Position numbers and translations under genes: made by a program. From assembly GCA_965222075.1 (NCBI GenBank), contig OZ244937.1, positions 4,480,001 to 4,544,000 of the forward strand: a stretch of DNA of 64,000 nucleotides, written 5' to 3'. The notes under the pieces are model-generated. The model had not been told where the DNA came from and searched no databases. It saw only the letters and a program-made list of their open reading frames with translations. The stretch comes from Candidatus Latescibacterota bacterium (GTDB lineage Bacteria; Latescibacterota; UBA2968; GCA-2709665). Numbering within the stretch: the stretch's first letter is position 1; every line of letters begins with the position of its first letter. Positions 1 through 64,000 of the stretch are shown here, in pieces.

Positions 1-506
1 ATCACCATCCGCTGCTGCTGTCCTCCCGAAAGTTGATGCGGGTACCGGCGCATCGCCAGCCCCGGATCGGGCATACGCACCCGGTCCAGCATCTCAACAC
101 AGCGCCTCTCGGCCTCTTCATTCCCCCTATCCTGGTGAACCGTCAGCGTCTCTTTGAGCTGGTCCCCGATGCGCATCGCCGGATTCAACGCCTGCTGGGG
201 ATGCTGATATACCATGGAAATCTGATTTCCCCGAAGCTCGCTCAACTCCTCCCCGCACCTCCCCACAAGTTCCTGCCCCAAAAACAGGATACTCCCTTCT
301 TTAATGTACCCGTTCGCACTCAGAAAATTGACAATGGACCACGCTACCGTACTCTTCCCACACCCCGATTCGCCGACCAGTCCAAAACTCTCCCCCTGCC
401 CGATCTCAAAAGAGACATTGTGCACCGCGTCCACCTCGCCATCCCGCACCTTGTACGCAACCGCAAGGTTTTCAACCTTGAGCACTGGAACAGATGCTTC
501 AACCAA
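1..506 (-). CDS. Oligopeptide/dipeptide ABC transporter ATP-binding protein (DppD/OppD-like); runs off the window edge
   Basis: Not in the ORF track. Manual translation from TTG at 506 (AAGGAG RBS upstream) gives VLKVENLAVAY...GLVGESGCGKST (Walker A) ... RRYPHQLSGGQQQRMV (ABC signature). Confidence 0.9.
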   Translation of the reverse strand, partial: MVEASVPVLKVENLAVAYKVRDGEVDAVHNVSFEIGQGESFGLVGESGCGKSTVAWSIVNFLSANGYIKEGSILFLGQELVGRCGEELSELRGNQISMVYQHPQQALNPAMRIGDQLKETLTVHQDRGNEEAERRCVEMLDRVRMPDPGLAMRRYPHQLSGGQQQRMV

Positions 507-649
507 AAGAAACGCTCCTTTTACGCCTTCCCTAACTGCGAGCCGCTGGCGGATGGCTGGGGATCACAGGGGCCGCGTGACCAAGTCCTTTATCTACAAA
601 CTGCACGGCGATTGAACCGGAAACTATCCGATCCGCTTGTGGCCCTCAC

Positions 650-1639
650 CTAACGCTGGTAGCGCGCCGTCTCCTCCTGCAGCCCGTCCGCAAACAGATT
701 CAACCCCACCACCAGCGACGAAATCGCCGCGGCCGGCCACACCACGGCCAGCGGATGGGCAAAGATAAACCTGCGGGCTTCGTTCACCATATTCCCCCAG
801 TCCGGATCGGGCGGAGGCAGGCCGATGCCTAAGAACCCCAGCGTGCCGATCGTAAAAATCGCGTACCCCATCCGCAGCGTCGCATCCACGATAAGCGGGC
901 TCCTTACATTTGGCAGGATCTCCCTGTACATAATGTACCACGACCGCTCCCCGCGCGTCCGGGCGGCCTGAACATAATCCCGACTCTTGATATCCAAGGT
1001 CATCCCCCGTACCAGCCGTGCGATGCCCGGCGTTCCCGTCATCGTAATCGCTAAAATCACCACCGGATCGCCCTGGCCTAAGGCCGCGATCACAATCAGG
1101 TAGAGCACAATCCGGGGAAACGCGATCAGCGCATCCAACACCTGCATAACGATCTGATCGATCCACCCTCCCCGGTACCCTGCATTGAGCCCCAAAAACG
1201 TCCCGAAGGCCAGCGACCCGATCACCCCCCACAGCGCCACCCCCCCCGGCAGAACCGTGCCCCCGGGAAGCCGTGTCTTGATGAGAATCACCTGCGTACC
1301 TGCCATCAGGCGCGACAGCAAATCGCGCCCTAAGTGGTCCGTGCCCAGCGGATGCATCAGCGTAGGCCTCATATTCTGCACAAAATCGGTCGCCGTGGAC
1401 TTATACGGCGTCCAGAAAAGCGACAAGATGCCCGTCCCGAACCACAACAGGACAATCACAAGCCCCACGGTGCCGATGCGCGATCCCAAAACAATCGACA
1501 CCTGCTCCCAAAACCGCCTGAAGCGCGACGGCCGCTTCACCTGTGCAGCAGTGGACTGTGCAACAGCGATGGGTAACCTCCGTAAGCGTTCAGATTCAGC
1601 AGTCCTCTTCCTGCCCCATTGTCCCTTATCTGTGTTCAT
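650..1639 (-). CDS. Peptide ABC transporter permease (DppC/OppC family)
   Basis: HPLGTDHLGRDLLSRLM motif, EAA-loop DYVQAARTRG, and LGFLGIGLPPPDPDWGNMV. Confidence 0.92.
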   Translation of the reverse strand: MNTDKGQWGRKRTAESERLRRLPIAVAQSTAAQVKRPSRFRRFWEQVSIVLGSRIGTVGLVIVLLWFGTGILSLFWTPYKSTATDFVQNMRPTLMHPLGTDHLGRDLLSRLMAGTQVILIKTRLPGGTVLPGGVALWGVIGSLAFGTFLGLNAGYRGGWIDQIVMQVLDALIAFPRIVLYLIVIAALGQGDPVVILAITMTGTPGIARLVRGMTLDIKSRDYVQAARTRGERSWYIMYREILPNVRSPLIVDATLRMGYAIFTIGTLGFLGIGLPPPDPDWGNMVNEARRFIFAHPLAVVWPAAAISSLVVGLNLFADGLQEETARYQR

Positions 1640-1645
1640 CTGTGG

Positions 1646-3079
1646 TTACTTTTCTCTGGCCTCTGTCTCTCCCACTGTCCATCGCAGCGCCTCAGCCACA
1701 ATCGCCAGTTCATCGGGCCGAACCGTTCGCAGGTCCAGAAACAATCGGTCCTCCCGAACATACCCCAAAACCGGTGGTGTGTGCCGTCTCAGACGGGCCG
1801 CCAGGTCTCCAACAGAGCGCCCGGGCCAGGATAGGGTCAACGCCGTGCTGGGGATCTCCTCCAGCGGGAGCGCGCCGCTGCCCGTTTGAGCGACCGAAGG
1901 CTCCAGGCCGAGCCGGACGCCCCGGTCCGTCAGGTCCGCCAGTCGCCTGAGCAGCCAGCCGCCCCGCCTCCGCAGCGATCCCGCAGGTTCGGTCAGCATC
2001 CGCAGCGTCGGGTGTTTCCGGAGGAGCGTCTTCCGGTTCAGAAACAGCTTCAGCGTGGCCTCTAAGGCGGCGTAGGTCAGCTTGCCGCAGCGCAGGGCGC
2101 GCATCAGCGGGTTCTGCCGAATCCGGTCCAGCGCCTCCCGCCTGCCCACCAGCAGCCCCGCCTGCGGCCCCCCAAGGACCTTATCCCCGCTAAAGCTTAC
2201 CACGTCGGCTCCCGTAGCAACGCTGTCGGACACAAGCGGCTCGTAGGGTAGCCCGTAATCCCGCAAATCCATCAGCACCCCGCCCCCTAAGTCGTGCGCC
2301 ACTGGAACCCCGTGCCGCCGTCCCAGAGCCACCAGTTCCTCTAAGGCAACCTCGGCCGTGAACCCCATCACCTTATAATTGCTTGGATGGACCGCCAGCA
2401 TCAGGCCGGTCCGGTCGCTCAGCGCCGCCTCAAAATCCCGCAGATGCGTCCGGTTGGTGGTGCCTACTTCCACCATCACCGCACCGCTTCGGGCCATGAG
2501 ATCGGGCATACGGAACGAACCGCCGATCTCAATCAACTGACCCCGGGAAACGACCGCTTCCCGGCCCAGAGCGAGCGTATTGAGCACAAGCAGCACCGCA
2601 GCGGCGTTGTTGTTCACCACACAGGCCGCCTCTGCGCCGGTCAGTTTACAAAGGATCTCTTCCACCAGTGCGATCCTGGCCCCCCGCTGCCCCGATTCGA
2701 GGTCTACTTCTAAGTTGCTGTAATAGCCTGCCGTATGTGAAATTTGCTTGAGGGCCGCCTTCGGCAGGGGCGCCCGCCCCAGGTTGGTATGCAGTACGAT
2801 TCCAGTGGCATTCACCACCCGAAAGAGACTGGGAGCAAGCGTCTCATCCAGACGCCGACGCACATCGTCCACCACCTGCTGGACCATTGCCTCACGGTCG
2901 CCCCCCACGGCCTCACCCCGGCCCATCGCCTCCCGGAGCGCATCGATACAATCGCGCACCAGCCCGGTTACCACGGGCGCATCAACCTGTTCAAACAATG
3001 CGCGTACCCCCGTTTCGGAAAGCACGCGGTCTACAGGCGGGATCACAGAAAAATCGGCCTGAGTCCTCGTCGCTGGCAA
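1646..3079 (-). CDS. selA: L-seryl-tRNA(Sec) selenium transferase (selenocysteine synthase)
   Basis: VVNATGIVLHTNLGRAPL, YSNLEVDLESGQRGAR, VVNNNAAAV, EIGGSFRMPD, EVGTTNRTH and the PLP-lysine motif FSGDKVLGGPQAG. Confidence 0.97.
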   Translation of the reverse strand: MPATRTQADFSVIPPVDRVLSETGVRALFEQVDAPVVTGLVRDCIDALREAMGRGEAVGGDREAMVQQVVDDVRRRLDETLAPSLFRVVNATGIVLHTNLGRAPLPKAALKQISHTAGYYSNLEVDLESGQRGARIALVEEILCKLTGAEAACVVNNNAAAVLLVLNTLALGREAVVSRGQLIEIGGSFRMPDLMARSGAVMVEVGTTNRTHLRDFEAALSDRTGLMLAVHPSNYKVMGFTAEVALEELVALGRRHGVPVAHDLGGGVLMDLRDYGLPYEPLVSDSVATGADVVSFSGDKVLGGPQAGLLVGRREALDRIRQNPLMRALRCGKLTYAALEATLKLFLNRKTLLRKHPTLRMLTEPAGSLRRRGGWLLRRLADLTDRGVRLGLEPSVAQTGSGALPLEEIPSTALTLSWPGRSVGDLAARLRRHTPPVLGYVREDRLFLDLRTVRPDELAIVAEALRWTVGETEAREK

Positions 3080-3096
3080 AAATGGCGTCCTTTCAT

Positions 3097-5334
3097 TCAG
3101 GGCATGATCTCAAACCGAATCTCTTTGGAGACCTTCTTCCTGGCCAACAGGTCGATAACCGCCACCTGAACCTTTTGCCCGCCCGGCTTGGTCCGGGTCA
3201 GGTCGAGTTCCACATACGCCACTTCATCCTGTTTCTCCCCCGTCTGCTCGTACGCAATCACCACTTCCTGGCCCTTCTCCGAAATGCGGAACAGCCGGCC
3301 AAAGCCGTGCAGCACCCGCGCGGGAACGGAGCGTTCCTCGTAGGACCGGAGTTTATACTCCACACGGTACTGAGTCTGCCCGAATTCATCCCGCCTCAAA
3401 TTGTAAATCTCGAAATACACGAAGGCGTTCTGATCGTCCCGAAATGCCCGGGACGACATCGGAATGATCTCCAGACCCTGTTTGACAAAGGGGCCCTCTT
3501 CCATAGGAGTCATCGAGAAGGCCAGCTCAATATCGCTGATCTGCAGCGCCTCCCTTCCCCTGTAGTCCTCCAGCAGGATCTCCTGCTGGTAGACCTGGGA
3601 CTTACCGGAAGAGAAATCCTGGACCTGGAAGGCCATATGGTATGGCCCCGGCGGCAGGTCAACCGGCAGGATACCCGGAATAAAGGCCCCCTTCTCGATC
3701 TGCTGGTCCGTAGGGACCTTAAAAACAATCTGGTCCTGAACCCGGTGGACCTCGTTCCAGAGGCTGTCGAAGATGGCCAGCCCCCGGCCCAGCACGAGCA
3801 GGTCGGTCTTCTCGTCCACGTTCAGCCGGACCACTTCGGAGGCCGGCAGGCCGTAATAGATCTCCAGCCGGGTCTTATCCTCCGGCCCCCGGTAACTCGC
3901 CGGATAATAGTGGAAATCGATCGGAAGGTCCGCAAAGTCGGGCACGTAAATCGAAGCCTGTTTCACCGCGATCTGATCCACAATTACACGTCCGTGCAGC
4001 TTCATCAATTCGGTCGTCAGTGACAGCAGATTCCCCTGGGGAACGGGCGCAAACACATAGCGCCGATTGCTGTGCTCGCTCACAAACGTAATCTCGGTCC
4101 CCCCGTTGATGTCGGCGTACACCCAGTACTCCCACCGGACGTCTGTTCTGACTGGAAACATGGGAAGGCCGGGGTCCACCCGAAGCCCGATGCGAAACCG
4201 GTTGATAAAATTGGTCCTGGCATCCTGGATGTAGGGATCGAGTTCGGCCTGGATGTCGCTCGACCGGCTGACGTGGTCTGGATCGCCCAGCCGGATGTAG
4301 ACACCTCCCCGGTCGTCCCAGGGGAATTCCGCTTGAGCAAAATGCTGCCGGGCGTGGGCCACCCGCCGGTAGTGCTCCACGAGGCGCTCGTTTGAGGCCG
4401 ACAGCGGAGCGGGGTCCCGGCGCTTCCAGAAACGCCGATTCACCTCCTCCTTCTGGTCGTCGGGCGTGTTTTTATAACGCGCCAGTTCCTCCTTTGTGGC
4501 CACGAAGGAAATATCCCGGTAAAGCCGCTGTTCCTCCCCGGGCAGTTGGTCGATGTAGGTCTCGAAAAACTGCTGCGCATGCTCAAAGTCCCGGTCCGCC
4601 TGGCTGATGAGCGCCATCTCCAGATGGACCCGGGGCTCAACCTCGCCCCCGGCCGCTATCATCTCCTCGAAAATTTGCACAGCCTCCTGCTTCTGGCCCT
4701 TTCCAAGCAGCAGCTTTGCCAGCCGGTAGCCCGCCTTGGAGTGGGCGGGATAGGCCGATACCTGCTGCCGATAGGCAGCGATGGCATCAATCGAATCCTC
4801 CTGCCCCTCCAGCAGCAGGCCGATCCGGTAGTAGGCATCCCGGTGGCGGGCATCGAGTTCCAGGACCTGCTCAAAGGCCTTCAGTGCCTCCGACGGTCGG
4901 GAGTCCTGGTAGGTCACAGCGAGGTTGTACTGCGCCTCCACAAAGGTGGGGTCTTCACCTAAAGCGCGCCGGAAACTGACCCGTGCACGCCGCTTATCCC
5001 TACCCTTCAAGTACACCAGACCGATCCCATTGCGGCCTGCGGCCTTCGCCCCCAGCTTGATCGCCTTTTCAAAGGCCTTTTTCGCCCCCTTTCCATCTCC
5101 TCTATCCAGATAGGCGTGGCCCAGAAGAACGTAGACCTCGGCCTGCTCATAACCGGCGTCAATCACCGCCTGCAGGGCGGCAGCCGCGTCCCCTGGCCGT
5201 TTATTCCGGATGTGCGCTTCCGCCGCCCTCCGGAGGGAATCCGCCCGCGCAGGGGTCAGCACACCCTGCGCAGCACTGATATTGGAAGTAAAAAAAAGCA
5301 CCAGAAAACAGAGGATCAAACGTTGACATCGCAT
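3097..5334 (-). CDS. Exported TPR-repeat protein with a GWxTD domain
   Basis: Signal peptide from MRCQRL (ATG at 5334), several TPR motifs, FWKRRDP...NERLVEHYRRV...PWDDRGGVYIRLGDPD (GWxTD-type core), and a C-terminal Ig-like region. Confidence 0.8.
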   Translation of the reverse strand: MRCQRLILCFLVLFFTSNISAAQGVLTPARADSLRRAAEAHIRNKRPGDAAAALQAVIDAGYEQAEVYVLLGHAYLDRGDGKGAKKAFEKAIKLGAKAAGRNGIGLVYLKGRDKRRARVSFRRALGEDPTFVEAQYNLAVTYQDSRPSEALKAFEQVLELDARHRDAYYRIGLLLEGQEDSIDAIAAYRQQVSAYPAHSKAGYRLAKLLLGKGQKQEAVQIFEEMIAAGGEVEPRVHLEMALISQADRDFEHAQQFFETYIDQLPGEEQRLYRDISFVATKEELARYKNTPDDQKEEVNRRFWKRRDPAPLSASNERLVEHYRRVAHARQHFAQAEFPWDDRGGVYIRLGDPDHVSRSSDIQAELDPYIQDARTNFINRFRIGLRVDPGLPMFPVRTDVRWEYWVYADINGGTEITFVSEHSNRRYVFAPVPQGNLLSLTTELMKLHGRVIVDQIAVKQASIYVPDFADLPIDFHYYPASYRGPEDKTRLEIYYGLPASEVVRLNVDEKTDLLVLGRGLAIFDSLWNEVHRVQDQIVFKVPTDQQIEKGAFIPGILPVDLPPGPYHMAFQVQDFSSGKSQVYQQEILLEDYRGREALQISDIELAFSMTPMEEGPFVKQGLEIIPMSSRAFRDDQNAFVYFEIYNLRRDEFGQTQYRVEYKLRSYEERSVPARVLHGFGRLFRISEKGQEVVIAYEQTGEKQDEVAYVELDLTRTKPGGQKVQVAVIDLLARKKVSKEIRFEIMP

Positions 5335-5519
5335 GGAAACGCCCCCGATAAAATCCCTGCCCAAATGAGATCGCCCCCCGGTGTTGCAGCGAGAGGCGGT
5401 ACATGATAAATATAAGTAAATCTATGCAATATTGTGTCCTTGAGCAAAGGAATTCTTGAGACCCGTTAGAGGCGGCCAAGCGGTGCGATCCGCCGCGCTT
5501 CTCCAAATGCGTTTCAACA

Positions 5520-5548
5520 TTGACAAGACCGGACTCAGGCTATATCTT
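5520..5548 (+). promoter_or_regulatory. Sigma70-type promoter upstream of galU
   Basis: TTGACA (5520-5525), 17-nt spacer, TATCTT (5543-5548). Confidence 0.6.
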
Positions 5549-5596
5549 TGAGCCAGTGATCCCCGTCCCTTTATATTAGGTCATGGAGAAGCCTAT

Positions 5597-6544
5597 ATGT
5601 TTGTACGAAAAGTGGTTATCCCGGTAGCCGGCCTGGGCACCCGCCTCTTTCCCACCACCAAAGCCCTCCCCAAAGAGATGCTCCCCGTGGGCCCCTATCC
5701 CGCCATCCAGCACGTGGTGGAGGAGATGGCCGCGGCCAACCTGAAGAAAATCCTTTTTATCACCTCTCGGGGCAAAGCCATCATAGAAAATCAGTTCGAC
5801 AACAACGTCGACGTCGTCATCCACCTCGAACAGGACGGACGGCTGAACGACCTGGGAGACTTCGACTACAGCAGGCGTGGAATCGAGTTTTTTTATACCC
5901 GCCAGCAGGTACCGGCCGGCACGACCAAACCGCAGGGCACCGGAGCAGCCGTTGCAGCGGCCGAAAGCTTTGTAGACGACGAACACTTTGTGGTCGCCTA
6001 CGGCGATACCATCATCAGCTCCACGCGAACCCCGAGCTTTATCGGCCGGATGATAGAAGCACATCTCAAACACAACGCCACCTGTACCCTGGGCGTCCGA
6101 CACGTTTCACCGGACTTGGTCGGTCGATATGGCATGGTAAAGCCGGTTCCGGGCGAAGACCTGAAGGCCGACAGTTTTCGGATCGAAGACGTGGTGGAAA
6201 AGCCCACCGCAGACGAAGCGCCCAGCTCTATGGCCGTGAGCGCCCGCTACATCTTTGGTCCAGAGATCTTTGAACGCTTAGAACGCATTCCCCCTTCCGA
6301 ATATCAACTGACCGAAGCCATTCGGGGCCTGATCCGGTCCGGGCACATGGTCCGCTGCGTGCAAATGGCACCGGACGAGACCCGCTACGACATCGGCAGC
6401 CACGAAAGCTACTACAAGGCATTCATCGACTTTGCCCTCCAGGACCCCAACTGCGGAGAAAGTATCCGGTATTATATCCAAGCCTGCGCCGGTAGACATC
6501 CAGTTGAGGCAACCGCCTCAAATTCAACCACAACCAGCTCCTGA
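5597..6544 (+). CDS. galU: UTP--glucose-1-phosphate uridylyltransferase
   Basis: KVVIPVAGLGTRLFPTTKALPKEMLPV, QGTGAAV, VVEKP, EYQLTEAI, RYDIGS. Confidence 0.88.
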   Translation: MFVRKVVIPVAGLGTRLFPTTKALPKEMLPVGPYPAIQHVVEEMAAANLKKILFITSRGKAIIENQFDNNVDVVIHLEQDGRLNDLGDFDYSRRGIEFFYTRQQVPAGTTKPQGTGAAVAAAESFVDDEHFVVAYGDTIISSTRTPSFIGRMIEAHLKHNATCTLGVRHVSPDLVGRYGMVKPVPGEDLKADSFRIEDVVEKPTADEAPSSMAVSARYIFGPEIFERLERIPPSEYQLTEAIRGLIRSGHMVRCVQMAPDETRYDIGSHESYYKAFIDFALQDPNCGESIRYYIQACAGRHPVEATASNSTTTSS

Positions 6545-6672
6545 CCTATCCCAATACCTACGACCAGGTCATCTTTGCCCAGATCGACCAGGCCTGGAAC
6601 CTGGGCGCCGCCGGTGTGGGTGCCACCATCTACTTCGGATCTCCCGAGTCCAACCGGCAGATCACCGAAGTC
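6517..6672 (+). pseudogene. fbaB: Internal fragment of a class I (FbaB/DhnA-type) fructose-bisphosphate aldolase
   Basis: The frame from 6517 reads LKFNHNQLLTYPNTYDQVIFAQIDQAWNLGAAGVGATIYFGSPESNRQITEV, matching the FbaB core. No start or end; overlaps the last codons of galU. Confidence 0.85.
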
Positions 6673-6785
6673 AAATGTTCACCGCGGTCACCATCGCATA
6701 GCAGAAATTTCCCCCTATGTATAAAAGGGCCTTCCAGACAGTGCTTCTGGAAGGCCCCCACCCCGAGAGTCCCGCCGGGTCGCCC

Positions 6786-7023
6786 CTACTTCTTCTTGGG
6801 CTTTGGCATATACTTTTTCAGCCGCTGCGAAATGATATCGGCCGTATAGGGTTTCACCACATAATCGTTCGCGTCCGCCTGAACTTTTTGGCAACCTTAA
6901 CTGTACGGGCGCGCTCAAATCCGACGTCATCCGCGCGATTTCTGCAGCTACGGACGATAGCGTCGGAAACTCCTGGGCCTCATCGATCAACCTTACCACA
7001 TCTTCTTCTGTTATGGTCCACAC
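6786..7023 (-). pseudogene. Remnant of an HDOD-domain / response-regulator receiver gene with internal deletion and frameshift
   Basis: N-part EFPTLSSVAAEIARMTSD resembles the HDOD start. A different frame then reads ANDYVVKPYTADIISQRLKKYMPKPKKK* (receiver C-terminal GAxDYxxKP motif). Confidence 0.6.
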
Positions 7024-7043
7024 ACATCCTTTGTTCAGATGCT

Positions 7044-7490
7044 CTACCCGTCGTCTTTCACCAGCCTCTTCCCGTCAAAAATCAGCTTTCCCTTCTCGTA
7101 GATACAACCGGTCTCTTCATCGAGCTCGTACTTCATCAACTGGCCGAGGGACAGATGGTCGAAGACCACCCTGGGATCTTCGTATTTCTCGATCAGCTTT
7201 TCAATAGGGCCTTCAAACTGAAGCTGCCGGCGTTTTGGTTTCTCCTTTTCACGCCGCTCTTGCTCCTCCTTAGAGAGAATAGGCAAACGCTCGGCAGCCG
7301 GCCCCAGCCTGCTGACGTATTCCTGCTGCCGTCGATACCGGTCATGACGCTTTTCAAGTTCGGACTTCTCCTCCACATTCTCGTAATATTCTCCGACCTC
7401 TTCGGCCTTCCGGCGAAATCGTTCTCGCTCCTCCTCTTTCAGATCGTCATTGCCCGCCTTCCGCATAATATCTCTGACGGACCTGTTCAT
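7044..7490 (-). CDS. Hypothetical charged protein (148 aa)
   Basis: ATG with GGAGG RBS upstream; coding-like K/E/R-rich composition; no recognised motif. Confidence 0.7.
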   Translation of the reverse strand: MNRSVRDIMRKAGNDDLKEEERERFRRKAEEVGEYYENVEEKSELEKRHDRYRRQQEYVSRLGPAAERLPILSKEEQERREKEKPKRRQLQFEGPIEKLIEKYEDPRVVFDHLSLGQLMKYELDEETGCIYEKGKLIFDGKRLVKDDG

Positions 7491-7623
7491 CGTTTAACCT
7501 CCGATCCAATTTCGGATTTAAAGTCTTTCATTCCGCATTGGTGGTTCGGTGCCTTCTGTGATAAAAAACATACACCTCCACCCACCATTTGTCAACGGCT
7601 ATTTTCCTCCTTCCCCGAAATGA

Positions 7624-7652
7624 TTGACTTATCCCGCGCCTCCGGTTACTTT
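7624..7652 (+). promoter_or_regulatory. Sigma70-type promoter upstream of mazG
   Basis: TTGACT (7624-7629), 17-nt spacer, TACTTT (7647-7652). Confidence 0.55.
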
Positions 7653-7719
7653 ATCAACAGTCTTGTGTCCATCGGTGTGCATCCGTGGTTGTTTTCAGCC
7701 TTTTCCCGAGGAGTCCACC

Positions 7720-8505
7720 ATGTTTCACTTCGACAAACTGGTAGAAATCATGGACCGCCTCCGAAGCTCCAAAGGCTGTCCCTGGGACCTGAAGCAGACC
7801 CACCAGACCCTCAGACCCTACTTGATAGAAGAGGCCTATGAAGTCTTAGACGCCATCGACAGCCGGGACGACCGTGCACTCCGGGAAGAACTGGGCGACG
7901 TCCTCCTCCAGGTGGTCTTCCATGCCCAGATCGCACGGGAAGGTGGGCGGTTTACCATAGACGATGTGGCCGCCGCCATTTCAGAAAAACTCATCCGTCG
8001 CCATCCCCACGTCTTTGGAGACATAACCGTAGACGGTGCGGACCAGGTGGTCGAAAACTGGGAAGCGATCAAATCGCGTGAACAGCGGCAAAAAGGGCAA
8101 CAGGACTCTGCCCTGGAAGGCATTCCCCGCCACCTGCCGGCCCTCCTCAGAGCCCGTCGTGTTCAGGAAAAGGCCGTCAGGGTCGGCTTCAAATGGGCCC
8201 ATTCGGACGAGGTCGCGCAAAAAGTCCGGGAAGAGGTGGCGGAATTCTTCGATGCACAGGCCTCGGGAGATTCCGCCAAAATCGGAGCGGAATTGGGAGA
8301 CGTCCTCTTCGCACTGGTAAACCTGGCCGGCTTTCTGCACATCTGTCCGGAGGAGGCCCTGCACAAAACCATCGAAAAGTTCCAGGTCCGCTTCCGCTTT
8401 ATCGAAGCCGAATTGAAAAAACAGGGCAAGCGGCCCCAAACGGCCACCCTGGAAGAAATGGATCTGCTCTGGGAAAAATCAAAAGAAGCAGGGAATGAGG
8501 AATGA
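7720..8505 (+). CDS. mazG: Nucleoside triphosphate pyrophosphohydrolase MazG
   Basis: GCPWDLKQT, EEAYEV, EELGDVLLQVVFHAQIA, KLIRRHPHVFG, and a second domain ELGDVLF. Start set at ATG 7720 after GAGGAG. Confidence 0.95.
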   Translation: MFHFDKLVEIMDRLRSSKGCPWDLKQTHQTLRPYLIEEAYEVLDAIDSRDDRALREELGDVLLQVVFHAQIAREGGRFTIDDVAAAISEKLIRRHPHVFGDITVDGADQVVENWEAIKSREQRQKGQQDSALEGIPRHLPALLRARRVQEKAVRVGFKWAHSDEVAQKVREEVAEFFDAQASGDSAKIGAELGDVLFALVNLAGFLHICPEEALHKTIEKFQVRFRFIEAELKKQGKRPQTATLEEMDLLWEKSKEAGNEE

Positions 8506-8695
8506 AAGCATAGGGAAGGGTAATCCGCCCGCTTTTGGGGAGAGGAAAAGGGCCCTACTCCCTTACTGCCTACTCCCTCTTCCAACGCCTCTCTCACAGC
8601 ATCTAAGCGCGTCTGCATGAGGTCGCGCAGACGGTCTACATCGGCTGCGAGCTGCCTGCGCATCTGTTCACTGGCGGACGTGTCAGCAGCGCTCC

Positions 8696-9211
8696 TTAAC
8701 CATAGAAATCGTAGTATTTGGAGAGCTCCAACACCGGTATAGGCGCCTTTTCCCAGTCATGAATCCAGCAGATGAGACTGTCACATCCCAGATCATCCAG
8801 TCCCTGCTTCTGGAAATCGCTGCTCCTCACCAGGGTATGCGCCCGCACCAGCCGATCCTCCGAGGAAAGAACGTAGTGGGGGAACTCATCCTGCGACTTC
8901 AGTACCTCAAATCCCAACTTATTGTAGATCCGGATAAACAGCTCTCGTACATTGGTCGGGTTGCGCACCCCCGGATACGTGGCCAGACGCTCCACATGAA
9001 CATCTTCCTTCAAATACCGGTCAATCACCTCCAAAGCGGCTTCGGGAATGGCCAGGGACTTGGCGTTCTTCTTCGCCAGTTCCACCTCCACCCGTTTCAG
9101 GGTCAGTTCGGCCACCTCCTTGGACTCGCTTACCGATTTGCGCACCCGATCCCCCTCTTCATCATAATAGCCGATCCACCACTTCTTGCCACGCTGGTAG
9201 AGCCAAGCCAT
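8696..9211 (-). CDS. Hypothetical protein: integrase arm-type N-terminal domain plus degenerate PD-(D/E)xK-like C-terminal domain
   Basis: ATG 9211 with GGGAG RBS. MAWLYQRGKKWWIGYYDEEGDRVRKS...KEVAE resembles tyrosine-integrase N-termini; C-part LGFEVLKSQDEFPH...CDSLICWIHDW...VLEL. Confidence 0.65.
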   Translation of the reverse strand: MAWLYQRGKKWWIGYYDEEGDRVRKSVSESKEVAELTLKRVEVELAKKNAKSLAIPEAALEVIDRYLKEDVHVERLATYPGVRNPTNVRELFIRIYNKLGFEVLKSQDEFPHYVLSSEDRLVRAHTLVRSSDFQKQGLDDLGCDSLICWIHDWEKAPIPVLELSKYYDFYG

Positions 9212-9286
9212 CGTCTGTTCACTCCCTCTCCGGTCTACGGTCCCGATTTCAACAACCCCCGGTCCCACCCTATGTTTATGCCTCTC

Positions 9287-9411
9287 TTATCCACAAATGG
9301 CCACATTGGCAGTTGACAAAAATATACACAACTATTTTATTTTATTGTATATTATGCACAAGAAGCTTGTTTATTGACACACGTTATTTTGTGGCTGTTA
9401 GCCACAAAATA
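9287..9411. promoter_or_regulatory. AT-rich region with clustered DnaA-box-like sites and a perfect 12-bp inverted repeat
   Basis: TTATCCACA (9287-9295), ATATACACA (9322-9330), TTATGCACA (9352-9360), TTAGCCACA (9398-9406); TATTTTGTGGCT-GTT-AGCCACAAAATA (9385-9411). Confidence 0.55.
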
Positions 9412-9531
9412 TCCCCATAAATATGGAGAAAACCACATCTCAAGGCAAGTAAATTCGCCTGCGCTTGCACAAAAAACGGGCAGGCTGCCAACAACAGCCT
9501 GCCCCCTGATCCCACCGCGCTTTCAAACGGC

Positions 9532-12516
9532 CTATCGCAACAGCAGCATCCGCCGGGTCGCTTCAAACTCCCCCGCTGCCAAATGGTAGAAATAGATCCC
9601 ACTCGACACATTCCGTCCAAAGTCGTCCTGGCTGTCCCAGGTGACCCGGTAGCGCCCCGCCGGCCGCATCTCCTTCACCAGCGTCCGCACCCGCTGTCCC
9701 ACCAGATTGTAGACTGCCAGGTCCACCCGGGCTTCGGTCGGCAGCTCAAACGCAATGGCCGTTATCGGGTTAAAGGGATTGGGCACGTTTTGCAGCAGGC
9801 GAAATGCCCTTGGGCGAAGCTCCATCCGCTGCGCCGTCGGCAGACGTAAGGGTACGAATACCCCCTCATCGGTGATCACCATCCCCCTTTGTACCTTCAA
9901 CGCCACCCCAATGGCCTTCCCTATCGGCCGGAACCGGAGTTGAGCCAAGCGGCCGTCACCCTGTCCCACCCATCGCTCCTCGTCCTGTGCATACCCGCCT
10001 GCGATCATAATCGACCCGGATTCGTCGTGGTGCACCAGAAAGGCCCCGCCCTCGAAAGGCCCCTCAGCGCCCTTTCTTATGCCGAGGTACTCCGCCTCCA
10101 TAGGATCGTAGACCACCCGCAGCACATATCCCTGGGACGCAGGGATCGACTCGGCCTCCAGCCCTGCGACCACCTCGTCCGAAGCCCCCTCCAGCTGCTG
10201 CCACACCAGCGTGCCCGATGGGGGTGCAATCTTCCCCGCTCCGTTCATCAGCCGGACCAACACCAGGAAATCCTGAAAGTCGATCCGGCCGTCCTTGTTC
10301 AGGTCGAAGTGGGCGTCTGCATACCCCTGGGATTTGCCCATCATCTGCCTCACAAAGAGGACCAAATCAGCAAAGCCGACCAGGCCATCCCCGTCAAAAT
10401 CGGCCGGAGACCGCCGTGCCAGCCCGAAGAGGATATCTGCAAACGATTTCTCCTCCCCAACCACGATGGGTACTGCCTGGTCGGGTTTGGGCGTATCTTC
10501 ATAAAATTCGGCCACATAACCCTTGGCCTCGGCGCGCAGCAGATAGCGCCCGTCCCGCAGTCCGTTCAACTCATACGCCCCCGTCTGGACCGTCCGGGTG
10601 CTCCAGACCTCGGCCCGGCCGAGCTTCTGGGCCGCCACCACCGCTCCGGGAATGGGCCTCCCGGTCCCATAGGCCAGCACATAGCCCGAAATCAACCCGC
10701 CGCGCGTCAACGCGAAATCGACCTTTGACACCTCCTGACCCAACTCCACCTCCAGCCGTTTGGCCGCACCGGCGCTATCTGCCTCGCTGTACCAGGAGAG
10801 GATGTACCCCAGGGCCGATGCCCGTACAATATAGGCGCCTTCGGGAAGTCCGATAATACGGTAGGCCCCTTTTTCGGGATCCAGGATCTCCGCACGGAAC
10901 TGCTTTCGCACAATCGCCCTGTCCCGATCTCTGGACGGTGAAATCGAGACAGGCGGCGGAGCGTCCACAACCACCCCAGCGGATCCCGCAACCGCGGTCG
11001 TCCCACCCGACAGGGGGACCTGTCCGCCAACCGGGGTGCGCAACCGCGGCACCGGCACCGCCACCACCTCAATCCTCTTCAGAGCCCCATCCTCTACAGC
11101 GGTCACCCGGCCGGAAATAACCCCCAGCCTGGGCAGCACCACATCCATTCCTGTCACCACCTCCTCAACCCCCACCGGAATCTCTGCGGGCCCCGTGCCC
11201 TCGTCGTTCAGGTAGAACCGGGCCGCAAACCCCACCGCCGTTGCCTGCAGCGCGTAGGTCCCCGGGGGCAGGTCTTTAATCTGAAAGGTCCCATCCTTCT
11301 CCGTCTTCACCGCCCGCCCGGTCGGATGATGGGGCAAAACACGGTCCGGTTCCGCCCCTTCTGCCCCGTCGGACCGCCCGGGGGTGGTCAGAGGAACCCT
11401 GGGCTCAGGACGGCCACGTAAAAACACTACCGCACCACTCACCGGGTTCTCTTCTCGATCCGTTACCTTTCCAGAAACCGCACTCAGGCGCCCGAGGGCC
11501 AGATCAATCCCGGTGGTATGGGCGTTCGACAGCACCCGCACCGGATTTGTACCCTGACGTTTCAGGGTATTGGGATAATATTGGGCCGCATAGCCCTCGG
11601 CCCGTGCCCAGACAGTGTAATCGGCCCCGGGCAGGTTCGAAATCACATACGCTCCATCCTCTCCCGTATGTGCCTGCCTCCGCTTTCCCCCCGACCGGGG
11701 CTCTGCAACCACAAGCGCTCCCACCACAGGGTCTCCGCCCGTCCGGGCCGTTACCCGCCCAAAAATCGTCCCGACCGGCTTCAGCTGAAAATGGACGCCC
11801 GCAGGCTGGACCTCTAAGGTGACCCGTACAGGCGTCGCCTCGTCCCGCACGGCCGCGCCGTCGTAGAACACCCGCCCATACCCCTGCTTTGCGGCGGTCA
11901 TCAGATAGTTCCCGGGCGCCAACCCCGTCAACCGATACGTCCCGTCCTCGACCGTCTCCGCCGCCTGGCGGCGTCCATCGCCCACTACGGGCCACGCGAA
12001 GAGGGTCGCGCCTCCCATCGAACCCTCCCCGCTGTCCACCACCCGTCCCGAAACCCCCAGCCCTTCGGAGACCTCCACATCCACCCTCTCAATCCGATCC
12101 CCCACCCCAACCACAACCAGGCCGTTGCGCGTTCCGCCCGTGTAGAACGCCGTGAGATACCCCCGGGCCAGCACCCGCACCTGGTACTCCCCGGGCACGA
12201 GCCCTTCAATCAGATAACCCCCATCCGCCTGCAGGTGCGCCCCCCGGTGGAACGGCTCATCCGGAGAACGGCGCTCCGCCACCACCACGCCCACCGACGC
12301 CGGCGCCCCGGTCGCTTCATCCGTCACCTGTCCGGACAGGGTGCTCAGCGGGTGCAGCGCCACCGCCAGTTCCACACGCGGATGCTGCCGGTCCAGCTGC
12401 CCCTGGACGAATCCCGGAGGCGACGACCCCACCCTCCGCTCTTCCTCTGCATCCGCAAGCGTCGCTCCCAGTCCTGCTGCCAAAACAAAAAGACCAACCC
12501 ATTGCAGTAGACGCAT
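9532..12516 (-). CDS. Large secreted protein: carboxypeptidase-regulatory-like (prealbumin-fold) repeats, EF-hand/dockerin-like pair, cohesin-like segment, FlgD-Ig/T9SS-type C-terminal domain
   Basis: Signal peptide; repeated ISGxVT...GxYxIxxLxPGxYxVxAxAxGY units; ADFDGDGLVGFADL...FDLNKDGRIDFQDF; C-terminal LLQNVPNPFNPITAIAF...VYNLVGQRVRTLV...SGIYFYHL...RRMLLLR. Confidence 0.85.
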   Translation of the reverse strand: MRLLQWVGLFVLAAGLGATLADAEEERRVGSSPPGFVQGQLDRQHPRVELAVALHPLSTLSGQVTDEATGAPASVGVVVAERRSPDEPFHRGAHLQADGGYLIEGLVPGEYQVRVLARGYLTAFYTGGTRNGLVVVGVGDRIERVDVEVSEGLGVSGRVVDSGEGSMGGATLFAWPVVGDGRRQAAETVEDGTYRLTGLAPGNYLMTAAKQGYGRVFYDGAAVRDEATPVRVTLEVQPAGVHFQLKPVGTIFGRVTARTGGDPVVGALVVAEPRSGGKRRQAHTGEDGAYVISNLPGADYTVWARAEGYAAQYYPNTLKRQGTNPVRVLSNAHTTGIDLALGRLSAVSGKVTDREENPVSGAVVFLRGRPEPRVPLTTPGRSDGAEGAEPDRVLPHHPTGRAVKTEKDGTFQIKDLPPGTYALQATAVGFAARFYLNDEGTGPAEIPVGVEEVVTGMDVVLPRLGVISGRVTAVEDGALKRIEVVAVPVPRLRTPVGGQVPLSGGTTAVAGSAGVVVDAPPPVSISPSRDRDRAIVRKQFRAEILDPEKGAYRIIGLPEGAYIVRASALGYILSWYSEADSAGAAKRLEVELGQEVSKVDFALTRGGLISGYVLAYGTGRPIPGAVVAAQKLGRAEVWSTRTVQTGAYELNGLRDGRYLLRAEAKGYVAEFYEDTPKPDQAVPIVVGEEKSFADILFGLARRSPADFDGDGLVGFADLVLFVRQMMGKSQGYADAHFDLNKDGRIDFQDFLVLVRLMNGAGKIAPPSGTLVWQQLEGASDEVVAGLEAESIPASQGYVLRVVYDPMEAEYLGIRKGAEGPFEGGAFLVHHDESGSIMIAGGYAQDEERWVGQGDGRLAQLRFRPIGKAIGVALKVQRGMVITDEGVFVPLRLPTAQRMELRPRAFRLLQNVPNPFNPITAIAFELPTEARVDLAVYNLVGQRVRTLVKEMRPAGRYRVTWDSQDDFGRNVSSGIYFYHLAAGEFEATRRMLLLR

Positions 12517-12727
12517 CCACCCCCCTATGTGTATTAAAATACCAATATCCCCTGTCGATTCATAGAACAGTAACGGTCCAGCAAATCCCTATATATTAGC
12601 CAGAGCACCGGGCAGGTTTTGTTTCATTCCGGCCCAACCGAGAAAATATATACAAAACCCACCATTCGGCAAGCAAAACGGATTTCATGCACCTATTAAC
12701 GTTTAGATGTCCAAAAAGTTCAATACC

Positions 12728-13731
12728 TTAGTTCCTAAAATCCTGCAATTTCTGTACCCGTTTTTCAATTTTCAATCTTTCGTACGCCAGGGCCCCCGCG
12801 TGCAGATCCTGCACCGCCATCCCGTAAAATAGGCAATCGCCCCCTTCCCCCGCAGCCCCTCCAGGCGGCCCAACGCCGCATCCCCAACCGTGAGCGCCCG
12901 CCCCTCCCCATCCCGCGCAAACCCGATCTCTCCATAGCGGTTCCGCTCCAGAGCCACCCGGAACTCCCCCGATTCCCGGGCCTGGTCCGGATGGTCCACC
13001 ACAACCGCCCGGCTGCAGAGCAGGTCCAGATCGAGCTGCACCGTCCTCGAATCTCCCCCCATTACCGAAAGGTGGACATCTGCCGGGATGTCTCCGGATC
13101 CCAGAATCGGCCCGGGCGTTGGCACCGCCGCAAACACCGCATCCGCGCCGCTCACACAGGCCGCAATCGAATCCACCATGTGCAGCTTCGCCCTGACCTC
13201 CGGGCCCACCGCCGCCTCGAATGCCTCCCGGTTGGCCGTCCGCCGGCTCGTCGCCCGAATCTCTGCCGGGCGGTGCGCCCAATCTGCGCACAGGGCCAGC
13301 GCCCGGGCAATCCGACCCGTCCCCAGAATCGCCACCCTCTGCACGTCCTTCCGGGCCAGGTAGCGCGCCCCCAGCGCCCCGGCCGCCCCCGTCCGCATAT
13401 TCGTGATGTACTCCGCATCCAGCACCGCCCGCCTGCCCGACCTCAAATCCTCCAGCTCAATCGCGGCCGTCCGTTCCCCCAGCCGCCCCGTCGCCCCGTC
13501 CGAACGCTCCTCAATCACCTTCCGCGCCCGGTAGCGCCCCGGCCACTCCCCCGGCAGTTCCAGCCGGAATACATCCTCCCTGCCCTCCTTTTGAACCTCC
13601 TCCCGCCGGGACGGATTCTTCATCTCCCCCAGCCCGTAGAGCCGAAATGCCTCGTCACAGCTTTCCACAAAGTCCCTCACCGGTAGAACCTGCACGATCT
13701 CCGCATCCGAAATCCGGACAATATCATCCAC
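12728..13731 (-). CDS. Ornithine cyclodeaminase / mu-crystallin family protein, with a 1-nt frameshift near the 3' end
   Basis: LDAEYITNMRTGAAGALGARYLA and AILGTGRIA (Rossmann fold). The family C-terminus GMAVQDLHAGALAYERL is in another frame after the G run at 12821-12823. Likely GTG start at 13731 with AAGGGGG RBS. Confidence 0.8.
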
Positions 13732-14114
13732 TGGAACCCCCTTGGTTTGGCCGGCTTCATTTTCCATAACTTTATCCCAAACAGGTCGACAAACGATACA
13801 AAGAAGGATGTTTTCATCTATGATTTCGACAGGTGACAATTCAACCGCCTGCTGATAGGTGCCGGAGTCATCGATCTGTCTGGGCACATCTCTCAGGTTT
13901 TCAAACGTAACCCCCTCGGCCATATCCACCACGTTTAGACTTGACGGAGCCTCATTGAGGCTTGATATTATAGGCCCATTCCATCTATCCTCACCCTGGA
14001 ATACAGAATGCAGAAAAGCACTCCCTGCGGTCTGGGACATCCGTTGCAACCCCTTGATTTACTTGAACTCATACGCAGAAAAACGGTTCAAAGTATTGAG
14101 GAAGGAGAGGACCA

Positions 14115-15485
14115 ATGAACCTCATCGTCATCGTCTTAGACAGCTTCCGGCAGGACCACGTCAGTTTCTACAACAGCGGAGAGGGGCCCTTCTCCAACAT
14201 CGGGGCCTGCCGGACCCCCAGCATCGACGCCTTTGCTGCCGAAGCGGTCGTCTTCGACAACGCCTACCCCGAGGCCCTGCCCACCATCCCCATCCGCTGC
14301 CAGCTCATGACCGGGCAGCGCACCCTCCCCTACCGCGGCTGGCAGCCCCTCACATCTGAAGACATCCACATCGCCCAGATCCTCTCCCACGAGGGCTACG
14401 TCTGCGGCCTCATATCGGACACCTATCACTTCCGCGCCCCCGGCATGAACTACCACCGCAACTTTGCGGCCTACCGGTGGATCCGGGGGCAGGAATACGA
14501 TCCCTGGGTCTCTGCCCCTTCAAAGCGGGAGATCAACGACTACGTCAACGAAAATTACCCTGAAGTCTGGCGCAGCCGCATCGGCCAATTTCTGGCCAAC
14601 ACCGACGGCTTCGCCTCCGAAGCGGACTGGTTCCCCGCCAAAGTCATTGACGAGGCCGCCGGCTGGCTGGAGACCAACCGGGCGCACGACAGGACCCTCC
14701 TCTGGATCGACTCCTTCGACCCCCACGAACCCTGGGACCCTCCTGCCCGCTTCGACACCTACACCGACCCCAACTATGGTGGTCCTCGCCTGATCATGCC
14801 CATGGGCGGCCAGGCCGCAGACTGGGCCTCCCCCGAACAGATCGCTCACATCCAGGGCCTCTACGCCGGAGAATCCGCCTTTGTCGACCACTGCCTCGGC
14901 CGCCTCTTTGACAGCTTAAAAAACCTCGGCTATTACGACGATTCCATCATCCTGCTCATGGCCGACCACGGCCACCCCCTTGGCGACCACGGCAAGTTTC
15001 TCAAAGGCGCCGACCGGATGTACAACGAACTCCTCAACGTCCCCTTTATGGTCCGCCTGCCCAGAGGGGAAGGCGGAGGCCGTCGCACCTCCGCCATCGT
15101 CCAGTTCCACGATGTCCTCCCCACCCTTTTAGAGGCCGTCGGGTTGGGCAACAACACCTCCGCCATGGCCGGCCAAAGCTTTCTCCCCGTCCTCAAAGGT
15201 AACGCCGACGACCACCGGGAGGCCATCATCACCGGCTACCACCACGGCATCGACCGCTGCACCCGGGACAGAACCTGGAGCTACATCCAGCGACCCGAGG
15301 GAGCACCGGACGAACTCTACAACCTCATCGACGACCCGCAGGAGAGACACAACCACATTGACGAGCACCCCCAGGAGGCCCTCCGTCTCGCCTCTGCTTT
15401 TGGCAACCACTTCAAGCGCAGCCGCACACGCATCGTCAAAGGCCTACAGGGCGAATACGAGATGTCCTCGTCCAGTATTGCGTAA
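14115..15485 (+). CDS. Sulfatase-like (alkaline phosphatase superfamily) hydrolase
   Basis: LIVIVLDSFRQDH, FDNAYPEALPTIPIRCQLMTG, DSFDPHEPWDPP, MADHGHPLGDHG, ELYNLIDDPQE; AAGGAGAGG RBS. Confidence 0.9.
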   Translation: MNLIVIVLDSFRQDHVSFYNSGEGPFSNIGACRTPSIDAFAAEAVVFDNAYPEALPTIPIRCQLMTGQRTLPYRGWQPLTSEDIHIAQILSHEGYVCGLISDTYHFRAPGMNYHRNFAAYRWIRGQEYDPWVSAPSKREINDYVNENYPEVWRSRIGQFLANTDGFASEADWFPAKVIDEAAGWLETNRAHDRTLLWIDSFDPHEPWDPPARFDTYTDPNYGGPRLIMPMGGQAADWASPEQIAHIQGLYAGESAFVDHCLGRLFDSLKNLGYYDDSIILLMADHGHPLGDHGKFLKGADRMYNELLNVPFMVRLPRGEGGGRRTSAIVQFHDVLPTLLEAVGLGNNTSAMAGQSFLPVLKGNADDHREAIITGYHHGIDRCTRDRTWSYIQRPEGAPDELYNLIDDPQERHNHIDEHPQEALRLASAFGNHFKRSRTRIVKGLQGEYEMSSSSIA

Positions 15486-15527
15486 TATTTTACACCATTT
15501 TGCATGACGGGCCAGCTGGAAGGGAGG

Positions 15528-17294
15528 TCAGTCCGCGGCGCTCTGACGGTTGGGGGCAAACTGCCATTTTCTGGAGAGGTCCTGGGCGCGGACCATCCTG
15601 GCGTAGAGGCCGTCGGCATCCATCAGGTCGTCGTGGGTGCCGGTTTCGACGATGCGGCCCGCGTCTAAGACGACGATTTTGTCGGCGTTTCGGACGGTGG
15701 AGAGGCGGTGGGCGATGACGAGGGTGGTGCGGTGGCGGGTCAGGCGGGAGATGGCCTCCTGGATGAAGGACTCGGTTTCGGCGTCTACGGAGGAGGTGGC
15801 CTCATCCAGGATGAGGATAGGGGCGTCTTTGAGAATCGCGCGGGCGATGGAGAGGCGCTGTTTCTGGCCGCCTGAGAGGCGCACGCCCCGTTCGCCGATG
15901 AGGGTGTCGTAGCCGTCGGGCAGGTCGAGGATAAAGGGATCGGCGTTGGCCGCCCGGGCGGCGCTTTGGACCTCATCCTCGTTGGCTTCCGGGCGGCCGA
16001 AGAGGAGGTTTTCCCGCACGGTGCCGTGGAAGAGGAAGACGTCCTGGAGGACCGAAGCGATGTGCCCCCGCAGGTAGGCGAGGGGGAAGTTGCGGATGTC
16101 GTGTCCGCCGATTGTGACGGCGCCCTGCTGAGGGTCGTAGAAGCGGGGGATGAGGCTGGTAACGGTGGTCTTGCCAGCGCCGGTGGGGCCGACTAAGGCG
16201 ACGATTTCACCCTCGTCAATCCGCAGGTCGATGTTGAACAGGACGGGCACGTCGGCATCGTAGCCGAAGGTGACGTCCCGGAGGCGGATGTTCCAGGCGA
16301 TATGCTCGGGCGCGGCGGCGTCTGGGGCGTCTGCGATGTCGGATTGGACGGCGAGGAGGTCCAGGACGCGGTCGGTGCTGGCGGCTGCCTTCTGGAGGAT
16401 GTCGTTGAAGGAGGCAAGCTGGAGGAAGGGCTGGTAGATGTGGCCCATGTAGACGATGAAAACGAAGAGGTCGGCCACGGAGATCGTTCTCTCCAAGGCC
16501 ATGACCCCACCGCTCCAGATGACCAGGACGATGCCGAGACCGCCGATGGCCTCGATGATGCCGGCGGGTAAAATGGAGATTCTGTTGGCGGCGATGCTGC
16601 TGTCTCTGAACTTTCGGCTCTGGGTTTCCACCAGGCGGGCGCGGTTGTGCTCCTGCACGAAGGACTTGATCACGGGGATGCCGGAGAAGCTGTCCTGCAC
16701 CAGGGCGACCAGGTTGGAGAGGTGTTCCCGGACGGACCGCCACATGGCGCGTACCTTTGAGACGTAGCGATAGACCAGGAGAGCGGCGACGGGGATGGGC
16801 AGGAGGGTGACGAGGGCGAGTTTGGGGTTGAGGGTGAAGAGGACGGCCATCATGGAGACCGGGATGAGGGTGGCCAGGGCGGTTTCCGGAACCCCGTGGG
16901 CGACAAAGTCTTCGACCGCCTCGATGTCGTTGATCGATCGGGAGATGAGGCTGCCGGTACGCTTCGTGTTGAAGAAGCGGTGGGGCAGGGTCTGGAGGTG
17001 CCGGTAGACCCGGGTCATCAGGTCGTGCATGACCTGGTAGGCGGTGATGTGCGAGAAGAAGCCGTAGCCGTAGCGGGCGGCGCCCCTCAGGAGGTAGACG
17101 CCGACGAGGAGGAGGCTGACCTGGAGCAGCGCTTCCGGGCTCCCCCCGCCCTGGGTCAGCCACTGGATAAGTTTGCGGATGAGCAGGGGGGGCAGGAGGT
17201 TGGCCGCGGTAAAGAGGAGGCCGCAGCCGATCGAGAGGGCCATAGGGAGGCGCCGGCCCTTCAGAAGGCGATAAAACTGGATGAAAAAGGCCAT
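15528..17294 (-). CDS. ABC exporter, fused permease/ATPase (MsbA/MdlB-like)
   Basis: N-terminal TM helices, GPTGAGKTT, LSGGQKQRLSIARA, ILILDEATSSVD, IAHRLST. Confidence 0.93.
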   Translation of the reverse strand: MAFFIQFYRLLKGRRLPMALSIGCGLLFTAANLLPPLLIRKLIQWLTQGGGSPEALLQVSLLLVGVYLLRGAARYGYGFFSHITAYQVMHDLMTRVYRHLQTLPHRFFNTKRTGSLISRSINDIEAVEDFVAHGVPETALATLIPVSMMAVLFTLNPKLALVTLLPIPVAALLVYRYVSKVRAMWRSVREHLSNLVALVQDSFSGIPVIKSFVQEHNRARLVETQSRKFRDSSIAANRISILPAGIIEAIGGLGIVLVIWSGGVMALERTISVADLFVFIVYMGHIYQPFLQLASFNDILQKAAASTDRVLDLLAVQSDIADAPDAAAPEHIAWNIRLRDVTFGYDADVPVLFNIDLRIDEGEIVALVGPTGAGKTTVTSLIPRFYDPQQGAVTIGGHDIRNFPLAYLRGHIASVLQDVFLFHGTVRENLLFGRPEANEDEVQSAARAANADPFILDLPDGYDTLIGERGVRLSGGQKQRLSIARAILKDAPILILDEATSSVDAETESFIQEAISRLTRHRTTLVIAHRLSTVRNADKIVVLDAGRIVETGTHDDLMDADGLYARMVRAQDLSRKWQFAPNRQSAAD

Positions 17295-17731
17295 TTCTGT
17301 CCAGGGTTTTGGGGCGCATCAGATGACTGTACGGACTACAAACCTAGGGATGAGGGGCGACGAAGTCAACCCTTTTCACAGTCGGGAGGGACCCCCCCTC
17401 GAAATTTGGGTTGTGTTGGACGGGTTTGCGCTCTATATTACGGGGTCCAAGAGAACTGTTTTCTCAACGTAATATTTCTATATTTGTTTGAAATATATGA
17501 ATTTACGTTTGAGTAAAACGTGGTGTTGATGAAGTGGTATCCCAAAATTAACCAAATTGCTCGACAATCGATCAAAGAGAATTCGATTTATTTATCAGAT
17601 TTTCTGGAATCTCTCTGTTTCAGGATATTAATAACTTATTTAATATTTGATATTTATAGCTATATATGCACGTTAAAAAAGATTAGCTACGGTACTTAAT
17701 TTTGGGTATATTATGCCTTCAACACTTATAA

Positions 17732-17831
17732 AAAGATGTCTACGATCGGTTGGAGGGCGGGATAAAGGCTGGCCTGGGTTATATTGGGGCCTGTAGCCTG
17801 AAGGGAAAGTCTCAACAATGCCCGGTTTACG
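17732..17831 (+). pseudogene. Short remnant resembling the C-terminus of IMP dehydrogenase / GMP reductase (GuaB-like)
   Basis: KDVYDRLEGGIKAGLGYIGACSLK, then after a frame change ESLNNARFT, resembles the GuaB pattern xxLxGGxxxGMGYxGAxxxxELxxxARF. Confidence 0.45.
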
Positions 17832-17891
17832 GGTTGGCAGGATCGTGCGGTTTTTCCCAGAGTGATGGCGCACCACTCAGTGAGGGCAAGG

Positions 17892-18923
17892 ATGGCGGAA
17901 TCGAGGTTTACGGTTGATCCGACCGAGACCGAAGAGGCGCTGGTTGAGAAGATGACGGAGCCATCTCGGGCGGTTGTCGAGGCGGTCTCTCAAATCGACG
18001 GCGAGATTATGATCCTGGGGATCGCCGGGAAGATGGGGCTGACCCTGGGAGAGCTCCTGGCGCGGGCGGGCGCGAAAGGCGTGATCGGGGTCTCACGGTT
18101 TTCCAATCCGGCCGATCGGGACATATTGGAGCGCAAGGGTATCCGGACCGTGAAGTGTGACCTGACCGACGATGAGGGGCTCCGACAGCTTCCGGAGACG
18201 GGCCACGTCGTCCTGATGGCCGGGCACAAGTTCGGAGCGACTGGAAACGAACCTCTCACCTGGGCGATGAACACCCTGCTGCCGGCCAAGGTGATGCAGC
18301 GGTTTCAGGAGTCCCGGATTGTTTATGTGTCTTCGGGAAATGTCTACCGTTTTAAACACGTTAAAGAAGGCGGCGCTGTAGAGTCAGACCCGGTTGACCC
18401 GATTGGAGAGTACGCCCGGTCGAGGCTGGGGGGGGAGCGGCTGGTGCAGTTTTATTCTTTGCAGAATGGGACGCCTGTCACCATTGTCCGGCTGTTCTAC
18501 GCCACGGAGCTGCGCTACGGCATCATTCTGGATATTGCACAGTGGGTCTGGAACCGTGAGCCGATCGATCTGACGATGGGGTACGCCAACCAGATCTGGC
18601 AGGGGGACGCCAATGCCTACCTGGCCCGCTGCTTTCCCCTGTGTGAAAGCCCGGCGCGTATCCTCAATCTCACCGGTCCAGAGACGCTTTCGGTCCGCGA
18701 GTTGGCTATCCAGCTTGGAGGACTGATGGCCGTGGAGCCGGTCTTTGAAGGGGAGGAGGAGGATACGGCGCTGCTTGGGAATGCAGGGGCGCTGTTCGAC
18801 CTGCTCGGACCACCCAAAGTGACGGCGGCAGAGATCGTTGAGTGGGTCGCGGCGTGGGTGATGCAGGGGGGACCAACACTGGGCAAACCGACCAAGTATG
18901 AGGCCCGGGACGGAAAGTTTTAG
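17892..18923 (+). CDS. NAD-dependent epimerase/dehydratase (SDR extended family)
   Basis: ILGIAGKMGLTL, MAGHKFGATG, SSGNVY, GEYARSRLGGER, RLFYATELRYG. Confidence 0.85.
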   Translation: MAESRFTVDPTETEEALVEKMTEPSRAVVEAVSQIDGEIMILGIAGKMGLTLGELLARAGAKGVIGVSRFSNPADRDILERKGIRTVKCDLTDDEGLRQLPETGHVVLMAGHKFGATGNEPLTWAMNTLLPAKVMQRFQESRIVYVSSGNVYRFKHVKEGGAVESDPVDPIGEYARSRLGGERLVQFYSLQNGTPVTIVRLFYATELRYGIILDIAQWVWNREPIDLTMGYANQIWQGDANAYLARCFPLCESPARILNLTGPETLSVRELAIQLGGLMAVEPVFEGEEEDTALLGNAGALFDLLGPPKVTAAEIVEWVAAWVMQGGPTLGKPTKYEARDGKF

Positions 18924-18961
18924 GTACTTGCGGAATATCAAATCCGCAATTTCGGGAGGGT

Positions 18962-20278
18962 ATGGTGGTGGGGGATCTGAAGGGTGGTGTTGCCGAGGTC
19001 AACATTACCCCGCCCGTTGGCATCTCGCTGGGCGGGTTTGGCGGGCGTAAAGGACCGGCGCAGTCCGTCCACGACGATCTCTACGCGCGGGCGCTGGTGC
19101 TGGATAATGGCGAGGCGCGCCTAGGGATTGTGACGGCAGATGTGATCAGTTTTGCGCCCGATCTGGTGGATCGGATTCGGAGGCTGGTTTCAGATGCGGC
19201 GGGCATTCCGGGGACGCACCTGGTGTTAAACGGGTCGCACTCGCATTCGGGGCCTACGGTGATGGCGTTCCGGAGCATGGGGGATCGGGATGCGGCCTAC
19301 GAGGATGTGCTCTGCCGGAAGGTTGCTGGGGCCGTGAAGATGGCTTTGGACCGGCTGGAGGCGGTTTCGCTTTTGACGGGCCGTGCACCGGTGCGGATCG
19401 GGTACAACCGCCGGGAGAGGTGGAAGGATCAGATGGTGCTGGGGCACAATCCGGGCGGGCCGGAGGCGCCTTGGGTGGACGTGCTGCGGGTGGACCGTGG
19501 AGACGGCTCCCCGCTGGGGCTTTTCTACGCCACGGCGGCCCATCCGGTGAATTTGCGCGGTCTGGAATTCAGCGCGGAGTTTCCAGGGTATGCGGCCCGG
19601 TTTCTCGTTCGCAATTTTGACGGCGCCGTGCCGATGTTTGCCCAGGGCTGCTGTGGAGACATCAACTGTTCGCCCCAGGACGGGACGTTTGAGATGAGCC
19701 AGCGCCAGGGGAACCTGCTGGGGGCTGCGGCCCTGACGGCTGCTCTGCAGGCGGAACCGGCAGAGGGAACGGCGCTGGCTTCGGCCTGTCTCGAGATCAA
19801 TCTGCCGTTGAACATTCCAAGTGTGGAGGCAGCGGCACAGGCGCTGGAGGGACAACGCGAAAGATACGAGCAGGCAGAGCAGGATCTGGAGGTGGTTCCC
19901 TATCTGCTGCGCCAGTACAGCGGGCAGGTGGCGTGGGCGGAGGACTACCTACAGGCGGCGCAGGCGGGCGAGGCACAGACACAGCTATTTGAGATTCAGG
20001 CGATGCGGATCGGGGACCTGGCGCTGGTGGCCTACCCGGGGGAGATGTTTGTGGACTACCAGCTTACTATGGACCGGGAGTCGCCGTTTTCCCGGACCTT
20101 TACGCTGGGGTATACCAACGGCTGCATCGGATATGTGCCCACAGAAGATGCATACCCGGAGGGGGGGTACGAGGTCGATACGGCATTCCGGTATTACGGG
20201 ACGCTGATGATTACGTCCGATTGCGAGCGCATGGTCAAGGAGACGACGTTTGAGATGCTGGAGGGGCTGAAGGGATAG
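18962..20278 (+). CDS. Neutral/alkaline ceramidase N-terminal domain family hydrolase
   Basis: ITPPVGISLGGF, VHDDLYARALVL, GSHSHSGP, FAQGCCGDIN, PGEMF, GYTNGCIGYVPT...GGYE. Confidence 0.8.
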   Translation: MVVGDLKGGVAEVNITPPVGISLGGFGGRKGPAQSVHDDLYARALVLDNGEARLGIVTADVISFAPDLVDRIRRLVSDAAGIPGTHLVLNGSHSHSGPTVMAFRSMGDRDAAYEDVLCRKVAGAVKMALDRLEAVSLLTGRAPVRIGYNRRERWKDQMVLGHNPGGPEAPWVDVLRVDRGDGSPLGLFYATAAHPVNLRGLEFSAEFPGYAARFLVRNFDGAVPMFAQGCCGDINCSPQDGTFEMSQRQGNLLGAAALTAALQAEPAEGTALASACLEINLPLNIPSVEAAAQALEGQRERYEQAEQDLEVVPYLLRQYSGQVAWAEDYLQAAQAGEAQTQLFEIQAMRIGDLALVAYPGEMFVDYQLTMDRESPFSRTFTLGYTNGCIGYVPTEDAYPEGGYEVDTAFRYYGTLMITSDCERMVKETTFEMLEGLKG

Positions 20279-20406
20279 GGAGACCCATAGTTTGTAGAGG
20301 GTATTGGTTGTAGAAAGCCCATGACTTCAATTTTAAAACTGAAAAACTGGCGCAACTTCCGTCTGGCCGTAGGGTTTAATAGGAGTCCCTTCTTTTATGT
20401 GCATCC

Positions 20407-21615
20407 ATGAAATTTTCTGAATTTTCGCTGCAGCCCAAAATTCTAGAAGCGCTCCGGGAGATGGGGTATGAGGAACTGACCCCCATCCAGGAGAAGGCAA
20501 TTCCGCATGTCCTGGCCGGAAAGGATCTGTTGGGAGTTGCCGAGACCGGTTCGGGGAAGACGGGGGCGTGCGGTGTGCCCCTCGTGCAGATGGTAGATCC
20601 GACGCTCAACGCCTTGCAGGCCCTGATTCTGGTGCCCACGCGCGAGCTGGCTCAGCAGTATGTGGCGGAACTGGCGGAGATTGCCCGATATACGGATGTG
20701 GCGCCGTTTGCCGTGTTTGGCGGATTTGACATGGCGATCCAGCGGGCCAAATTGCGGGATAGGGTGCACATCCTGGTGGCGACCCCCGGGCGGTTGATCG
20801 ACTATTTGTGGAATCATGCCCTGCCCTTTTCTCACATCCGCACCATGGTCTTGGACGAAGCGGACGAAATGTTGAAGATGGGGTTTATTGAGAATGTAGA
20901 TTTCATCCTTTCATGTCTGCTCCACGACCATCAGACGTTGCTTTTTTCGGCTACCATGCCCAATGCGGTCGGCCGGCTGGCCAGGTCCTATTTGAAAGAC
21001 CCGGTGCGGATTGAGTTGAACAAGGAGCAGATTGCGCCGGCGTCTCTGGCGCACCATTTTAAGTATATTGCACGTCAGGATCGGCTGAAGGCGCTGGTGA
21101 CCTACTTACGGGAAGAGACGATTTCGCAGGCCATTATCTTCTGCAACTCCAGGGAGGGCGTTGGGAGGCTTATCCAGGCGTTGAAGCGAATGTTCCAGTC
21201 GGTGGAATTTATCCACGGAGGGCTGGAGCAGCCCCAGCGGACCTCTATTTATAACCGGTTCCGGGATCGAAGCATTCGTTTGCTGGTCGCCACAGATGTT
21301 GCCGCTCGCGGGCTTGATTTTACGCATGTCAGCCATGTGATCAATTACGAATTTCCCCAGTCCGAAGAGGCCTATACACACCGATCGGGCCGAACCGGCA
21401 GGATGGGACGGTCGGGCATTGCGATGACCTTTGTGGCCGACAGGGAACTGAATGCGCTCCAGCGCTTGCTGAGGGTCAACCGTATTGGTCCGGTCTGGCA
21501 TGACCGGGTCCCTTCCTTTGCCGGCGTGTCCAGAACAGGAGGCAGGGAGGGCCAGCGGTTCGGCCGAAAGGCTCCCGGCCGTCGGGCCGGGAGACGGCGC
21601 AGGCGGTCTCGCTAA
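20407..21615 (+). CDS. DEAD-box RNA helicase
   Basis: Q motif, AETGSGKT, PTRELA, TPGR, DEAD, SAT, ARGLD, HRSGRTGR. Confidence 0.96.
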   Translation: MKFSEFSLQPKILEALREMGYEELTPIQEKAIPHVLAGKDLLGVAETGSGKTGACGVPLVQMVDPTLNALQALILVPTRELAQQYVAELAEIARYTDVAPFAVFGGFDMAIQRAKLRDRVHILVATPGRLIDYLWNHALPFSHIRTMVLDEADEMLKMGFIENVDFILSCLLHDHQTLLFSATMPNAVGRLARSYLKDPVRIELNKEQIAPASLAHHFKYIARQDRLKALVTYLREETISQAIIFCNSREGVGRLIQALKRMFQSVEFIHGGLEQPQRTSIYNRFRDRSIRLLVATDVAARGLDFTHVSHVINYEFPQSEEAYTHRSGRTGRMGRSGIAMTFVADRELNALQRLLRVNRIGPVWHDRVPSFAGVSRTGGREGQRFGRKAPGRRAGRRRRRSR

Positions 21616-21650
21616 TCCGGTACGGATAGCGCCCATTGAGGAGGTGGACA

Positions 21651-22625
21651 ATGCGGTTTACTGCTGTGTTCTGCGTGCTGCCTTGGGCCTTTGTTGCGCC
21701 CCTTGTGGCTGCAGAGGTGAAAAAGGAAGTCTGGGCCGAAGGGGCCGCTTCTGCAGCGGAGGCCTTTGCCAGGTATGCCCCAGGGCGGATCGGCGTGCTG
21801 CTGGTGGCCACGGGCAAGGACCCCGATCTGGACTTTCGCTACGCGGGGCGTGCGTTGCATACCGAGGAACGGGAATTTTCTTACAGTTTTCACCGGATGA
21901 CCCGTTGGTACGAGTTGCAGCTCTATGAGGCCTTGCGCGGTGTTTTTCAGGAGAAGGGATACGAGGTCCGGTGTCTGAACAGAGGGCCCTGGAAGGGGTT
22001 GCGTTTGAAGGAGGTGATGGCGCAGGCCAAAGGGATAGACGCCGCCTGCGTGGTGCATTACGGCATCAAGCGCACCCATGCCGTTGTGAATCGGGATGGT
22101 TATACCTGGTGGGTGCCGTTTGAGGGGATGTTGCTGAAGGTCAAGTGTACGGTTTTTGACGTTTCCAGTAGAGACCCGTTCTACGAGCTGAAGGGGGAGA
22201 CGCTGGGCACGGAGGATCTCTACCCCAACCTGGGGGAGATGGTGGTGGAGGAACCGCTCTATCCGAGCGGATACAGTCCCCACGGCGGGATAAGCAACTA
22301 TAAGATCGCGATCTACCATACATCGGTACGGGATCCAAAGACGGGAAAACGGACCCTTCCGATGATCCGAACCTCGGAAGGGTCGCTCGATATTTCTTAC
22401 GAAGGAAATCTTGGGGAAGCGGGACAGCAGATTACGAAAAAGGACCCGGTGACGGGGATGGTGATCCTAAAGGACAAAAAGATACGGGAGGATAGTGTTT
22501 TGGGCCGGTTGCTCCAACATGTGACGTACCGCCCAAAGCAAGACGAAATCGAATATTTCGATCTGGTTTCCATCCATCGGTGCAGCGAGATGGTCCGTGA
22601 AAAAATTCCGCAGCAGCGTCCGTAG
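21651..22625 (+). CDS. Hypothetical exported protein
   Basis: GAGGAGG RBS before ATG 21651, N-terminal signal peptide, co-oriented with neighbours. Confidence 0.75.
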   Translation: MRFTAVFCVLPWAFVAPLVAAEVKKEVWAEGAASAAEAFARYAPGRIGVLLVATGKDPDLDFRYAGRALHTEEREFSYSFHRMTRWYELQLYEALRGVFQEKGYEVRCLNRGPWKGLRLKEVMAQAKGIDAACVVHYGIKRTHAVVNRDGYTWWVPFEGMLLKVKCTVFDVSSRDPFYELKGETLGTEDLYPNLGEMVVEEPLYPSGYSPHGGISNYKIAIYHTSVRDPKTGKRTLPMIRTSEGSLDISYEGNLGEAGQQITKKDPVTGMVILKDKKIREDSVLGRLLQHVTYRPKQDEIEYFDLVSIHRCSEMVREKIPQQRP

Positions 22626-22681
22626 GGAGGGGCAATGTGGGTCGTCTTCAGCCAGTTCACGATAGAAAAGGATAGACCACT

Positions 22682-23677
22682 ATGAACAGGTTTAAGCTGA
22701 AGGAAGTGGAATTGGAGCCGGACATTTTAGGGCTCACGCTGGATAGCGACAGGCTTTCACTGACCATTGCCCCTCAGCTTGGCGGTAAGATCACCTCCCT
22801 GATCAACAAGAAGACCAAGCGGGAATTTATTACCCGGACCAACATTTCTTACCGGCTGCGGACCTATGGAGATCGCTTTGAAGATTACGAACGCGACGGT
22901 GCGGATGAATGTTTTCCCGCGGTGGGGTCCGGTCCTTTTCCGGTATTTCCCTGGGAGGGGACACCGGTGCCGGACCACGGAGAGGTCTGGACCCTGCCCT
23001 GGGAATACCAGGTGAGGCAGGGGCGGCTGCATATGTGGGTGCGGGGAGTGAGGCTGCCCTACGTCTTTGAACGCCAGATCGGGTTTGAGATCCTGGCCCG
23101 CAAGGAGCAGCCCTATATCCGGCTCTCTTACCGGGTTCGGAACGAGAGTCCGTACGATATGCCCTTTGTTTATGCATTCCACCCTCTGTTCCGGGTTGAA
23201 ACGCGCACCCGAATTTTGATCCCGAAGGGAACAGATGTGGTTTCTTATATGAGTACTGAGGACCGCCTGGGGCCGCCGATGACGCGGCATGCCTGGCCCC
23301 ATGTGACCGACCTGACCTTAGACAAGACCTACGATCGAAGCGCGGTCCGGTCGAGCCGGAACAAGGAGGCCGAGAAGCTTTTTACGACGCGTCTGGAGCA
23401 GGGGCGGTGTGCCCTTCTTTATCCAAACGGGGAGTTCGTGGGGTTTTTGTTCCCGGCCAAAAAGCTCCCCTATCTGGGGCTGTGGGTCAGCGAAGGGGGG
23501 TGGTACAACCACCACCATGTGGCCCTGGAGCCTTCTACTTCTCAGGTTGACCGCTTAGATGTGGCCGAGGGGCTGAAGGCGTGCGGCGTGGTGCCCGGTG
23601 GCGGTGAGTTCGAATGGGATATCAGCATGATTTTGGGTAAGGGCGATGAGCTTACCGACCTTTTAGGGGAATTCTGA
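22682..23677 (+). CDS. Galactose mutarotase / aldose 1-epimerase-like protein
   Basis: PQLGGKITSL, GADECFPAV, PDHGEVW, YAFHPLF, PYLGLW, VALEP. Confidence 0.8.
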   Translation: MNRFKLKEVELEPDILGLTLDSDRLSLTIAPQLGGKITSLINKKTKREFITRTNISYRLRTYGDRFEDYERDGADECFPAVGSGPFPVFPWEGTPVPDHGEVWTLPWEYQVRQGRLHMWVRGVRLPYVFERQIGFEILARKEQPYIRLSYRVRNESPYDMPFVYAFHPLFRVETRTRILIPKGTDVVSYMSTEDRLGPPMTRHAWPHVTDLTLDKTYDRSAVRSSRNKEAEKLFTTRLEQGRCALLYPNGEFVGFLFPAKKLPYLGLWVSEGGWYNHHHVALEPSTSQVDRLDVAEGLKACGVVPGGGEFEWDISMILGKGDELTDLLGEF

Positions 23678-23678
23678 T

Positions 23679-25085
23679 GTGCTAAAATATGCGATGACAG
23701 GGCTTTTTCTAGGCCTCTCACTGGTGGGGGCAGGGGGGGGCTGGGCAGCAGGTGAGGAGGATATGAAGTCTATCCGAGTATCCACTGCGGAGGGGGAGAA
23801 CTGGTTTTATATCGATCGCTATGAGGTCACGGTTGCGACGCTTCAGGCGTTTGATCCAGATTACAAGCCCGCTTATGAGTATTTTGCGGACCCGAATATG
23901 CCGGCAACCGGTATTTCCTTCGTTCAGGCCCGGGCCTATTGCAAGGCGCAGGGAAAACGGTTGCCCACTTCGGAGGAGTGGCAACTGGTCTGTATGGGGC
24001 CTGAGGGGTTCACATATTTCTACGGAAATAACTGGAATCCGAAAAGGGCGCGGATGGGGCGCAGAAATTGGACCGACGGCCCTAAGCCCGTGGGGGCCTT
24101 TGAGCCGAACGGGTATGGTGTTTACGACATGGTGGGCAACGTGTGGGAGTGGGTGGATGACGGAGAGGCGGAAGGGGAGAGGCGCTCTGTCTACGGGGGG
24201 TCCTGGACGAACGGTCCCCGACAGACCAAATGCACCGTACGGCTGGTGTCAGATCCCCAACAGCGGGTTATCAATTATGGGTTTCGGTGCGCCCGGTCTG
24301 TAACGGCGGCTGACCGGGCCCGAATTGCCGAAGAGGAGGCGGCCAAATTGCGGGCATTAAAGGCCGCTTCACAGCGAGAGGCGGCCAAACGCCGCGCGCA
24401 GCAGGCGGCAAGGGAGGCTGTGAAGAGGGCCAAGGTCGATGCAGAGGCCCGGAAGGTGCGGGAGGCGGAGATGGCAGAACAACGTGCGAAAGAGGCGGAA
24501 GCGGCCCGGAAGGCCGAAGCCTTTGCCCGCAAGGTTGTGAATATGGAGCCCGTGATATCGACGGTCGCCCGGGAGTTTTACATTGACCGGCACGAGGTTA
24601 CCGTTGCGGAGTTTCGAGCGTTCGATCCATCCTACCGTCCCAGTGAGTTCTCCGCAGGAGAGAAGATGCCCGCGACTGGCATGAGCTTTGAACGGGCTGC
24701 GGCCTACTGCCGGTCGCTTGGCAAGCGTTTGCCCACTTCCGAGGAGTGGGTAACCGCGTGTATGGGAAATAAAGGGTATCTCTTCTCTTACGGCCGCCGG
24801 TATGACCCGTCCCTGGGGCGGTCCGGTCTGGCGTGGTTCGCAGGCGCCGATACGGTGGGTGTGGGCACCCCCAATTCCTACGGCGTAACAGATATGGTGG
24901 GCAACGCCTGGGAATGGGTGGATGGATGGTATGACGAGGCCAAGACGCTACAGGCGCTCTATGGAGGGAGTTGGGTGAACGGTCCGGAGCGGGCCAAATG
25001 TACGGGGGAGATGGGGGCGCGTCCTGGAGCAAGTCACGCAGATTTTGGATTTCGCTGTGCGGCAGATAAGGAAATTGGAGAGTGA
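23679..25085 (+). CDS. Exported protein with two FGE-sulfatase (SUMF1/PvdO-like) domains joined by a coiled coil
   Basis: Two copies of YIDRxEVTV...KRLPTSEEW...PNxYGVxDMVGNxWEW...YGGSW...GFRCA; A/E/K/R-rich linker. Confidence 0.88.
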   Translation: MLKYAMTGLFLGLSLVGAGGGWAAGEEDMKSIRVSTAEGENWFYIDRYEVTVATLQAFDPDYKPAYEYFADPNMPATGISFVQARAYCKAQGKRLPTSEEWQLVCMGPEGFTYFYGNNWNPKRARMGRRNWTDGPKPVGAFEPNGYGVYDMVGNVWEWVDDGEAEGERRSVYGGSWTNGPRQTKCTVRLVSDPQQRVINYGFRCARSVTAADRARIAEEEAAKLRALKAASQREAAKRRAQQAAREAVKRAKVDAEARKVREAEMAEQRAKEAEAARKAEAFARKVVNMEPVISTVAREFYIDRHEVTVAEFRAFDPSYRPSEFSAGEKMPATGMSFERAAAYCRSLGKRLPTSEEWVTACMGNKGYLFSYGRRYDPSLGRSGLAWFAGADTVGVGTPNSYGVTDMVGNAWEWVDGWYDEAKTLQALYGGSWVNGPERAKCTGEMGARPGASHADFGFRCAADKEIGE

Positions 25086-26617
25086 AAAGGGGGCTAATAG
25101 AGGTGAAAGAGAGATATCGGATTCTGAGGCGTGGGTGCGCGATCGTTACACTGGTGCGGTGGATCTGTGTACTGCTGCTTTGTGCGGGCCTGTGGGCGTG
25201 CGGTGTCGGTCAGAAGGATGTCGCCGGGTTGGAGGGTGAGGCCGTGACGGTTCTGCTGGACCTGCTGCGTAATCGGCCCCTGAAAGGCGCGGTTGCCGGT
25301 GAGGCCGCCAAGGTTCTGGGAGGGATGGGGCATCCAGGTGCGGTGCCCGCATTGATAGAGGCGCTTGAGTATCCGGAGGGGTTTGTGGTCTTCAAGGCGA
25401 TTGCGGCCCTGGGCGAAATTGGCGATCCCCGGGCGGTGGAACCCTTAGAGAGGCACTTTCAGGAGGGCAAGCCCTACCTGCAGATCGAAGCTGCGGTCGC
25501 CCTGGCACGGCTGGGCCGGGCAGGGAGCGTGGACTGGATTGTTGAAACCCTCCAGAAAGGGGAGACGAGCATCCTCCGTTCCAATGCGGCGGCGGCGCTG
25601 GGCCGGCTTGGGGAATCGTCTGCCATTCCGGCCCTGCGGCGGACATTCCGGAAAGATCCAGATCCGATTGCCCGGTCGACCGCGGCGCTGGCCCTGGCGC
25701 GGTTGGGGGATCGCGAGAGCCTGCCGGCGGTTGGCCAGACGCTGGCGCAGACGAAGGATGTGTCGATCTCCATGGTGATGATCGAGGCCTTGGAGGCGTT
25801 TGGGGATTCGATATCGGCCTTCTACCTGGAGGCCGCGTTTCAAGCGCAGAAGGCTTATACCGTGCGCATGCGCTGCCTGCAGGGGCTGGGCAAAATAGGC
25901 ATCGGAACGATCGGTCCCTATTTACAGGATGTGCTTTCCAGGGATACCAACATGGCCAATCAGATGCTGGCGGCAGAGGGGCTGGGTATTGTTCAGGATA
26001 GCACTGCCGTGCCTCTGTTGCGGACGGTTTTCCGGAGCAACCCGGACCAGCCAATCCGGGTGGGGGCTGCGCGGGCACTGGCCATGCTTGGATACGGCAT
26101 GGAAATTTCACCGGAATTGGAGGCAGACCTGGCCCACCAGAACGAATCGTTTCGGATACGCGCTGCTGAGGTTCTGGCGCTGATCGGAGATGAACGGCGC
26201 GTCTTTGCGCTTAAAGAAGGGCTGCTCTGGTCGGGGAGCGTTGCGCTTCAACGGGCCGTTGCCAAGGCCTTGGGGAGCATTGAAAGCCCCGATGCGGTAG
26301 AGGCCCTCAGAGAGGCCTATCCCCGGGCCGAGGCGTTTGGGGTGAAGGTGGACATTGTAGAGGCGCTGGGGTGGATGCCGCTGCCTGAGGCGCACAAAGC
26401 CTTAGAAAGGATTTTGAAGCGGGCCGAATACACCGAGATTCAGACCCTGGCTTTAAGGGGTTTGAGCAGGTCCAAAGACCTGGACCTGCTCAGGGTGCTG
26501 GAGCGGTATCTGAAGGATCGGAAACCGGAGGTTCGGTTCCAGGCGGCTGCGGGGATTTTCCGACTGACCCGGGAGGGGCCTCCGGGTCTGGCGGATGCTG
26601 GAGCCGCGGACGGATGA
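25082..26617 (+). CDS. HEAT/PBS-lyase repeat protein, probable lipoprotein (true start may be downstream)
   Basis: Repeated AAxALGxLG..AVPAL units; lipobox-like LWAC. Confidence 0.85.
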   Translation: MKRGLIEVKERYRILRRGCAIVTLVRWICVLLLCAGLWACGVGQKDVAGLEGEAVTVLLDLLRNRPLKGAVAGEAAKVLGGMGHPGAVPALIEALEYPEGFVVFKAIAALGEIGDPRAVEPLERHFQEGKPYLQIEAAVALARLGRAGSVDWIVETLQKGETSILRSNAAAALGRLGESSAIPALRRTFRKDPDPIARSTAALALARLGDRESLPAVGQTLAQTKDVSISMVMIEALEAFGDSISAFYLEAAFQAQKAYTVRMRCLQGLGKIGIGTIGPYLQDVLSRDTNMANQMLAAEGLGIVQDSTAVPLLRTVFRSNPDQPIRVGAARALAMLGYGMEISPELEADLAHQNESFRIRAAEVLALIGDERRVFALKEGLLWSGSVALQRAVAKALGSIESPDAVEALREAYPRAEAFGVKVDIVEALGWMPLPEAHKALERILKRAEYTEIQTLALRGLSRSKDLDLLRVLERYLKDRKPEVRFQAAAGIFRLTREGPPGLADAGAADG

Positions 26618-26705
26618 CGGGCAGGGACTTTGCGAATTGTCTTGACTTTGGTCATTAAAATTATCGATATTAGCAATTGATCCATGGGCTCTTGGTAAGG
26701 AGGAA

Positions 26706-27074
26706 TTGGTGCGTATTCACGAGGAAATTCGAGACGATGTGGCCGTTCTCAGGGTGAGCGGAGCGTTGATGAGCGGCCCGGACGTGGCGCCTTTTCATGA
26801 CCATGTGAAGCGGCTGATCAAAGATGGGATGACCAGGGTCGTGGTCGACTTTTCGAAGGTGAAATGGTTTGGAAGCGCCATGCTGGGCGTGCTGATCGCC
26901 AGTTTGACCACCATACGCAATGCAGAGGGGGATCTGCGGTTAACCGGGATCACCGAGAAGATCGACAGCATTTTGATGGTGACGCAGCTGGCGGGGATCT
27001 TCCGGACGCTGGATACGGTAGACCGGGCTGTGGCAAGCTATCAGCCCCAGCCGCCTGAGGACAAATCTCAGTAG
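26706..27074 (+). CDS. STAS-domain anti-sigma factor antagonist
   Basis: VVVDFSKVKWFGSAMLGVLI...GDLRL; AAGGAGG RBS. Confidence 0.88.
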   Translation: MVRIHEEIRDDVAVLRVSGALMSGPDVAPFHDHVKRLIKDGMTRVVVDFSKVKWFGSAMLGVLIASLTTIRNAEGDLRLTGITEKIDSILMVTQLAGIFRTLDTVDRAVASYQPQPPEDKSQ

Positions 27075-27138
27075 GGATGCACGGCCGCATGCTCTACCCA
27101 CAGGTCTATGCTCGGGGGAAAACATCAAGGAGGCCGCG

Positions 27139-28332
27139 ATGGTGAGGATCGGAATCTGGCTGGTTGCGGCACTGTGTCTGCTTCCGACCTCAAGCCGAGC
27201 TCAGACACCGGAAGACGCCGATTTTGACGGAAATGGGGTTGTCGACTACGATGATTTTCTCGCCTTAGCCAGGACATTTGGGGCCAATCATGCCCGGTTC
27301 GATCTGGATCGAAGCGGTGTGGTGGACTTCCAGGACTTCGTGATTTTTGCCAGGGCGTACCTGCAGCACGTGGAGGCAGCCGACGGGAGTGACAAGGGGC
27401 CCGTTGTCACCGAGGAGGTTGCCGGGCGGGTCGAGATCTTTGATCTTCCGGAGTTGGGAAGCCGCCCTTACGATATTGCGGTTGATGCTCGGGGGATCGT
27501 CTGGTTTACGGAGCTGGGGGCCAATCGGATCGGCCGTTTTGATCCAAGGACGGGCACATTCGTAGCATACCTTCTGCCGACCCCAGGGGGCCAGCCCCTG
27601 CGCATTGTGGTCGATTCTCGGGGCCGGATCTGGTTTACCGAGATCGGGGCCAACCGGATCGGCCGTTTGAATCCGGTTTCGGAGGAGATCCGAGAGTTCG
27701 TGGTGCCCACACCCGGGAGTCGGCCGCACGGTCTGGCGTTCGACCGAAGGGGCATCCTCTGGTTTACGCAGGAGTCGGCCAACCGGATTGGCCGTTTAAA
27801 TCCATTCGATGGGACCTTTGAAGAATACCTGCTCCCCACGCCTGCGGCCGGTGTTGACGGTCTTTTGGTGGATGGGGAGGGGGCGCTCTGGTTTGCAGAA
27901 CGGGCCGTGGGGAAATTGGGACGGTTGGACCCGGTTAGCCTTGAAATTGAGGAGTTCCGACTTTCAGGCGAGGACCTGAAGCTCAGGGAGATTGCTCTGG
28001 ATTCCGGAGGGCGGGTCTGGTTTACAAACACCAGTACCCGCGGGCTGGGCGTTTTTGATCCCAAGACCGGAAATACAACCATGTATCGGCCTCCTGCTGA
28101 GGTTTCAGATCTGCATGCGACTGTGGTCGATTTAAGCGACCGGATCTGGTTTGCAGGGCTTGAGTCGAATCGGATTGCCAGGTTCGATCCCGAAGTCGGC
28201 CATTTCCGGTTATATTCCCTGCAGTATTCCGGGGCAGGGGTGGGCCATTTGACCGTCGATGTGTCGGGCGTTATCTGGTTTACAGATCCGGGAAAGGATC
28301 GGATTGGTAGGGTAGAGGATACCGGGCCGTAG
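27139..28332 (+). CDS. Exported Vgb (virginiamycin B lyase-like) beta-propeller with N-terminal EF-hand/dockerin-like module
   Basis: Signal peptide; ADFDGNGVVDYDDF...FDLDRSGVVDFQDF; about 7 repeats of P..IxVDxxGxIWFTExxANRIGRxxP. Confidence 0.85.
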   Translation: MVRIGIWLVAALCLLPTSSRAQTPEDADFDGNGVVDYDDFLALARTFGANHARFDLDRSGVVDFQDFVIFARAYLQHVEAADGSDKGPVVTEEVAGRVEIFDLPELGSRPYDIAVDARGIVWFTELGANRIGRFDPRTGTFVAYLLPTPGGQPLRIVVDSRGRIWFTEIGANRIGRLNPVSEEIREFVVPTPGSRPHGLAFDRRGILWFTQESANRIGRLNPFDGTFEEYLLPTPAAGVDGLLVDGEGALWFAERAVGKLGRLDPVSLEIEEFRLSGEDLKLREIALDSGGRVWFTNTSTRGLGVFDPKTGNTTMYRPPAEVSDLHATVVDLSDRIWFAGLESNRIARFDPEVGHFRLYSLQYSGAGVGHLTVDVSGVIWFTDPGKDRIGRVEDTGP

Positions 28333-28413
28333 GCGAGTCGCGCTACAGAAGGGTTGCTGACGCTCTGATCTGGCCGGTCAGGGCGTATTTTTGTGGGTCG
28401 GTATAAAAAGAGA

Positions 28414-28442
28414 TTGACATTAGAAGGGGGGTTCGGTACTAT
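28414..28442 (+). promoter_or_regulatory. Sigma70-type promoter of the ABC/corA operon
   Basis: TTGACA (28414-28419), 17-nt spacer, TACTAT (28437-28442). Confidence 0.6.
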
Positions 28443-28497
28443 TCCAGCCCTGAAGCGGAAGCGGAACTCAATATTGATGGAAGGTGATCTGCGCCAC

Positions 28498-29895
28498 ATG
28501 AAGGGATGTGCTGGAGCTTTTTTGCTGGCCTTTTTGCTGATGTCCTGCACGCGCGAACAGGCCCCGGGGCTCGTTTTGATCTCTCCCCACTCGGACGAGA
28601 TCCAAAACGAGTTTGAGGCGGCCTTCAAGCGCTACTACCGGGGAGAGGGGGGCCGTGAGATCTCATTAGAGTGGCTTGACGTTGGGGGGGGAACCAGTTC
28701 TATTCTGAGGTATATCAAATCGGAGTTTGGACGTAGGCCGGAGGGGATTGGGGTGGATGTCTTTTTCGGCGGCGGGCTGGACCCTTATGCGGAACTGGCC
28801 GAACTGGAGCTGTGTTCGCCCTACCGGCTGCCAGACGCGCTGCTTTCCCGGCTGCCGGAGGTCATCGGCGGGGTTCCGCTCTACGATCCGGATTATCGCT
28901 GGTACGGCGCGACGCTCTCGGGGTTCGGAATCGTTTACAACCGGAGGATATTAGACGAACACAACTTTCCGGTGCCAAAGACCTGGGCGGACCTGGGAGA
29001 TCCGAGGTTCGCCACGTGGGTGGGTTCGGGGGATCCCCGGACCAGCGGCAGCGTGCACATGGTCTACGAGTTGATCCTCCAGGCTTACGGGTGGGAGCGC
29101 GGGTGGGAGGTGATTACCACGCTGGGGGCCAATGTACGCCATTTTGGCTCGGGCGGTGCCCAGGCGCCAAGGGATGTGGCTGTGGGAGAGGTGGCCTACG
29201 GGCTTTCGATCGATTTTTACGCCTTGGCGCAGGTGGCTAAAGTGGGAGAGAAGTTTATAGGTTTTACCATGCCAGACAACCTGACCATTGTCAATCCGGA
29301 TGGACTGGCAATTCTCAAAGGCGCACCCAATATAGAGGCGGCACAAGCTTTTGTACGGTTTGTGATGTCGGCGTCCGGGCAGAAGCTCTGGTTTTTGAAG
29401 AAGGGGACGCCCGGGGGCCCCACCGTGACCCAGTTGAATCGGTTTACGGTGCTGCCCGACCTCTACGACCGGTTTCGGAGCGAGGCGGCGGTGTCGCTGA
29501 ACCCCTTTCAGTGGACCTCCAGTCTGATTTACGATTCGAGGATGGCCTCGGCCCGCTGGAGCGTGTTGAACGACCTGGTCGGGGTGCTGGTTATCGATTC
29601 TCACCCCCAGCTTCAGCAGGCCTGGAAGCGGGCGATGGAAGCGGGGGTGACACAGGGGGAGATCAAACGCCTGTCGGTGGCGCCCATTTCCGAGGCGGAG
29701 TGCCTGAGGTTGGGCGCACGGTGGCGCGATGCAAAGCTGCGCAACCGGATGCTGGCTGCGTGGACGGCGTTTGCCCAAAAGAAATACGGAGACCTCCACC
29801 AAAGCCCCTACCTTCAGGTGCTGGACGTTCTGACGTTCTGCTTCCCGCTGGGGATTGCAGGGGCGATGGTGCTTTACCTCTGGCGAATGCGGTGA
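28498..29895 (+). CDS. ABC transporter substrate-binding lipoprotein (AfuA/FbpA, Fe3+/thiamine-type)
   Basis: Lipobox LMSC, LISPH, DVFFGGG, GFGIVYN, PKTWADL, DPRTSGS, NPDGLAILKGAPN; extra C-terminal hydrophobic tail. Confidence 0.85.
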   Translation: MKGCAGAFLLAFLLMSCTREQAPGLVLISPHSDEIQNEFEAAFKRYYRGEGGREISLEWLDVGGGTSSILRYIKSEFGRRPEGIGVDVFFGGGLDPYAELAELELCSPYRLPDALLSRLPEVIGGVPLYDPDYRWYGATLSGFGIVYNRRILDEHNFPVPKTWADLGDPRFATWVGSGDPRTSGSVHMVYELILQAYGWERGWEVITTLGANVRHFGSGGAQAPRDVAVGEVAYGLSIDFYALAQVAKVGEKFIGFTMPDNLTIVNPDGLAILKGAPNIEAAQAFVRFVMSASGQKLWFLKKGTPGGPTVTQLNRFTVLPDLYDRFRSEAAVSLNPFQWTSSLIYDSRMASARWSVLNDLVGVLVIDSHPQLQQAWKRAMEAGVTQGEIKRLSVAPISEAECLRLGARWRDAKLRNRMLAAWTAFAQKKYGDLHQSPYLQVLDVLTFCFPLGIAGAMVLYLWRMR

Positions 29896-29905
29896 GTTCC
29901 TTATT

Positions 29906-30874
29906 ATGATTCGGATTTTTTCCTATTCAAAAGAGACGAAGCGGATGGAAATGCCGGGGATTGCGGAGCTCCCACGGCACATCGCCGACCGGGGGCGCAT
30001 AATCTGGGCGGATTTGGAAGACCCTACGGATGAAGAGACCGGGGTTCTGGGCGGAATTTTCGGGTTCCACGTGCTGGCGGTGGAGGACTGCATGCGCGGG
30101 TTTCACCTGTCCAAGATCAACCCGTACGACGGCTATCTGTTTCTGATCGTCCACGCTGTTGATTTCACTCTCGCAGAAGATGTGTTCGACACCCTGGAGG
30201 TGGGCATTTTTATCGGAGAAAATTACTTGGTGACCTACCACAAAAAGCAGGTCAAAGGTATTTTTAACACCCTGGGGCAGGTGGCCAAGAGTCCCGGGTC
30301 TCTGCTTCGGTCACCCGACTGGTTGCTGCATGGCCTCCTGAACACGCTGATCGACAACTATAAGCCGGTGCTCCAGAGGCTGGACGGCGGGATTGAGGCC
30401 CTCGAAGCGGGGCTTCTGGATTCCTCGAAAGAGGACCACCTCCACGAACTCCTGAAGCTGAAACGGGAAGTCTTTCACCTTCACCGGATTGCGGCGTCCC
30501 AGGGTGAGATTCTTCAGAAGATGGGGCATGGCGATCCGTCCTGCATCGGTGAGGAGAATCGGATCTATTTCCGGGATCTTTACGACCGCACCGTCCAGAT
30601 TTTGCAGGCTGCAGATCTCTACCGGGAAATGCTTTCTGGGGCCACAGAGACGGCCATGTCGATGGTTTTCAGGCGGATGAGTCGCGCTGTGAAGACGCTG
30701 GCGGTTGTTGCCACGCTGGTGATGCCGCTGACGCTGATTGCCGGGATCTATGGGATGAATTTTAGACGTATGCCGGGACTTGAATGGGAACATGGGTATG
30801 TTACAGCGCTGGGGGTGATGGCGCTGGTGGTGCTGGTGATGCTGGTGGTGTTTAAGAGGAAGCGGTGGTTTTAA
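29906..30874 (+). CDS. corA: Magnesium/cobalt transporter CorA
   Basis: FHVLAVEDC, YFRDLYD, signature AGIYGMNF..MPGLEWEHGY, and terminal FKRKRWF. Confidence 0.93.
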   Translation: MIRIFSYSKETKRMEMPGIAELPRHIADRGRIIWADLEDPTDEETGVLGGIFGFHVLAVEDCMRGFHLSKINPYDGYLFLIVHAVDFTLAEDVFDTLEVGIFIGENYLVTYHKKQVKGIFNTLGQVAKSPGSLLRSPDWLLHGLLNTLIDNYKPVLQRLDGGIEALEAGLLDSSKEDHLHELLKLKREVFHLHRIAASQGEILQKMGHGDPSCIGEENRIYFRDLYDRTVQILQAADLYREMLSGATETAMSMVFRRMSRAVKTLAVVATLVMPLTLIAGIYGMNFRRMPGLEWEHGYVTALGVMALVVLVMLVVFKRKRWF

Positions 30875-30977
30875 TGTGTGAAACGTGCCACCCCGTCTCA
30901 CCCCCAAAGCGAGAAGCCGGGGTTCCGGAGAAGGGTGGGGGGGGGTTCACGTTTGCCGTTTGCCTCAGGGATTGGCC

Positions 30978-32063
30978 ATGGTCAGCGTAAGACTGGAGAA
31001 CATCACCAAACGGTTTGACAACGTGGTGGCGGTGGATCGCGTCAGCCTGGAGATTCAGGAAGGGGAGTTCTTCTTTTTGCTGGGGCCTTCCGGGTGCGGC
31101 AAGTCGACCCTGCTGCGGCTGATCGCTGGGCTTTACCAGCCCGAAGGGGGGCGTATTTTCTTTGACGACCGGGAGATGACGGCGGTGCCTCCGAACGAAC
31201 GGAACACGGGCATGGTTTTTCAGAACTATGCCCTTTGGCCCCATATGACGGTTTGGAAGAACGTGGAGTACGGATTGACGCTACGGAAGGTCTCCCCGGC
31301 GGAGCGTCTCAGGCGGGTGAGCAAGGCCTTAGAGATGGTGCAGATGGAGGCTTACGAGAATCGGTCGCCCAACCAGTTGTCCGGGGGGCAGCAGCAGCGG
31401 GTCGCGCTGGCCCGGGCGCTGGTGGTGGAGCCGGATGTGGTGCTTTTAGACGAACCGCTCTCCAACTTAGACGCCCGGCTGCGCTTAGAGATGCGGGAGC
31501 AGATTCAGGAGTTGCACCGAGAGCTGGGCATTACCATGATCTATGTCACGCACGATCAGAAAGAGGCGCTTGCCATGGCCGACCGGATGGCGGTGATGCA
31601 GATAGGGCGGGTGGGGCAGGTGGGGAACCCCCGCGCGCTTTACGCGCGTCCGTCCAGCCGATTTGTGGCCGATTTTATCGGGGAGATCAATCTGCTTGCG
31701 GGCGAAGTGACCGCTGTTGATGATGAGGTCTGCGTGGAGACAGCGTTGGGAACGATTCACGGCCGGATGGCGTACGATGGTATTCAGAAGGGCGATCGGG
31801 TGCTTTGCGCTGTGCGTCCGGAGGCCCTGGCGTTTCTGGAAGGGGAACCGGCCAAGGGAGAAAACGTGGTGTCGGGGCAGGTACGAAACGTGGTCTACTT
31901 AGGCGACTTAGAACAGTACATCGTGGATCTGGTAGACGGCACGCAGGTGAAACTGGTGGAACACAACCCGCTGGAGCGCAAGGCGGGTGCGGGAGAGGGC
32001 GCGAGGCTGCGGTTCAGCCCCAATGCGGTTGTGATTTTGCAGGATGAGGGAGATCCCACATGA
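30978..32063 (+). CDS. ABC transporter ATP-binding protein (FbpC/PotA family)
   Basis: GPSGCGKST, MVFQNYALWPHMTV, LSGGQQQRVALARAL, LLDEPLSNLD, TOBE tail. Confidence 0.93.
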   Translation: MVSVRLENITKRFDNVVAVDRVSLEIQEGEFFFLLGPSGCGKSTLLRLIAGLYQPEGGRIFFDDREMTAVPPNERNTGMVFQNYALWPHMTVWKNVEYGLTLRKVSPAERLRRVSKALEMVQMEAYENRSPNQLSGGQQQRVALARALVVEPDVVLLDEPLSNLDARLRLEMREQIQELHRELGITMIYVTHDQKEALAMADRMAVMQIGRVGQVGNPRALYARPSSRFVADFIGEINLLAGEVTAVDDEVCVETALGTIHGRMAYDGIQKGDRVLCAVRPEALAFLEGEPAKGENVVSGQVRNVVYLGDLEQYIVDLVDGTQVKLVEHNPLERKAGAGEGARLRFSPNAVVILQDEGDPT

Positions 32064-33748
32064 TGCGGCGGTACGACCTGAACTGGCCTACCCTGGTTTT
32101 TCTGGGGGGGCTGGCTGTCTTTTTTGCCCTCTTCCTGTTCTACCCACTTTCGTACGCTTTTTACAATGCGCTGGTAGTTGATGGGGCGTTCTCCACTGTC
32201 TTTTTTGAATTGATGGTGACCAATCCCGTGTATTGGGAGGCGATTCTGAACAGCTTCCGGCTGGGGGTGGTCACGACGCTTGCGACGACCCTTATGAGCC
32301 TTCCGATCGCGTTTCTGCTGGTGCGTTACGACTTCCGCGGCAAGGGGATTCTCAACGGGCTGATCTTGGTACCGATGGTCCTACCCCCCTTCGTGGGGGC
32401 GATTGGCATGAAGCAGATGTTCGCCCGTTTCGGATCGATTAATTTGCTGCTGCTCGACCTGGAGCTTATCGATCAGCCGGTCGACTGGTTCGGTGGGGGA
32501 GGGTTTGTGGGGGTTGTGATTTTGGAGGTGCTGCACCTGTATCCGATTATGTACTTAAACGTCGCTGCGGCGCTGTCCAATATCGACCCCAGCTTAGAGG
32601 AGGCGGCACGCAACATGGGCAGTAGCGGGCTGCGGTTGTTTCGTTCGATCACGTTTCCCCTGATGCTGCCGGGCTACTTCGCCGGGGCGATTATCGTCTT
32701 TATCTGGGCGTTTACGGATCTGGGCACGCCGCTGATTTTTAACTACCGGCAGGTGGTGGCCGTCGAGATTTTCAATTCGATTTCGGACATCAACGAGAAC
32801 CCGATGGCTTACGCCTTGGTGGTTTTTGTGCTGTTGTTGACGGTTTTCTTCTTCTATCTTTCCAGGGTCCTGCTGGGGGGCAGGCGCTATGAGATGGTCG
32901 CCCGCGGGCATGTGGGGTCTGCGGTGCGTCCGGCCTCAGGCGGGCTGACGTTTCTGATCTACGGGCTGATGCTTTCCCTGACGGCTGTGGCCATGATTCC
33001 CCACCTCAGCGTGTTTCTGACGTCCATTTCCGAACGGTGGTTCATGTCGGTGTTGCCACAGGAGATCACCGGCAAGTACTACGGGCTGGCATTCGAACAT
33101 CCAATTGCCGCCAACAGCATTCGGATCAGCCTGATATTGAGTATTTTGAGCACTGTGGCCGATGTGGCGCTGGGGGTTGCGATTGCCTATCTGTTGTCCC
33201 GCACGCGCATCCCCTTCAAGGGGGTCATCGACGGGGTGGCCATGCTCCCCTTGGCTCTGCCGGGGCTGGTGCTGGCCTTCGGCTATCTGGCAGGGTATTC
33301 GGGGACGTTCCTGGATGCCCGAAACTATCCCGTACCTCTCTTGGTGATCGCCTATACGGTGCGCCGTTTGCCCTACATGGTCCGGTCGGCCTATGCGGGG
33401 TTCCAGCAGACGAGTATGGCCTTAGAAGAGGCCGCGCAGAACCTGGGCGCTTCGCGGATGCGAACGATGCTGCAGATTACGTTCCCGCTGATTCTGGCCA
33501 ATCTGGTGGCGGGGGGCATCCTCTGTTTCGCCTTTGCTATGCTGGAGGTTAGCGACAGTCTGATCCTGGCTTTCAAGGACGAATATTATCCGATTACCAA
33601 GGCGATTTACGCCCTGATGGGGCGGATTGCGGATGGTCCCTACATTGCCAGCGCCATGGGAATTTTCGGCATGGCGCTGCTTATGGTCGGCCTTTTTCTG
33701 GCCGGGCGGTTTTTGGGACAACGGATGGGAGAGCTGTTCAGGGCCTGA
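32060..33748 (+). CDS. Fe3+-type ABC transporter permease (FbpB-like, duplicated domain)
   Basis: Two EAA loops (DPSLEEAARNMG; ALEEAAQNLGA) and many TM segments. Confidence 0.9.
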   Translation: MMRRYDLNWPTLVFLGGLAVFFALFLFYPLSYAFYNALVVDGAFSTVFFELMVTNPVYWEAILNSFRLGVVTTLATTLMSLPIAFLLVRYDFRGKGILNGLILVPMVLPPFVGAIGMKQMFARFGSINLLLLDLELIDQPVDWFGGGGFVGVVILEVLHLYPIMYLNVAAALSNIDPSLEEAARNMGSSGLRLFRSITFPLMLPGYFAGAIIVFIWAFTDLGTPLIFNYRQVVAVEIFNSISDINENPMAYALVVFVLLLTVFFFYLSRVLLGGRRYEMVARGHVGSAVRPASGGLTFLIYGLMLSLTAVAMIPHLSVFLTSISERWFMSVLPQEITGKYYGLAFEHPIAANSIRISLILSILSTVADVALGVAIAYLLSRTRIPFKGVIDGVAMLPLALPGLVLAFGYLAGYSGTFLDARNYPVPLLVIAYTVRRLPYMVRSAYAGFQQTSMALEEAAQNLGASRMRTMLQITFPLILANLVAGGILCFAFAMLEVSDSLILAFKDEYYPITKAIYALMGRIADGPYIASAMGIFGMALLMVGLFLAGRFLGQRMGELFRA

Positions 33749-33763
33749 GAAAGGCAAGACGAG

Positions 33764-34699
33764 ATGCTCCTGGTCGGTGTGGCGCTGTTGCTGATTATTG
33801 TGGTTATTTTCGGTTTGACCGATGGGATCGGACGGCGGCGGAAAGAGGCGGCCTTTGACGCAGATCGGATGGCTGCGGAGGTGGCAAGCGTTACAGAGAA
33901 GGCTTTGGGTCTTTATGCCCAGAGTCGACGCCCGGTTGTGGGAGCCGTCCTCTTAGGGTTGATGGATCGGATAGGAGTGGACCGGGCGGTTGGAGTGGCA
34001 CATCTGGAACGGGTGGGATTCCCGTCCGATGGGCTGGTAGGCAGCGCCCCTCAGGGGAGGTCTCACCTGTTGGTCGTGCGTGCGGGAGAAGGCCTGGAGG
34101 ATGCCTTGGAACGGGCGATGCTCGTGGGCATCCAGGTGGCGCGCATCGATGACGACTATGCCTGTGTGGGGGACGATTATGCAGACCCGGAGGCGCTGGC
34201 GCGCCGGGCAGAAGCCGCAGAGATCGAGCTGTTTGGCGACGAGCGCCGGGAGCGCTATGCCCTCTACGAAAAGGCGGCGCTGGTTCTTCAGGATATGCTG
34301 CAGGACGACCCTGAAGGCGAACGGGGGGACATGATTCGGAACCTGCTGGAGGCCTTTGACGGGCGGATTGAATCGCTGCAGGCAGAACTGGAACAGGCCA
34401 TGGCAAAGGTGCCGGAGCCCGAGACGCTGGTGTGGGGCGATAGCCGGGACCGGCGGCTGTATTATTTCAAGATGGGGGTGACCAACTCCCTAAGGCGGAG
34501 CGGACACCTGCAAAGTCTGGGCCACCTCTACAGGCGCCAGGGTGTGAACTACGATGTGGAGGAGGCTTACGACTTGGCCGCGCAGGAATGCCCGCCGCTG
34601 GTGCTGGCCGGCCAGACCGAGATCGACCGGCTACTCAGGATGGGGCCTGCCGAGGTTCAGGGGCTGGTTCAACGGGCCCTGCCTGGAGACGACGGCTGA
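33764..34699 (+). CDS. Hypothetical protein with N-terminal membrane anchor
   Basis: Long ORF co-oriented in the operon; hydrophobic N-terminus; no motif recognised. Confidence 0.72.
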   Translation: MLLVGVALLLIIVVIFGLTDGIGRRRKEAAFDADRMAAEVASVTEKALGLYAQSRRPVVGAVLLGLMDRIGVDRAVGVAHLERVGFPSDGLVGSAPQGRSHLLVVRAGEGLEDALERAMLVGIQVARIDDDYACVGDDYADPEALARRAEAAEIELFGDERRERYALYEKAALVLQDMLQDDPEGERGDMIRNLLEAFDGRIESLQAELEQAMAKVPEPETLVWGDSRDRRLYYFKMGVTNSLRRSGHLQSLGHLYRRQGVNYDVEEAYDLAAQECPPLVLAGQTEIDRLLRMGPAEVQGLVQRALPGDDG

Positions 34700-34728
34700 A
34701 CGGGTTGGTGTAAAGAGGGTGGTGTCGT

Positions 34729-35859
34729 ATGTCCGAAAAGGTATCTGTGCTTTTTGTTCTGCCCGTTGGTTCGACAGAAGATGCCGCGGTTCAAGAGACG
34801 CTGCGAGGGATCTCGTCTCAGACCTATCCCTCTTCTCTGATTGAGGTGATTCGGGTCCAGTATGTACCGGCTGAGCCGGGGGCACGCACATCGGCGCTGA
34901 ACGCCGCGCGAGAGGGGGCCAGCGGGGCGTTTGTGGTCCATGCGGAACCGGGCGTGGTTTGGGATGGGAATAAGCTTGAGCAGCAGGTGCGTCGGCTTAA
35001 GGCCAGCCCTTCGGCAGGGGCGTGCGTGCACCGGATGACCGCTCGAAACAGCGATGGGAAGACCTGGGCGCTTGACCTGGGGGGAATACGCGCGTACGGC
35101 CCCCGCATCGGGTGTCTGCTGAGGTCGCCCTGGGGGCCTGGAGCGGCGATGCTTCAACAAGAGGTGATGGCGAGGGTGGGGGTCTACCGAAACGCAGAGG
35201 AAGTCCTGTGGGAGTATGCCATCCGCTTGGTGGAGAAAGGGCACGTTCTGGATCTCTTAGACGAAGACTTGGCGGTTTGGAACACAGATGCTCCGGTAGA
35301 GGAGCAGCGGCCCCTGGTGCCGGCACAGATCCGGTATGGGTTTTTAAAATCTCACCTGGACCGGACGTCACCGGAGGCCCTGTTTTCCAGCAAGTGCCCC
35401 GAATCGACCGGACGGCTCATACTGGCGGGACTTTATCAGAAGAACGACGATCTGGAGGCTTCCCATACCCTCTGCCAGGAAGCGGGCGGGCAGGCCGATG
35501 GCCCCGAGGCAAGCTACTGGCACGGGATTGTGCACCGGCGGGAACCCGATTTTTCCAATGCCAGGGGATGGTTTAAAAAGGCAGAAGGCCTGTCGGCCCT
35601 GCCCGAGATTTCTCGGGAGGTTGTGGCCTTCCTGCAGCGTGTGCTTCAAGTGCCCGACTACGGAGAGGCCCGGGAGGTGGCGCTGCGGTTTCTGCACCAC
35701 CTGCAGTCTCACGGGACGTGGGACCCCTTCTATTTTGTCGATTTGTGTGAGGCCTGCATGAGAGGGGGAACGACACAGGAGAGGCAGCTGCTGGAGAAGA
35801 CGCAGGAGATCGAATTCGACAGGATGTTTGACTGGACCTACCGGATGGCGACGGAGTAA
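34729..35859 (+). CDS. Degenerate GT2-like domain fused to a conserved helical domain of unknown function
   Basis: ISSQTYP..IEVI, ALNAAREGASG, WDGNKLEQQV (GT2-like); C-part ASHTLCQ...SYWHGIVHRREPDFSNARGWF. Confidence 0.7.
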   Translation: MSEKVSVLFVLPVGSTEDAAVQETLRGISSQTYPSSLIEVIRVQYVPAEPGARTSALNAAREGASGAFVVHAEPGVVWDGNKLEQQVRRLKASPSAGACVHRMTARNSDGKTWALDLGGIRAYGPRIGCLLRSPWGPGAAMLQQEVMARVGVYRNAEEVLWEYAIRLVEKGHVLDLLDEDLAVWNTDAPVEEQRPLVPAQIRYGFLKSHLDRTSPEALFSSKCPESTGRLILAGLYQKNDDLEASHTLCQEAGGQADGPEASYWHGIVHRREPDFSNARGWFKKAEGLSALPEISREVVAFLQRVLQVPDYGEAREVALRFLHHLQSHGTWDPFYFVDLCEACMRGGTTQERQLLEKTQEIEFDRMFDWTYRMATE

Positions 35860-36127
35860 AGGGAATGCGGCGCAGGAGTGGTGGAACCAGAAGCAGGGCG
35901 ATGCGCGCCTTCGGTCCGCTGTAGCTGGGGTTGCAGAGGGCCGAATAGCGCCAGACGCTGACCCCTTCCGGGGTGTAACTGCCGAAAAAGAGGATGCCGG
36001 AGTCGGTGATAGAGATCACGCTGACCAGGCGGTCTTCAGCATCGTCTCCGGGCACCCCGCTGATCTGCTTTTCGCTCGCGCTCGGAAACTCACCAGTACC
36101 GAACGGGTGACGGTTTTCAGATGTCTG

Positions 36128-36412
36128 TTATGCGTCCTTGTTTTTTCGGGACTTCTTATAAATGGGTTTCATGCGTTCGACAACTTCCTCATCGGTGGTG
36201 CATGAGGCGACGATTTGTGTGAATTCTTCCGCCGAGATGCCCAGTTCCTCCAGGAACCTTTTGTCTGCCCCTCACGGGTAGACATAATCTCCAATGGTCT
36301 CCCGGAGTTTGGCGCGCGCCTTGTCGGTGATGCGGGGCAGCCAGGAGATGCCCCCCATAGCAAGCATCCGGCTGCGGGGGCGGAAGTCGACGGCCGAGTT
36401 GAGTTTGTCCAT
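36128..36412 (-). CDS. DUF5069-family protein, predicted selenoprotein (Sec47), 94 aa
   Basis: AAGGAG RBS before ATG 36412. MDKLNSAVDFRPRSRMLAMGGISWLPRITDKARAKLRETIGDYVYP-TGA(36272-36274)-GADKRFLEELGISAEEFTQIVASCTTDEEVVERMKPIYKKSRKNKDA-TAA; family similarity continues on both sides of the TGA. Confidence 0.85.
36243..36258 (-). promoter_or_regulatory. Putative bacterial SECIS hairpin
   Basis: mRNA after UGA: GGGGCAGACAAAA-GGUUCC-UGGA-GGAACU. The stem GUUCC/GGAAC has a G-containing apical loop about 20 nt downstream of the UGA. Confidence 0.65.
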
Positions 36413-36575
36413 CAGATTTGCTCCTTTCACAGTGAAGTGATAATAGACTGGGTGTATCCCTTTATTTGATAATTTGATAACATAGGGAGTTTTGTGCCGA
36501 AAAGTCAAGGGTCCAATGGATGTCCTGGTCGGAGCGCGTTTCCACACCGATGGCCTCCCGGAGGGGTTATTCTCT

Positions 36576-37145
36576 TCAGGAGGTTTTGTATAGGGTTAAC
36601 GCGGTATCCCCGTACTCCTTCTGTTTGAGCATAGAGAGACGCGCGCATGCGGTGGGCAGGTCGAGTTGGGGGGTGTGTTGAAGCAGGACCACACCGGTTT
36701 CCCCGGCCAGGGCGGTCTGGCTGATGCGGATGAAGATCGAGAGGGCGATGGGGACGCCGTCGAGTTGCTGGTGATAGGGGGGGTCGAGGTAGATGGCGTC
36801 GAAGGGCATGCACTCTGCATCGAGCAGGGGGAGGAGTTTTTCGGCGGGTCGGGAGAGGAGCCGGATGCGGCCCTCGATGTCCCAGATTTTGAGCAGGTCG
36901 GCGATGGTGCGGCACCTGCGCCCCTCCGGTTCGTTCATCACCACCTTCGCACCCCGGCTGAAGGCCTCCAGTCCGATCTGCCCGGAACCGGCACAGAGGT
37001 CGAGAAAGCGCAGGCCGGTCAGGTCGCTGCCGAGGATAGAAAAGGCGGCTTCTTTGACCCTCCCGGAGGTGACCCGGGCATTTCCGTATTTTTTGATGTT
37101 GAAGGGGACGACGCGCCCTTTCAGGCTGCCGGTAATGATGCGCAT
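36576..37145 (-). CDS. rsmD: 16S rRNA (guanine966-N2)-methyltransferase RsmD
   Basis: MRIITGSLKGR, RVKEAAFSIL, FLDLCAGSGQIGLEAFSRGA, IYLDPPY, KEYGDT. Confidence 0.9.
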   Translation of the reverse strand: MRIITGSLKGRVVPFNIKKYGNARVTSGRVKEAAFSILGSDLTGLRFLDLCAGSGQIGLEAFSRGAKVVMNEPEGRRCRTIADLLKIWDIEGRIRLLSRPAEKLLPLLDAECMPFDAIYLDPPYHQQLDGVPIALSIFIRISQTALAGETGVVLLQHTPQLDLPTACARLSMLKQKEYGDTALTLYKTS

Positions 37146-37214
37146 CACAGGACTAAAAATACGCGATCCAGGACCCTTTGTCAATCTATTCCAGTATCTA
37201 AAAGCCCGCCGGGG

Positions 37215-37244
37215 TTGACTGGAAGGAGAGAAGTGTCTTATAAT
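37215..37244 (+). promoter_or_regulatory. Sigma70-type promoter
   Basis: TTGACT (37215-37220), 18-nt spacer, TATAAT (37239-37244). Confidence 0.6.
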
Positions 37245-37288
37245 ATAGAATTGGTATTTAAAGATCCATTACCGCAGAGACGCAGAGG

Positions 37289-38614
37289 ATGCAGAGCATG
37301 TTGATTGTGAAGGGCCTGGGTATTCTGCTGGTTCTCACCTGGACCACAGCCACAACAGCGGATGACGCACCTGTACCACAGGGGTTTTCCCTGTCCAGCC
37401 TGCTGGGCACGGTGACGGTGGGTGGGGCGCAGTGGCAGCGTTTAGACCTGCGGCCCCAGATCCGGTCGGGGGCGTTTGAGGCGGTGCTGGACCTGGAGTT
37501 GTTTCTGGATGAAACAGGACGGTTTCGAAGCCTGGGGTGGAATTTTTCGAGCCGGCGGCAGGGCTTAGAGAGCGTGCTTCGAAAGATTGGCTACATCCAA
37601 TATGGCGATATGGGCCACCTCAGGCGCCAGGTCTACCTGAGGGTGGGCGACTTAGAAGAGGTGACGCTGGCGCAGGGGATGATTATGTGGCGCTACCGGA
37701 ACTCCTTATACGCGCCCGGGGCGAAAAAGACGGGGCTGGATTTGCAGCTCCGGGGGCTTGGGGGCGGGCGGGTGATGGTGCGGGGGATAATCAACAACTT
37801 CTTAGATCTGGACGGGGGCGGGCCGGTTGTTGGCGGGCGGGTGGTGGTGCAGCCGCCGGGGCCCCTGGCCGTGGGGGCTACGGTAGTGATGGATATCGAC
37901 CAGTTGAGCGGAATGCCCGATTCGGTGCGGACGGCCCTGGACAAGGACTGCTACGGGGCCTTCGGCGTGGATGTGGCATACCCCCTTTTGAAGGCCCCGC
38001 TGGCCCCGGTGACCCTCTACGGGGGGGTGTCCCGGACGCTTTCGGGGACCAAGAGCGGGACCGGATTGGGCGTCCCGGGGGTGAAGCTGACGATGGGGAG
38101 GGTGAGCCTTCGGGTGGAGTACCGATGGGTGGAGGGCCGGTTTACGCCCGGTCATTTTGATGCGCTCTACGAGTTGAACCGGGCGGTGGTGGATTCGGCA
38201 GGCCGCGTGGTGACCCGGGAGGCTGCGATGGCAGACCTGTCTATGCGGGGAATTTTTGGAGACCTCGTCCTTTCGCTGGGGCCGTTGCTGAAGGCACAGG
38301 CGTCTTACCAGTATCTGAGCAATAAGGACGCGGCCGACCGCCGCCTCGAGGGGCGAGCGTCCCTTAAACCGGCGCTGCTGCAGCAGTTTCGGAAGGTCTC
38401 GCTGGCCGAGGCTTACTACGAAAACCACCACCGGGGCGCAGGAAAGGGAGTGCTTGACATCACATCTGAGACCCGTTTCGGGTACCGCCTGGGATTGAAG
38501 CCCGTTCCCGGGCTGTCGGTGATCTGGGAGGTGCAGTTTACCTATGAGCCGGACGGCACAGGGGGATTGCAGCGCAGGCGTGCTTTGAACCTGCAGTCCC
38601 TGATCAGCCTTTAG
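37289..38614 (+). CDS. Hypothetical exported protein, probable outer-membrane beta-barrel
   Basis: Signal peptide and alternating amphipathic beta-strand pattern. Confidence 0.7.
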   Translation: MQSMLIVKGLGILLVLTWTTATTADDAPVPQGFSLSSLLGTVTVGGAQWQRLDLRPQIRSGAFEAVLDLELFLDETGRFRSLGWNFSSRRQGLESVLRKIGYIQYGDMGHLRRQVYLRVGDLEEVTLAQGMIMWRYRNSLYAPGAKKTGLDLQLRGLGGGRVMVRGIINNFLDLDGGGPVVGGRVVVQPPGPLAVGATVVMDIDQLSGMPDSVRTALDKDCYGAFGVDVAYPLLKAPLAPVTLYGGVSRTLSGTKSGTGLGVPGVKLTMGRVSLRVEYRWVEGRFTPGHFDALYELNRAVVDSAGRVVTREAAMADLSMRGIFGDLVLSLGPLLKAQASYQYLSNKDAADRRLEGRASLKPALLQQFRKVSLAEAYYENHHRGAGKGVLDITSETRFGYRLGLKPVPGLSVIWEVQFTYEPDGTGGLQRRRALNLQSLISL

Positions 38615-38686
38615 GGGGCAAAGGGCAAAGCAGAGGTTTTGTCAAGCTTTTCTTGAGGTGGGCGCCTCCCAAAAGGAAAATTCTCC

Positions 38687-41661
38687 CTATTGGGGCGATT
38701 TTTTGAGAAGCAAGGCCTCCAGCCTGCCCCTGGCGACGGAATGATCGGGGGTGAGGGAAAGGGCTTTGCGATAGGCCGCAACGGCCTGTTCAACCCGTTT
38801 GAGCTTTTCATAGGCCTCCGCCAGACCCAGATGGGCGTCCGAACTGTCTGGCGCGATTGTAATGGCCTTTTGAAAGGATGAGACGGCGTCGAGATGGCGG
38901 CCCTGGCGGTTGCGGAGGATGCCGATGTTGACGTGGGCCTCTCTAAATTCGGGATTATAGGCCAGCATCGCACGGTAGATAGCGAGGGCTTTGTCAAGCT
39001 GGTTCTTTTTTTGGTATTCGGTGCCGATGTTGAAGTGTTCGGCCCGATAGGCAAACTTGGCGGGATCGCGTGCGATGGCCTTGAGGATGGCCGTATGAGC
39101 CGCATCGAGGTTGCCGGTACGCTGGTGTACCCGGGCGAGCACGTGCCAGGCGTTGGCACGGGTCGAGTCGAGCTGAACGATCCGTTCCGCAACGGCAACG
39201 GCCTCGCCGTAGCGTTCGGTTGCCACATAGAGATTTGCCAGGTTGAGGTAGGTGGGGGCGTGATTGGGCCTCAGTTTCAGGGCCTTCAAATACTCCTGAA
39301 GGGCCTTTTCATACTGCTTCTGCCGTTTGAATTCGGCACCCAATTGCGATCGAACCTGCACAAGCAGCGAAGTGTACCGGCCGATGTCCCTGTCTCCCGG
39401 GCGTTTTGAGGCCAACCATTCCAGGTACTGTCCCAGGTACCCCGCCCCTTCGGCCTTCATCCCCGCTCTGATCATGCCAACATAGGTCGACGGCGAAATG
39501 CCTGCGGGCGGGTCGGCCTGGTCCCATGCCCATTTTGCATCGTCCCACCTGCCCCGGGCGAGATAAGCCAGGGCCTTCAGACCACTCCCGATTGTGGTGG
39601 TCACCCCATCCCATGCCCGTTTTGCAATCCCTTTTGCGTCGTCCCACCTGCCCTGTCTGAGGTAGGCCAGGGCCTTCAGACCTTTCTCGGCCGCACCGAT
39701 ATAGCCTGTTAGCGAAGCCCTCTCCGATATGGATGCCTTATGCCGCTCTCGCATTGCATCGTCCCGCCTGCCCTGTCTGAGGTACACCTCACCCAGCAGA
39801 AGGTGCCCCAATTTAAATCCCGGTCTCACTTCTACCGCACGCGTAAACGCCTTGATGGCCCCCTCCCAGTCCTGCTGCCGGTAGGCCTTCACGCCGGTCC
39901 GGATATGCCGGTCGGGCAGGTTTGGGTCCGCCTCCACCTCCGCCTTCCACCGTGCCAGCAGGTCCTTTACGTCCACATTTGTCCGGCGGTACACAGACAC
40001 CCGAGGGTGATCAAATGCCGTAATTGTGGGTTCGGCACCCTCTTCAGAGAACTCCCAGCCCGGAATTTTGGGGGATATTTTGAAGGTGGCGACCCGTTTA
40101 AATCCCAGGTCTCCAGAGGCCAGCCGGCTGTAAAACAGATGGCCGATCGGATACTGCTTCGGGACCTCCGAGTACTGCCGCATCCGGTTCTCCTCGATCA
40201 GGACGATCCACCTCATGCCTTTCAACCGGTCCCACACAAAGTCGATATGCATCCCGTAGGGATAGTGCCCTTCTGAAGAGATAAGAAAGGCCATGTTGTC
40301 TCTCTTGCGGTGGTAGCGGTCTTCCGGCACCATCCAGAGGGTTGGAAACCCCCCCCGCTCCGCCAGTACTCCATCTCCCTGTGGAATATGCTTCTGCACC
40401 CATCGCGCGGCCACAAACCGGGCGTCTTCAACCCCGTATATCCCCGCCTGGGCGATGCCGTAGCCCGCGGCAGGCACCCCCACCAGGAGCGCCGGAAGGC
40501 CATACACCCACTTCCGGTCCACGCGCCTGCGCAGCCAGTCGCCTGCCTGCAGACATGCCCACGCACCCAATACCGCCAGCATCGGCAGCATCGGTGTGAC
40601 ATAGCGGATGGGCTTGGCGTGGAACCCGCCCACCATCAGGAAGTAGGGGACGAGCCAGGCCAGCAGCACCCACCAGCCCCGCTCCCTTTTCCACACGGCC
40701 AGCAGCACGCCGCACAGGGCGGCGATCTCCAGGGGTGTTCCCAGCGCATACCGGAACAGGTGCGTGACGTAAAAGAGGTAAGGGGTGGTGGAAAAGTCGT
40801 AGAGCACCCAGATGCGAATTATCTCGCCTTTGTGACCTTTATGCTGGGCAGCAAATTACGCATATCTCCCGAGTTGAAGAACTCGTCGGGTCTGAGCAGG
40901 AGGGGCTCACAGAGCACCGCCACGGCGACCACCACTGCCCCACACAGCAGCGCAGGCGGGATGACTACGGGGCGTACCCAGCGCCAGACCTTTTCCCAGA
41001 TCTTTCCGGTTCCCACCCCTTTTCCCGTTGGCCAGAGGTGCGCCACCAGAAAGGCCAGGCCCAGCATCCCGCCCAGCAGCCGCGTTCCGGCGCCCATTCC
41101 GCAGGCCATTCCGCACCACAGGTAGGGCCACGTGCGGTCCGACGGCAGTTTCAGGATGAGATAGATGCCCAGGGTGATCCAGAACGCAAAGGACACATCC
41201 ACGGTATAGTAATGGCTCTGCTGGATGTGCCCGGCGCAGAATGCCAGAAAGGCCGCGCTTAATACGCCGGTCCAGATCCCGGCGAGATGGCGCCCGATGG
41301 CGAATACGACCCACACGGTGAGGACGCCCAAGGTGGCCGAGATTCCCCGACCCAGCAGGTGGGTGAATTTGACCGACCGATTGTCCCGCCGGTTGAAGGG
41401 TTCGATCCCCACCAAGTAGCCCGTGCCCCGGGCGAGGGCCCACAACAGGTAGGCCGGGCCTTTGGAATAGGCTGTGACCGCCTTGCGGATGTCCACACCC
41501 ACCCACCCGGCGCTTTCGACCACGGTCCGCTCATCGGGATGGAAGTCGTAAAACTTGCCGGTCTCCGGGTCTGTACCCCAGCTTATTCCGTAAAACCGGA
41601 GAGCGGCGGATACGATGAGGATGAGAATAAGGAGCGCGTATGCGTTTCGATTTTCGGCCAT
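38687..41661 (-). CDS. ArnT/PMT-like (GT-C) membrane glycosyltransferase with C-terminal TPR repeats; split by a 1-nt frameshift near 40830
   Basis: N-part FHPDE, GRGISATLG, HIQQSHYYTVD. ...SIKVTK joins GEIIRIWVLYDFSTTPYLFY if one A is added in the run at 40829-40831. C-part has KPIRYVTP and multiple TPRs. Confidence 0.8.
39533..39784 (-). repeat. Intragenic degenerate triple repeat (about 30-50 bp units)
   Basis: TTTTGC(A/G)TCGTCCCACCTGCCC...GCCAGGGCCTTCAGACC at 39533-39583 and 39632-39682, plus a partial copy at 39754-39784. Encodes YL(R/A)(Q/R)GR(W/R)DDA three times. Confidence 0.8.
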
Positions 41662-41706
41662 AATTGCCTCCTCGGGCGCAGCAGACTGCGCCCCTGCTCA
41701 GCGGGT

Positions 41707-42444
41707 TCACAGGTATCTGCGGTAAATGGCGATCATCTCGAATGCGGCCCTGAAGAAATCGCCGGGGGTGATTTTGGAGCCTTTGACATCCCGCCATTCT
41801 GAAAGCGGCGTTTCGTAAATCACGTCCTGCGCCGGGGAGTGCGCGGCGTCCGCCTGGATCAGCCTGGCGATGATTTCGACGTCGAAGATCCACCGGGTGA
41901 TGAAGGGTTCTCGAAACAGGGCGTTCAGACGAGGGGTGACTCTGAACAGTTTTGCGCCGCACTGGGTGTCGTATACACTGACGCCCAATAAAAAAGAGGC
42001 GACTGTTGCGAACAGCCTGCCCAAGTAGTGCCGCAGCATGTTGCGTCTGATCGCCCTTCCCAGGAGTTGCACCCTTGCGCCGAAGACCATCTCGATATTC
42101 GGCCTGCTGTCGAGCAGGTCGCAAAACTCCGAAATGGCGTCTAAGGGGGTTGCCAGGTCTGCATCCCAGAACCCGACGTAATCGGGGCCGGACGCGAGCG
42201 ACTTGAGAAGCCCCTGCCTCACGGCTTCGGCTTTTCCCGCATTTTTTGCCAGCGTGTGGATGTCAAAGGTTTCCGGATCAGACTCCTGCAGGGTCTTGAG
42301 TACCTGGAGGGTGGTATCTGTGCTGCCATCGTTGACGAAGAGGAATTTGATGGTGCGCACCCGGTTTGCAAAGGTTTGAAATGTTTCGACCGGGAGGCGT
42401 CGGGCCTCGTTGTAACAGGGGACGACGATGATCGTTTCAGCCAT
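41707..42444 (-). CDS. GT2 polyprenol-phosphate glycosyltransferase (dolichyl-phosphate glucosyltransferase-like)
   Basis: IVVPCYNEARRL, VNDGSTD, NAGKAEAVRQG, GFWDADLATP, DTQCGAKLF, WIFDVEI. Confidence 0.92.
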   Translation of the reverse strand: MAETIIVVPCYNEARRLPVETFQTFANRVRTIKFLFVNDGSTDTTLQVLKTLQESDPETFDIHTLAKNAGKAEAVRQGLLKSLASGPDYVGFWDADLATPLDAISEFCDLLDSRPNIEMVFGARVQLLGRAIRRNMLRHYLGRLFATVASFLLGVSVYDTQCGAKLFRVTPRLNALFREPFITRWIFDVEIIARLIQADAAHSPAQDVIYETPLSEWRDVKGSKITPGDFFRAAFEMIAIYRRYL

Positions 42445-42450
42445 GCGATC

Positions 42451-43227
42451 CTACCCGTTCCGACACAGCGCGGCAATGAGGCTTACGCCGAAGGGGTAAC
42501 CCCGCCTTCTTTTCTGCGCCAGAAGGTTGATCAGCACCCGCCTTTCGCCTGCAAAAACCGCGTTGAGTAGACGGTTGACCGGCTGCATCGGCATCTTCAA
42601 ATCTGTACCCGCATCTCCAAAGGAGCGTTTCCTAAGGCGGTTCAACGCCCGAATGGTTCTGACCATCGGGTAGAGACGCGCGTTAAAATAGGAGAGCAGG
42701 CGTACGGTTACGGGCAGCCCGGACCACAGGTGTTCGAGGCTCTGGATATCATACCGGCGGTAGTGGCCGTTGGCGACATCGTGTTCGCTCCACAGCGACA
42801 TGTCCGCAGGTACGGTGAGGAGAAGGCAGGCGCCCGGCCTGAGCGCCATGAGCAGTTCGGACAGAAACCCGACGTCGTCCTCTACATGTTCCAGGACGTC
42901 CGTCAGGAGGAAGAGGCCGGCCTGCTCCACCGCGTCTCCCAGATCGGCCGGTGCCGAACCGCAGATGAAGCGAACGTCCGGGAAACGGCGTTTGGCGAGC
43001 CGGATGCCTTCGACCGATATGTCGATGCCGATACAGGTGTAGTCCCTGGCAAAGGCTGCGATATTTCCCCCCGTTCCGCACCCCACGTCAATGGCGAGTG
43101 TGGATTTGGAAGGCGGGGCCAAGTTGTGGGCCAGTTCGTGCAGGATACGCCGCCTGGCCAGAAACCACCAGTGGATCTCTTCCAGGTCTGCGTGCAGTTT
43201 AAACAGGTCCGATTTCACGGCTGTCAA
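42451..43227 (-). CDS. Class I SAM-dependent methyltransferase
   Basis: [36 protein letters not shown]...HYRRY. Confidence 0.9.
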
Positions 43228-46223
43228 AATCCCTCCAGCCGGCTCAGGTCGGCGATGCCGTCGGGCAGAGCGGCGATGTGTTGAACCAGCGCGAGGCGTG
43301 CCCGGCGGAGCGTTGGGTCTTCCGCCATTACCAGGATTTTGTCGAAGAAGCGGTTGATGGGGTCGCGCAGGGTTTTGAGGATGTCCTCCAGAGCGGCAAT
43401 CCGGTCCCGGGCGCGGTCGAGCTGCCGGTGCGCTGCGCAGTAGGCCTCATGCAGGGCCTGGGTGTCCGCTTCCGGGTCCGCTTCCGACGTTAGGGGGTAT
43501 TGTTCGGATAGATCCCGCACGATGCGCTTGCAGCGCGCGTAGGCGTGGAGCGTCTGCAGCCAGTCTTTTGCCTCTACCATCCGGCCGAGGCCCTGGACGA
43601 TGCGCCGGAGTTCGTAGGGGTCATCGCAGCCGCCGGCGATGGCGGCCTCAACCACGTTGTGGGAGAAGCCCTCCTCCCTGAGCTGGATTTCGAGGCGCCG
43701 CCGGATGAATTCGAGGGCGTCGGAGAGCCGCTGCCTGTCGGCGTTGACCGGAAGCTGTTTTGCCGCAGCGGCCAGCCCCTGCCGAAGGGAGAAGTGACAC
43801 CGGTGACCGATCAGGACCGCCAAAAGCCCCAGGGCATCCCGCCGGAGGCCGTAGGGATCGGCCGTGGCTCTGGGTTTGACGCCCACGCAGAAGAGGCCGG
43901 CCAGGCTGTCGAGGCGGTCTGCAACGGAGAGGGCAAAGCCGGGGCGCGAGCCGGGCAGCGCATCCCCAGGAAAGCGGGGATGGTAGTGTTCTTCAACGGC
44001 GTGCGCAACGGCTTCGGACTCGCCCGAGGCCAGGGCGTAGTAGCGTCCCATGGTCCCCTGGAGGTCGGTCATTTCTACGACCATTCTGGTGGCCAGGTCG
44101 GCCTTGCAGAGCCGGGCGGCTTTCAGGGCCGTCTCTTTGTCCTGGCCTTCGAGGCCCAGGTCCGGCGCCAGGGTCTCAAGCAGCCGTTCGACCCGGCAGG
44201 TCTTGTCGAGGACGGAGCCGAGGTCTGCCTGGAAGGTGAGGGTGTCGAGCCTGGGCAGGTAGTCTTTTAAGGGCGCCCGGCTGTCTTCGCGGAAGAAGAA
44301 AGCCGCGTCTGCATACCGGGCCCGAATGACGCCTTCGTTGCCGCGTACCACGGCTTCGGGGTCGCCTGGCTGACCGTTGGCGACGGTGATGAAGTAAGGG
44401 ATGAGGCGCCTGGTTTGGGGGTGCAGGACCGGGAAGTAGCGCTGGTGTTTTTTCATGACTGTGATCAGGACTTCCTGGGGCAGTTTTAGGTGGGCCTCGT
44501 CAAAGGCGCCGCGCAGGGCATAGGGCGCTTCCACCAGGTCGGTGACCTCGTCTAAGAGGTCGGGATCTTCCAGCACCCTCCCCCCGATCTCTTCTGCGAG
44601 AACCTGCACACGATTCTGGATGGCCTTCCGTCGGTGGTCGCGGTCAACCATCAGGCCCTGGTTTTTCATTTTCAGGGCGTAGTCGGCTGCGGACGCCAGT
44701 TCGATGGGGGGCGACCTGTCGGGGCGGGTGCCCCGGCTGGTGCGGCCGCTGCTCACACGGGCATAGGTGAAGGGAATAACCTGATCTGCGTAGAGGGCGA
44801 CGATCCAGCGGATGGGCCTTGCGTAGGCCACCCCGCCCGAATTCCAGCGCATGGTCTTGGGGAAGGAAAGGGAGGCGATCAGGTCGGGCAGCAACTCGGC
44901 CAGGATCTCCTGCGCGCTGCGTCCCGGTTCGTGCCGGTGGACAAAGACGTATTCGACGCCCTTCTCGTTCTTTCGGCGTTCGACCGCACCGGGATGCACT
45001 CCCTGACCGCGGCAGAAGCCTTCCAGCGCACGGGTCGGTTTGCCTGCCTCGTCGTAGGCGGCTTTAACGGTGGGGCCGCGCACCCAGCGTTCCTCGTCGG
45101 ACTGGCGGCCCGAAAGGCTGCGTACACAGGCGATGAGCCGCCTGGGCGTGCCGCTGACCTGGATTTCTTCAAACGCGAGACGCTTCGCCTTGAGGCGTTC
45201 CGGGAGGAGGGCTCGGAATTGTTGAATGCCCCTCCAGACGTCGGCGACCGGAAGCTCCTCGGAGCCGACCTCCAGGAGCAGGTCCCCCGAATCAAGCGCC
45301 GGAAGGTCTGCGGTATCGCCGGGGGCGGGCGGAGCTTCGGGCGCACCACTGCCGAGGGGGAAGCCGATCTCCTCGCGCTGTTTGGCATAGGCTTCCGAGA
45401 CCTGGCGGGCCAGATCTCGCATCTGCGCAAAGTAGCGGGCGCGTTCGGTTACGCCGACCGCGCCCCGGGTGTCTAAGAGGTTGAAGGTGTGGGAGCAGCG
45501 GAGGACATAGTCGTGGGCGGGCAGGACCAGGTTCTGTTCGATGGCGGCTTTGGCTTCTTCGATAAAGAGGCGATACATGGTTTGCAAGCGTTCTACATCG
45601 GCTGTGTTGAACGCATATTCGCAGTATTCCACCTCCTGTTGCTGCAAGATGTCTCCATAGCCGATGCGGCCGTCCCAGTCGAGGCGCCAAACCTCCCGCA
45701 CCCCCTGCAGGTAGGCCGCAATCCGCTCCAGGCCATAGGTGATTTCCACGGCCACGGGATCGACCGGCATGCCGCCAGCCTGCTGGAAGTAGGTGAACTG
45801 GGTGATTTCCAGGCCGTCGAGCCAGACTTCCCACCCCAGGCCCCAGGCGCCCAGCGCCGGAGACTCCCAGTTGTCTTCCACAAACCGGATGTCGTGCTGC
45901 TTCCGGTCCAGACCGAGCGCTTCCAGGCTGTCCAGGTAGATTTCCTGAGGATTTCCCGGGTCGGGCTTCAGGATGACCTGGTACTGGAAGTACATGTGCA
46001 TCCGGTTCGGGTTTTCGGCGAACCGTCCGTCGGCCGGGCGAAAGACGGGTTCTACATAGGCCACGTTCCAGGGCTCGGGCCCGAGCACCCGCAGGACGGT
46101 GGCGGGGTTCATCGTCCCGGCGCCCACCTTTTCGCTGTAAGGCTGCCAGATGACGCACCCCCGGTCTGCCCAGAAGCGTTCCAGGCGCATGATGAGGTCT
46201 TGGAAGTTGGGGGTTTTGTTCAT
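43224..46223 (-). CDS. glyQS: Glycine--tRNA ligase with fused alpha and beta subunits
   Basis: Alpha motifs [56 protein letters not shown], followed in frame by beta motifs [38 protein letters not shown]. Confidence 0.96.
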
Positions 46224-46287
46224 GGGTCTACCTTTGTTGGGGCACGGCATACCGTGCTCTTACGGCTCTGCTTGCCTGATCTGGGAG

Positions 46288-47490
46288 TTAGTCCATTGCC
46301 GAGATGCGTTTCAGGGGCATCTGAGAGACTCTGGGTTTCGCACCCTTCTGGATTTGTCTGATGAGGCCTTCCGTTTCCTGAACGGATCGCCTGGTGTCGT
46401 GTACCGCCACGGTCAAGTCGATCTGGCGGGTCTCCCCGCCTTCAAGCTGGGCCACCCGGCCTCTTTCTCGTTCGAACCCTTTGGGGTTGGGGTAGTTTGT
46501 GGCCGGTTCCAGGCCGGTGACGTAGCCGTCTTCTGAGGCTGTGGTGTTTTTCCAGAGGGTGAAGCAGGGCATCTGTTTCAGCGAGAAGTGGAGGGACGAT
46601 CCGAGGCTGCCGTCGCGGTTTTTGAACAGTACGGCGGCTTCCTGGCTGCCCCGTTTGCCGGTCAGTTCGTAGAAGTAGACCTGTTCGACAAAGCCCGGTT
46701 CGGGGCCGGCAAACCGGTTGTGGGCGCGGATGCCTTCCTGCGCCCGGGGGTCTCTGGGACAGACGGTTTTGAACGGGGCAACGAGCGTAGCACCGTCCTC
46801 TAAGAGAGGCGCGCCGTAGTTGCAGTGGTAGAGGAGTTCCAGTTCCGCCGGGCGTCGATTGAGGTTGGTGATCCGGTCAGAGATCGTGAAGGTGCTGGAC
46901 CCGAGTTCGGTGGAGATGGCCGTGGTCAGGCGCAGCGCCGGACCGAACACCATGGCCTCCTCGACGATGCCCAGGACGGTGATGCGGTGCGGCGGAGAGA
47001 GGTCTACCCGAACTTCCACATGCCGTGCCGGGATGTTGGCGATCTTTCCGTGGAGGGGGAGGAAGACGTCGGCTTTGTTGCCGTTGTTGTCGATGATGAT
47101 GTCTGTGCACGGGGCGCCGTTGCTGTCGAGCCCGCAGCGGACGATCCATTCGTTGAACCCTTTCAGCCAGCCGAGGCCGCCCCGGTCGTTGAGGTCGATA
47201 AATGCCGGGTTTACCAGGTCCCGGACGGGGGACTCCCATCCGAGTGGAATGCCCCGGTAGATGCCCTTCCAGATGCCCATGCCCCGCGTGGGGACGATGA
47301 AGATGGAGAGCGCACCGTTGTCGACTTCGATTAAGTCTACCCCGTCCTGAAGCCCGCCTTTGAGACTGCGCTTTTCAACGCTCCAGGTCTGCTTGACACT
47401 CAAAGGGAGGGTTTCCTCATTGACGGCCCAGGATTTGGTCCAGAGGGCCTGTTCGACGTCGGTGAGTACGTAGCGGTAGGTGTCCTGCAT
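46288..47490 (-). CDS. Aldose 1-epimerase family protein (DUF4432-like)
   Basis: PTRGMGIW, GWESPV, GGLGWLKGFNE, LHGKIAN, LYHCNYG, GYVTGLEPATNYPN. Confidence 0.85.
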   Translation of the reverse strand: MQDTYRYVLTDVEQALWTKSWAVNEETLPLSVKQTWSVEKRSLKGGLQDGVDLIEVDNGALSIFIVPTRGMGIWKGIYRGIPLGWESPVRDLVNPAFIDLNDRGGLGWLKGFNEWIVRCGLDSNGAPCTDIIIDNNGNKADVFLPLHGKIANIPARHVEVRVDLSPPHRITVLGIVEEAMVFGPALRLTTAISTELGSSTFTISDRITNLNRRPAELELLYHCNYGAPLLEDGATLVAPFKTVCPRDPRAQEGIRAHNRFAGPEPGFVEQVYFYELTGKRGSQEAAVLFKNRDGSLGSSLHFSLKQMPCFTLWKNTTASEDGYVTGLEPATNYPNPKGFERERGRVAQLEGGETRQIDLTVAVHDTRRSVQETEGLIRQIQKGAKPRVSQMPLKRISAMD

Positions 47491-47538
47491 CTCGAACTCC
47501 TTGTTTCAGAGGATGTTGCGTTCAAATGCCTAATGACA

Positions 47539-47632
47539 TTCGCCGCTGGGAGGCGGCTCCTACCAGATTATCATTGCGAAAAATTAATATTGAAATATAG
47601 ATATTGGGTAGGAGCCGGTTCCCGCTGGCGAA
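47539..47632. repeat. Inverted pair of GTAG-type REP elements around an AT-rich spacer
   Basis: 47539-47563 is the reverse complement of GTAGGAGCCGCCTCCCAGCGGCGAA; 47608-47632 reads GTAGGAGCCGGTTCCCGCTGGCGAA. Confidence 0.7.
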
Positions 47633-47875
47633 AAGAGTATAAGGGACAGGCTGTTAGAAGGAGAAATATACTGTACGCTGGGGTTGGTGTCAACGAATTC
47701 GCCTTTTTTGACGGACGGATCGCCGGTATCTAACCACCTGAAAATTCTCTACCTAAGCATAGGTGTAACATATTGTAACGCCCTAAAGTTTTCAAGCGAT
47801 TTGACGATGCGGGCATTTGAGATGGGCACGAGGCGGTCCTGCCCATTTTTTTGTGTTCTGAAGGGGGCTGCCTGC

Positions 47876-47904
47876 TTGACAAAGCAGTGGGGGGGCCGTA
47901 AATT
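47876..47904 (+). promoter_or_regulatory. Sigma70-type promoter of the murC-like/ldcA/M48 cluster
   Basis: TTGACA (47876-47881), 17-nt spacer, TAAATT (47899-47904). Confidence 0.55.
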
Positions 47905-47973
47905 TTGCTTATAGCAGCGGGTGTATCGTCGTCTGAATTCAACGGGGTGGGTTTGCCTATTATCGGGGGGGCA

Positions 47974-49353
47974 GTGGCAGATCGGAAGACGTTTTTTTTC
48001 TGCGGCATCGGCGGCAGCGGCATGAGCGCAATCGCGCAGGTGTTGCGGCAGGAGGGCCAAGCAGTACGGGGGTCGGACCGAGGCCGGGACCGGGGGGAGA
48101 ACCGGGGGCTTTATGAGGCGCTCGCGGCTCAGGAGATTGCGCTGTATGCCCAGGACGGCTCGGGGATGGACCGGGAGGTGGACGAGGTGGTGGTTTCCAG
48201 CGCGGTCGAGGAGACGGTTCCGGACGTTCGGGCGGCGCTGCAGCTGGGGGTATCGATCCGGAACCGGGCGGAGGTGCTGGCGTGGCTGTTCAACCGGGGC
48301 GAAGGGGTGGCCGTGGGGGGGACGAGCGGGAAGACGACGGTGACGGGCATGGTCGGGCATATCCTGCGGGAGGCGGGTCGGAACCCGACGGTGATCAACG
48401 GGGGGATTATGCTCAACGCGGCTGATCCTCCCTTTCTGGGGAATGCGATCTGCGGAGATTCAAACCTGCCGGTGATCGAGGCGGATGAGCATGACGGAAC
48501 GATTGCGCTTTACCACCCGGCGGTTGCGGTGCTGACGAATATCTCGCTGGACCACAAATCGCTGGAGGAGCTGCGGCCGCTGTTTCGGGAGTTCTGCATG
48601 CGGGCGCGAAAGGCGGCGGTGGTGAACTTGGACTGTACGGAGTCTGCGGCGCTGATAGACGAACATCCCAACCGGGTGACTTTCGGGATGGAGAACGGCC
48701 GGGCGGACTTTTACGCAGAGGAGGTCGAGGCGTTTCGGGAGGGGGTGCGGTTCCGGGTGAGCGGCGTGGGGTTCCAGCTGCAAGTGCCAGGCCGGCACAA
48801 TGTGTCGAACGCCTTAGCAGCGGCCGCTGCATGCGGGGCGTTTGGCGTTCCGGTAGAGGTATCGGCAGAGGCGCTTTCCGGTTTTTTGGGGATCCAGCGG
48901 CGGTTACAGGTGGTCGGCCGTGTGAAAGGGGTGACGGTAATCGACGATTTTGCGCACAACCCGGAAAAGGTTACGGCGTCGCTGGAGACGCTGAAGGCGC
49001 ACCCGGGCCGGCTGCTGGTGATGTTCCAACCCCACGGATACGGCCCCACACGGTTTTTGAAGGAGGGACTCATTTCGGCGTTTGCAGAGGAGCTGGAAGA
49101 AACCGACCTGCTCCTTATGCCGGAGATTTATTTCGCAGGTGGGACCGCTCAGAAAGACATTTCCGCCCGCGACCTGGTCGACGCGATTGCCCGACAGGGG
49201 CGCCGGGCCGAGTTCGTCCCGGACCGGGAGGCGATTGCCCGCCGGTTCATTGAGGCGGCAAGGCCGGGGGACCGGGTGGTGGTGATGGGCGCCCGGGACG
49301 ATACGCTGGCCGAGTTTGCGCGCGGGGTGGTGGAGGGGATCGGGAAGCGGTAG
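47974..49353 (+). CDS. Mur ligase of the MurC/Mpl family
   Basis: FFCGIGGSGMSAIA, VGGTSGKTTVT, IEADEHDG, LTNISLDH, PGRHNVSNA, VIDDFAHNP, FQPHGY; GTG start at 47974. Confidence 0.9.
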   Translation: MADRKTFFFCGIGGSGMSAIAQVLRQEGQAVRGSDRGRDRGENRGLYEALAAQEIALYAQDGSGMDREVDEVVVSSAVEETVPDVRAALQLGVSIRNRAEVLAWLFNRGEGVAVGGTSGKTTVTGMVGHILREAGRNPTVINGGIMLNAADPPFLGNAICGDSNLPVIEADEHDGTIALYHPAVAVLTNISLDHKSLEELRPLFREFCMRARKAAVVNLDCTESAALIDEHPNRVTFGMENGRADFYAEEVEAFREGVRFRVSGVGFQLQVPGRHNVSNALAAAAACGAFGVPVEVSAEALSGFLGIQRRLQVVGRVKGVTVIDDFAHNPEKVTASLETLKAHPGRLLVMFQPHGYGPTRFLKEGLISAFAEELEETDLLLMPEIYFAGGTAQKDISARDLVDAIARQGRRAEFVPDREAIARRFIEAARPGDRVVVMGARDDTLAEFARGVVEGIGKR

Positions 49354-49393
49354 ACGGTCACCCAACAGACTGGAAAGATAGGAGACGCGTTTG

Positions 49394-50299
49394 ATGGTGG
49401 TCCCGCCGAGACTTCAGCCGGGCGATACGGTGGGGGTGGTGGCGCCTTCGGGGCCGTTTGAGCCGGAGCGGCTGCGCCCTGCGCTGGACTATCTGACCGG
49501 GCGGGGATACCGGGTGCGGGAGGGGAGATCGCTTTACGAGCGGGAGCGCTATCTGGCCGGGAGCGATGCGGAAAGGGCCTCGGACCTGAATGGGATGTTT
49601 GCCGATCCGCAGGTGCGGGCGATTTTTGTCGCGCGGGGGGGATACGGATCGGCGCGGGTGCTGGACCTGCTGAATTACGAGGGGATCCGTCGAAACCCCA
49701 AACCGCTGGTGGGGTTCAGCGATACCACGGCGCTGCAGCTTGGGATTTACGTCCATACGGGGCTGGTGACCTATTCGGGGGTGACGCTTTGCGCCGATGT
49801 GACGGAGGAGGGGATGCACGCGGTGACAGAGGAGACGCTGTGGAGGGCGCTGGTGAAGGGGCGGTTTCCGCCGGTGGTTGGGCTTCAGGCTTTGGGGCGG
49901 GGAGCCGCAGAGGGGCGCCTGATCGGAGGCTGCCTTTCCATGGTGGCTTCGCTGGTCGGCACGCCCTATCTGCCCGATCCTGCGGGGGCGCTGCTGTTCT
50001 TAGAGGATGTGAACGAGGCGCCCTACCGGATAGACCGGATGTTAAACCAACTCCGGATGACGGGCGTTTTCGAGCAGGCTGCCGGGGTGGTGTTCGGGCA
50101 GTTTGAGGGGTGCGAGCCGGAGCGGGAGGAGGAAGGGACCACAGCGGCGGTTTTGGAGGCGCTGGCCGGGACGATTGCCTGTCCGGTGTTCTGCGATCTG
50201 CCGTATGGACACGGGTCGGGACGGCGGGTGCTGCCTGTGGGGATGCAGGCGCGGGTGGACGAAGGCGGGATGATGGTGATTGAGGAAATTGTGATATAA
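49394..50299 (+). CDS. ldcA: LD-carboxypeptidase (peptidase S66)
   Basis: RGGYGS, GFSDTT (nucleophile Ser), LFLEDVNE, YGHG. Confidence 0.9.
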   Translation: MVVPPRLQPGDTVGVVAPSGPFEPERLRPALDYLTGRGYRVREGRSLYERERYLAGSDAERASDLNGMFADPQVRAIFVARGGYGSARVLDLLNYEGIRRNPKPLVGFSDTTALQLGIYVHTGLVTYSGVTLCADVTEEGMHAVTEETLWRALVKGRFPPVVGLQALGRGAAEGRLIGGCLSMVASLVGTPYLPDPAGALLFLEDVNEAPYRIDRMLNQLRMTGVFEQAAGVVFGQFEGCEPEREEEGTTAAVLEALAGTIACPVFCDLPYGHGSGRRVLPVGMQARVDEGGMMVIEEIVI

Positions 50300-50351
50300 T
50301 CACCGCAGAGACGCAGAGGACGCAGAGAAATACGAAAAAGGGGTAGAGAGG

Positions 50352-51212
50352 ATGTTGCAGGGTCAAGGCGCAGTGCGGGTGTTGATCGTTCCGGCGCTTT
50401 TTGCCGTGGTGTCGTGTACGACGCTGGGGCAGCTCAACCTGTTGACGACGGAGGACGAGGTGGCCATCGGCCGGCAGGCGGCGCGGGAGATTGAGCTGCA
50501 GCTCAGCCTGTACGACGATCCGGTTGTGGCGGCCTACGTCGACAGCCTGGGGCAGGCGCTGGTGCGGCATTCTAAGCGATCGAACATCCGGTACTATTTC
50601 AAAGTTGTGGATACGGAGGTGGTGAACGCGTTTGCGCTGCCAGGGGGATGGCTCTACATTAACCGGGGGTTGATTGCGGCCGCGGAGAACGAGTCGGAAC
50701 TGGCCGGGGTGGTCGGGCACGAGATCGGGCACGTGGTGGGTCGGCACGGGGCGCGGCAGATCACCAAAGCGTTCGGGCTTCAGATGTTGCTTGAACTGGC
50801 GGTGGGCGAGAAGCCTTCGGCGGCGCGGCAGATTGCGGGGCAGTTTGCAGAGGTCGGGGCGGGGTTGACCCTGTTGAAGTACGGGCGGGAGGCGGAGCGG
50901 GAGGCGGATCGGTTTGCGGTGGAGGAGACCTATGCGGCCGGGATCGACCCGGAGGGGATGGCGACCTTTTTCGAGAAGCTGATGGCGATGCACGCGTCGG
51001 AGCCGAAGGGGGTGGAGGTCTGGTTTTCGACCCATCCGCCGAGCCGGGAGCGGATTGCCAATGTGCGCGCGCAGATCCAGAAGCTGCCGCCCAAGCCGGG
51101 GCTGAAGGCGGATTCCAAACGGTTCGGGGAGGTCAAGGCGCGGATTTTGGAAAGACAGGCGTCGGGGGCAAGGATCGGAGGCCACGGGGCAGGAGACAGG
51201 AGGCGGAGGTAG
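50352..51212 (+). CDS. M48 family zinc metalloprotease lipoprotein
   Basis: Lipobox VVSC, VNAFALPGG, HEIGH (HExxH), EREAD, STHP. Confidence 0.92.
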   Translation: MLQGQGAVRVLIVPALFAVVSCTTLGQLNLLTTEDEVAIGRQAAREIELQLSLYDDPVVAAYVDSLGQALVRHSKRSNIRYYFKVVDTEVVNAFALPGGWLYINRGLIAAAENESELAGVVGHEIGHVVGRHGARQITKAFGLQMLLELAVGEKPSAARQIAGQFAEVGAGLTLLKYGREAEREADRFAVEETYAAGIDPEGMATFFEKLMAMHASEPKGVEVWFSTHPPSRERIANVRAQIQKLPPKPGLKADSKRFGEVKARILERQASGARIGGHGAGDRRRR

Positions 51213-51299
51213 AGGCCTGGATTTCGAATTGGAGAGGCAGATGATGTCGAGGGAAGGGTTGAGACGAAAGCGGCTGCTTCTGTTGAACGATTAAGCGTG

Positions 51300-52610
51300 T
51301 TACGTCGTTCGTGTCTCGTTGTAGCGGCTTTGCCTGAGTGTTTCGAGAACCTCAAAATAGCTCGGAAAGGTCTTGTTCACACATTTCGGATTCCGGATGG
51401 CGATTCCCGGGCAGACCAGGCCGACCAGCGCGAGGCCCATGGCCATCCGGTGGTCGTCGTAGGTCTCCAGTTCGGCTGGGTGGATCTGATCGGTGGGGTG
51501 GACGGTGAGCCCGTCGTGCCGGGTGTCGACCTGTACGCCGAGTTTCCGGAGTTCGGCGGCCAGGGCGGCGATGCGATCGGTTTCCTTGATGCGCATGTGG
51601 GCCACGTTTCGCACGGTGACCGGATCGGAGGCGAAGGGGGCGATCGCGCAGAGGGTCTGGACAATGTCGGACATGCTGTTCATGTCGATTTCGATCCCGG
51701 CGAGTTTTTGAGGGCCTTGCACCTCGATCCCGTCGGGGGCTTTCTGTACCCGGCAGCCCATCCGCTCTAAGATGTCCACAAAGCCGACGTCGCCCTGGGC
51801 GGATTCCCCCGTGAGGCCCCGGACTTTGATCCGGCCGCCGGTGAGCGCGGCGGCGGCGAAGAAGTAGGAGGCGTTGGATGCGTCGGGTTCGATGCGGTAG
51901 GACCGGGGACGGTAGCGCTGCTGGGCACGCACGAAGAAGGTGTTGTAGCCGTCGTTGAGGACCTCTACGCCGAAGTCGTGCATGATGTCTAAGGTGATGT
52001 CGATATAGGGTTTGGAGACGAGAGCGCCCCGCACCCGGATTTCCACGTCGTTCTCGGCGTAAGGGGCCACCAGAAGGAGGGCGGTGAAGTACTGGCTGCT
52101 TTTGTCTCCGGGCATAAAGGCGCGCCCGCCCTTGAGGCCGGAGGCCTCCACGAGGACCGGAGGACAGCCGTTTCCCTGCAGGCTGCGTGCCTCCACGCCG
52201 AGGGAACGGAGGCCGTCCAAGAGGTCCTGGATGGGACGCTGCCGCATGCGGGGCACGCCGTCTAAGGTGTAGACGCCTCGGCCGAGGCCGAGGTAGGCGG
52301 TGAGGAAGCGGGCGGTGGTACCGGAGTTGTCCACAAAGAGGCGGGCCTCCCGGGCGGGGACTCGCCCGCCGGTTCCGGTGACGGTAAAGGTCGCATTGGC
52401 CTCATCGGCCTGCACAGCGATGCCGAGGGTTTTGAGCCCCTCGGCCATGTGGTGGGTGTCATCGCTGAAGAGGACGCCGGAGAGGCACGATTCCCCCTTG
52501 GCCAAGGCGGCGATGAGCAGCGCCCGGTTGGTGTAGCTTTTGGAGCCGGGAACGGCAACATCGGCGTCAACCGGGCCGGTGAGAGGCCGGATTTGGAGGG
52601 TGTCTGGCAT
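51300..52610 (-). CDS. aroA: 3-phosphoshikimate 1-carboxyvinyltransferase (EPSP synthase)
   Basis: VPGSKSYTNRAL, DNSGTTARF, SSQYFTALL, SKPYIDIT, RIKETDRI, DDHRMAM, KTFP. Confidence 0.97.
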   Translation of the reverse strand: MPDTLQIRPLTGPVDADVAVPGSKSYTNRALLIAALAKGESCLSGVLFSDDTHHMAEGLKTLGIAVQADEANATFTVTGTGGRVPAREARLFVDNSGTTARFLTAYLGLGRGVYTLDGVPRMRQRPIQDLLDGLRSLGVEARSLQGNGCPPVLVEASGLKGGRAFMPGDKSSQYFTALLLVAPYAENDVEIRVRGALVSKPYIDITLDIMHDFGVEVLNDGYNTFFVRAQQRYRPRSYRIEPDASNASYFFAAAALTGGRIKVRGLTGESAQGDVGFVDILERMGCRVQKAPDGIEVQGPQKLAGIEIDMNSMSDIVQTLCAIAPFASDPVTVRNVAHMRIKETDRIAALAAELRKLGVQVDTRHDGLTVHPTDQIHPAELETYDDHRMAMGLALVGLVCPGIAIRNPKCVNKTFPSYFEVLETLRQSRYNETRTT

Positions 52611-53006
52611 AATTTATAAGGTAATAGAAAGGGGGAAGGAGTTCAATAGAGAAATTGTGGATCTCGGATTGGGGAGGAACCGCGACATATTGGGTGGGGT
52701 AGGGAAAGCTGCCGCCTTTTCTTGTGGCAGTTATAAAAAAATTTCTTTCGGAACTTCAGGTTATTTCGGACGTTATCGCCACCTGCTTTTTTGACTGCCA
52801 ATCTGTCGCTTGACTTTTTGCCCCCCCGGAGGTTAGATTATACCGCATCGGGGCGATTCTTTCCATGCCCTCCCCCCTGTCCCTTCCCCCCCGCTGTGTC
52901 CCCACGCGGGCCTCAGGCCTCGATACTCCTTATCACCTCCGATCTATTCTTCAGTTGAACGGGCCTTCCCCCGCTGTTGGTCCTATTTTCCCGTGGGGAG
53001 ATGACG

Positions 53007-56000
53007 ATGAAGCAGGCCGAGTTTGTCCACCTCCATAGCCACACGATGTTCAGCCTCCTGGACGGGGCATGCAAGATTCAGGACATTGCTCAGAGGGCCG
53101 CCGAGTGGGGTATGCCGGCCGTGGCGATGACCGACCACGGCAACCTGTTCGGGGCGATCGATTTCTACAGGGAGATGCGGGAGGTAGGGGTCAAGCCGAT
53201 CATCGGCTGCGAGGTCTACTGTGCCATTGAGGACCGGTTTTCCAGGCAGCCGGCCCGGGGCGTCCCGAGCGGGTCCAACCATCTGGTGCTCTTAGCCAAA
53301 GACCTTGCCGGGTATAAGAATCTGATCAAGCTGGTCTCGGCCGGATACTTAGAGGGGTTTTATTACCATCCAAGGGTGGACAAGGAGTTGCTTCGACGGC
53401 ATTCGGAGGGGCTGATCTGTCTGTCGGCCTGCGTGAGCGGCGAAATTCCCCACCTGATCGAGCGGGAGGGGATGGTGGCCGCCCGGAAGGGCGTGGAAGA
53501 CTACCTGGATATTTTCGGCGAGGATTTTTATCTGGAAATCCAGCGGCAAGGCATCGACCGGGAGGCGAAGATCAACGAGGGGCTGCTGCGGCTGCACAAG
53601 GAAATGGAGGTGGGGTTGGTGGCCACGAACGATTCGCACTTTTTGGGTGCGGAGGATCACGAAGCCCACGCGGTGCTTGTGGCCATCCAGACGGGGAAGA
53701 CCTTAAACGATCCGAACCGGATGTGTTATCAGAAGAGCGTCTATTTTAAATCCGCCGAAGAGATGTACGAACGCTTCAGCGATCTGCCCCAGGCGCTGGA
53801 AGCGACGCTGGAGATTGCAGAGAAGTGCGACCTCGAAATTCCTATGGATGAGGGCAACGCGCCTGAATTTCCCCTGCCAGCGGGCTACGAGACGGCGGAC
53901 GCCTACTTAGCGGATCTGGCCCGGGAGGGGATGGAGCGGCATTGTAAGCAGGTGACTTTGGGGTATGAGGAGCGCCTGAAGTATGAGCTGGACATCATCG
54001 GTCGGGCCGGCTATTCGGGCTACTTTCTGATTGTGAGCGATTTTGTGCGTTTTGCCAGCGAAACAAATATTCGTGCGTCTGCACGCGGGTCTGTGTTGAG
54101 CAGCCTGGTGGCCTACGTATTGGGGATCACGGCTCTGGATCCGATCGAGTACGGGCTCTACTTCGAACGGTTCTTGAATCTGGAGCGGATTTCTCCCCCC
54201 GACATCGATATCGACATTGCGGATCGGGACAGGGAAAAGCTGATTGACTACGTGGTGGAGAAGTACGGGCGAGACAACGTCTGCCAGATTATTACGTTTG
54301 GTACAATGGGGGCCAAAGGGGTGATTCGGGATGTGGGGCGTGTGCTGGACATGCCATTTGCAGAGGTGGACAGGATTTCCAAGCTGGTGCCTGCGGAACT
54401 GAAGGTGACGCTGGACAGGGCCCTGGGCATGTCGCCGGAGCTGAAGCGGGTTTCCCAAGACGGCGGGGAGGGCCAGAGGCTGCTCTCGATCGCCCGACAG
54501 CTTGAGGGCTTAGCCCGGCACACGTCGATTCATGCAGCCGGCGTTGTGATTACGCCCAGACCCCTTACAGAATACCTCCCGCTCTACAAAGCATCCAAGG
54601 GGGGTGAGGTTGTGACCCAGTATAACTGGCACCATGTGGAGGATCTGGGTTTTTTAAAGATGGACTTTTTGGGGTTGCGCAATCTGACAGTGCTGGATGA
54701 TACCGTCGAAATGGTTGAGCAGAACCACGGGATCAGGGTCGATATCGATTCTCTCCCCTTAGACGACCAGGAGGCCTTAAAGCTGTTCGGGAAGGGAGAG
54801 ACTACCGGGGTCTTCCAGTTTGAAAGCAGTGGGATGCGGGACTATCTCAAGAGGCTGCAGCCGGACCGGATTGAAGATATTATTGCGATGAACGCCCTCT
54901 ACCGGCCCGGGCCGATGAAGTATATCCCCAACTATATTGACAGGAAACAGGGCAGAGAAGGGGTGACCTATCCCCATCCGGTTTTGGAACCCGCCTTAAA
55001 AGAGACCTACGGAATTATTACCTACCAGGAACAGGTACAGCGGATCTGCCGGGATATGGCCGGGTTTTCGCTTGCCAAAGCCGATGGTGTACGCCAGGCG
55101 ATGGGCAAGAAGCTGGCAGATGTGATGGAGCAGTATAAAACCGATTTTATAGAGGGCGCCAAGAAAAACCAGGTGAAGGCGGAGACGGCAAGGAAGATCT
55201 GGGCCGATATGGAGGTCTTCTCCGGTTACGGCTTTAACAAGGCGCACAGTTCCGGTTATGCGTTTGTGGCCTATCAGGCCGCCTATCTGAAGGCGCACTA
55301 CCCGGCCGAATATATGGCGGCCAATCTGAACAGCGAGATCGGCGATATTGAGCGGCTGGTGGTTTTGATTGACGAGTGCCGGCGGATAGGGCTGGAGGTG
55401 CTGCCGCCGGACGTGAACGAGAGCACCGTGGACTTTATGGCCTCGAAGGGACGCATCCGAATGGGGATGGCGGCGGTGCGCAACGTGGGGAAGGGCGCGG
55501 TGGAGACGGTTGTGACCGCGCGGGAGGCCGATGGCCCGTTTTCGTCTCTGTTTGATTTTTGTGAGCGGGTGGATTTGCGCGCCGTGAACCGGCGCGCGGT
55601 CGAAAGCCTGATTTGCGCTGGGGCGCTAGATTCTTTAGAGGGGCACCGCGCCCAGTTGCTGGCAGGCCTGGAGCGGGCGATGGATATGGCCCAGGCGGCG
55701 CAGGCCAACCGGCAGCGGGGGCAAATCTCCCTCTTTGAATCCGAGGCGATGGCCGCCCAGGCGGCGGTGGTGAACAACCAAGTGCTTCCCGGGGTGCCGG
55801 AGTGGACGGTGCCGGAGCGGCTGGCCCGGGAGAAGGAGATGCTTGGTTTTTATCTGTCAGGCCACCCGCTGGAGAAGTACAGGGTTGATCTGGTCTCTAT
55901 GGGCATCCGGTCGGTGAAAGAGATGGAAGGCCTGCCGGAGGGGACCGAGATCAGGCTGGGGGGGCTGCTGACGGAAGTGAAACCCCATACCGATAAAAAC

Positions 56001-56489
56001 GGCCGGGCGATGGCCTTTGGCACGCTGGAGGACTTGGAGGGGGCGGTTGACCTGGTGGTCTTTCCGGATGTGTTTGAAAAGATCCGGGAGGATCTGAGCG
56101 CCGATGCGATAGTCGTTTTGCAAGGGAGGCTTTCGGGGCGCAATGGACGGACGTCGGTGCAGGTGGAGCAGGTGGTTCCAATGGAGAAGGCGCGGAAGGA
56201 ATTGGCCGATTCGGTGAATGTGCTGCTGCCCCCTGAGGATTTAAACACCGAACGCTTAGAGGCGCTCAAGGCGCTGCTTGAACGCTACAAGGGGGATTGT
56301 GCGCTCTATCTGCACCTGCAGCTGGAGGGGGACCGGCGGACGGTTATCCGGTCACGGCGGTTGAGCGTATCGCCTTCGGAGACGCTGGTCTCGGAGATTG
56401 CCGAGCTGACAGAAGGACGGGCGCGGACATGGGTCTCGGCGGAGGATGTGCGGACGAGGCAGGCAGCAGGGCGGACTCAGGCGGTGTAG
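53007..56489 (+). CDS. dnaE: DNA polymerase III alpha subunit
   Basis: PHP motifs HLHSH, TDHGNLFG and TNDSH; FERFLNLER..PDIDID; HAAGVVI; KMDFLGL; YGFNKAHS; C-terminal OB fold. Confidence 0.98.
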   Translation: MKQAEFVHLHSHTMFSLLDGACKIQDIAQRAAEWGMPAVAMTDHGNLFGAIDFYREMREVGVKPIIGCEVYCAIEDRFSRQPARGVPSGSNHLVLLAKDLAGYKNLIKLVSAGYLEGFYYHPRVDKELLRRHSEGLICLSACVSGEIPHLIEREGMVAARKGVEDYLDIFGEDFYLEIQRQGIDREAKINEGLLRLHKEMEVGLVATNDSHFLGAEDHEAHAVLVAIQTGKTLNDPNRMCYQKSVYFKSAEEMYERFSDLPQALEATLEIAEKCDLEIPMDEGNAPEFPLPAGYETADAYLADLAREGMERHCKQVTLGYEERLKYELDIIGRAGYSGYFLIVSDFVRFASETNIRASARGSVLSSLVAYVLGITALDPIEYGLYFERFLNLERISPPDIDIDIADRDREKLIDYVVEKYGRDNVCQIITFGTMGAKGVIRDVGRVLDMPFAEVDRISKLVPAELKVTLDRALGMSPELKRVSQDGGEGQRLLSIARQLEGLARHTSIHAAGVVITPRPLTEYLPLYKASKGGEVVTQYNWHHVEDLGFLKMDFLGLRNLTVLDDTVEMVEQNHGIRVDIDSLPLDDQEALKLFGKGETTGVFQFESSGMRDYLKRLQPDRIEDIIAMNALYRPGPMKYIPNYIDRKQGREGVTYPHPVLEPALKETYGIITYQEQVQRICRDMAGFSLAKADGVRQAMGKKLADVMEQYKTDFIEGAKKNQVKAETARKIWADMEVFSGYGFNKAHSSGYAFVAYQAAYLKAHYPAEYMAANLNSEIGDIERLVVLIDECRRIGLEVLPPDVNESTVDFMASKGRIRMGMAAVRNVGKGAVETVVTAREADGPFSSLFDFCERVDLRAVNRRAVESLICAGALDSLEGHRAQLLAGLERAMDMAQAAQANRQRGQISLFESEAMAAQAAVVNNQVLPGVPEWTVPERLAREKEMLGFYLSGHPLEKYRVDLVSMGIRSVKEMEGLPEGTEIRLGGLLTEVKPHTDKNGRAMAFGTLEDLEGAVDLVVFPDVFEKIREDLSADAIVVLQGRLSGRNGRTSVQVEQVVPMEKARKELADSVNVLLPPEDLNTERLEALKALLERYKGDCALYLHLQLEGDRRTVIRSRRLSVSPSETLVSEIAELTEGRARTWVSAEDVRTRQAAGRTQAV

Positions 56490-56513
56490 GTAGATAAAAA
56501 GGGGAGAAAGGGC

Positions 56514-56554
56514 CAGGGCCTGATCTGCGACAGCAGGTTGGGCCCTGTTTTTTT
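56514..56554 (+). terminator. Intrinsic terminator downstream of dnaE
   Basis: CAGGGCCTGATCTGC-GACA-GCAGGTTGGGCCCTG followed by T7. Confidence 0.75.
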
Positions 56555-56621
56555 GAATTTCGGATTTCGGATTGAAAGCCCTTCATTCCGCAATCCGCAA
56601 TTTCTCAGGGGGAGGGGTCTG

Positions 56622-57842
56622 TCAGTAGTACTCGTGCCTGCGGCTGTGGATATTAAGGAGGAAGCCGATGAGGACCATGTTGACGACCAGGGGGGAGCCC
56701 CCGTAGCTGAGAAAGGGCAGGGGGAGGCCGGTAACGGGCATAACGCCGATGGTCATGCCGATATTGACAAAGATGTGAAAGACGAGGATGGAGACCAGCC
56801 CGATAGAGACCAGGCTGGAAAAGCGGCTTTTGACCTGGGTGGCGATCTGGATGGCACGCCAGATGATGAAGAAGAAGAGGGCCAGCACGATCAAGGCGCC
56901 GACAAATCCGAATTCTTCGCCGACGACCGAAAAGATGAAGTCGGTGTGCTGCTCGGGAAGGAAGGCGAATTTGGTCTGGGTGCCCTGCAGGAACCCTTTG
57001 CCGTTGAGGCCTCCAGAGCCGATGGCGATCCGGGATTGGATGACCTGGTAGCCTGCGCCGAGTTTGTCCATATCGGGATTTAGAAAGGTGAGGATTCGCC
57101 GCTGCTGGTAGTCGTAGAGCTTGTGGTAGAAGAGATAGGGCGCGCCCACGGCAACGGTGAGGTTGACTAAGACGACGGTGAGGACGCCCGGCAGGCGGGG
57201 GCGCACCCAAAACAGGACGCCCGCCAGGAGGAGTGTGAAGGCGGTGAGGGCATAGCTATTAAACGCGCAGATCAGGCTCAGGACGGGTGAGATGATGAAA
57301 AAGAGGACTACGGGGCGAAGCCCGGCCCAGAAGAGGATGGGCAGAAGGATCGCTCCAAAGACGAGCGCGGTGCCCAGGTCGGGCTGTTTATAGACCAGGA
57401 AGGTGGGTGCCAGGACCAGGAGGACGGGCGCGAGGAAGGTGCGCACCCGGCTCAGATTCAGGTTGCGCTTGGAGAGGTAGCGCGCCAAGGCCAGGACGGT
57501 GGCGATCTTGGCCAACTCAGAGGGCTGAACGTGGATGGGACCGAGGTTGAACCACCTCCGATCGCCGAATTCGAGGACCAGAACGAGGAGGAAGACGGCC
57601 ATGCCGTAGAGGATGTAGGCAAAGGCGTAGTAGAATTTGAGCGGAATGGCGATTGTCAGGACGAGACCCAGCAAGGCGATCAGGGCCCAGACAATCTGTT
57701 TTTTATAGACCTCTCCCGCGGATCCCAGTTCCCAATTGTAGGTTGTACTGTAGATCATGGTGATCCCAAGCAGGGTGATCAGGCAGACGGCCGTGAGGAG
57801 AGACAGGTCGAGTTCGCGCGAGACAAAACGGGAGAGGTTCAT
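56622..57842 (-). CDS. rodA: Rod shape-determining protein RodA (SEDS family)
   Basis: QPSELAK, QPDLGTA, YQQRRI, GYQVIQSRIAIGSGG, LPEQHTDFIF, GLPLPFLSYGGS. Confidence 0.95.
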   Translation of the reverse strand: MNLSRFVSRELDLSLLTAVCLITLLGITMIYSTTYNWELGSAGEVYKKQIVWALIALLGLVLTIAIPLKFYYAFAYILYGMAVFLLVLVLEFGDRRWFNLGPIHVQPSELAKIATVLALARYLSKRNLNLSRVRTFLAPVLLVLAPTFLVYKQPDLGTALVFGAILLPILFWAGLRPVVLFFIISPVLSLICAFNSYALTAFTLLLAGVLFWVRPRLPGVLTVVLVNLTVAVGAPYLFYHKLYDYQQRRILTFLNPDMDKLGAGYQVIQSRIAIGSGGLNGKGFLQGTQTKFAFLPEQHTDFIFSVVGEEFGFVGALIVLALFFFIIWRAIQIATQVKSRFSSLVSIGLVSILVFHIFVNIGMTIGVMPVTGLPLPFLSYGGSPLVVNMVLIGFLLNIHSRRHEYY

Positions 57843-57848
57843 CGGACG

Positions 57849-59747
57849 TTACCTTGAGATGCGTTGAACCGGGGAATCCGGAGGCGGGGAGAGGTGCGCC
57901 GGGGCGGCTGGGGGCGATTTCTCTGAGCGCGGTGTATTGGAAGAGGCCAGGGCAGCGACGGTCACATCGGGGGCCTGCTCGGGCGCGACCACCTCGAAAT
58001 AGGTCTTTAGAACCCTGCGAGAAATAGGCGCGGCAACCTTTCCACCTTGACCGGCGTTCTCTGCCAGCACGACAAGTACGATTTGGGGGGCTTCCACGGG
58101 TGCGAACGCCACGAACCAGGCGTGGTCCTCACCGTGCGAATTTTGCGCTGTTCCAGTTTTTCCTGCCACGGTAACCCCTTCGATACGGGCCCGCCTGCCG
58201 GTGCCGTAGGGGCTTTCCACCACCTGGAAGAGGATGCTGCGGATCTGTTCGAGGGTTTGGGCCGAGATCTGAACAGGGGTTGACCGGGCATGTGGGGCGC
58301 TGCTTTGCAGGACGTGGGGACGGGGCAGCGCACCCACCGCAAGGGCGCTGATGTAGCGGGCGACCTGGATGGGGGTAGCGGTGGTTTCTCCCTGGCCGAT
58401 GGCGAGGTTGAGCATGTGCCCCTCGGCCCAGTTGCCCCGGTGTACCTTGTAGTAGGCCCGGTCTGTGACCAGCCCCGTGGCCTCTCCATCTCCCCCTTCT
58501 GCGATGTCGATGCCCGTGGACTGGCCGAACCCCAGGCGTTTGACGTAGCGGTTCCAGTTGGCAATACCGACCTTCCGGCCGAGTTGATAAAAGAAGGTGT
58601 CGCAGGAGTGAATGAGGGCCTGTCGGAGGTTCAATTTGCCGTGCCCGGCGGCCTTGTGGCACCGGAACACCCGGTCTCCAAAGGTCAGCTTCCCTTTACA
58701 GGGGGCATAGCGGAGTTCGTCGGGCTTCAGCAGGCCCATTTCCAGTGCGGCGATGCCCGTTACCATTTTGAGAACCGACGCGGGCGGGTACTCTCCCTGG
58801 ATGCTCCGGTTTAATAGCGGTTTTTGGGGATTGGACTGGAGGGCGTTCCACTCCTGGGGGTTGCGAATCGACCGGGGGTGGAAGCCGGGTTTGCTGACCA
58901 GGGCCAGGATGGCGCCGTTGTTGGGGTCCATGGCCACAATGCTGCCTTTGAGGGTATCGGAGAGGGCCTGTTCGGCCGCCAGCTGCAGCCGCCAGTCGAG
59001 GGTGAGGAAGATATCCTGCCCCGCCACGGGGGGTTCGGTCTTGTCGGGAAGAGACCCCACTTCCTGTCCCCAGACGTTGACCTCGATGTATTTGACGCCG
59101 TCTTGGCCTCGCAGCTGGGCTTCGCAGAGCCGTTCCACGCCCCGTTTGCCAACCTGGTCGTCGTAGCTGTAGCCCAGGGGGGCCATCTGGGGGTAGGCGT
59201 TTGCATCAATCAGGCCCACGTAGCCGAGGATGTGGGGGACCAGGGGAAAGGGGCCGTTAAAGGCGGGGTATCCCCGCCTGGCTTCGATCTGGATCTCCAC
59301 GCCGGGCAGGTCGTAGCGGTCTTCCTCGATCATGGAGACCATCTTAAACCCGACGTCCTGCTTGAGTTTCACCGGTTCGTAGAAGTGGCGCTTCCGGGAG
59401 GAGAGCTTTTCTTGGATCCGTGTTTTGGATAGCCCGACGGTCTGGCTGAGCTGGGAGACCACCCGTTTTCGGATGGATGGGTCGGTATTGCGCAGCAGCC
59501 GCGGGGGGATGATCGAGATGGTATAAGACAGGCGGTTGTCGACTAAGATGGTCCCGTTGCGGTCCCGGACGAGGCCGCGGCTGGCCTCGATGGGTACGGG
59601 CTGCATGGTGTTTTTTTCAGACTGGATGCGGTACTGCTCCCAGTCTGCAATTTGCACCATGTAGAGCCTGACCGAGAGGATGCCGAACAGGATCAACGCT
59701 GCCCTCAGGAGACAGCGTGCCCGGCGCTCCCGTGTCCCGTTATCCAT
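57849..59747 (-). CDS. mrdA: Penicillin-binding protein 2
   Basis: SRGLVRDRNG, YPPASVLK (SxxK), SCDTFF, AGKTGTAQ, HAWFVAFAP; adjacent to rodA and mreD. Confidence 0.93.
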   Translation of the reverse strand: MDNGTRERRARCLLRAALILFGILSVRLYMVQIADWEQYRIQSEKNTMQPVPIEASRGLVRDRNGTILVDNRLSYTISIIPPRLLRNTDPSIRKRVVSQLSQTVGLSKTRIQEKLSSRKRHFYEPVKLKQDVGFKMVSMIEEDRYDLPGVEIQIEARRGYPAFNGPFPLVPHILGYVGLIDANAYPQMAPLGYSYDDQVGKRGVERLCEAQLRGQDGVKYIEVNVWGQEVGSLPDKTEPPVAGQDIFLTLDWRLQLAAEQALSDTLKGSIVAMDPNNGAILALVSKPGFHPRSIRNPQEWNALQSNPQKPLLNRSIQGEYPPASVLKMVTGIAALEMGLLKPDELRYAPCKGKLTFGDRVFRCHKAAGHGKLNLRQALIHSCDTFFYQLGRKVGIANWNRYVKRLGFGQSTGIDIAEGGDGEATGLVTDRAYYKVHRGNWAEGHMLNLAIGQGETTATPIQVARYISALAVGALPRPHVLQSSAPHARSTPVQISAQTLEQIRSILFQVVESPYGTGRRARIEGVTVAGKTGTAQNSHGEDHAWFVAFAPVEAPQIVLVVLAENAGQGGKVAAPISRRVLKTYFEVVAPEQAPDVTVAALASSNTPRSEKSPPAAPAHLSPPPDSPVQRISR

Positions 59748-60246
59748 GAAGTCTTCGTGCACTTAGGCGGATCCCCTTATTGAAACGGACTGGCAGCAGC
59801 AGAGAAAAACCCGCGCCCACACAGGCGGTGTAGAACGCAGTACCCAGCCCGTAGCGCAGCATAGAGGAGAAGATGGCCTGGGGAGTCGCAATTGAATACA
59901 GGGTGAAATAGATCAGGTCGTGCAGAATGCCGGCCAGAAACAGGAGCAGGGCCTGCACCCGGATCTCTTCTGCAACGACCCCGATGCGGCTGTATCCCAC
60001 GGCAAAACCGACGATGCTGTTGGTCAGGGTGTTGATTCCCATGGCTTCCGGATCATAGACATCGAGCAAGAATCCGGAGGTAAACCCAAAAGTGGTGCCC
60101 TCAACCTGACCGCCGGAGATGCCGATGTAGACCAGGGCGAGCAAGATGAGATCGGGCATTATGCCGAAGATGGCGATTTTATGGACCCAGGAGGTCTGGA
60201 GCAGCAATGCCAGAGCGATCAACAGGATATTGCGAACGATGCCCAT
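59740..60246 (-). CDS. mreD: Rod shape-determining protein MreD
   Basis: Hydrophobic 168 aa with PDLILLALVY and GFTSGFLLD; directly upstream of mrdA. Confidence 0.88.
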   Translation of the reverse strand: MGIVRNILLIALALLLQTSWVHKIAIFGIMPDLILLALVYIGISGGQVEGTTFGFTSGFLLDVYDPEAMGINTLTNSIVGFAVGYSRIGVVAEEIRVQALLLFLAGILHDLIYFTLYSIATPQAIFSSMLRYGLGTAFYTACVGAGFSLLLPVRFNKGIRLSARRLHG

Positions 60247-60304
60247 CCCTTTATGACCTCACCCTCCGTATGTTGGCCTGGAGGCGAGGTGACCTCGCCC
60301 CTGC

Positions 60305-62176
60305 TTAGTCTATGTGGGCTCCATCGGCTGGCTGCACGAGGAGCTTTGCGCCTGCGCGTATGCGGGAGGCATGCCGGATGCCGTTCCACTTTTTCAGGTC
60401 ACTCACGCTGGTGTGGAAGGCCCGGGCGATATTCCAGAGGGTGTCACCCGGTTTGATGGTATAGAAGCCGTGGATGGCCGCCTGCTCTTTCTGGGCGTCC
60501 TGGACGGGGTGTTCAACCGGCTTCCAGATGACAAGCCGGTTGCCGGGAAAGATGTGTTGAGACGCCAACAGGCCGTTCCAGGCCCGGATCTGCTCGGGTT
60601 TTACCCCCTCTTGCCGGGCGATGTCCCAAAGGGTGTCGCCCCTGCGCACGCTGTAGGCGACCCGAACGTGTCGAGAAAGATCGGGCGGTGTCTCGATTTT
60701 GGGTTTCCGGGCCCGAGCGTAGAATTGGGGAGGGATGGGGATCCTGAGCCGTTTGCCCGCACGCAGCCGCCGCGGGTTGCGGATGCCGTTGGCATCGAGG
60801 ATGGCCTGGGCGCTGATGCGCATACGCTTTGCGATGTCCGAGACGGTGTCGCCATACCGGACGAGGTAGTCCACCATCTGGACCTTCCGACTGTCGGGGA
60901 TGCGGGCGTAGTTGGCCCGGAAGAGGTCGGCAGAGCCTGCCGGGATGCGTAAGGGGTAGACCTTGCGGACCGGCGGAGCCGGCGTGTATCCCCTCCGGAG
61001 TTCCGGATTGAGCGCTCGCATGGACTCGTAAGAAGTGCCAGCGCATTCGGCGGCGAGTCGCAGGTCGACCCACTCGGAGACCTGGACGGTGTCGTAGGCG
61101 AGGGGCGGCTGGTAGACGACGTCGCTAAAACCGAACCATTCCGGGTCTTTGGATATGAGCAGCGCCGCCATGAAGCGGGGCAGGTGGTTGCGGGTTTCCC
61201 TGGGCAGATTCTTGAGCTTCCAGAAGTCCCGGGTACCGGCCTTGCGGATGGCTCGGTTGAGCCTGCCCTGCCCGCAGTTGTAGGCGGCAATGACCAGCCG
61301 CCAGTCGCCGAAGAGGTCGTAGAGGTGCTGGATGTGACGCGCTGCCGCGTGGGTGGCCTTTTGGGGATCCCGGCGTTCGTCGACCCAGGTGTTGCGTTTC
61401 AGCCCGTAGAGGGGGGCGGTATACCGGACAAACTGCCAGATACCGGCGGCACCCACCCGGGAATAGGCCCTGGGGTTGAATCCGCTTTCGATCATGGCTT
61501 TATAGGCGAGATCCTGGGGAAGGCCCGCTTCCCCGAAGGCCTCCCGAATCATAGGCATATAGGTCCCAGACCGGTAGAGCCAGCGCCTGAACATCTCCCG
61601 TCTGTCGGTCTGGAAATAGCGAATACTTGCGATGACTTCCGGGGTGTAGTCGACGGGGACGTCGGCAGAGCCGGCCAGCGTACGGATGTAGAGTTCCCGG
61701 TAGTGGGGATGGTCCCGAATATGGGAAGCGATGTCTTCGGGGAGGGCGTGTAGCAGGAGAGCGAGGGCCGACTTGGGGTTGATCGGCGCGGTTGGCGGAA
61801 GCAGAGCCCGATAGAGTTCCAGGTTTACTCGAACAAGACCGGCGAGATGTTTGGGCAACAGGCTATCTGTGTGTGTGGTGACAAGCTTGGACAGAACGAT
61901 GGATGCACCTTCGAGGGATCTGAGAGCATCCTCCTGGCGTTTGGCCTGAAGGTCCTGAAAGGCCTGGCTCAGCAGTCGGTATACCTGATGGTGAGGGAGG
62001 TCTTGGACCGTGCCGACGGTGCTGTCGGCGAGTGTATTCATCGTCTCCCGGGAGGGGGTCTGGGCAGGGCCCTGCGGATGGGACGTTTGGAGACGGGATG
62101 CCGCACAACCCACCAAAAAGAGGGCAAGAAGGAGGCAGGGGATTGCAAAAAAGGACTGTCGTGAGAGCGTTTTCAT
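60305..62176 (-). CDS. MltD-like lytic transglycosylase lipoprotein with three LysM domains
   Basis: Lipobox LVGC, MIESGFNP, AAGIWQF, DERRDP, AAYNCG, LPRETRNH; three Y.V..GDT LysM repeats. Confidence 0.92.
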   Translation of the reverse strand: MKTLSRQSFFAIPCLLLALFLVGCAASRLQTSHPQGPAQTPSRETMNTLADSTVGTVQDLPHHQVYRLLSQAFQDLQAKRQEDALRSLEGASIVLSKLVTTHTDSLLPKHLAGLVRVNLELYRALLPPTAPINPKSALALLLHALPEDIASHIRDHPHYRELYIRTLAGSADVPVDYTPEVIASIRYFQTDRREMFRRWLYRSGTYMPMIREAFGEAGLPQDLAYKAMIESGFNPRAYSRVGAAGIWQFVRYTAPLYGLKRNTWVDERRDPQKATHAAARHIQHLYDLFGDWRLVIAAYNCGQGRLNRAIRKAGTRDFWKLKNLPRETRNHLPRFMAALLISKDPEWFGFSDVVYQPPLAYDTVQVSEWVDLRLAAECAGTSYESMRALNPELRRGYTPAPPVRKVYPLRIPAGSADLFRANYARIPDSRKVQMVDYLVRYGDTVSDIAKRMRISAQAILDANGIRNPRRLRAGKRLRIPIPPQFYARARKPKIETPPDLSRHVRVAYSVRRGDTLWDIARQEGVKPEQIRAWNGLLASQHIFPGNRLVIWKPVEHPVQDAQKEQAAIHGFYTIKPGDTLWNIARAFHTSVSDLKKWNGIRHASRIRAGAKLLVQPADGAHID

Positions 62177-62203
62177 GAACTACACCAGGTGATTTAGGGG
62201 AGC

Positions 62204-62941
62204 CTATTCCGGGGAAACAGAAATTTGCATCTGTACAGAGAATGGGGTATCGTAGCCTTGCTGCTTGACAACCTTGATGAATTCTTCGGCTTCTTTGCGT
62301 TTTCTGAAGTTTCCGACCCGGACCTTAAAGAATGGCGGTTCAAATTCGATGTAGATATCCTCTCTGCCGAGCAGGTCCCGGGCCTTTGTCTGTGCCTGCT
62401 CGGCGGCCTGCTGGCTGGAGGCGGAGAAAATCTGGACGCGATAGCCGAGGACCGTGACCGGACGGCGAACCGGAGAGGCGGCCACTTCGACCTGGGCGCG
62501 TACGACAAAGGCCTCCCGGTAGCCCCGGCCCTTGGCCTCCCTCCGGAGACGCTCGGCCTCTTTGGCCGTTCGACTGTTTCCGACCTGGATTTTGTAGAGG
62601 TGCGTATCCTCGTCGTAGTAAATATAGACCGATGTGTTGAGCTTTCTCCCGGCTTCGGCACGAAACGCCTCGGCCCGGGTGCGATCGAGCACAGCAGCGA
62701 TCTGGACCCGGTAACCCTCGACCTGTTTTGAAGGACCGTCCCCTGCCGGCGATTGAGAAATGGTGGCAGACCCAGAGGCCGGCGGCTGCAACAGGAAGTC
62801 TTCGTCATTGAGTGTTTGAGGATCAAACTCTTCCTTGGCTACCGTTGTGGGATAAAGGACTTCCTGACGGGAGCCGGCGCAGCCGACGGCGCAGAAGAGC
62901 ATCCCCCATAAAACGATGTGCCGGACTCTCGGTGTTTTCAT
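62204..62941 (-). CDS. Lipoprotein with two SPOR domains
   Basis: Lipobox AVGC; GYRVQIAA...YKIQVGN and GYRVQIFS...FKVRVGNF. Start set at ATG 62941. Confidence 0.85.
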   Translation of the reverse strand: MKTPRVRHIVLWGMLFCAVGCAGSRQEVLYPTTVAKEEFDPQTLNDEDFLLQPPASGSATISQSPAGDGPSKQVEGYRVQIAAVLDRTRAEAFRAEAGRKLNTSVYIYYDEDTHLYKIQVGNSRTAKEAERLRREAKGRGYREAFVVRAQVEVAASPVRRPVTVLGYRVQIFSASSQQAAEQAQTKARDLLGREDIYIEFEPPFFKVRVGNFRKRKEAEEFIKVVKQQGYDTPFSVQMQISVSPE

Positions 62942-62989
62942 CGCGCGCCTGACCGGGATGCCCAACCCGTAGTGATTTTTTATCTGGTT

Positions 62990-63121
62990 GACGATCCGAT
63001 GACTCATCAAATGACCCATGCCCTGCACCTGGGCCGTCAACTTGCCGATACGCTTCGACGTCCAGCGCAAAGGACGCTTGTCCGGCTCCCCAGCCGTGAT
63101 CGGCTCAAGCAAGGCTTCGGT
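62990..63121 (-). mobile_element. Remnant of an ISAzo13-family transposase
   Basis: TEALLEPITAGEPDKRPLRWTSKRIGKLTAQVQGMGHLMSHRIV resembles the ISAzo13 segment LVEPxTxGDPxSPLRWTxKSxRKLAxELxxxGHxVSHxxV. Confidence 0.7.
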
Positions 63122-63388
63122 GGCCTGCCTGCTGCAGGCAGGCAAGCAAGAGCCTCGTACTTTAGCTTGCAGGGTCTTGATGCCCACACATCAAATATAA
63201 GACTATTCCACCGAAAAGTACAGCACTTATTTCGCGACGACTCCTTATGGCAAAAATGGGCAAGTAGGCGGGGAGGAATAGAGGGGATGGATTGGGAATG
63301 TTATCTCCATAGAGTGTTGTGGATGAGAAATTCGAGTACCCAATATGTGGATTATAGGAAGGAACAGGGCAGTTACAGGGGACTGTTC

Positions 63389-64000
63389 CTACTCGTCAAA
63401 CCAGGCTCGAAACGCGGCCTCGTAAGGGGGGGTTGCCACGCCCTCTTCGGTGACGATGGCCGTGACCAGACCGTTGGGTGTGATGTCAAAGGCGGGGTTG
63501 TAGACCTTGACGCCCTGCGGTGCGGTCTGTTTGCCCAGGCCCCGGGTAATCTCTTCGGGCTTGCGCTCCTCAATGGGGATTTGGTCGCCGCTTGAGAGGG
63601 ACAGGTCGACTGTGGAGAGGGGGGCGGCCACATAGAAGGGGACGTTGTGTTCCCGGGCGAGGATGGCCAGGCCGTAGGTGCCGATTTTGTTGGCCACATC
63701 TCCGTTGGCGGCGATGCGGTCGGCACCGACAATGACGCTATCGATGGGTTTCTCACGAAGGACCGCCCCGGCCATGTTGTCGCAGATGACAGTGACGTCC
63801 ACGCCGCTTTGCTGCAGTTCCCAGGCCGTCAGCCGGGAGCCCTGAAGGAGGGGACGGGTTTCATCGGCGAAGACCGCCACCTGTTTGCCCGCTTCTGAGG
63901 CAGCGTAGACCACGGCTAAGGCCGTACCGTAGTCGACGGTAGCCAGGCCGCCGGCGTTGCAGTGGGTAAGGACGGTGGTATTGGCCTTGAGGAGTTGCGC
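63389..64000 (-). CDS. mtnA: S-methyl-5-thioribose-1-phosphate isomerase; 5' part lies outside the window
   Basis: [62 protein letters not shown]. Confidence 0.96.

Follow-up and report, generated by a model that had tools for sequence, protein, structure and literature searches.

Within the window (the whole stretch of DNA that was analysed, 64,000 nucleotides from Candidatus Latescibacterota), the minus-strand gene at 36412..36128 very probably codes for a genuine DUF5069-family selenoprotein in which the UGA of codon 47 is read as selenocysteine (Sec). Sec insertion, which had been proposed in the initial annotation, is very well supported at the sequence level by the alternation of TGA and Cys codons among orthologues, a coding-like stretch downstream of the TGA, a covarying hairpin and the full Sec machinery. 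A Pfam match and identical contigs from several sequencing runs point in the same direction. The features concerned are the following.

36128..36412, minus strand: CDS of the predicted short-form DUF5069 selenoprotein, 94 aa, Sec at residue 47, stop codon TAA at 36130..36128
36421..36426, minus strand: Shine-Dalgarno sequence AAGGAG, 8 nt 5' of the ATG, read from the sequence
36412..36410, minus strand: start codon ATG, read from the sequence
36272..36274, minus strand: predicted Sec codon UGA (codon 47), from the TGA/Cys alternation in orthologues and the alignment with the Cys of 3omd_A
36243..36258, minus strand: predicted SECIS hairpin, GGUUCC/GGAACU stem with the UGGA loop at 36252..36249, from the RNAalifold consensus
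36479..36508, minus strand: sigma-70-like promoter match (TTGACT-18-TATGTT) from a consensus scan, weak and in itself not evidence of function
36576..37184, minus strand: rsmD-type methyltransferase, the upstream neighbour (Pfam PF03602, E 7e-34)
1682..3049, minus strand: selA, selenocysteine synthase (TIGR00474, 566.7 bits against a cut-off of 267.9)

All elements of the gene that had been described are present, on the minus strand. A ribosome-binding site and an ATG are followed by 46 sense codons, the TGA, 47 further sense codons and a TAA. The context of codon 47 is YVYP-TGA-GADKRFLEELGISAEEF. As had been pointed out, the table-11 ORF list closes the frame at the TGA (ORF 36272..36547, minus strand). 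The plus-strand reading of 36128..36412 was also translated and discarded, as it gives no meaningful protein. The promoter consensus scan of the region returned three sites against 0.3 expected.

The assignment to DUF5069 was confirmed with the Pfam profile. The read-through 94-aa product, with C written for U at position 47, matches PF16798 (DUF5069) with an E value of 2e-18 and 67.3 bits (gathering cut-off 27). The match extends over residues 12-86 and crosses the TGA; only profile positions 4-78 of 133 are covered, so that the protein is a short form. The only relative with a solved structure, the uncharacterised protein of PDB entry 3omd (Leptospirillum rubarum, 145 aa), matches with an E value of 2.5e-10, and the Cys of its YNCPLD motif aligns to U47. 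Compared to 3omd and to the full DUF5069, the window protein lacks the C-terminal third and is predicted to have Sec instead of Cys. The TGA was said to coincide with the conserved Cys of the family, and this agrees with a census of the residue-47 column in 167 domain matches from 148 representatives (the top 150 less two already fetched). Cys occupies the column in 116 of these matches, Ser in 29, Gly in five, Ala in three and other residues in eight, and in six the protein ends just before it. Ser is found mostly in proteins with two or three DUF5069 domains.

DUF5069 is a small family, with 416 clusters (E <= 0.001) in a library of 1.84 billion representatives. A protein-atlas search with a natural Cys homologue (P0004) returned DUF5069 clusters only (scores of 0.89-0.90, recognition below the useful level) and hence gave no lead on function. 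In a collection of 5.8 billion proteins, the near-length homologues are named 'hypothetical protein' only. They are Cys forms, forms with W at the site (P0005-P0008, P0011), as if called under a code in which TGA stands for Trp, or N-terminal fragments ending in ...YP (P0016-P0018).

The same genome codes for a 437-aa protein with three tandem DUF5069 domains (L009 1039..2352, minus strand). Cys (YNCPID) is present only in its middle domain, and the outer two have G-x-D-S-G at this position. Three tandem domains with the Cys in the middle one recur in many relatives.

The read-through protein was searched in 168 genomes of the same phylum (E <= 1e-12). Matches were obtained in 120 genomes, all within one class. 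By family, the numbers are 19/21 (f1), 29/31 (f2), 2/3 (f4) and 69/76 (f3), with the own genome excluded; at this threshold there was no match in the 36 genomes of the other ten families. The best locus was taken from each of the 120 genomes. Apart from L150, a full-length Cys paralogue of 139 aa, all are short forms (119 loci, 87-96 aa), of which one is truncated by a contig end. A comparison of related genomes for Cys/TGA alternation had been suggested, and the alternation was found at a single column: in the 119 orthologues from 119 genomes, codon 47 is TGA in 104, TGC in 10 and TGT in five. TGA forms occur in four families, and the identity of the orthologues to the window protein goes down to about 40%. 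From this comparison, the UGA at codon 47 behaves as a sense codon under selection, and it alternates only with Cys.

The comparison further establishes that a conserved, SECIS-like hairpin (6-bp stem, UGGA loop) accompanies the UGA forms. In the window, it was correctly described as a GUUCC-UGGA-GGAAC hairpin 3' of the UGA with a G in its apical loop. Its extent is GGUUCC-UGGA-GGAACU (36258..36243), beginning 13 nt past the UGA, and the loop begins 19 nt past it. When the window sequence is folded on its own, z is -0.76 for 66 nt, with 42 of 200 shuffles as good, and -0.65 for 45 nt (45 of 200). The hairpin alone is thus no better than chance, so that the window alone could not decide and significance comes from the comparison of orthologues only.

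For this comparison, 88 distinct 57-nt segments around the TGA were aligned without gaps (alignment A1). RNAalifold returned one helix, pairing columns 20-25 with 30-35 around the UGGA loop. Across the 88 distinct sequences of TGA forms, 527 of 528 cells are paired (99.8%). None of 500 shuffles matched the pairing or the covariation of A1, and when the helix partners are slid by one to three columns, pairing falls to 24-75%. Columns 20 and 35 form A-U in 48, G-U in 30 and G-C in 10 of the 88 sequences. Columns 21 and 34 form C-G in 45 and G-C in 43, with no sequence unpaired, but this flip follows the split of the two main clades and may be a single event, related genomes not being independent. 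A helix of seven pairs (with the additional pair 19-36) was rejected, as these two columns do not pair in 37 of the 88 sequences. In the 15 Cys forms (alignment A3), the same columns are paired to 75.6%, and 306 of 500 shuffles are as good. The folding and covariation analysis, which had been recommended, thus reveals a helix that covaries in TGA forms only and has decayed in the Cys forms.

The hairpin overlaps the conserved peptide FLEE, and the protein could account for part of the conservation. Against conservation driven by the protein, third codon positions are frozen at the hairpin only and in TGA forms only. The third-position diversity of the codons TTC CTG GAG GAA is 0.04, 0, 0.02 and 0, compared to a mean of 0.51. 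Of 103 complete TGA forms, 100 contain TTCCTGGAGG letter for letter, versus one of 15 Cys forms. As read by eye, 103 of 104 TGA forms keep FLE[EG], and the majority of Cys forms show drift, with FLQK, FLRE, FLQE and the like in its place. The FLE[EG] motif seems to be held by the RNA signal rather than by the protein.

The hairpin falls within the model of bacterial SECIS elements, as given in PMC13188914. The model has a loop of 3-9 nt with a G in its first two positions, a stem of 4-16 bp, 16-37 nt from the UGA to the loop and a minimum free energy of at most -7.5 kcal/mol. The UGGA loop, the stem of 6 bp and the distance of 19 nt are all within these ranges, and the 45 nt from the UGA onward fold with a minimum free energy of -11.8 kcal/mol. 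As in known bacterial genes of this type, such as that for formate dehydrogenase H of E. coli, an in-frame UGA is combined with a hairpin that lies within the CDS, Cys homologues exist, and selA, selB, selC and selD are present. The protein family is, however, a different one, the GUUCC-UGGA-GGAAC hairpin is unlike the E. coli elements, and Sec is predicted here.

The genome consists of one contig of 5.36 Mb. As had been stated, selA is encoded within the 64-kb window. The genes for selB (368.6 bits) and selD (374.5 bits), both above the curated cut-off, and for tRNA-Sec (selC, 74.5 bits, cut-off 47) are clustered outside the window at C1:3959749-3962940 (loci L001, L014 and L027). A lack of selB or tRNA-Sec had been named as an argument against Sec insertion; the genome has both. 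The selD gene has one in-frame TGA of its own, and from its sequence, selenophosphate synthetase is probably also a selenoprotein. Within the window, Rfam at gathering thresholds returned nothing and ARAGORN no tRNA, the tRNA-Sec being elsewhere in the genome.

The restriction of TGA forms to genomes with Sec machinery was confirmed in the same 168 genomes. A selB gene above the cut-off was found in 100 of the 104 genomes with a TGA form. The other four (G005, 80% complete; G041, 84%; G112, 98%; G122, 75%) all have a tRNA-Sec (62.6-73.5 bits), so that each of the 104 has selB or tRNA-Sec. Among genomes with a Cys form, selB was found in 12 of 15. The remaining three are members of genera g18 and g14, in which none of the searched genomes has selB. 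A tRNA-Sec search gave no match in the Cys-form genomes G098 and G059 and only a marginal one (50.7 bits, 86 nt) in G097.

By analogy with the established bacterial mechanism, SelB-GTP with Sec-tRNA(Sec) would bind to the hairpin (the SECIS) when the ribosome arrives at codon 47, and SECIS-bound SelB would deliver selenocysteine at this codon. The 94-residue product would then be made in full, with Sec47 in the loop before helix 48-57 of the structure model (see below).

It is very unlikely that the UGA is recoded without Sec, be it as Trp, Gly or Cys, by a variant code or by near-cognate suppression. Some metagenome pipelines do print W at this codon. Also, Cys insertion at UGA by the Sec machinery has been described for other selenoproteins when selenium is scarce. 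However, TGA serves as the terminal stop codon in orthologues of the phylum (e.g. L035, L040, L046 and L083), and the homologous residue is Cys and never Trp. Moreover, the SECIS-type hairpin travels with the TGA, and all genomes with a TGA form have selB or tRNA-Sec.

A pseudogene, with a nonsense mutation in a DUF5069 gene and either a 46-residue N-terminal piece or nothing being made, can practically be dismissed. Such a gene would be consistent with the ORF call ending at the TGA and with the public truncated versions (P0016-P0018 and the six that end before the residue-47 column). A decay of the half 3' of the TGA was looked for, as it had been named as a sign of a simple nonsense mutation. 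Instead, the mean pairwise diversity by codon position is 0.31/0.26/0.51 3' of the TGA, compared to 0.24/0.18/0.53 5' of it. This coding-like periodicity over the 47 downstream codons indicates that the second half is translated and under purifying selection, which rules out a nonsense mutation. No frameshift or further internal stop was seen in the 119 orthologues, and the TGA is kept in 104 of them across four families. In a 63-row alignment, the invariant residues are F10, P12, R13, R15, G20, W24, L25, R27, D30, K31, R33, A34 and Y43 in the N-terminal part and U/C47, A49, D50, F53, L54, F64 and D74 from codon 47 on. A 46-residue product would furthermore comprise only about half of the Pfam-matched domain.

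An assembly or sequencing error, with TGA in place of TGC or TGT, has a vanishingly small probability, with no observation in its favour, since not a single letter differs over 35900-36700 in the contigs from four public runs, which belong to three studies (though one DNA set may be the source of the window itself), and TGA is found at the same column in 103 other genomes. The TGA letter, for which a check in the raw reads had been advised, was thus verified on contigs. Contigs of 671 and 707 nt that span the whole gene come from two of the four runs, both of them RNA libraries whose description is that of sponge metatranscriptomes; such contigs are no proof of transcription.

Species-representative genomes were scanned as well. 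Relatives are encoded in 292 stretches, and the best 80 of these were retained. Among these best 80 of 292, the close relatives are labelled Candidatus Latescibacterota, with some labelled Gemmatimonadota or otherwise. Genomes of this one phylum carry various public labels: Latescibacterota, Gemmatimonadota/Gemmatimonadetes, Handelsmanbacteria and 'uncultured bacterium'. From the best 80 of 292, 15 loci with record titles that name another group, or none, were examined (six labelled Poribacteria, eight Chloroflexota and one Opitutales); one of them (L218, labelled 'uncultured bacterium') was counted as Poribacteria from its position in the tree. At the residue-47 column, 14 of the 15 have Cys. 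The remaining one (L216 1501..1740, from a MAG labelled Candidatus Poribacteria) is a TGA form and has the GUUCC-UGGA-GGAAC hairpin at the identical distance. The other five short forms of Poribacteria type that were examined are Cys forms, and the hairpin was absent from the three Poribacteria-labelled Cys forms in which it was sought. The TGA form of L216 could stem from gene transfer or date from an old Sec state. A tree was computed from 127 short forms and 90 columns, with the Sec/Cys column masked. At least five changes between Sec and Cys are needed on this tree, three of them forced by well-supported branches. As the tree is unrooted and poorly resolved (51 of 113 inner branches are open), gain and loss of Sec are not separable.

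DUF5069 is apparently a bacterial selenoprotein family that has so far not been listed. It was not counted among the classical families in the initial annotation, and no prior record was found in the sources that could be consulted. DUF5069/PF16798 is absent from Table 1 of the May 2026 catalogue of 119 prokaryotic selenoprotein families and subfamilies (PMC13188914). It is not among the nine new families in the available part of the deep-Sep paper (PMC12013277), and the available parts of PMC1794560 and PMC8318568 hold nothing relevant on a DUF5069 selenoprotein. The read-through protein matched none of the families of NCBIfam release 20.0 at E <= 1, including the NF04xxxx selenoprotein models. 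The full-text literature yielded no mention of DUF5069 or PF16798, although supplementary tables could hold an unnamed listing. Literature searches on Latescibacter* with selenocysteine, or on a selenoprotein in a domain of unknown function, returned nothing relevant, and the full-text matches for 3OMD all refer to 3-O-methyldopa. Other domains of unknown function, namely DUF3179, DUF166, DUF1573, DUF1858 and DUF523, are predicted selenoprotein families according to Table 1 of PMC13188914. Like DUF5069, they are recognised by the pairing of Sec and Cys forms and by a SECIS-like hairpin; they are, however, Pfam families different from PF16798.

An AlphaFold2 model, built with the 63-row alignment, is all-helical with five helices (mean pLDDT 78.4). 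Residue 47 is the last one of a loop (37-47), directly before helix 48-57. Foldseek against the PDB returned 3omd_A (TM 0.67 on the query, rmsd 1.7 over 70 columns) and beyond this no match below E 3; there was no thioredoxin-like match in this search or in Pfam. In the orthologues, residue 47 is embedded in the motif [YF][PF]-U-[GPASR]-A-D without a nearby Cys. Neither a thioredoxin fold nor a second Cys two residues from the Sec was found. The selenoproteins with a thioredoxin fold and a UxxC or CxxU motif (Trx, Grx, Prx-like, DsbA-like) also have a reactive Sec at the start of a helix. They differ from the window protein, which is all-helical in the model and has no conserved partner Cys. 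A second Cys (C71 in ASCTT) had been considered as a resolving residue. This role is not supported, because most orthologues have S, A or T in place of C71, which is not part of the invariant set.

The gene context differs between families, and no single neighbour is conserved across the 120 loci. The rsmD-type gene is adjacent in 38 of the 120 loci, all from f1 and f2, and its upstream position there is the one seen in the window. Loci of f3 have an APH-like gene (about 345 aa) upstream (61/120 loci) and genes for an FNR-like NAD-binding oxidoreductase and a GT2 protein downstream (40/120 loci each). This f3 cluster (loci L082-L149, e.g. L109 594..2783) is tight, with gaps or overlaps of a few bases, GT2 being a glycosyltransferase. 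Ten longer family members were scanned, and five of them are fused to another recognised domain: an AI-2E transporter, a NuoF-like FMN/4Fe-4S module, a methyltransferase and, in two cases, a cupin.

Selenocysteine is used almost only where cysteine is chemically active. Sec in DUF5069 would thus be a first functional handle, and residue 47 would be singled out as the reactive centre in a family with a solved structure (3omd) but no assigned role. In agreement with the initial annotation, residue 47 may be a catalytic residue. As the modelled fold is all-helical and not thioredoxin-like and there is no second conserved Cys, the protein is most likely a single-selenol reactive module. Among specific roles, we rank first, at a little short of probable, that residue 47 is redox-active or redox-sensing and either undergoes exchange with the thiol of a partner or depends on a flavoprotein reductase. 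The position of Sec47 before a helix, Cys as the commonest residue at the column, the FNR-like neighbour and the NuoF-like fusion were counted in its favour. A purely redox role is weighed against by 3omd being the sole fold relative, by the differing neighbours, the mixed fusions and the Ser in 29 of 167 domain matches.

It is possible, though somewhat less likely than this redox role, that residue 47 is not a redox centre and serves as a ligand of a soft metal or metalloid (Hg, Cu, As, Se) or as a persulfide or perselenide carrier. A single conserved Sec/Cys without a partner Cys would fit, as would the invariant D50 and Y43 and several Arg/Lys that are near residue 47 in sequence. Also, many of the bacterial selenoproteins catalogued in Table 1 of PMC13188914 are related to metals or metalloids. 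On the other hand, there are no metal-handling genes among the neighbours examined, and no metal-binding family was obtained in Pfam, NCBIfam or the fold search. When the two are taken separately, a metal or metalloid ligand is rather unlikely and a sulfur or selenium carrier slightly more so; what is left falls to some other function.

Returning to Sec47 in a single-selenol module, we consider a broader view of the family to be fairly probable. According to this, short-form DUF5069 would be an uncatalogued selenoprotein family and the most widely kept small selenoprotein of Latescibacterota (104 of 168 genomes, and the Poribacteria-labelled MAG as well). It would represent a new single-selenol kind (a redox switch or carrier, all-helical, with the Sec at a helix start and no partner Cys), which elsewhere is fused to flavoprotein, cupin, methyltransferase or transporter modules. 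The SECIS would dictate FLE[EG], which would drift once Sec has been replaced by Cys. The bacterial selenoproteome would thereby gain a family outside the thioredoxin fold. As the mechanism of Sec decoding is textbook knowledge, the advance lies in the inventory and in function-finding and not in a new principle. On the practical side, gene calling yields a truncated or mistranslated product in virtually all Latescibacterota genomes, namely fragments that end in ...YP or a protein with W at the site. With 104 Sec forms, 15 Cys forms and a hairpin decaying upon loss of Sec, a clean test set for SECIS prediction tools is available, which is equally suited to study how an RNA signal constrains the peptide that it overlaps.

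Two further observations concern the surroundings of the gene in the window. The ORF directly downstream (35573..36055, minus strand) matches only the C-terminal part of Thia_YuaJ/ThiT, a thiamine transporter family (profile positions 127-171 of 177, E 1.4e-8). It is overlapped by a plus-strand ORF of 376 aa, and a similar stretch is present in only three of the 120 loci. The ORF could be what remains of a gene, or a frame that is open by chance. The region 33764..35859 (plus strand) holds two convergent ORFs of 311 and 376 aa without a Pfam match, and the 311-aa ORF neighbours the DUF5069 gene in 16 of the 120 loci.
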